34,414 nt of DNA, from the IMG/VR virus record IMGVR_UViG_3300045988_042009; one strand, 5' to 3'. The translations under genes and the position numbers were made by a program. The stretch comes from a virus. Of this stretch, positions 1-34,414 are shown piece by piece. The notes under the pieces are model-generated. The model worked only from the letters and a program-made list of their open reading frames with translations, had not been told where the DNA came from and searched no databases. How positions within the stretch are numbered: position 1 is the stretch's first letter; each line of letters starts with the position of its first letter.

Positions 1-5360: not shown

Positions 5361-6130
5361 AATACAAATTAGGCGATGAAGTGTATTTAAAGGGGGTAAT
5401 TACAAGCATAAATTCTTGTGCTGAAATTAAGTATCCCTATGAAGTAAAAACGGCAGATGAATTCGTTACGGCGGCAGAAGAATATCTTGAACCTATCAAT
5501 AAATCAGAACTCGGGCACGCAGAAGAAGCACCACGGTATCTTCGGAATATACTAGCACGGCTGCGTGAGTTGCCAGAACACGACCGCAAAGTCTGGATGG
5601 ACGAAATTATGCATGAGTTCGCAAATGACTACGGTTCAGTCAAGTATACACTGGGTCACGATCAAGGCAAGTTTGATGGGGCGGTAGAAGCTGAAAAATC
5701 AAACAAAGTTGTTTTGACGAAAGAAGAGGCAGACTACCTTAATACGTTTGGTTTGTCAAATAAGCACGAAGTTCGCAAGGCATTATATTTCATATCTCGT
5801 TCTGGCTGGGGTTATTCATTGCAAAATGGATACGGTGACAGGAACGAAGGACTTTTGGCAAAAATTACGCATGATGAAGACGATGAAAATTCTACACGTA
5901 CAAAGCTCATCAAAGCTGTACTCTTCGGTTACGATGTGGAGCAGGAGAAGCGATATGAAGTTAAATTAAAAAACACAGGTGATTACCTGGTGAAAACATA
6001 CAATGACAACTATCATTTTTATAACAACATTTACACACAGAACAGAAAACACACCCGCAAAGAGCTTGAAGACGCCGGTTTTGGCTGGGTATTCGACTGC
6101 GAAGGTGTGGAAGTTAGAGAGGTTGAATAA
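5357..6130 (+). CDS. Hypothetical early protein
   Basis: 257 aa. ATGA overlap with the upstream ORF. No motif recognised with confidence. Confidence 0.65.
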   Translation: MKYKLGDEVYLKGVITSINSCAEIKYPYEVKTADEFVTAAEEYLEPINKSELGHAEEAPRYLRNILARLRELPEHDRKVWMDEIMHEFANDYGSVKYTLGHDQGKFDGAVEAEKSNKVVLTKEEADYLNTFGLSNKHEVRKALYFISRSGWGYSLQNGYGDRNEGLLAKITHDEDDENSTRTKLIKAVLFGYDVEQEKRYEVKLKNTGDYLVKTYNDNYHFYNNIYTQNRKHTRKELEDAGFGWVFDCEGVEVREVE

Positions 6131-6295
6131 ATGATTGAAATGATTGAGTGGATTGACGGCAAGATAACCCTCAACAAGCACATGATTGAGGACGAAGGAA
6201 ACCCCTCAGACTTTGAAATCTTTCTTTTGGCAGACATTGATATGCTGACCAAAATCAAGGAAGAATTATTAAAACGGGAGGTGTCGAATGAGTGA
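6131..6295 (+). CDS. Hypothetical 54-aa early protein
   Basis: Hand translated: MIEMIEWIDGKITLNKHMIEDEGNPSDFEIFLLADIDMLTKIKEELLKREVSNE. SD GAGAGG. ATGAGTGA overlap with the next ORF. Confidence 0.5.
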   Translation: MIEMIEWIDGKITLNKHMIEDEGNPSDFEIFLLADIDMLTKIKEELLKREVSNE

Positions 6296-6536
6296 AATTT
6301 TAGGAGCGGTAGCAACACTAGCATTCTTCTTCTTAATCGGCGCATTTGTCAACCACTTAGACTGGCGCAAAGCCAGAAAGCAAGCAGAGCAAGAAGCACG
6401 AGAAGATGAACGCATAGAACTTGAAGCAATGTATGTAGTCTGTGCAATTGAGCACGACCGCAGAGAACGACAACGCAAATTGGCAGAGGCGAGAAAGCAT
6501 AGCACGAAGTCGTTTATAGTCGAAGGGGTGGGATGA
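6288..6536 (+). CDS. Hypothetical protein with N-terminal TM helix
   Basis: 82 aa. ILGAVATLAFFFLIGAFV is followed by a charged helical tail. Confidence 0.55.
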   Translation: MSEILGAVATLAFFFLIGAFVNHLDWRKARKQAEQEAREDERIELEAMYVVCAIEHDRRERQRKLAEARKHSTKSFIVEGVG

Positions 6537-6537
6537 T

Positions 6538-6882
6538 ATGACAACACAAGTAGAACGCATTCGAAATTTTTACAAAGAAAATCCTTCTGCAACTTATGAA
6601 GAAGCAGAACAGGCGATCAATGTGACACAAGGGAATATCCGTTCAAATATCGCAAAAGATATTAAACGTGGTTATTGTACACGCAGTGAAACCGGAAGTA
6701 TAGATTATTCAGCTTACTTCCGTTCGGGAGAAGAACTTTTTGAATTTAGAAATTGGCAAAATGAAGTCAGACGGGAACTGATTGATCAATTGTTAGAAGC
6801 TAATCGACATGAAACGGCAAGCGACCAAATCCGGTTGAATGCTAAAGAAATTAATAAATTACTGAAAGAGGTAACAAAATGA
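6538..6882 (+). CDS. Hypothetical early protein
   Basis: 114 aa. Tightly coupled to its neighbours. Confidence 0.6.
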   Translation: MTTQVERIRNFYKENPSATYEEAEQAINVTQGNIRSNIAKDIKRGYCTRSETGSIDYSAYFRSGEELFEFRNWQNEVRRELIDQLLEANRHETASDQIRLNAKEINKLLKEVTK

Positions 6883-7361
6883 GTTTTTTATATGAATTGG
6901 AAGGGATTTACGCACAGTTGCAATCCATGGAATTAGACGATGAAACATTTCAAGATACTTTAGATAGTATTGATTTTCAAGGGGATTTGGAAAAAAACGT
7001 CGAATATTTTGTAAAAATGTTAAAAAATATTGAAGCTGATGAAAAAATGTTTAAAGAAGAAGCGGTGCGTTTTAAAGAAAAAGAACACGACGCTAAAGCC
7101 AAAAAAGAACGTTACAAAGAAATTATTCGTAAAGCAATGAAAATGAGTAATCAAAAAAAAGTACAAGCTGGATTGTTTACAGTTTCAACACGTAAGAGCG
7201 AAGCGGTTGAAATTTTAGATGAGACAAAAATCCCAGTGTATCTTATGACTGAAAAACATACGTTTACTCCAAATAAAACTGAAATCAAAAAAGCAATCAA
7301 ATCCGGAAAAGAAGTTTTTGGGGCTGTCCTTAAGGAAGGAGAAAGCGTGATAATTAAATGA
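6879..7361 (+). CDS. Siphovirus Gp157-family protein
   Basis: 160 aa. The start MSFLYELEGIYAQL..MELDDETFQDTLDSI and the coiled-coil body match my memory of the Sfi11 gp157 family, which typically opens this replication module. Confidence 0.75.
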   Translation: MSFLYELEGIYAQLQSMELDDETFQDTLDSIDFQGDLEKNVEYFVKMLKNIEADEKMFKEEAVRFKEKEHDAKAKKERYKEIIRKAMKMSNQKKVQAGLFTVSTRKSEAVEILDETKIPVYLMTEKHTFTPNKTEIKKAIKSGKEVFGAVLKEGESVIIK

Positions 7362-7825
7362 GAATTCTTTCAATCGACCCTAGCTCAAACAAAATCAATA
7401 CTAGTACGACAGGAATTGTTTTATTAGATAATGCCAAATTGATTGATTGTTGGGTAGTCGGATATGGGATGTTAAACTTTAAAAATTGGTTTGATGAAAT
7501 CGGAAAAAAGTTAGAAGTAGATGTAGTTGTTATCGAAAAATTTGAAGTCAGGGACAACGATAATTCCAAAGACAATTCTGTATTAGAAACTATTGCGTTT
7601 ATTCAACTATGTTATCCTAATGCGATATTACAGCGAAATGCCGGCTATCAATCAGATATACCAAACGAGCTATTAAAATTACTTGGACTTTGGAAATTCG
7701 AAAAATCTCATCATCAAGATGTCCGAGCGGCTGCTAGATTAGGATTATTCTACGCTATGAGAAATGATGTAGAGGAGGTGATTCAGGACATTGGCAGAAC
7801 TGCAACTGAGAAAATGGCAAACTGA
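7358..7825 (+). CDS. RuvC-like Holliday-junction resolvase
   Basis: 155 aa. Shows ILSIDPS (catalytic Asp), VVVIEKFE (Glu) and HHQDVRAAARL (His/Asp), arranged as in RuvC-fold phage resolvases. Confidence 0.6.
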   Translation: MRILSIDPSSNKINTSTTGIVLLDNAKLIDCWVVGYGMLNFKNWFDEIGKKLEVDVVVIEKFEVRDNDNSKDNSVLETIAFIQLCYPNAILQRNAGYQSDIPNELLKLLGLWKFEKSHHQDVRAAARLGLFYAMRNDVEEVIQDIGRTATEKMAN

Positions 7826-8981
7826 AGCTGTCCAACGAAGCAACTTACCAACCAATGGAATTTTTTTAGAGGCTCTCGGGGGCAAAGGTAAAACTATTTG
7901 CGCTTTAGCTATCGCTAAACACAAAAAAGCGAAGAAAATTATTATCACGAATAATCGTCTGTCTATTTTAAATGGTTGGATAGATGCCATAAAATTAATG
8001 GATTTTGATAAAGATGTTGAAATTATTGTTAGAACAGACAGATACTTGCAGGACTTAATCTCAAAAGGCTATAAATTAACCTGTGACGTACTTATCATTG
8101 ATGAGTGGCAGAATATGTCGAGTGATAAGCAAACGAGCTTATATCGTAAAATAAAGCGGAAATATACAATTGGACTATCAGCAACGCCAATCCGAAAAAA
8201 AGGACAGAATTTCTATCCCTTAGAAAAAACAATTTTCGGATGGGCGACTCCTAACAGAAAATTTGATTGGCAAAAAGCCCACGGAAAAATGGTCTATGAT
8301 CCGTTTTCTTACTCAAAAGAAAAATGGCAAGACTTTAAGGATTATGAGACTTATATTAGCGGTCTACCAAACTTCTTTCGCTGGGAAGAAATTGAAGAAA
8401 TTGAAAAATCTGTAGAAAACAATGGTTATGACATTAAATTTTATCGAAACACTGTAGAAGTCGGCAATCCAACTTTGCTCAAAATTTTTCGGCAATTGAA
8501 CATAGTAAATGTTAATGGTAAATGCGCTATGGCTAAGCAATCTTTCGGGCGCAAAACATTTGAGCGCTACTTAATGCAGACAGGAGTAGAAGTTGACTTT
8601 CCCAAACTAAAGGCAGTCAATCAAGATACACCGCTACTATTAAAGATAGATGGTTTGATTGAACGAGCGCCGCACGGCATGCTAATTGTCAGCAAATCTA
8701 AACAGGTTGTCAATGTGATTCGCGAACGCAATCCAAATATCGGAATTTGGACAGGAGACGTTCAAGATGGGCTTGATAAACAAGTTGTTGTTGCAACTAA
8801 CCAAGTGTTGGGGGTTGGTGTTGATGGTTTACAGCACAAGTTCAAAACAATTGTCGTTCTCGATCCAGTCGATGAATCTTCCGGTGAGTACGATGATTAT
8901 AGACAATTGTTATGGCGCATAACTGGTTCACGGCAGCAACATGATGTAAATGTAATCGAATTTTATTATAAGGAGAACTAA
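7791..8981 (+). CDS. SF2 DEAD/DEAH-type helicase
   Basis: 396 aa. Motif I GGKGKT, motif II IIDEWQ, motif III GLSATP. TTG start 10 nt after GAGGAGGTG. Confidence 0.85.
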   Translation: MAELQLRKWQTEAVQRSNLPTNGIFLEALGGKGKTICALAIAKHKKAKKIIITNNRLSILNGWIDAIKLMDFDKDVEIIVRTDRYLQDLISKGYKLTCDVLIIDEWQNMSSDKQTSLYRKIKRKYTIGLSATPIRKKGQNFYPLEKTIFGWATPNRKFDWQKAHGKMVYDPFSYSKEKWQDFKDYETYISGLPNFFRWEEIEEIEKSVENNGYDIKFYRNTVEVGNPTLLKIFRQLNIVNVNGKCAMAKQSFGRKTFERYLMQTGVEVDFPKLKAVNQDTPLLLKIDGLIERAPHGMLIVSKSKQVVNVIRERNPNIGIWTGDVQDGLDKQVVVATNQVLGVGVDGLQHKFKTIVVLDPVDESSGEYDDYRQLLWRITGSRQQHDVNVIEFYYKEN

Positions 8982-8985
8982 CAAA

Positions 8986-9795
8986 ATGACTTTTAAATTA
9001 CCAGAAAATAAACCACAAGTGCCAAAAGACACGCCACGGAATTTCTTTATTTACGGTGAGACTATGAGCGGTAAGTCTTATTTGGCGAACGAATTTCCAA
9101 ATCCTATTGTTTTAAATACAGACGGAAATGCAGAAGCAAATAGTGTACCGAGCATTCAACTAGTAAATGAAAAAAACGGTCAAGGGCGCATTACTAACTC
9201 AGTGATTAAACAATTAAGTGAGATATTGTTAGCTTTGCAAACACAAAAGCACTCTTACGAAACAGTTGTTATTGATGTTATTGACGATGTTATTGAGATG
9301 ATAAAAATTGCAGTTTGTGACGAACTAACGCCAAGCGGTAAACCTCGTATTAAATCACTTTCTGAAATCCCCTATGGAAAAGGATATGATTTCTTTAATC
9401 AATCAATTACAGAATTGGTAATTGACTTGAAGGCTCTACCAATGAACGTTATTTATATCAGCCGTCAGATTTCAGAATATGATGACAACGGAAATGCGAC
9501 TAAGGATAAGCCGAGCTTAAAAGACAAGTATGTCAACCTTATCAATGGAAACTCAGACTTGATGATTCATACTGAAAAAATCGGCAATAATTACAATCGA
9601 GAAGTCGATCGTAGACGAAAGGCATATTACGTGGATCAAGTTGATGACAAAGCAATTTTGAAAATTTTAAGTACTGTACGAGGGGCTTTAGATCCCGCTA
9701 AGGATACAAGCAAAACAAAAAAAGAAGTTTCAAAAAAAGAAAAAGTTAAAGAGGCAGCAAAAAAAGAAACTGTTTCTGATGATGAACTATTTTAA
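8986..9795 (+). CDS. AAA_24/Sak4-like RecA-fold ATPase
   Basis: 269 aa. Walker A is FIYGETMSGKS and Walker B-like is VVIDVID. Lys/Glu-rich tail. Conserved position after the helicase. Confidence 0.8.
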   Translation: MTFKLPENKPQVPKDTPRNFFIYGETMSGKSYLANEFPNPIVLNTDGNAEANSVPSIQLVNEKNGQGRITNSVIKQLSEILLALQTQKHSYETVVIDVIDDVIEMIKIAVCDELTPSGKPRIKSLSEIPYGKGYDFFNQSITELVIDLKALPMNVIYISRQISEYDDNGNATKDKPSLKDKYVNLINGNSDLMIHTEKIGNNYNREVDRRRKAYYVDQVDDKAILKILSTVRGALDPAKDTSKTKKEVSKKEKVKEAAKKETVSDDELF

Positions 9796-9816
9796 AATAA
9801 ATAAAGGAGAAAACAC

Positions 9817-10323
9817 ATGAGTTTATTAGATATTGCAAAATCAATTAAAAAAGAAGGATTTGACCCTCGCAAAGATAGCACGAATGGGCCTGCGCCAATC
9901 CCCGCAGGGACTTACCCGGTTGTTTTGAAAAAAGCAATTTTTAACATTGCAGAAAGTCGTTGGGAAAGTATTCAGTACCAATTTGAAATCCGCGGTGGGG
10001 ATTACAATGGTCGAACAGAATTTGCAAGTTTTGGAACTTTAGACGAATGGAAGGGTAAGAGTCTGAAGTGGGCAATTGAACGTACAATGAAATTTTTCAT
10101 TAAAGCCTTAGTGTTAGCTGGTGATAATATGACTGGTAACGAAGAAGATGGCAAGGCACTTGAAGAAGCTTTGCAGCGCAAAGCAGTAGGTTCTTACTAC
10201 AATCTTGTTATCACAGAAAATAAAGGCAAAGATGGGCGGACATTCCGCAGTTATGATTTGGAAGAGGAAGTTACTCAACCAATTACAGAAGCTGATATTG
10301 ATGATGATGTCTTACCGTTCTAA
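9817..10323 (+). CDS. DUF669-family protein (putative ssDNA-binding)
   Basis: 168 aa. The pattern PIPAGTYPVVLKKA...YQFEI.GGDYNGR and the acidic C-terminal DDDVLPF tail are typical of this module. Confidence 0.7.
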   Translation: MSLLDIAKSIKKEGFDPRKDSTNGPAPIPAGTYPVVLKKAIFNIAESRWESIQYQFEIRGGDYNGRTEFASFGTLDEWKGKSLKWAIERTMKFFIKALVLAGDNMTGNEEDGKALEEALQRKAVGSYYNLVITENKGKDGRTFRSYDLEEEVTQPITEADIDDDVLPF

Positions 10324-10347
10324 TTGAGTACAAAAAGGGAATAAGAT

Positions 10348-11169
10348 ATGCCGTCTATGAAAAACTATGCTTTGCAGTATCAAAAATTAGGCTTTTCAGT
10401 CATTCCAATCAATCCTAAAAATAAGATGCCTTTAATTGATTTCGCAGATAAGCCTGCCTTGACTGCAGAAGAAATCGAGAAGTTTTGGGGTGGCTATCCT
10501 AATGCAAATATCGCTCTTAGGACAACAAATTTCTTTGTCATCGATATTGACAAACACGGCAAATCAAATGGATTCGAATCTTTAAAAAAATGGGAACATC
10601 TCAACTTGATAGAGCCAACATTACAAGCTAAAACCGCAAGTGGAGGGAAACATCTCTTTTACTTCAAAAGAGATGATACCCCTATCTCGCAAATGATTGG
10701 TTTTTTACCGGGAGTAGATATCAAGGCTCACGAAAACAATTATGTTCTGGTTGCACCATCTGCGACGAATAAGGGACAGTACGAATGGGACTTGGAAAAA
10801 TCCAAAGAAGGCGGAACCATGGTGACGCCCTCTAAGGAATTGATTCAAGCAATCAAAAAGCAATATAGCGATACTCATGGTTATAGATATGATGGTCGGG
10901 ACGGATTGAGAGATTTAGCCAGACGGTCACACACCAGAGACAGGAATCAAACTACCGAATTATTCGAAACCATCGGCCTTGGTTTTGGTGATGAAGGCGG
11001 AAGAAATGACAAATTAGCTAGTTTTGTCGGAGGTCTCTTGTTTCGTGCAGTAGACGATGAAATCGTTTTAAAGCTTGCACAAATAGCAAATTTAAACAGT
11101 CTTAGTCCTTTACCCGATAAAGAATTAATAAGGACAGTTGAAAGTATGATTAAGAAAGATAGGAGGTGA
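10348..11169 (+). CDS. Bifunctional primase-polymerase (Prim-Pol) domain protein
   Basis: 273 aa. Shows GFSVIPI, FFVIDIDKH, SGGKHLFY and VDIKAHENNYVLVAPS. Confidence 0.85.
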   Translation: MPSMKNYALQYQKLGFSVIPINPKNKMPLIDFADKPALTAEEIEKFWGGYPNANIALRTTNFFVIDIDKHGKSNGFESLKKWEHLNLIEPTLQAKTASGGKHLFYFKRDDTPISQMIGFLPGVDIKAHENNYVLVAPSATNKGQYEWDLEKSKEGGTMVTPSKELIQAIKKQYSDTHGYRYDGRDGLRDLARRSHTRDRNQTTELFETIGLGFGDEGGRNDKLASFVGGLLFRAVDDEIVLKLAQIANLNSLSPLPDKELIRTVESMIKKDRR

Positions 11170-12500
11170 TTCCGATTGGTGAAGTGGTTAGTATTGATTC
11201 AGGGGCTAAATTATTAACAAATGCAAATGGTAGCATTAAAGCCAATAGCCCTAGCAATGTTTTGATGTCTTTCAAAGCAGATGATCAATTAAGTATTTAC
11301 TTAAAACACAATGAATTCTCGCAAGAGCACGAACTACTAAAAGATATTCGCATCGGCAATACCGAATTTAAAAAAGGAGAATTGCCAGCTAACTTCGAAA
11401 GTGTTGTGAGTGTTTATTTTGAAAGTATATTGGGTGTGACTTATTCCAACCCTGCGTTAAAAGCTGGAATGGAAACTTTCTTTTCGGAGCGAACCTATAA
11501 TCCAGTTGTTGAATATATGGAGAACGCCGCTAAAAATTGGGATGGCCGTCAACGAATTGATCGGATGTTTCAAGTTTATCTCGGCGCAGAAGATACAGAA
11601 CTTGTTTCAAAAATAGCCAAGATGTGGCTAATAGGTGCAGTCGCTAAAGTATATGATCCTTTTGTTAAATTTGACTATGTGCTTGATTTAGTAGGAGGTC
11701 AAGGAGTGGGGAAGACATCTCTACTTCAAAAAATCGGCGGTAACTGGTACACAGATGCTGTAACAGATTTTTCAAACAAAGATAATTATGACATTATGTT
11801 AAAATCTCTCGTCGTTAATGATGATGAAATGGTCGCAAGTAATCGTATGAGTTTTGCAGAAACTAAAGCCTTTATTTCTAAAACTGAATTACGTTTTAGA
11901 CGCCCTTACATGAAACGTGTGGAAAGTTTTGCGAAAAACTTCGTCATTGCACGCACCACAAATCAAAAAGAATATTTAAAAGACAAAACAGGGGAACGAC
12001 GTTTCTTGCCAATTTTGACAAATGCAAAACGGCAAAAAAAACATCCTATGGATGTTGACCCTGAAACAATCGAGCAAATATGGGGTGAAGCTGTAACTAT
12101 TTATAAAAATGGTGCTGATTTAATGTTTGACGAACAAACAGAAAACGAATTGAATGATTATCGTGAAAAATTCATGTATCGAGACGAAATTGAACAACAG
12201 GTATTAGAGTATTTAGAAATGCCAGTTCCGAAACATTGGGAACGAATGTCTGCTCAAAAGCAACATCAATATACAGCAGCTTATTTTGACAATATCAGCG
12301 ATTTTGAATTTGGGGATTGTCCATTAAAAAAAATCTCTACTCGTGAGATTATGTATAATCTATTTTTAAAAAATTCAAATGACCGTAAATTATCCACAAA
12401 AATTAATATGATATTGGATAATTTACCGGATTGGGAAAAGAAAGTTTTTAAACAAAACAACAGGCCAACAAAAGGGTTTGTGAAAAAAAAAGATCGGTAA
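11166..12500 (+). CDS. VirE-family (D5-like) P-loop NTPase / primase-associated helicase
   Basis: 444 aa. Walker A is GGQGVGKTS and Walker B-like is LVVNDDE. The start is uncertain: the SD AGGAGGTGAT at 11161-11170 favours an in-frame ATT at 11175 or GTG at 11184 over GTG 11166. Confidence 0.85.
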   Translation: MIPIGEVVSIDSGAKLLTNANGSIKANSPSNVLMSFKADDQLSIYLKHNEFSQEHELLKDIRIGNTEFKKGELPANFESVVSVYFESILGVTYSNPALKAGMETFFSERTYNPVVEYMENAAKNWDGRQRIDRMFQVYLGAEDTELVSKIAKMWLIGAVAKVYDPFVKFDYVLDLVGGQGVGKTSLLQKIGGNWYTDAVTDFSNKDNYDIMLKSLVVNDDEMVASNRMSFAETKAFISKTELRFRRPYMKRVESFAKNFVIARTTNQKEYLKDKTGERRFLPILTNAKRQKKHPMDVDPETIEQIWGEAVTIYKNGADLMFDEQTENELNDYREKFMYRDEIEQQVLEYLEMPVPKHWERMSAQKQHQYTAAYFDNISDFEFGDCPLKKISTREIMYNLFLKNSNDRKLSTKINMILDNLPDWEKKVFKQNNRPTKGFVKKKDR

Positions 12501-12770
12501 CTTTTTAAAAAAGATCGGTAACTTCGGTAACTTTTACCCTAAAAAGTATACCGAGGTTACCGATAGGTTACCGATAAAATTGGAGATCGGTAACCTTCTA
12601 AACCATTGGTATTATTGACTTTTTATTAATATTTTATATAAAAGTTACCGATAAACCGATAATATAGTAAAAAGTATATAAATAGATAGTAAAAAAGGAG
12701 AAAGCCTATTAAATAGGGATTCCTGTATTAACTAATCGTAAAAACTCTTTTTTATGGGTAACTCGGTAAC
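12492..12770. repeat. Iteron cluster (ATCGGTAAC / GTTACCGAT) with AT-rich centre; putative origin of replication
   Basis: Direct copies of CGGTAAC start at 12495, 12516, 12525, 12588 and 12764. Inverted GTTACCG copies start at 12556, 12567 and 12644. The AT-rich stretch 12611-12643 lies between them. The first copy overlaps the VirE stop codon. Confidence 0.7.
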
Positions 12771-13191
12771 TTTGCTGTTTTTTAGAAAATTTCACAAACT
12801 TTTTTTGAAGAAAAAATGGGGAAACACAATGAAAATTAAACAGAACAATCGTTTAAATACTTTATATTTATCAATGATGCAATGGGTGGCATACCTTGCC
12901 ATAATCGATCTTTTGGGAGCAAAGAAGATTTTGAGCATGGAACAAACTATGAAGTTCTGTCTCAATTTTATGCAGACAAAGGCTACATGGAATTGTCTTG
13001 TTGCGCTTACGGTGGTATGTGCGGTTTTACTCTTGACACAGACGAAATAAGTACTGGCAACACGAACAATCTAGAACGTGAATGTGCTGGATATGTCCAA
13101 AACGATTCACGAAAAGTAAAAAAGCCGAGCGCACACTCGACCCTGGTAAAATCTCTAACAAGATTATTATACCATAAAAAGGAGATTGAGA

Positions 13192-13611
13192 GTGAGCAAA
13201 GCGAAAGCTATTTTAAAAGACTTGAGGAATTTAGATCTGTACATCGCGAGTTTAATTAGACGTAGAGACAAAATTGAAGCTTCGCTTTTGTCTAGTCAGA
13301 AATTCTCTGCAGATAAAGTTTCTGGAGGAATTAAGCGTAAGCAAGATGATGTATATGTTGAGTTGCTAACGACTGCACAAGACATTGAACGCAAAACTGT
13401 TGAAGCTTTGAAGAAGCAAAGAGAACTGCAAGATTTAATCGATGGGCTGGATAACTCTGATAGTCAAACAATTTTGAGTATGGTCTATGTTGATAAAATG
13501 ACGCGTTGGCAAGTAATGGACGAACTCAATTGTAGTGAGAGCACATACTTTAGATTGTTGCGTATAGCCACTAAAGAATTAAACAATCTGACAGTAAATG
13601 ACAGTGATTGA
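13192..13611 (+). CDS. Late-gene transcriptional activator, sigma-70 region-4-like (DUF1492/ArpU/RinA-type)
   Basis: About 139 aa. GTG at 13192 lies 7 nt after AAAGGAG; the ORF track uses TTG 13186. The C-terminal HTH is SQTILSMVYVDKMTRWQVMDELNCSESTYFRLLRIATKEL. Sits immediately upstream of the packaging genes. Confidence 0.7.
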   Translation: MSKAKAILKDLRNLDLYIASLIRRRDKIEASLLSSQKFSADKVSGGIKRKQDDVYVELLTTAQDIERKTVEALKKQRELQDLIDGLDNSDSQTILSMVYVDKMTRWQVMDELNCSESTYFRLLRIATKELNNLTVNDSD

Positions 13612-13654
13612 CAGTAAATAACAATAATGACAGCATTTGACAGTGCATGACAGT
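13589..13654 (+). repeat. Six phased TGACAG(T/C) direct repeats (-35-like boxes)
   Basis: Copies start at 13589, 13599, 13609, 13628, 13638 and 13648, giving a 10-bp phase with a single 19-bp step. The first three lie inside the activator's last codons. Confidence 0.85.
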
Positions 13655-13661
13655 TTCAACG

Positions 13662-13670
13662 TGCTATTAT
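13662..13670 (+). promoter_or_regulatory. Late promoter, extended -10 (TGcTATTAT)
   Basis: TG at 13662-13663 and TATTAT at 13665-13670. No correctly spaced -35: the nearest TTGACA/ATGACA boxes are 22 and 12 nt away. Confidence 0.6.
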
Positions 13671-13685
13671 AGTATCATCAAGAAA

Positions 13686-13721
13686 ACAGGGGTGAGGTGC
13701 TATTGAGTACCCCGCCCCTGT
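13686..13721 (+). other. Stable 5'-leader hairpin of the late transcript
   Basis: ACAGGGG (13686-13692) pairs with CCCCTGT (13715-13721). An inner stem is GGTGC/GTACC. Lies between the -10 and the HNH start codon. Confidence 0.5.
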
Positions 13722-13740
13722 TAATTTCCAAGAGGTGCGC

Positions 13741-14079
13741 ATGGCTAATCTAAGAGCTGATAAGAGTGGACCGCATAGAGTTGCGTTTGAGAAGAATAAG
13801 AAGCGGTTGCTGAAATCAAGTACACACTGTGGCATCTGTGGACGACTGGTCAATAAGAAATTGAAGTATCCTGACCCGATGAGTCCTGTGATAGACCACA
13901 TCGTTCCTATAGCCAAAGGTGGTCATCCGTCAGCTATAGAGAATCTACAGTTGGCGCATTGGCAATGCAATCGACAGAAGTCTGATAAATTGTATGCAGA
14001 AGAACGTGTAACAGGTTCTGCAGTGATTGGCAATCGTAATTTGCCACAAAGTTGTGATTGGATTAGATATAAAGGGTAG
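13741..14079 (+). CDS. HNH endonuclease (packaging-associated)
   Basis: CGICG...DHIVPIAKGGHPSAIENLQLAHWQCNRQK is an HNH motif with zinc-binding cysteines. ATG 13741 follows AGAGG; the ORF track uses GTG 13735. Confidence 0.9.
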   Translation: MANLRADKSGPHRVAFEKNKKRLLKSSTHCGICGRLVNKKLKYPDPMSPVIDHIVPIAKGGHPSAIENLQLAHWQCNRQKSDKLYAEERVTGSAVIGNRNLPQSCDWIRYKG

Positions 14080-14084
14080 AAAGT

Positions 14085-14116
14085 CCAAGAGGGGGGGGGT
14101 GACCCCCTACCCTTGG
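14085..14116. other. GC-rich imperfect palindrome with G9 run; candidate cos/terminase recognition site
   Basis: CCAAG-AGGGGGGGGGTGACCCCCTACC-CTTGG, with the GGGGG-TGA-CCCCC core at 14095-14107. Sits between the HNH gene and the first packaging ORF. Confidence 0.4.
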
Positions 14117-14180
14117 CAAGCGCGGAGCTTCACGCCGTCACTGTACATTTTTTCTCGCGTTAGGATTTGAAAGGTAAAAA

Positions 14181-14543
14181 ATGAAGAAAATCAAGTGTTC
14201 AATTTGTGGTAAAAAGTTTGAACCCACATCCAGCAGGTCGAAATATTGCAGTGAGAAATGCCGTAAGGACGGGGCTAGAGAGAATCAGCGGAAACTGATG
14301 AAGAAAAAGCGTGCGGCAAAAAAACAGGAAAAAATCAAAAAAGTTAATCCTAACATTTTGCCTTCCAAAAAACGCAAAAAAAGTAAAAATTTTCTAAAAC
14401 ACTATCGAGATTTTAAAAAGCGGATTTTGGCCAACGAGGAAAAATTTAACTTTGTCAGCAGAACATTGGTCGAAGGTATCGAAGTGCACGAAGATAACTT
14501 TGAGCAACTAGTAACCGAAAAAATAAAGGAGCAATCAAAATGA
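14181..14543 (+). CDS. Zn-ribbon, highly basic DNA-binding-type protein (possible small terminase substitute)
   Basis: 120 aa. CSICGKKF...YCSEKC gives C-x2-C-x14-C-x3-C, followed by a Lys/Arg-rich segment. The position suggests TerS but the sequence is not typical of TerS. Confidence 0.6.
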   Translation: MKKIKCSICGKKFEPTSSRSKYCSEKCRKDGARENQRKLMKKKRAAKKQEKIKKVNPNILPSKKRKKSKNFLKHYRDFKKRILANEEKFNFVSRTLVEGIEVHEDNFEQLVTEKIKEQSK

Positions 14544-15805
14544 ATTACTATGGAATGGGCTATCTTAGGAGAAAACTAGCCCTCTATCAATTGGGCGTCA
14601 AAAAGCGCTATCGATATTATGCGATGGCAGATAGAGAAGCCTCTCGCAGTATTGTTATGCCAGATAATGTACGAGATATGTATAGGTCAGTTTTAGGATG
14701 GACAGCCCACGGAGTGGATGCACTGGCCGATCGGATTATTTTCCGTGAATTTGCAGATGACGACTTTAATGCGACAGAAATTTTTAATGCTAACAATCCA
14801 GATATTCTGTTTGATACAGCTATTCAGTCCGCCTTGATTGCATCTTGTTGCTTTGTGTATATCATGCCTGGCAATCAGGATGAGATACCTAGAATGCAAA
14901 TCATTGAGGCTAGTCGAGCGACTGGAATTTTAGATCCAACAACATTTTTACTTACGGAAGGCTATGCGGTCTTAGAACAAAATGAGTACGGTGTACCAAC
15001 CCTTGAAGCGTATTTTACAAAGGATGCAACCTGGTACTATCCAAAATATGGCAATGAATATTCTATCAGCAATCCAACCGGTCAGCCGTTATTGGTCCCT
15101 ATTATCCATCGACCGGATGCAGTACGTCCGTTTGGCCGTAGTCGTATCACACAAGCTGGGATGTACCAGCAAAAAGCTGCTAAACGTACACTTGAGCGGG
15201 CAGAAGTAACTGCAGAATTCTATTCATTCCCGCAAAAATATGTGTTAGGGCTTAGTCAAGAAGCAGAACCAATGGAAAAGTGGAAAGCGACTGTGTCAAG
15301 CTTATTGCAGTTTACTAAAGATGAAGATGGGGACAGTCCAACGGTTGGTCAATTCACAACAGCTAGCATGTCACCGTTCGTTGACCAGCTTAAGATGTAT
15401 GCCGCTTTGTTTGCGGGTGGTACAGGATTGACTATGGATGATTTGGGTTTTCCATCTGACAATCCGTCATCAGTAGAGGCCATCAAAGCAGCTCACGAGA
15501 ATTTGAGAGCGGCAGGACGAAAGGCACAGCGGTCATTTGCTTCTGGTTTACTGAATACTGCTTATGTGGCAGTTTGCTTGCGGGATGAGTTCCCATATTT
15601 GCGCAACCAATTTATGGCAACATCAGTCAAATGGGAGCCGCTCTTTGAGGCGGACGCAAACACATTGACTATGATTGGTGATGGTGCTATTAAGCTCAAT
15701 CAAGCCATTCCTGGATTCGTTGGAAGTGATACTATTCGTGATTTGACAGGTATTAAGGCATCAGATGAGCCACTTTCTACAGTAGGTGGTGACGGAAATG
15801 GTTGA
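14540..15805 (+). CDS. Portal protein (SPP1 Gp6-like)
   Basis: 421 aa. Size, position before a MuF-family gene, and the conserved-looking stretch FPQKYVLGL...GQFTTASMSPFVDQLKMYAALFAGGTGLTMDDLGF..NPSSVEAIKAAHENL. Confidence 0.8.
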   Translation: MNYYGMGYLRRKLALYQLGVKKRYRYYAMADREASRSIVMPDNVRDMYRSVLGWTAHGVDALADRIIFREFADDDFNATEIFNANNPDILFDTAIQSALIASCCFVYIMPGNQDEIPRMQIIEASRATGILDPTTFLLTEGYAVLEQNEYGVPTLEAYFTKDATWYYPKYGNEYSISNPTGQPLLVPIIHRPDAVRPFGRSRITQAGMYQQKAAKRTLERAEVTAEFYSFPQKYVLGLSQEAEPMEKWKATVSSLLQFTKDEDGDSPTVGQFTTASMSPFVDQLKMYAALFAGGTGLTMDDLGFPSDNPSSVEAIKAAHENLRAAGRKAQRSFASGLLNTAYVAVCLRDEFPYLRNQFMATSVKWEPLFEADANTLTMIGDGAIKLNQAIPGFVGSDTIRDLTGIKASDEPLSTVGGDGNG

Positions 15806-17192
15806 GGACGTCATCCCTGGGCTACTTAAGCAAATCAAGACAGATTTCGAGCGTGGTCAGCTAAGCAGTTCAACGATTAAAGGGCTACTCGATAAACTCG
15901 GACAGAAACAAGCAAACTATTTAGATGCAAATGACTACGCTATAGAAATGGGTGAAATTCTTTCTAAGGTTCTAGGAAGCTCTCTAAGCAACGACACATT
16001 GCCAGACGGTAAAATGTATTACAATATCGCAAAACGACTCTTAAACGAAACATTAGGCAGGAATTATGAACTTGTGAGTAGTTATGCTAGTGATGTTCAG
16101 AAACAATTGAATGAACGCGCTAATATTCACCTCAAAACACAAATACCTGCATTGAATCAGGATAGAATTGATGGAATCGTCAATCGTGTTTCTTCTGAAC
16201 AGGATTTTGATGATATTAAGTGGATTTTGCAAGAACCAATTGTTAATTTTACTCAAAGCATTGTGGATGATAGTATTGAGAAAAATGCAGAATTTCATCA
16301 CAAGGCGGGATTGCAACCTGAAATTGTTAGAAAGTCAGTCGCTAAGTGCTGTGATTGGTGTCAAGAGGTTCAAGGTATCTATAAATATCCACGAGTTCCA
16401 AAAGATATTTATCGGAGACATCAACGCTGCCGTTGCATAGTTGATTATGACCCTAAAAACGGGAAAGTTCAGGATGTTTGGAGTAAAATATGGCGGAAAC
16501 AAAAGGATAGTGATAAGATTAAAGAAAGGAAAGGGTTAAACAAAGAAGAGAATATCAGCGTTGTTAGAAAAAGCGCGTTGCAACATGGAATTAAAGTTAA
16601 TCCTATCAAGAGATCTAAAGTAAAAAAGACTGAAGAAGCAATTATTAAAGCTGTTGGAGGGGGAGACCAGACAAAGGGGTCTTGCTCTTCTCTTGCGCTG
16701 GCCTATATTGGCAATAAAGCAGGTTTTGATGTTTTGGATTATCGTGATGGAAAAAGCAGAACTTTTTTTGCAAGCATGCTAAACATCAAAAACATTAGTG
16801 AGTTGCCGAGTGTTCATTCGCATGTTGTTGCAGATACAAACGACTTTACTGCTGTGAAAAAATTAATTGGTCAAATGCAAGATGACAAAGAATATTATTT
16901 AGCAACAGGAAAGCATGCGGCAATTGTGCGAAAAAAAGAGGGGCGGTTCCAATACTTGGAATTGCAAGCTCCTTTTGAAGGTAACGGGTTTAAACCTATA
17001 ACCAATGCAGTTTTAAAAGAGCGCTTTGGTTGTCAACGTTCTCATTCAGTGTATGGACAAAAATTACAAGTTCCGAATGTATTAATAGATTCTGATAGTT
17101 TAGGAGAAAATGAAGAATTTCAAAAGATTCTAGGATTTATTAATACTAAGAAAGGTCAGCAAAATAAAGGAGATAAGGGCTATGTCAAATAA
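15798..17192 (+). CDS. MuF/SPP1-gp7 head-morphogenesis protein fused to a C-terminal Cys/His (C39/papain-like) domain
   Basis: The MuF signature CCDWCQEVQG...RRHQRCRCIVDY ends near aa 220. A linker follows, then DQTKGSCSSLALAYIGNKAG (Cys300, TGC at 16683-16685), GKHAAIV (His377) and YLELQ (Glu392). Numbering is from the ORF-track start at 15786; ATG 15798 is the more likely start. Confidence 0.8.
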   Translation: MVEDVIPGLLKQIKTDFERGQLSSSTIKGLLDKLGQKQANYLDANDYAIEMGEILSKVLGSSLSNDTLPDGKMYYNIAKRLLNETLGRNYELVSSYASDVQKQLNERANIHLKTQIPALNQDRIDGIVNRVSSEQDFDDIKWILQEPIVNFTQSIVDDSIEKNAEFHHKAGLQPEIVRKSVAKCCDWCQEVQGIYKYPRVPKDIYRRHQRCRCIVDYDPKNGKVQDVWSKIWRKQKDSDKIKERKGLNKEENISVVRKSALQHGIKVNPIKRSKVKKTEEAIIKAVGGGDQTKGSCSSLALAYIGNKAGFDVLDYRDGKSRTFFASMLNIKNISELPSVHSHVVADTNDFTAVKKLIGQMQDDKEYYLATGKHAAIVRKKEGRFQYLELQAPFEGNGFKPITNAVLKERFGCQRSHSVYGQKLQVPNVLIDSDSLGENEEFQKILGFINTKKGQQNKGDKGYVK

Positions 17193-17481
17193 CGATGATT
17201 TTTTAGAAGAACTATCTGAATTAGCTAATCAAGAAGATGACAGAATATGGTCTGAATCTCATTTAGATGGTTATAGTGACTTTTATAAAGAAAATGAAGC
17301 TTCGAAAGTTTGGTGGATTGATAAACTAGATGCTATAGGTGAGCATTTGTTTAGTTTTGACCAGAAAAAAATCTACAACTTGTTTGTGGACTATCCACAT
17401 AATATGATGGACAAGGAAGTTGAAATTTTTGATAAAGAAAATCCGTATTGGAAAGAATTTTTATCAAATAGAAAAAAATAA
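17182..17481 (+). CDS. Small acidic protein; candidate cognate immunity or inhibitor for the MuF C-terminal domain
   Basis: 99 aa. Overlaps the MuF stop by 11 nt. AAAGGAG SD. Rich in Asp and Glu. Followed by a hairpin and T-run. Confidence 0.6.
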   Translation: MSNNDDFLEELSELANQEDDRIWSESHLDGYSDFYKENEASKVWWIDKLDAIGEHLFSFDQKKIYNLFVDYPHNMMDKEVEIFDKENPYWKEFLSNRKK

Positions 17482-17489
17482 TCAGAATG

Positions 17490-17512
17490 GCGCTCGAAAG
17501 GGTGCTTTTATT
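17490..17512 (+). terminator. Weak intrinsic terminator after the MuF/acidic-ORF pair
   Basis: GCGCTC-GAAA-GGGTGC (6 bp, two G-U) followed by TTTTATT. Confidence 0.4.
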
Positions 17513-17534
17513 ATGCTCAAAAAGGAGAAAGAAA

Positions 17535-17786
17535 ATGAAATACAGAAAGAAACCTGTGGTGATTGAAGCGGTAAAATGGACAGGGAACAACGTCAAAGAC
17601 CTTGCTAATTTTATGGGTGAGTCACAAATTAACTATGAAATAGAAACTCGTAAAATGTTCATCAGAACATTAGAAGGGATTATGGAAGCATCGGTCGGCG
17701 ATTACATTATCAAAGGCGTGCAAGGTGAATTTTATCCATGCAAGCCGTATATCTTTGCTGAAACATACGAAAAAACGGAGGAATAA
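17535..17786 (+). CDS. Small phage protein (KKPVVIEAVKW ... GDYIIKG..GEFYPCKP pattern)
   Basis: 83 aa from ATG 17535, which lies after AAAGGAGAAAG. The ORF-track start at 17487 lacks an SD. Confidence 0.6.
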   Translation: MKYRKKPVVIEAVKWTGNNVKDLANFMGESQINYEIETRKMFIRTLEGIMEASVGDYIIKGVQGEFYPCKPYIFAETYEKTEE

Positions 17787-17788
17787 AA

Positions 17789-18040
17789 ATGTTAGAAAAA
17801 GCAAAACAATTAGCATCACAAGAATTTTCGCGTCTTTCAGGCCGTGAAATTAAAGCAGAAGAATGCTTTATCGTCTGGTTTAGTAAAACCTTGCAGAATT
17901 GGAAGGCCCTTGTCAGCACGAATGCAATTTCATCAAACGAGAAGTGCGGTGACTATGCAGAAATTACTCATAACGGTGATAAGAAAGAAACTTATGTAGA
18001 TGTATATGCAAAAGTTTCAAATCGGGCTATTAAAGATTAG
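17789..18040 (+). CDS. Small hypothetical phage protein
   Basis: 83 aa. SD GGAGGAA. Tightly coupled to the upstream ORF. Confidence 0.6.
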   Translation: MLEKAKQLASQEFSRLSGREIKAEECFIVWFSKTLQNWKALVSTNAISSNEKCGDYAEITHNGDKKETYVDVYAKVSNRAIKD

Positions 18041-18102
18041 GAGGTGATCCAATGTCTCCCAGCGATAGGGTTATCATGCGATGACGATTGAAAGGAAAGG
18101 TT

Positions 18103-19518
18103 ATGGTTACTAAAACTAAGACTAGATTTGGCAATCAGCATCCTACTCAATCGGTAACTTTACATTATACTGATAGCTTGGCTCAGGAAGCCATAGAGTT
18201 TTATCAAAAGTCTGGTCGGGATTGTTATCCTTGGCAAGTATCTTTGCTTGAAGCTATTATGGCCATAAATGATGACGGTCTGTGGGTGCATCAAAAGTTT
18301 GGTTATGCTATCTCTCGACGAAACGGTAAGACAGAAGATGTCTATATTGTGGAGTTGTGGGGTCTGCATAAAGGACTTAGAATCCTGCACACCGCTCATC
18401 GTATCAGTACGTCCCATTCATCTTTTGAGAAACTTAAAAAGTATTTGGAAGACATGGGCTATGTGGACGGTGAGGACTTTGTTTCAAACAAAGCAAAGGG
18501 ACAAGAGCGTATTGAGTTCAAGGAAACTGGAGCGGTTATCCAATTCCGTACCAGGACATCAAATGGTGGTCTGGGTGAGGGATTTGACCTGCTTATCATT
18601 GATGAAGCCCAAGAGTACACTGCAGAACAGGAATCAGCTCTCAAGTACACGGTAACAGATAGCGAGAATCCGATGACTATCATGTGCGGGACGCCGCCAA
18701 CGATGGTATCAACAGGAACTGTCTTTGCTAGTTACCGCAAAAAAGTTCTGGCTGGCAACAGCGAGTATTCGGGCTGGGCAGAGTGGTCTGTCGAAAACAT
18801 CCACGACATCAACGATGTGGATGCTTGGTACTTGACTAATCCGTCAATGGGCTATCATCTCAACGAACGGAAGATTAAAGTCGAACTCGGAGATGACGAA
18901 CTGGATCATAATATCCAGCGTCTGGGTTATTGGCCGACCTTCAATCAGAAATCAGCCATCTCAGAAAAAGAATGGTATGACCTTAAGGTTGAACCAATGC
19001 CTGGACTTAAAGGTAAGCTCTTTGTTGGAATCAAGTACGGACAAGACGGGACCAATGTTGCAATGGCAATTGCTGTGCGGACGGATGACAAGCGAATATT
19101 TGTTGAAAATATTGATTGTGTCTCTATTCGGAATGGCATGCAGTGGATTATCAATTTTATCAAATCTGCAGACATTGAGAAAATTGTTGTCGACGGTGCA
19201 AGCGGACAAGAACTGCTAGCAGCAGAGATGAAAGAATTTGGAATCCAGAAACCAATCTTGCCAACAGTCAAGGAAATTATCACGGCTAATTCGCTTTGGG
19301 AGCAGTCGATTGTGCAGCAAACGCTTTGTCACAATGACCAGCCTTCGCTGACTGCAGTTGTGACCAATTGTGACAAACGCAACATTGGCTCAAATGGTGG
19401 CTTTGGCTATAAGTCGCTATATGACGACCGAGATATCAGTTTAATGGACAGCGCTTTGCTGGCGCACTGGGCATGTTATACAACGAAGCCTCGTAAAAAG
19501 CAAAAAAGTTATTACTAA
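18103..19518 (+). CDS. terL: Terminase large subunit
   Basis: Walker A-like SRRNGKTE and Walker B LLIIDEAQE, with a C-terminal nuclease-type half. ATG 18103 is preferred; TTG 18088 is possible. Confidence 0.85.
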   Translation: MVTKTKTRFGNQHPTQSVTLHYTDSLAQEAIEFYQKSGRDCYPWQVSLLEAIMAINDDGLWVHQKFGYAISRRNGKTEDVYIVELWGLHKGLRILHTAHRISTSHSSFEKLKKYLEDMGYVDGEDFVSNKAKGQERIEFKETGAVIQFRTRTSNGGLGEGFDLLIIDEAQEYTAEQESALKYTVTDSENPMTIMCGTPPTMVSTGTVFASYRKKVLAGNSEYSGWAEWSVENIHDINDVDAWYLTNPSMGYHLNERKIKVELGDDELDHNIQRLGYWPTFNQKSAISEKEWYDLKVEPMPGLKGKLFVGIKYGQDGTNVAMAIAVRTDDKRIFVENIDCVSIRNGMQWIINFIKSADIEKIVVDGASGQELLAAEMKEFGIQKPILPTVKEIITANSLWEQSIVQQTLCHNDQPSLTAVVTNCDKRNIGSNGGFGYKSLYDDRDISLMDSALLAHWACYTTKPRKKQKSYY

Positions 19519-19521
19519 GTG

Positions 19522-19543
19522 AGTGCCGCAAGGTGCTTTTTTT
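19522..19543 (+). terminator. Weak hairpin plus T7 after terL
   Basis: AGTGCC-GCAA-GGTGCT with two G-U pairs, followed by TTTTTTT. Similar in design to the hairpin at 17490. Confidence 0.4.
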
Positions 19544-19593
19544 AGTGCACAAAATTACCGAACTGCCGGGAAAGCAGGAGAAAGGATATTTAT

Positions 19594-20058
19594 ATGTCAG
19601 ATTTTACAGCAATCACTACACAAGAAGAGCTTGACACAATTGTGAAGGCGCGCTTGGCTCGTGAGAAAGAAAAGTACGCAGATTATGACCAGCTCAAAAC
19701 TCGTGTGAGTGATTTGGAAAAAGAAAACGGTGTGCTGAAGTCAGCAGCTGAAGCAAGCAAGAATAGTGCTGCAGATTACGATAAACAAATCGCAGATTTG
19801 AAGAAACAGGTAGCTAGTTATGAGACAGCAAGCTTGCGTACTCGTATTGCTTTGCAAAATGGTCTGCCAATTGACCTTGCGGATAGACTGCAAGGAAACG
19901 ATGAGGAGAGCCTGAAAGCTGACGCAGAGCGTTTGGCCAGTTTCGTGAAGCCGGCTGAACCAAAGGCACCACCAAAATCAAATGAGCCGAATGTCGGTTC
20001 AGAAAATGACGAAGATGCAGCACTAAAAGGAATGCTGCGAAATATGAGAGGAGAATAA
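19594..20058 (+). CDS. Scaffolding protein (DUF4355-like)
   Basis: 154 aa. Coiled-coil and acidic. Immediately upstream of the major capsid gene. Confidence 0.75.
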   Translation: MSDFTAITTQEELDTIVKARLAREKEKYADYDQLKTRVSDLEKENGVLKSAAEASKNSAADYDKQIADLKKQVASYETASLRTRIALQNGLPIDLADRLQGNDEESLKADAERLASFVKPAEPKAPPKSNEPNVGSENDEDAALKGMLRNMRGE

Positions 20059-20061
20059 TTT

Positions 20062-20952
20062 ATGGCAACATTGCAATCAGGGGATATGTTCCCTGTACAA
20101 ACAGTACAAGATATTTTTAGCAAAGTAAAAGGGCATTCAACCCTTGCGAAACTTACCACACAAGAACCTATTCCATTTACTGGTACAGAAACATTTGTAT
20201 TCAACCTTGAAGGAAACGCTGAAATTGTAGGTGAAGGAAATCCTTCAAGTGCTGGAAATGCAACTATGAAACCAAAAGTGATCAAACCAGTTTTAATTAC
20301 TTATCAAGCGCGGGTTTCGGAAGAATTTGTACATTGTTCAGAAGAAAAACAATTATCATATCTTAAATCATTTATTGATGGTTTGGCTAAGAAAGTGGCA
20401 CAAGCAATTGATATTGCTTCTTTCCATGGTTTAGAACCCAAATCGATGACAGATGCTTCTTTTAAATCGACCAACTCGTTTGATGGCTTAATTACAGGAA
20501 ATGTAGTAACTTTTGAAGCGGATAAAATTGATGAAAATATTGATGCTGCTGTTGCGACTATTACAGCAAATGATTGTGAAGTGAACGGAATTGCGTTATC
20601 TCCGGCAGCAGGAGCCGCGCTTGGTAAAATCAAAGTAAACGGAGTAGTTCAATATCCTGAATACCGCTTTGGTCAAAATCCCGATTCATTTTACGGAATG
20701 AAGTCTGATGTTAATAAAACATTGACAACTGTTGCAAGTACAGCTAAAAAAGACCATGTTATCGTGGGAGATTTTGAAAATGCGGTGAAGTGGGGATATG
20801 CAGAAAATATTCCACTTGAAATTATTGAATACGGCGACCCTGACGGAGCAGGTCGAGACTTGAAACGTTATCGAGAAGTATGCCTGCGTACAGAAGTATA
20901 TGCTGGTTGGGGAATTCTTGATGAGCAAGCATTTGCTCGTGTGGAGGCTTAA
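20062..20952 (+). CDS. Major capsid protein (HK97 fold)
   Basis: 296 aa. Position after the scaffold, with typical composition. Confidence 0.8.
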   Translation: MATLQSGDMFPVQTVQDIFSKVKGHSTLAKLTTQEPIPFTGTETFVFNLEGNAEIVGEGNPSSAGNATMKPKVIKPVLITYQARVSEEFVHCSEEKQLSYLKSFIDGLAKKVAQAIDIASFHGLEPKSMTDASFKSTNSFDGLITGNVVTFEADKIDENIDAAVATITANDCEVNGIALSPAAGAALGKIKVNGVVQYPEYRFGQNPDSFYGMKSDVNKTLTTVASTAKKDHVIVGDFENAVKWGYAENIPLEIIEYGDPDGAGRDLKRYREVCLRTEVYAGWGILDEQAFARVEA

Positions 20953-20953
20953 T

Positions 20954-21160
20954 ATGGAATATATTAATAAAGAAACTCTTGCAAGTATTGAAACAGACTG
21001 CGAACTTGGCGGGGATTGGGTCCCCGCTTCGGAGCTTAAAGAGGATTATAAGCTGACTGTTCCTGAAATCAAGTCTAAACTTGATGAACTTGGAATTGAA
21101 TACGATAGCAAAGCAGTGAAATCAGACTTGATTGCCTTATTAGAACAACACGAAGGGTAA
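20954..21160 (+). CDS. Small HeH/SAP-like (Rho-N-like) domain protein
   Basis: 68 aa from ATG 20954, which lies after GGAGG. The C-terminal motif is LTVPEIKSKLDELGIEYDSKAVKSDLIALLEQ. Confidence 0.6.
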   Translation: MEYINKETLASIETDCELGGDWVPASELKEDYKLTVPEIKSKLDELGIEYDSKAVKSDLIALLEQHEG

Positions 21161-21165
21161 AAGAT

Positions 21166-21561
21166 ATGAAGAACTTTGCAACAGTAGATGAGCTGCAGGA
21201 ATTGTGGCGACCTTTAAAGCTTGATGAACAAAAACGAGCTGAGGCACTGTTGAAAGTTGTCTCTGCTTCGTTGCGTGTTGAAGCTGAAAAGGTTGGTAAA
21301 GACTTAGACAAATTGTTTGTAGCCAATGAATCGTATGCCTATGTTGTTAAGTCTGTAGTAGTGGATGTTGTGGCTAGAACTTTGATGACTTCAACAGATC
21401 AAGAACCGATGACACAAGTTTCTGAGGGCGCTCTGGGGTACACTTGGAGTGGCTCTTATCTTGTGCCAGGCGGTGGTCTGTTTATCAAAGATTCAGAACT
21501 AAAACGACTTGGTTTTAAAAAACAAAGATATGGGGCGATTGATATTTATGGTACGGATTAA
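21166..21561 (+). CDS. Head-tail connector/adaptor (Gp15/Gp19-like)
   Basis: 131 aa. Called on position and size. Confidence 0.6.
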   Translation: MKNFATVDELQELWRPLKLDEQKRAEALLKVVSASLRVEAEKVGKDLDKLFVANESYAYVVKSVVVDVVARTLMTSTDQEPMTQVSEGALGYTWSGSYLVPGGGLFIKDSELKRLGFKKQRYGAIDIYGTD

Positions 21562-21889
21562 AGGTATCACCGTGACCTTAATCGATAAGGTCAAGACGGG
21601 TCAGGATGATTTTGGTCACTCAATCTTTGAAGATAAGGAAATCGAAGTTGAGAATGTGCTAGTCAGTCCAACTACATCAGACGATATTACAACACAGCTT
21701 AATTTAACCGGTCGAAAGGCAGCCTATACATTAGCTATTCCGAAAGGTGATACTCATGATTGGGAGAACAAAGAGGTACGTTTTTTTGGAAAACGTTGGC
21801 AGGTATTTGGCCTTCCACTTGAGGGAATTGAAGATTTAATCCCACTTGACTGGAACAAGAAAGTGACGGTAGAACGGTATGAAATTTAA
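21548..21889 (+). CDS. Head closure / head-tail joining protein
   Basis: 113 aa from ATG 21548, overlapping the upstream stop. Called by position. Confidence 0.55.
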   Translation: MVRIKGITVTLIDKVKTGQDDFGHSIFEDKEIEVENVLVSPTTSDDITTQLNLTGRKAAYTLAIPKGDTHDWENKEVRFFGKRWQVFGLPLEGIEDLIPLDWNKKVTVERYEI

Positions 21890-22106
21890 ACTGAATCGTG
21901 CGGGTGTAGCTGATTTGATGAAATCAGGAGCTATGCAAACTGTTTTGAACAAACATGCTATCAATATCAAAAATCGGTGTGGTGATGGATACGAGCAGGA
22001 TGTCTATGTCGGGCGTAATCGTGCAAATGCTATGGTGAGCGCTAAGACAACCAAAGCTAAAAAAGATAATCTAAAAAACAATACTTTACTCAAGGCGGTG
22101 CGTTAA
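21879..22106 (+). CDS. Neck / head-tail joining protein
   Basis: 75 aa. Called by position. Confidence 0.5.
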   Translation: MKFKLNRAGVADLMKSGAMQTVLNKHAINIKNRCGDGYEQDVYVGRNRANAMVSAKTTKAKKDNLKNNTLLKAVR

Positions 22107-22442
22107 ATGATTGAAATTATTATTAAAAAATATCTTGACGGTCATTTACATGTACCGTCTTTTTTTGAACATGAAACAAAAATGCCTGATAGTTTTATCT
22201 TGATTGAAAAGACTAGTGGCAGTGAGCGAAACCATTCTAAATCGGCAACTTTTGCTTTTCAAAGTTATGCAAGCTCTATGCAGAAAGCAGCAGAACTGAA
22301 TGAAAAAGTCAAAGAAGTTGTTAAAGAAATGGTTGAGCTCAATTCCATTAGTGGCGTTCATCTCAATAGTGATTATAATTATACAGACACGGAAACAAAG
22401 CGATACAGATATCAAGCAGTATTTGATATCAATTATTTTTAA
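22107..22442 (+). CDS. Tail completion / tail terminator-type protein
   Basis: 111 aa. Immediately upstream of the major tail gene. Confidence 0.5.
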   Translation: MIEIIIKKYLDGHLHVPSFFEHETKMPDSFILIEKTSGSERNHSKSATFAFQSYASSMQKAAELNEKVKEVVKEMVELNSISGVHLNSDYNYTDTETKRYRYQAVFDINYF

Positions 22443-22457
22443 AAAAGGAGAAATTAT

Positions 22458-23009
22458 ATGTCTAAATCATCAAATGTGACAACGGCAAAACCTAAGGTCG
22501 GAGGTGCAATTTATTCAGCCCCTCTTGGTACAGAATTGCCTACAGATGCAACAGCTACACTCAATGCAGCTTTTAAATCATTGGGCTACATCTCAGAGGA
22601 CGGACTTACTAACACGAATAGCCCAGAATCGGAAGATATTAAGGCCTGGGGTGGCGATGTGGTCAACTCTTCTCAAACTGAGAAAAAGGATACGTTTGGT
22701 TTTACACTAATTGAAGCGCTAAACTTAGCGGTGCTTAAAGAAATTTATGGAGATACTAACGTAACGGGAGAACTAGCAACAGGTATCACTGTCAAAGCAA
22801 ATTCTACTGAATTAAAAGAACATTGTCTTGTTGTGGAGGTTATCCTTAAAGGTGGTGTACTCAAACGTATTGTTATTCCACAAGGAAAAGTGACCGAAAT
22901 CGGAGAAGTAGCCTACAAAGACGGTGAAACGGTAGGTTATGAGACAACTGTTACTGCGTTTCCTGATAAAGAAGGGAACACGCACTATGAATATATTAAA
23001 GGAGCTTAA
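22458..23009 (+). CDS. Major tail (tube) protein
   Basis: 183 aa. AAGGAG SD. The [13 protein letters not shown]-type motif and the position before the chaperone pair support the call. Confidence 0.8.
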
Positions 23010-23012
23010 TAG

Positions 23013-23297
23013 ATGTCAAAATCAATTAAAGGTACGACTACATCAGGTTTTTCGTTTGAAATTTCAAGTGAACGTTTAAGCAACTATGAACTAGTAGAAG
23101 CAATCGCAGAAGTGGATACGAATCCTCTTGTGTTGCCTAAATTGCTAAAACTTTTACTAGGCGATCAAGCAGATGCTTTGAAAGAGCATGTGCGTGATGA
23201 AAACGGTCTTGTGCCAATGGACAAAATGGGAGAAGCTATTAAAGAAATCTTTGAAGCTCAAAACAAGGTAAAAAAATTGCCCTCCTCGCCAAAATGA
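23013..23297 (+). CDS. Tail assembly chaperone (gpG analogue)
   Basis: 94 aa and acidic. Contains the A7 slippery site near its 3' end. Confidence 0.8.
   Translation: MSKSIKGTTTSGFSFEISSERLSNYELVEAIAEVDTNPLVLPKLLKLLLGDQADALKEHVRDENGLVPMDKMGEAIKEIFEAQNKVKKLPSSPK
23270..23276 (+). promoter_or_regulatory. -1 programmed ribosomal frameshift site A-AAA-AAA
   Basis: The zero frame reads GTA AAA AAA TTG. The -1 frame is open from here (AAA AAA ATT GCC CTC CTC GCC AAA ATG...) into the 23294-23668 ORF, which has no SD of its own. Confidence 0.75.
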
Positions 23298-23668
23298 TAC
23301 AAGCAGATGAAGACGCATTGATTTGCGACCTTGCTGAGGTGTATAACATATACGATTATAGACAGTTGCCTGCTTATCAGGTAGCTGTTTTTTCTTATGG
23401 TCTCAGAGAAGATTCTCGTATTAAGTTAGTGATGTCTGGACAAAGAGTGTCATTTGATACTCTTTTACAAGCCAGCATTTTAGATAGGCTTTCCCTGCTT
23501 ACATGGTTTAAAACCAAAGATGGGCAAAAAGGGAACAATAGACCTGTTTCTATTACGGAGAAATTAACCGCAATAGAAAAAGAAAGCAATGAAATGGTCT
23601 TTATTTCTGGCGAGGAATTTGAAAAAGCGAAAGCAAAAATTTTAAACAAGACTGGAGGTGAGAACTAG
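23294..23668 (+). CDS. Tail assembly chaperone extension (gpT analogue; made as a G-T fusion by -1 frameshift)
   Basis: 124-aa ORF in the -1 frame relative to 23013-23297. Canonical position before the tape measure gene. Confidence 0.75.
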   Translation: MIQADEDALICDLAEVYNIYDYRQLPAYQVAVFSYGLREDSRIKLVMSGQRVSFDTLLQASILDRLSLLTWFKTKDGQKGNNRPVSITEKLTAIEKESNEMVFISGEEFEKAKAKILNKTGGEN

Positions 23669-26600
23669 TGGCAACAGAATTAGGACAAGCTTATGTGCAG
23701 ATTATGCCATCTGCTAAAGGTATTAGTGGAGCGATTCAAAACGCTATTTCACCGGAAGCTAGTGCAGCAGGTAAAAGCGCTGGGTCAACCCTTGGATCTA
23801 CTCTTGTAAAGGCCGTAACGGGTGTTATTGCCGCAGCTGGCATCGGTAAGGCTTTTACTGCAGCTCTGTCAGAGGGGGCAGCTCTTCAACAATCACTTGG
23901 AGGAATCGAAACTCTCTTCAAGGGTTCGGCTGATAAGGTCAAAGCCTATGCAAATGAGGCTTATCGCACTACCGGACTGTCCGCTAATGCTTACATGGAA
24001 AATGTAACTGGCTTCTCTGCCAGTCTCTTGCAGTCTTTGGGTGGAGATACCGAAAAAGCTGCAGATGTGGCTAATATGGCCATGGTGGATATGTCTGATA
24101 ATGCCAACAAAATGGGCACATCTATGGATCGTATTCAGGATGCCTATCAAGGTTTTGCTAAGCAAAACTATACTATGTTAGACAATCTTAAGTTAGGGTA
24201 CGGCGGTACGAAAACCGAGATGGAACGGCTACTTGCGGACGCAGAAAAGCTGACGGGTGTCAAATATGACATTAACAACTTATCTGATGTTTATCAAGCT
24301 ATTCATGCTATTCAAGAAAATCTTGATATTACAGGAACGACGGCAAAAGAAGCTGCTTCTACTTTCAGTGGGTCATTTTCTGCAATGAAAGCTGCTGCTC
24401 AAAATGTTCTGGGGAAATTATCTTTAGGCGAAAGCATCGGTCCCTCTCTAAGAGCTTTGTATGACACAACAAAGGTATTCTTTTTTAACAATTTTATCCC
24501 GATGATTGGAAATATCCTAAAAGGAATACCTCAGATTATTGGTTTTGCTTTAGAAGAAGCTCTAGGAGCAATTTTTGGAGATAGTATAGCTCAAGCGGTG
24601 ATGGAGGAAGTCTATGACTTAGCTGTAAAAATAGGTGGAGTTTTTAGTACGTTTTACGACATGATTTTTGGGTCAATGGGGAAAAATAAAAATATTGACT
24701 TTTTAAAAATGATTGGCTTTGATGAAACGACAGCGACACAAATTGTCAATATTGCTGAGAACATCCGTGTAACCTTTGAAAATATCGGAGCGACTATCGG
24801 TAATATTGCTGGTATTGTCGGAAGTTTTGTTAGGGATTTATTAGGTATTGCTGGTAGCGAAAAAAGTGTAAACGGTGTTGGTGCAGCGTTTGAATCTGTA
24901 ACAGGATTTATTCGTGCGGCATCGGAAAAAATTAAAGAGTTTACTAGCTTTTTAAAAAATAGTCCTGCGTCTTTAGATGCACTAAAAGCTGCAGTCGTTG
25001 GAATAACAATGGCTTTGACAGCTTACAAGGTTGTTACTAGCGTTATTAAAGGAATTGAAGCAGCAAGAAATGGTATTTTAGCAATACAAAATGCTTATAC
25101 ACTTGCGCAATTTGTACGCACAGGAGCACTAACTTCGGCAACAGCTGCGAATGCTGCAGCAACTATGGGAGCTAGTGGAGCTTTTAAAATATTTAATGCT
25201 GTCTTATCCGAAAATCCAATTGGACTTGTGGTAACAGCTATTGCAGCGCTTGTAGCTGGATTAGTTTGGTTCTTCACTCAAACTAAAACTGGACGCAAAA
25301 TTTGGGCAGCTTTTGTTGAGTGGATAAAGCAAGCTTGGCAAGGAATTGCTGACTTTTTTGTTGGTCTTTGGTCTGGTATTACGCAAGGAGCAAGTAATGT
25401 ATGGAATGGTGTAACGGCAATTTGGAACGCAGCTGTTGAGACTATCAAGAATACTTGGAATGGCATTGTTGACTTCTTTACAAATTTGTGGAATGGTATT
25501 CAAACCGCTGCAATCACTGCATGGACAGTTGTCACACAAACAATCATGACAATCGTCCAGCCCTTCATTGACGGCTTTATGAATATTTGGAATGGTATGA
25601 AAGACGGCCTTGCTCAAATGTGGGAAGGTTTAAAAATGGTCTTTCAAGGTGCTTGGGAATTTATTAAGTCAATTGTTCTGGGTGCAGTCTTAGTGATCAT
25701 TGATTTAGTGACTGGAAACTTTACTCAATTACAAGCAGATTTAGGGCTTATATGGGACGGCATTAAAAATGCTGTTAGTCTTGTTTGGGAGGGTATTAAA
25801 ACCTATTTTATAGGCGTAGTAACTGCCATTATTGGTTATGGTATTGCTATGTTTGAAAATTTGTCAAACGCTCTGTCTGCTATTTGGGAATTTATCAAGA
25901 GTGCAGCTTCTTCTGCTTGGACGTGGATTAAAACTACGGTTACAAACTTAATCAACAGTTTAGTTCAGGGAGCACAAAACACATGGAATAATTTCATGAA
26001 CTTCTTATCTAGCCTGTGGAATACAATTACATCTACAGCAGTTGGAGCATGGAATGGTTTAAAAGCGTCTGTCCAAAGTATCATCAATGGGATTGTCCAA
26101 GGTGCACAAAATGCTTGGAATAGCATGGTTCAAAGCGTCTCTAACTTGGTTTCTCAAGTAACGGGTATTTTTAACGGATTGCGAAATATCAATCTGTGGG
26201 ATGCTGGTAGAGCTATTTTAGACGGCTTTCTCGGCGGTTTAAAATCGGCTTGGCAAGGTGTAACGGATTTTGTTGGCGGAATAGCTGGTTGGATTCGTGA
26301 CCACAAAGGACCTATTGAGTATGATAAACGTCTCTTGATTCCAGCTGGTAAAGCTATCATGAACGGTTTGAATGAAGGACTTAAGAATCAATTCAAGAGT
26401 GTCCAATCGACGATCAGCGGCATGGCTGGTGAAATTTATGATAGCTTTGGAACAGTAACATTTGATACCAACTTTTCTGACATCGATAAGGCAAGTGCTC
26501 AACTAACTTTATCAAATAATCGACTAGCTTCTCAATCAAATACAGATTCTAGTCAAGATTATGATTACAAAGACGTAATGGATATTTTAGCTAAATTAGC

Positions 26601-26730
26601 TAATCGACCTACTGTAGTATTGGTTCAAGCCAACAAGCAAGAAATTGCTAAAATCTACGCTGAACCAGTTGCAGAAGAACAGGCAAAACGACAAGCAATT
26701 CTAAATGCTGTCGATGGATTGGGGTGGTAA
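23668..26730 (+). CDS. Tape measure protein
   Basis: 1020 aa. GTG start after GGAGGTGA. Central hydrophobic segments and many degenerate W-x-G-I/W-N-G repeats. Confidence 0.9.
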   Translation: MATELGQAYVQIMPSAKGISGAIQNAISPEASAAGKSAGSTLGSTLVKAVTGVIAAAGIGKAFTAALSEGAALQQSLGGIETLFKGSADKVKAYANEAYRTTGLSANAYMENVTGFSASLLQSLGGDTEKAADVANMAMVDMSDNANKMGTSMDRIQDAYQGFAKQNYTMLDNLKLGYGGTKTEMERLLADAEKLTGVKYDINNLSDVYQAIHAIQENLDITGTTAKEAASTFSGSFSAMKAAAQNVLGKLSLGESIGPSLRALYDTTKVFFFNNFIPMIGNILKGIPQIIGFALEEALGAIFGDSIAQAVMEEVYDLAVKIGGVFSTFYDMIFGSMGKNKNIDFLKMIGFDETTATQIVNIAENIRVTFENIGATIGNIAGIVGSFVRDLLGIAGSEKSVNGVGAAFESVTGFIRAASEKIKEFTSFLKNSPASLDALKAAVVGITMALTAYKVVTSVIKGIEAARNGILAIQNAYTLAQFVRTGALTSATAANAAATMGASGAFKIFNAVLSENPIGLVVTAIAALVAGLVWFFTQTKTGRKIWAAFVEWIKQAWQGIADFFVGLWSGITQGASNVWNGVTAIWNAAVETIKNTWNGIVDFFTNLWNGIQTAAITAWTVVTQTIMTIVQPFIDGFMNIWNGMKDGLAQMWEGLKMVFQGAWEFIKSIVLGAVLVIIDLVTGNFTQLQADLGLIWDGIKNAVSLVWEGIKTYFIGVVTAIIGYGIAMFENLSNALSAIWEFIKSAASSAWTWIKTTVTNLINSLVQGAQNTWNNFMNFLSSLWNTITSTAVGAWNGLKASVQSIINGIVQGAQNAWNSMVQSVSNLVSQVTGIFNGLRNINLWDAGRAILDGFLGGLKSAWQGVTDFVGGIAGWIRDHKGPIEYDKRLLIPAGKAIMNGLNEGLKNQFKSVQSTISGMAGEIYDSFGTVTFDTNFSDIDKASAQLTLSNNRLASQSNTDSSQDYDYKDVMDILAKLANRPTVVLVQANKQEIAKIYAEPVAEEQAKRQAILNAVDGLGW

Positions 26731-28243
26731 ATTGGTAAAAGTAACTTTTAATGGTGTAGAGCTAACAAAATGGATTACTGTTTTGGACGGCTTTACACTT
26801 CTTGACGGCGCAGACTATGAACCGATATTCCGAGATTACGAAACAATAGACGGTTCTGAATATGTTTACTCTCGCAAGAAAAGTAAAAAGATTTCGGTAC
26901 CTTTTTATGTCAAGTACGAGTCTATGGACAACCACGATGACCTGCAGAAGGTTCTCAACGTAAGCGAACCCAAAGAATTAACATTTAGTATTGCGCCGGA
27001 TCGCGTTTTCTATGCTATTCCAACAGGAAATTTGGACTTTAAAGAAATCAAATTAAATGGCAAAGGTACTATTACTTTTGTTATTTCGGACGGTCTAGCC
27101 CATGCTAAGAATCCGGAATATTTTGAGTTCAAGAAGAACGCGCAAGGTGTGCTAGAAGCTGAAATTATAAATAATGGTAGCGCAGAGATTCCGGTCAACT
27201 ACCGAATCAAGCTCAAACATGAATCGGGCTATGTTGGCATTGTCAGCCAATATGGCGCTATGCAGTTTGGAAAAATCGAGGAAGCAGATTTAGTGGAAGA
27301 AAAGAAAAATGTCCTCTTGGCCGCAAACGGCAAAGGGGACTTTAACAACTGGACAGACGGCTCTATTTTTCACGAAAATCAAAATAAGAAAGCGGTCACG
27401 ACAATGTCTGCTGATTCTTCTTTTGGCGGACGTTTGGGATTGCTACCTGCTAATTTTACAAATACAGCTAACGGGGCGTATTTTGGAGCGGTTAAGGAGC
27501 TAAAGCTCTCTGAACAAGCAAAAGATTGGTATATCTGGGCTCGTGCTTGGTTTGAAACAGGCTTAGTTAGTCAGACAGGAGCTTGGTGTTTGTCGGTAGT
27601 AGATAGTGAGAATAAGTTTATCGCTGGTATGGCCATTGAAAAAAGTGAACGAGCACGAAATAAGGCACTCGTTCTTTTTCTCATGGGTGATGGTGCTGGC
27701 GGTAGTCGAGTTGTCAAATCCATCGAATTCACACCGAGCGTTTGGGTAAAAGATAATCCTTATAGCTCGGAAGGCCGAGACCAGAATCGGAACATGTTTG
27801 ATTTGCGGAAACAAGGAGATAAAGTCACCTACTTTTGGTATGGTGGTTATCATCCTTTCTTTGAATCCAGAATCAAGGATAAGCAAGCTGCCAAAGTGCA
27901 GTTTTTTGTCGGTCAGTATAAAGGTGGCAACTCAACTATCAATCAGTTAGTTACGCACCATTATCTAAATGATTTCTCCTTTTATAAATTAAACGTGCCA
28001 TTCTGGCGTGATGTCCCTAACCGCTATCCGACAGGAGCAGAACTTTTTATTGATGCAACAGGAGAAGTAAACCCAGAAGAAAAGGGGCGCTTGTATGTCA
28101 ATAACTTGTTAGCTCCTGACGACGAAATATTGGGAACGGACTACTTTAAAGTGCCGCCCGGCAAAACAAAAGTACAGTTGCTTGTGTCTAGTTTTGCGGA
28201 AGTAGAGAGCGCACGAGCAGAAATTGAGGAGGCTTGGATTTGA
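26705..28243 (+). CDS. Distal tail protein (Dit), enlarged form
   Basis: The N-terminus VKVTFNGVELTKWITVLDGF is typical of siphovirus tail components. Its length of about 500 aa compares with about 250 aa for minimal Dits. The start is uncertain (ATG 26705 or 26714, or TTG 26732). Confidence 0.75.
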   Translation: MLSMDWGGKLVKVTFNGVELTKWITVLDGFTLLDGADYEPIFRDYETIDGSEYVYSRKKSKKISVPFYVKYESMDNHDDLQKVLNVSEPKELTFSIAPDRVFYAIPTGNLDFKEIKLNGKGTITFVISDGLAHAKNPEYFEFKKNAQGVLEAEIINNGSAEIPVNYRIKLKHESGYVGIVSQYGAMQFGKIEEADLVEEKKNVLLAANGKGDFNNWTDGSIFHENQNKKAVTTMSADSSFGGRLGLLPANFTNTANGAYFGAVKELKLSEQAKDWYIWARAWFETGLVSQTGAWCLSVVDSENKFIAGMAIEKSERARNKALVLFLMGDGAGGSRVVKSIEFTPSVWVKDNPYSSEGRDQNRNMFDLRKQGDKVTYFWYGGYHPFFESRIKDKQAAKVQFFVGQYKGGNSTINQLVTHHYLNDFSFYKLNVPFWRDVPNRYPTGAELFIDATGEVNPEEKGRLYVNNLLAPDDEILGTDYFKVPPGKTKVQLLVSSFAEVESARAEIEEAWI

Positions 28244-31200
28244 GTAAAAGAAATGTACGAATTGCCATCCGTGATACAACCGACAGCCATAATGTCGGTT
28301 TTTTTGATAATAAGAGTGGTATCAAATATAACTCCGCCAATCTAACGCAGTTTTTAAAAGGCGCTTGTAGTGTCCTTGTGCTGACTTATCACTCAAAGAA
28401 AATGATTGCTCAAAGTGGACAAAAGTTAGCTTTTCGATTTAAAGATAAGGACTTTTGGCTGAATATTAACAGCGTCAAGAAAACGGGCTATAAGATTGAG
28501 TTAACAGCTTACTCATTGAGTTTGGAAGCGAACAAAGAAAAGCGTGGCCCACACAAACCAGCCAATGCCATGACCATTAAGCAGTACATCGATTACTACG
28601 ACCCTGAACACTCATTTGAGATTGGAATCAACGAAGTAGCAGACAAGTCTATCAAGCTAGAGTGGAGCGGAACAGACACGATTCTAGCTCGGCTCTATTC
28701 GGTCGCCAATAGTTTTGGCGCAGAGTTGGAATTTGTCACAGAGCTAAATGATGATTACTCGCTGAAACGTCATGTGGTTAATATTTACCGCGAGGGGAAT
28801 CTCGGCAAAGACAAGACGGGTATGCCAGTTCGTGTGGGTGAAAAGCTGAAAGTCATCAATTACTCGGACAGCATGGATGACTTTTATACCGGGATTCGTC
28901 GTACTGGTAAAGACGGTCTGACGATTGCTGGGCTAAATAAAAAAATCTATGACGACAAGGGAAATTTACTCTTTTACAGTAGCGGTGATACACTCTACGC
29001 ACCGCAGGCAAGAGATAAATACCCGTCTATTGCTCGAAAGACGAATGACGGGTATATCGTCAACGAAGATAGCGAAACTGAACACGCAAATAAAGAAGCG
29101 CTGTTTGGTTACATGCTGTCTGAACTCAAAAAGCACTGTGAATTAAAAGTAGATTATGAAGTAGAGGGCGCAGTAGATGGTAGCATCGGTGACAGAAAGA
29201 CGCTGATTGATGCACGGCACTTTGACCCTCCGCTTTACGTACAAGCACGCATTAGCGAACAGACAGAAGCTCTCCTAGAGACAAGCGATGTCAAAACCAC
29301 CTTATCAAACTATGTCCGCAAGTCGAGTCAGATTGCCAACGAGCTATTGCAAAGAGTGGAGCAACTGACACTTGAAGCAACGCCCTACACAATTAAACTT
29401 GCGACCAACAATGGGATTGTCTTTAAAAACAATCGAGGACAATCAACAATCTATCCGAGCTTAAAGAGAGGGCAGAAGCCAGTTGAGTGTACGTGGAAAT
29501 GGTTAGTTGATAACCAAGGCTTTGGCACATCTCCAACTTTTGAAGTTCAGGCGGCTGGCATGTCCAGTAAGCTAGTGTTGACAGCTATTGCCTTGATTGA
29601 TGGAAAAGAGGTTGCTAGAGAGCAAGTTACTTTTACCAACGTCAATGACGGTGCGAAAGGTTCTGACGGAAAATCTATCACGGTTGCTAAAGCAGAAAAG
29701 CAATCGGATGGTGTGAAAGTCACCTTTAGCGATAATAAGTCTATTGTCGTACCAAAAGGTGATAAAGGGGACAAAGGAGACCCTGCAGATCCAGTCCCTC
29801 TCAATGCTTTGCAAGAGGAAATGAAGCAGACCAAGCAAGGGTTGAGCGATGTTAAAACAGACCTGCTCAAAGAAAAGGCGGAAAGCTCCGCTAATATTGA
29901 GCGAGTGAAAAAAGAAGTCGGTGCTATCAGCTCCCAACAAACTGCTTACGAGCAATCCAATACAGAAAATCTCGCTCGGATTACTGGCCAGCTTGGAGAT
30001 AAAGCTAGCAAGTCTGAGATCAAACAAACTGCAGACGGAATCCGAGAGGAGATGAGCCAACTATCTAAAAATGCTGACGAGAAAATATCTGCTGCTAAAA
30101 CCACGTTTGAAAAAACTGCGGAAGGTCTCAAAACAGACATGGTAGCCGTCAAGTCCTACGTGGCGAATGATGGTAAGCGCAGGGAGGAGTTGGAGCAGTA
30201 CAGCCGAGAAGAGACAGCTAAGCAGATTGCATCTGAACGAAGCGCAGTAGCTCAAAACTACGTGGGCAAAAGCCAGTATACCGAAGACGTTAAAGGCGTA
30301 AATCGACGTTTTGAGGAGTTGCGGACAGGAACTAGTAACTTACTCTTAAATACAGAGTTTAAGACGCTTGCAGACGTTAATAATGTAAATGGTGCTACGT
30401 TAAAACTCAATCAAAATGACTATAACAGTCACAACTCAATTGAGGTCACTGTGACTGGTCAAAACAAAAACGTGTGGAAGGGAATCACCTTAAATGCAAG
30501 CGTTAGCGCATTCAAAAAAGGCGACACAATCGCTGTCAGAATGCCTATTTACATTTTTTCTGACGTTCCTATAAATGCAGGCTTAACGCTTGTATTAAAA
30601 AACCGCTCTAAAAATATAGCTTATGTTTTTAAAGGCTTGGGAGGCTTACCTCGAAACAAATGGCACATTGTTGAATTACTGCACACGTTTAATAGTGACG
30701 CTAATTTTGAAGGCGTGAATTTCTTTTATTTGTATGCAACGCAAAACGGACACTACAAGATAGCAGAGCCGTCACTCACATTATCAAACGTAATTCCGTC
30801 AAGTTGGGCGCCAGCAGTCGAGGATAGCAAGAATTATACCGACACCAAGCTCGCCGAGTACAAGCAAGGCGTGGACGGTCAGTTTGCGGCTGTTAAGCAA
30901 GAGGTCGGAAGCAAGGTCTCGCAAGCCACATTTGACCAGCGGGCGAATCAGATTACACAATCTGTGCAGGAACTGAACAATAATACCGTCAAGAAGAACC
31001 AAATCAAAATTGACGAAAACGGTTTGGTCTCTAGCTCTGAGAAAATAGTAAACGGTCAAACGCTGGCCAGCATGATTTCGCAAAATCCTGAATGGGTGGA
31101 AATCATCGCTAAGCTGTTAAAGATTAAGGCTGACATGATTGTCAATGGAGCAATCACAGCTGATAAGTTGAACGTTGAAAAATTGGGTGCGCTCGCTTCG

Positions 31201-31878
31201 GATTTGGGAAAAATCACAGCAGGAGAAATTGAATTTACTACTCGTTTTAGGAATTCCCCAAGTCATGATGTTTGGGGGACAGTTCCGGGAGAGTATAACT
31301 ATGATGCAACTGTACTGATAAATAGCGGTGGTATTTATTCAAATGGCAAGATTGGTCGAAAAAATGAAGAAGATAAGACACCAACAATCACACCTGTTTC
31401 GTATTTTAAAAACGGTGAATTGTTTTTTGCAAATCTCGAAGCTGGACATTCTCTTAAATATATGCAGATAAACGGGATTCATCCTTTTATCCAAGGCGGT
31501 TCCTCCCTTATGTATTTTGGCAAAAAGGAAGACGGGAAAGATGCGTTATACATAACTTGTCATAATGCTGAACTTTATCTAAAATCAGACAATTACACAG
31601 ATTGGAAACAATCAGCCTTTAATTCGGGTGTTCGATGGAAAGTGCAAGGTAATCTTATATTAGTCGATTATGACGTTACTTTTAACAAGGACGGAAATCA
31701 AGCCATTTGTGGCGTCCCTCAAGAATATGTTGCAGGCGCTCGAATGTTTGTTGTGAAAGCGTGGAGTTTGAACAAAGATAAAGATAGGACTGCTCAGTTA
31801 AATGCTGATGGAAGTTTGTATATTCTGGGTGCTGAAAAGGGTATGAATTACCGAGGTCAAATTATTTGGGCTTATTAA
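28240..31878 (+). CDS. Tail-associated lysin / tail fibre (Tal) with C-terminal receptor-binding region
   Basis: About 1212 aa. TTG 28240 lies 7 nt after GAGGAGG. N-terminal Tal-like domain, central coiled-coil (aa about 520-700), and a beta-rich C-terminus. Confidence 0.8.
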   Translation: MSKRNVRIAIRDTTDSHNVGFFDNKSGIKYNSANLTQFLKGACSVLVLTYHSKKMIAQSGQKLAFRFKDKDFWLNINSVKKTGYKIELTAYSLSLEANKEKRGPHKPANAMTIKQYIDYYDPEHSFEIGINEVADKSIKLEWSGTDTILARLYSVANSFGAELEFVTELNDDYSLKRHVVNIYREGNLGKDKTGMPVRVGEKLKVINYSDSMDDFYTGIRRTGKDGLTIAGLNKKIYDDKGNLLFYSSGDTLYAPQARDKYPSIARKTNDGYIVNEDSETEHANKEALFGYMLSELKKHCELKVDYEVEGAVDGSIGDRKTLIDARHFDPPLYVQARISEQTEALLETSDVKTTLSNYVRKSSQIANELLQRVEQLTLEATPYTIKLATNNGIVFKNNRGQSTIYPSLKRGQKPVECTWKWLVDNQGFGTSPTFEVQAAGMSSKLVLTAIALIDGKEVAREQVTFTNVNDGAKGSDGKSITVAKAEKQSDGVKVTFSDNKSIVVPKGDKGDKGDPADPVPLNALQEEMKQTKQGLSDVKTDLLKEKAESSANIERVKKEVGAISSQQTAYEQSNTENLARITGQLGDKASKSEIKQTADGIREEMSQLSKNADEKISAAKTTFEKTAEGLKTDMVAVKSYVANDGKRREELEQYSREETAKQIASERSAVAQNYVGKSQYTEDVKGVNRRFEELRTGTSNLLLNTEFKTLADVNNVNGATLKLNQNDYNSHNSIEVTVTGQNKNVWKGITLNASVSAFKKGDTIAVRMPIYIFSDVPINAGLTLVLKNRSKNIAYVFKGLGGLPRNKWHIVELLHTFNSDANFEGVNFFYLYATQNGHYKIAEPSLTLSNVIPSSWAPAVEDSKNYTDTKLAEYKQGVDGQFAAVKQEVGSKVSQATFDQRANQITQSVQELNNNTVKKNQIKIDENGLVSSSEKIVNGQTLASMISQNPEWVEIIAKLLKIKADMIVNGAITADKLNVEKLGALASDLGKITAGEIEFTTRFRNSPSHDVWGTVPGEYNYDATVLINSGGIYSNGKIGRKNEEDKTPTITPVSYFKNGELFFANLEAGHSLKYMQINGIHPFIQGGSSLMYFGKKEDGKDALYITCHNAELYLKSDNYTDWKQSAFNSGVRWKVQGNLILVDYDVTFNKDGNQAICGVPQEYVAGARMFVVKAWSLNKDKDRTAQLNADGSLYILGAEKGMNYRGQIIWAY

Positions 31879-31896
31879 AAATAAAGGAGAAAAAAT

Positions 31897-32220
31897 ATGG
31901 CAGAATTACTTGATGTTGAAACAGTTACAGAGCCGTTTGATTTGCAGACAGCTCTTAGATATATGGACGAAAACGGTGAGTTTATTCGTTTTAAAAATGA
32001 TACGGATGACTACTACATTTATAAGGAAACACAAAAGCGTCCTGCAATTGTAGGTGGTAAGCGTAAGTTGGTAGAAGTTCCGCTTGTGTGGGCGTTTGAC
32101 CGCTACAATAATTCCATTACGACTTTTCGCTTTACAAATATGTTTGATAAAGCATTTTACATTATGAAATTTGACGAAGCGGGTGAACCAATCTGGGATG
32201 CTCCTACTAAGAAGGAGTAG
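31897..32220 (+). CDS. Hypothetical protein between the tail and lysis modules
   Basis: 107 aa. AAGGAG SD. Confidence 0.6.
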   Translation: MAELLDVETVTEPFDLQTALRYMDENGEFIRFKNDTDDYYIYKETQKRPAIVGGKRKLVEVPLVWAFDRYNNSITTFRFTNMFDKAFYIMKFDEAGEPIWDAPTKKE

Positions 32221-32223
32221 TAT

Positions 32224-32454
32224 ATGGCACCAGACGTCATAAATGCGGTCGTGACAATTAGCGCTTCGTTGATTGGCACATTCGGCGGGATTATTACTAG
32301 TGCTAAGATAACTACTTTTCGGATTCAGGAATTAGAAAAGAAAGTGGAAAAGCACAATAGTGTGGTAGAGAGAACCTATCGCTTAGAAGAAAGAACAAAC
32401 TATCTTGACGAGCAAATCGACAAGCTAGAAAGCAAAATTGAAAAGGAGAAATAA
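32224..32454 (+). CDS. Small N-terminally anchored coiled-coil membrane protein (lysis accessory / holin-like)
   Basis: 76 aa. TM segment INAVVTISASLIGTFGGIITSA followed by a coiled-coil tail. Confidence 0.55.
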   Translation: MAPDVINAVVTISASLIGTFGGIITSAKITTFRIQELEKKVEKHNSVVERTYRLEERTNYLDEQIDKLESKIEKEK

Positions 32455-32455
32455 G

Positions 32456-32740
32456 ATGCAACAAATTTTAATTACAGCGGGCATTGTTGCCCCAATCATT
32501 TCAGCAATCATAAATGTTGTTAAGACACAATTTAAACTAGACGGAAAGCAAGTATCTGCACTAGCTCTGGGTTTAGGCATTATTGTAGGGATTGCATACG
32601 CTGCAACCATTGTGCATGGTGATTATGCTGCGTATGGTTGGGGCGGGCTAATTGCCGGCTTATCTGCTATCGGCTATTACGAATTGGCTTTTAAAAATAA
32701 AAAAGGAGACACAGCGGATGACACAGAAAAAGAAAATTAA
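32456..32740 (+). CDS. Holin
   Basis: 94 aa from ATG 32456, 7 nt after AAGGAG. Has 2-3 TM helices and a charged C-terminal tail ([13 protein letters not shown]). Overlaps the endolysin start. Confidence 0.75.

Positions 32741-34414: not shown

Follow-up and report, generated by a model that had tools for sequence, protein, structure and literature searches.

A predicted papain-fold enzyme and its DUF7675 partner form a probable toxin–immunity cassette on the MuF3 minor head protein of an SM1-like streptococcal phage

The locus and its MuF3 carrier domain

The window, the whole stretch of 34,414 nucleotides of viral DNA analysed here (IMG/VR record IMGVR_UViG_3300045988_042009), belongs to an SM1-like temperate Streptococcus siphophage that is almost identical to prophage Javan278 and that is marked as temperate by a tyrosine integrase gene at 107..1249. 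At the locus under study two genes overlap on the same strand, the first encoding a MuF3-type minor head protein and the second a small protein of the Pfam family DUF7675 (Table 1). The MuF3 gene lies directly downstream of the portal gene (14540..15805, phrog_104), and TerL, scaffold and capsid protein are encoded 3' of it; no recognisable prohead protease was found in the phage, although a scaffold protein is present. A check of the open reading frames and residues bore out the two ORFs, their overlap of 11 nt and the positions of HQRCRCIVDY (aa 212-221), C300, H377 and E392 as they had been given in an earlier annotation made without database searches (hereafter the sequence-only reading).

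Table 1. Features of the MuF3–DUF7675 locus (positions in the window; residue numbers follow the 468-aa ORF)
Feature	Position	Strand	Remarks
MuF3-type minor head protein ORF	15786..17192	+	468 aa, GTG start
MuF3-type N-terminal (capsid/portal-targeting) domain, aa 1-252	15786..16541	+	58% identity to SM1 gp35, Javan578_0038, OlisA2_0027
C-terminal cassette domain, aa 253-468, putative toxin, predicted papain-fold Cys/His enzyme	16542..17192	+	AlphaFold2 model, Foldseek neighbours
Cys300 codon, predicted nucleophile	16683..16685	+	first residue of model helix 50-61; invariant
His377 codon, predicted general base	16914..16916	+	first residue of model beta-strand 127-134; invariant
Glu392-Leu-Gln394 codons ('ExQ' motif), candidates for third catalytic residue	16959..16967	+	E and Q invariant
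Shine-Dalgarno sequence AAAGGAG of partner ORF	17166..17172	+	inside conserved K461-G462 codons of toxin tail
DUF7675 protein, 99 aa, acidic, putative cognate immunity protein/inhibitor	17182..17481	+	Pfam PF24723, E 1e-33
Weak hairpin and T-rich tail after partner ORF	17489..17515	+	not above chance frequency

Comparison with full-length homologs, which begin at M5, favours the ATG at 15798 as start codon of the MuF3 gene; this is probably the real start, in which case the protein has 464 aa and all residue numbers shift by -4. The N-terminal domain is that of the MuF3 family, which was defined in 2017 on SM1 gp35 and has SM1 gp35/gp36 as its prototype pair (Jamet et al., 2017; PMC5576092): BLASTP aligns SM1 gp35 with 58% identity across aa 5-252 (E 2e-103), and aa 5-281 match PHROG 2494, 'minor head protein' (E 2e-129). 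A Pfam search returned no match of the window protein to PF04233, which is consistent with the separate MuF3 profile built by Jamet et al. (PMC5576092). Since the homology to MuF3 proteins reaches aa 252, the domain junction falls at nt 16541/16542 and the extension past it comprises about 215 residues; the sequence-only reading had let the MuF domain end too early, at about aa 225, and had accordingly counted about 240 extra residues. The full-length architecture (463 aa) is very common, with 3345 matches.

A predicted papain-type fold and its acidic partner

According to the AlphaFold2 model of the C-terminal domain (pLDDT 93.2, pTM 0.91), the extension has a papain-type fold and topology. 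Foldseek gives UfSP, SpvD, Josephin, staphopain, OspI, SseI and phytochelatin synthase as the best PDB neighbours, the matches to solved papain-fold enzymes being weak (TM 0.3-0.4, best PDB E 9e-4). The best named neighbour in BFVD is a 'Papain fold toxin 1, glutamine deamidase' (E 5e-5, TM 0.43-0.49), and further BFVD neighbours are the actinophage proteins 'capsid maturation protease' and 'capsid maturation protease and MuF-like fusion' (E 2e-3 to 1e-2). Single-sequence and profile searches of the domain against Pfam, NCBIfam and PDB sequences found no family match, and the window protein as a whole matched none of the protease families of Pfam and PHROG; a match of the domain to ArtB at E 0.18 was discarded as noise.

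The domain is basic (pI 9.5), and its candidate active site is laid out as expected for a thiol enzyme of this fold. The stretch GGGDQTKGSCSSLALAYIGNKA holds D294, Q295 and C300, and in the model the strand of the ExQ motif pairs with the strand that starts at His377. Five residues (D294, C300, H377, E392 and Q394) are invariant in 16 full-length homologs of 59-91% identity, and the same D, C, H, E and Q stay invariant in 61 diverse homologs of 40-58% identity. Q295, a possible oxyanion-hole residue, has to be dropped from this role, as the position varies between Q, M, K, R and L among the 16 full-length homologs.

The sequence-only reading had likened the domain to C39-type or papain-like peptidases. 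The likeness to papain is upheld by the AlphaFold2 fold and the Foldseek neighbours, and the Cys...His...acidic order and the general papain fold are indeed shared with Peptidase C39. The assignment to C39 itself was rejected: Peptidase_C39 and C39_2 are not among the best 25 of 54 families matched by 61 members of the domain family and do not match the window protein, no named C39 peptidase occurs among the best 50 PDB structural neighbours, the Gln that should be conserved ahead of the Cys (here Q295) varies, and the ABC-transporter context of C39 is absent at the locus. Similarly, the description as a peptidase-like cargo stands as far as the thiol-enzyme fold is concerned but not for the word peptidase, the nearest named structural relatives being annotated as glutamine deamidases.

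A computational study of 2012 reported prophage proteins in which MuF is joined to papain-fold Tox-PL1 domains (PF15644), with MuF and T7SS-WXG proteins as carriers and Imm35 as immunity family (Zhang et al., 2012; PMC3482391). The window domain shares with the Tox-PL1 domains the papain-type fold and the C-terminal position in polymorphic toxins. Its signature, SC-H-ExQ, is similar to NC-H-DxQ (PMC3482391) but has Ser for Asn and Glu for Asp, and the gene beside it encodes DUF7675 and not Imm35. PF15644 was not found among the best 25 of 54 families at E <= 1 for the 61 domain members, nor did it match the window protein. The window domain is at best a distant sister family of Tox-PL1. We infer that the enzyme is akin to the Tox-PL1 clade and modifies a protein of the bacterial cytoplasm, either as a glutamine deamidase or as a peptidase.

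The partner ORF, predicted earlier to be acidic and found to be so (pI 4.5), overlaps the stop codon of the MuF3 gene by exactly 11 nt (17182-17192) and has a GC content of 28.7%, as compared with 36-44% for the flanking genes. The best PDB match of its AlphaFold2 model (pLDDT 89) in Foldseek has an E-value of only 2.2, so that the fold is without known relative, and a literature search found no paper naming DUF7675. The placement of the Shine-Dalgarno sequence within the KG codons together with the 11-nt overlap of the form ATGnnnnnTAA/TGA recurs in distant taxa, both in phages and outside them, with GTG as partner start in two of the 11 loci compared. Downstream of the ORF there is, as noted before, a hairpin (17489-17506; 7 pairs including G-U pairs, GAAA loop) followed by TTTATTAT, but it is weak and of a kind expected by chance, given that the region contains 6 terminator-like sites where 5.3 would be expected; although the hairpin is real, we therefore do not count it as a terminator.

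The two genes are tightly linked. DUF7675 lies immediately 3' of the C-terminal domain in 79 of 80 viral loci and is present in all 17 phage records that hold the domain, and the two remain neighbours even where the genes are convergent.

Exchange of the cassette and its other carriers

A survey for cassette swapping at a common junction, as proposed in the sequence-only reading, revealed three sister phages that switch C-termini at the same place. Homology between the window protein and SM1 gp35, Javan578_0038 and OlisA2_0027 ends at aa 252, the C-termini beyond are unrelated to that of the window protein, and each of the three genes precedes a different small ORF unrelated to DUF7675. The portal proteins of the four phages are homologous (67% identity), as are the capsid proteins (41%). 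As the same portal, MuF N-domain and capsid protein go together with unrelated C-termini at one junction, the domain is dispensable for the SM1-type head.

Only two types of MuF cargo have been characterised so far (PMC11699363), Apk2, a (p)ppApp synthetase, and Bxa, an ADP-ribosyltransferase (PMC11699363, PMC12226406), while the C-terminus of the SM1 protein has been called a nuclease toxin homologous to MafB toxin, with an immunity module (PMC5576092). With the MuF3 toxins of the gp35/gp36 type the window locus shares the N-domain, the position after the portal gene, the SM1-type head module, the junction of the variable C-terminus, the small overlapping downstream ORF and the temperate phage as its host. 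It differs from them in its cargo, predicted to be a papain-fold Cys/His enzyme, unlike the SM1 nuclease, Apk2 and Bxa, and in its partner, DUF7675 being unrelated to gp36 and to the immunity proteins of Apk2 and Bxa.

At 50% identity the C-terminal domain family falls into 961 clusters. Of the 150 proteins listed, nearly all have the domain at the C-terminus or no more than about 3 residues from it. In phages, the domain and DUF7675 are carried by MuF1 (PF04233), MuF2 (PF06152), MuF3 and VG15 proteins, and in one locus (L078), again with DUF7675, the domain is fused to an S78 prohead protease in a single polypeptide. An apparent fusion to a DnaJ domain (L081) was dropped as a carrier, since we took it for a chimera of metagenome assembly whose two parts meet in a 'TPQKLTEEQ'-like stretch common to both.

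Non-phage carriers, which likewise come with DUF7675, are proteins of about 330 aa adjoining FtsK/EssC-like ATPases. At one such locus (L169) the neighbouring gene shares the N-terminus of about 100 aa with the domain carrier (38% identity, E 6e-15), and the C-terminus of this sibling is a Colicin-DNase/WHH domain that scores above the Pfam cut-offs. The helical N-terminus of about 95 aa, the upstream FtsK/SpoIIIE ATPase, the flanking helical ORFs of about 90-100 aa and the sibling with Colicin-DNase/WHH resemble the T7SS LXG/WXG toxins of Firmicutes, whereas the gene context, of the TerD/TerY-kinase-phosphatase type, differs from that of canonical ess loci. In NCBIfam the 1112-aa ATPase matches EccC/EssC best, with scores that fall well short of the cut-offs (E 1e-17), and WXG100 matches of the small flanking ORFs are sub-threshold (E 0.01-0.1). 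No LXG or WXG100 profile in NCBIfam or Pfam matched the N-termini above threshold, and a profile of the N-termini found only generic helical proteins or bundles in the PDB. A T7SS-type secretion route is suggested for these carriers, from which the window protein differs in being phage-borne.

Orphan DUF7675 genes and the proposed toxin–immunity pair

DUF7675 also stands alone. At 52 of 80 genome loci no toxin lies within 6 kb of it (toxin fragments are near it at 7 further loci of those 80), eight satellite-phage records hold it without toxin, and these orphan copies occur in chromosomes and satellites without head genes nearby. At 21 loci of mitis-group Streptococcus and in satellite Javan361, DUF7675 is found a few kb from homologs of the partners of other MuF3 cassettes, namely SM1 gp36 (93% identity), Javan578_0039 and OlisA2_0028; arrays with all four kinds of partner span about 1.3 kb and are located either in Javan361-type satellite phages or, in mitis-group streptococci, at one constant place in the chromosome. 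The identity of these neighbours was established by comparison with the phage partner ORFs, as a comparison with known Imm families recognised only Cys_rich_CPCC. Orphan immunity arrays near T6SS, CDI and Rhs loci (PMC3482391, PMC11699363) likewise cluster immunity-type genes without toxins; unlike these, the streptococcal arrays correspond to ORFs that accompany the MuF3 cassettes of phages, and we found no paper describing arrays of such ORFs. The gathering of putative antidotes to four MuF3 cassettes, without the toxins, speaks circumstantially for an action of the toxins outside the producer cell.

We consider it likely that the locus is a two-gene toxin–immunity cassette on a MuF3 minor head protein, with a presumed activity, target and delivery, and that it belongs with the MuF polymorphic toxins already described (Zhang et al., 2012, PMC3482391; Jamet et al., 2017, PMC5576092). 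A toxin of this type with an immunity-like partner had already been proposed from the sequence alone, and the swap at one junction, the linkage in 79 of 80 loci and the orphan arrays agree with the proposal. The novelty claimed along with it applies to the toxin family and its pairing with DUF7675, which are uncharacterised, but not to the fusion of MuF to Tox-PL1, known since 2012 (PMC3482391), or to MuF3, known since 2017 (PMC5576092).

In line with what is known of its family, the MuF module (the N-terminal 252 residues) would place a few copies of the protein in the capsid at the portal. SPP1 gp7 is the analogue for such a placement of MuF inside the capsid. The cargo, as modelled, would be a papain-type thiol enzyme using Cys300, His377 and Glu392/Gln394. 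Synthesis of DUF7675 would be translationally coupled to that of the toxin through the ribosome-binding site and start codon inside the last codons of the toxin gene, and the protein would most likely bind the enzyme as a stoichiometric inhibitor and silence it in the producing cell. When the phage infects a cell, the MuF fusion would leave the capsid together with the DNA and would be active in the recipient until the incoming genome yields DUF7675, while cells and satellite phages with orphan DUF7675 would already be protected. The position of the immunity gene in the late operon was counted against this reading, as the need of a lysing producer for immunity lacks an explanation. Toxin and partner are also unusually conserved for an arms-race pair, an observation likewise counted against a toxin–immunity system and one that fits a conserved phage function too.

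The same delivery logic would apply to an injected host-takeover or anti-defence effector that aids infection or the choice between lysis and lysogeny, orphan DUF7675 then being an anti-phage decoy or inhibitor. Low-toxicity MuF cargos of the peptidase type have been proposed to steer lysis versus lysogeny (Jamet et al., 2017; PMC5576092), satellite phages such as those with orphan DUF7675 often carry anti-phage functions, and the high conservation of toxin and partner would be accounted for. We nevertheless regard this as unlikely, because evidence for a defence-system target is absent, the cassette is interchangeable with the nuclease cassettes of sister phages, and the non-phage carriers beside secretion-type ATPases and a DNase-bearing sibling follow the classic logic of interbacterial toxins.

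There is little to recommend a morphogenetic or auto-processing protease that acts on scaffold, portal or capsid protein in head maturation or cuts itself off MuF, with DUF7675 as timing inhibitor or assembly chaperone, even though the phage has a scaffold protein and no recognisable prohead protease, actinophage capsid maturation proteases are among the BFVD neighbours, some Tox-PL1 copies are releasing peptidases according to Zhang et al. (PMC3482391) and the full-length architecture is highly conserved. SM1, Javan578 and OlisA2 keep their head genes with unrelated C-termini, which argues that the domain is dispensable; in L078, where it is joined to a genuine S78 prohead protease, it would be redundant; it also occurs on non-phage proteins beside a DNase-bearing sibling; and orphan DUF7675 is kept in chromosomes and satellites without nearby head genes. 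A non-catalytic structural or adaptor domain that binds DNA, the portal or other cargo, with DUF7675 as a co-packaged small head protein, is hardly credible: sequence searches link the domain to none of the enzyme families, and a VgrG C-terminal extension is cited in a passage of Jamet et al. (PMC5576092) as an adaptor and not a toxin, but the Cys, His, Glu and Gln at papain-type active-site positions do not vary across homologs of 40% identity and unrelated carriers, nearly all structural neighbours are thiol enzymes, and the distribution of orphan DUF7675 is ill-suited to a structural head protein.

On the toxin–immunity reading, a satellite that travels in a helper capsid would enter the cell along with the helper's MuF toxin but without the helper's immunity gene, and would need antidotes of its own. 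Tentatively, we suggest that MuF toxins could be delivered into recipients and exert strong selection there, for which reason mitis-group streptococci and Javan361-type satellites would keep a compact poly-immunity array of DUF7675, gp36/CPCC-like, Javan578_0039-like and OlisA2_0028-like antidotes against the cassettes of SM1-type helpers.

MuF toxins occur widely among the temperate phages of Firmicutes and Bacteroidota associated with humans. To the cargos known among them the locus adds a third, abundant class, a putative papain-fold thiol enzyme of 961 clusters with predicted catalytic Cys and His, and DUF7675, formerly a domain of unknown function, would gain a defined role as the partner family of this cargo. 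The orphan genes permit simple tests of plating, lysogenisation and satellite transfer, and the poly-immunity array, if our reading of it is true, would provide the first functional rationale for the role of MuF toxins and a genetic handle on it.

A swappable cassette on a MuF3 minor head protein

The window is an SM1-like temperate Streptococcus siphophage with a tyrosine integrase that matches the PDB 3nkh integrase (E 5.5e-36), and its closest deposited relative is Javan278 of S. intermedius, with 97.7% DNA identity across 15955-17520. An ORF and sequence check of the window found all features listed in the sequence-only reading in their places; the hairpin behind the 99-aa ORF does exist but is weak, such sites being at chance frequency. 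The true start of the 468-aa head protein is probably ATG 15798 (M5) rather than the listed GTG, because its homologs begin there, which would give 464 aa and leave 8 nt shared with the end of the portal gene. The phrog_419 ORF, from a family of unknown function, probably also starts later than listed, at ATG 17535, which is preceded by a strong AAAGGAG site; it is missing from SM1 at the equivalent spot and its linkage to the cassette is inconsistent.

Neither Pfam nor NCBIfam gives any match in the 468-aa protein. Among PHROGs, phrog_7104 matches it full-length, and 'minor head protein' families match its first ~280 residues and diverge beyond. Jamet et al. made the MuF3 profile from residues 1-250 of SM1 gp35 (PMC5576092), and the N-terminal part of the window protein is assigned by sequence to this MuF3 domain. 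The MuF homology, first thought to end at about aa 225, extends in comparison with other MuF3 proteins to aa 252. Over aa 5-252, SM1 gp35, Javan578_0038 and OlisA2_0027 each show 58% identity with the window protein, and beyond that they have nothing in common with it, which bears out the proposal of a swappable C-terminal domain, as three sister phages switch at aa 252. The small ORFs behind these other cassettes differ as well (gp36, 59 aa; Javan578_0039, 70 aa; OlisA2_0028, 63 aa), and gp36 shows no relationship to the window's 99-aa protein. The partner ORF has a GC content of 28.7% against 36-44% in the adjoining head genes, a compositional dip across the cassette. As SM1 and the window share portal (67% identity) and capsid protein (41%), the same head type functions with any cassette, which argues against a morphogenetic role of the Cys/His domain.

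Coordinates and records of the features discussed
Source	Feature	Position or record	Remark
Window	Tyrosine integrase	107..1249	minus strand
Window	Head module 1: HNH endonuclease
Window	Head module 2: zinc-ribbon protein		120 aa
Window	Head module 3: portal	14540..15805	phrog_104
Window	Head module 4: MuF3/Cys-His protein	15786..17192
Window	Partner Shine-Dalgarno/start in toxin tail	17155-17192	matching sites in L080, L082-L084, L086, L127, L166, L169, L170
Window	Head module 5: DUF7675 ORF	17182..17481	99 aa
Window	Head module 6: phrog_419 ORF	17487-17786	as listed
Window	Hairpin	17489-17506
Window	Head module 7: DUF6275
Window	Head module 8: large terminase	18088..19518
Window	Head module 9, 10: scaffold, then major capsid protein
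SM1	gp35 C-terminus: nuclease-type		403 aa; MafB-toxin homolog per PMC5576092
Javan578	Javan578_0038 C-terminus: no annotation		359 aa
OlisA2	OlisA2_0027 C-terminus: 'bacterial toxin'		408 aa
L078	S78-Cys/His fusion	3194-4633
L081	DnaJ-Cys/His fusion	1418-2983
L169	Non-phage locus	5615-11189
L171	Non-phage locus	5668-11186
L084	Non-phage locus	244-6204
L170	Non-phage locus	4286-11195
L170	331-aa protein and 159-aa ORF	11313-12777
L099	Partner array	5677-6992	Streptococcus sp. F0441
L174	Partner array	8808-9979	satellite Javan361, MK448454.1
Eight loci	Further partner arrays	L100, L102, L103, L105, L107, L109, L111, L112
Six loci	Convergent pairs	L122, L130, L132, L138, L148, L155
Satellites	DUF7675 near right end	MK448454.1, MK448364.1, MK448356.1, MK448485.1, MK448360.1, MK448357.1, MK448358.1, MK448515.1

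A papain-type model of the Cys/His domain

A search with aa 251-468 against 1.84 billion cluster representatives matched 961 clusters, 870 of them at E <= 1e-10. Of the 150 proteins listed, which are 178 to 1033 aa long, nearly all have the domain ending at the C-terminus or within ~3 residues of it. An AlphaFold2 model built on an alignment of 61 homologs (pLDDT 93.2, pTM 0.91) places Cys300 as the first residue of a helix and His377 as the first residue of a beta-strand, with Glu392 and Gln394 on a strand paired with the latter; as modelled, this layout is the canonical papain arrangement. These four residues and D294 show no variation in alignments of close or diverse homologs. Q295, originally included in the motif, is not conserved among homologs, and the suggested C39 type falls away, as none of the 61 members has a Pfam match in the domain, Tox-PL1 and C39 included; for Tox-PL1 this covers the top 25 of the 54 families matched at E <= 1.

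PDB sequences searched with a profile of the domain gave no match. By Foldseek, its PDB neighbours are nearly all papain-fold cysteine enzymes (UfSP, SpvD, Josephin, staphopain, OspI, SseI, phytochelatin synthase and the protease domains of lymphostatin and Mcf), the matches being weak (best E 8.7e-4, TM 0.3-0.4). Among viral models, the top neighbour (TM 0.90) belongs to the family itself and bears the annotation 'minor capsid component'; it is followed by two proteins annotated 'Papain fold toxin 1, glutamine deamidase' (E 5e-5 and 7e-3, TM 0.43-0.49) and then by actinophage MuF-fusion proteins. Zhang et al. give Tox-PL1 the signature NC-H-DxQ, with MuF and T7SS-WXG as carriers (PMC3482391), whereas the window protein has SC-H-ExQ; for this reason we class the domain as papain-fold and as no more than Tox-PL1-like. 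The model describes a putative thiol enzyme with a papain fold, from a family not described before, which may be a peptidase, a deamidase or a transglutaminase.

DUF7675: partner, carriers and orphan arrays

In 79 of 80 viral contigs encoding the domain (at 51-100% identity), a DUF7675 homolog lies directly downstream and overlaps the stop codon; the sole exception is cut off 27 nt past the domain stop. DUF7675 is likewise present in every one of the 17 GenBank phage records that contain the domain, among them Butyrivibrio virus Ceridwen (domain identity 36%). By these counts the linkage in phages is obligatory but for the one cut locus. The domain's tail (Q459, K461, G462, G465) is conserved and poorly structured, and its DNA doubles as the partner's Shine-Dalgarno sequence (AAAGGAG or AAGGGGG) and start codon. 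Toxin and partner genes overlap by 11 nt (ATGnnnnnTAA/TGA) across phyla, from streptococcal phages through clostridial non-phage loci, with GTG in place of ATG in 2 of the 11 loci, and SM1's unrelated cassette has an 11-nt overlap too. The conserved start signals in the toxin tail and this overlap indicate that translational coupling belongs to the cassette.

The pair is carried by MuF3, MuF1 (PF04233), MuF2 (PF06152) and VG15 proteins and, in one HK97-type module, by an S78 prohead protease. In the latter (locus L078), the S78 serine protease is joined to the domain via the linker 'NPYHDPTNGRFT...', in the order TerL, portal, fusion gene, DUF7675, capsid protein; the fusion is a second kind of capsid-interior carrier. 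An apparent in-frame DnaJ fusion lies on a 6-kb metagenome contig (L081) between upstream GrpE-DnaJ and downstream streptococcal phage genes; with its join at a 'TPQKLTEEQ' stretch present in both, it probably reflects chimeric assembly.

Sequence comparison also shows the pair reused outside phages, on ~330-aa toxin-type proteins in which the domain follows a helical N-terminus of ~95 aa ('MAKYAISEEG...') and DUF7675 comes next, with the same 11-nt overlap as in phages. Around them lie genes for TerD, kinase, PP2C phosphatase, VWA, LRR and small helical ORFs, and an FtsK/SpoIIIE ATPase (1111-1452 aa) whose best NCBIfam matches, T7SS EccC/EssC, are far under cut-offs. In L169, the product of the adjoining upstream gene shares the N-terminal 100 residues (38% identity, E 6e-15) and ends in a Colicin-DNase/WHH domain exceeding Pfam cut-offs. 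Polymorphic toxins are defined by free combination, a given trafficking domain bearing varied toxin domains and a given toxin domain recurring behind several trafficking domains; the non-phage N-terminus with its alternative toxins and the Cys/His domain with its several carriers follow the same logic.

Four non-phage loci have such tandem ~330-aa toxins with a common helical N-terminus downstream of the ATPase, one with Colicin-DNase/WHH and one with the Cys/His domain and DUF7675, followed by small WXG100-like ORFs, TerY_C and transglutaminase. One of them, L170, additionally has E2-CBASS, JAB and ThiF genes and, directly behind toxin and DUF7675, a protein of 331 aa that matches Peptidase_C39_2 weakly (E 6e-4) and may form a further toxin-immunity pair with an overlapping 159-aa ORF.

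DUF7675 has a conserved core of 65 residues, to which streptococcal members add a variable acidic N-terminal helix; its AlphaFold2 model (pLDDT 89) has no neighbour in the PDB, and we found no mention of the family in the literature. A scan of representative genomes confirmed 127 loci, the best 80 of which were analysed (Streptococcus, Peptostreptococcus, Clostridia, Fusobacterium, Negativicutes and many Bacteroidota). Among these best 80, an intact domain gene adjoins DUF7675 in 21 (six of them convergent), domain fragments alone are found in 7, and no toxin lies inside 6 kb in 52. The convergent pairs come from MAGs of Prevotella, Bacteroidales and Clostridia; in them, DUF7675 and the MuF-domain gene stand tail to tail with 4-12 nt between, and DUF7675 could be expressed independently of the late genes because it closes a different operon. 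Orphans in very distant taxa sit in housekeeping contexts (Hoylesella nanceiensis DSM 19126, L158; Granulicatella, L120, between hflX and rnc-smc; Candidatus Saccharibacteria MAGs, L097 and L121), and the Saccharibacteria ones could be binning contamination.

Eight records of Streptococcus satellite phages (S. oralis, S. equinus, S. pasteurianus, S. pyogenes) have DUF7675 near the right end, without the Cys/His domain. Orphan DUF7675 in 21 loci of mitis-group Streptococcus, and likewise at the right end of the satellite Javan361, lies within a few kb of homologs of SM1 gp36 (a Cys_rich_CPCC protein, 93% identical), Javan578_0039 and OlisA2_0028, the partner ORFs of the three other MuF3 cassettes. 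Nine loci hold all four partner kinds, within ~1.3 kb. Some arrays adjoin a VapE-type primase, the mark of a satellite, and others are flanked by an ABC-transporter operon on one side and ctsR-clpC on the other. The arrays look like the orphan and poly-immunity loci of other polymorphic toxin systems, and no account of arrays of this kind for MuF toxins turned up in the literature. In its genomic distribution, DUF7675 behaves like an immunity gene.

A proposed injected toxin and its immunity protein

On the model of the family member SPP1 gp7 (cited in PMC5576092), the MuF module would put the fusion in the capsid, to be ejected with the DNA; the Cys/His domain would modify or cleave a cytoplasmic bacterial protein, and DUF7675 would bind and block it, so that recipients, lysogens and satellites expressing DUF7675 would be protected. 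In a softer variant, the domain may be an injected takeover or anti-defence effector and not a growth toxin. The main rival, a head-maturation or self-releasing protease, is disfavoured, since sister phages of the same head type lack the domain, it occurs already fused to a prohead protease and on non-phage carriers, and DUF7675 is kept as an orphan.

MuF polymorphic toxins, papain-fold cargos included, were described in 2012 and 2017 (PMC3482391, PMC5576092); MuF toxins predicted to be 'glutamine deaminase' enzymes, with models of their immunity proteins, are likewise already known (PMC11699363). What the toxin-immunity reading adds is an abundant domain family missing from Pfam, a partner for this family in DUF7675, additional carriers of the pair and, as the main source of interest, poly-immunity arrays on satellites and chromosomes.
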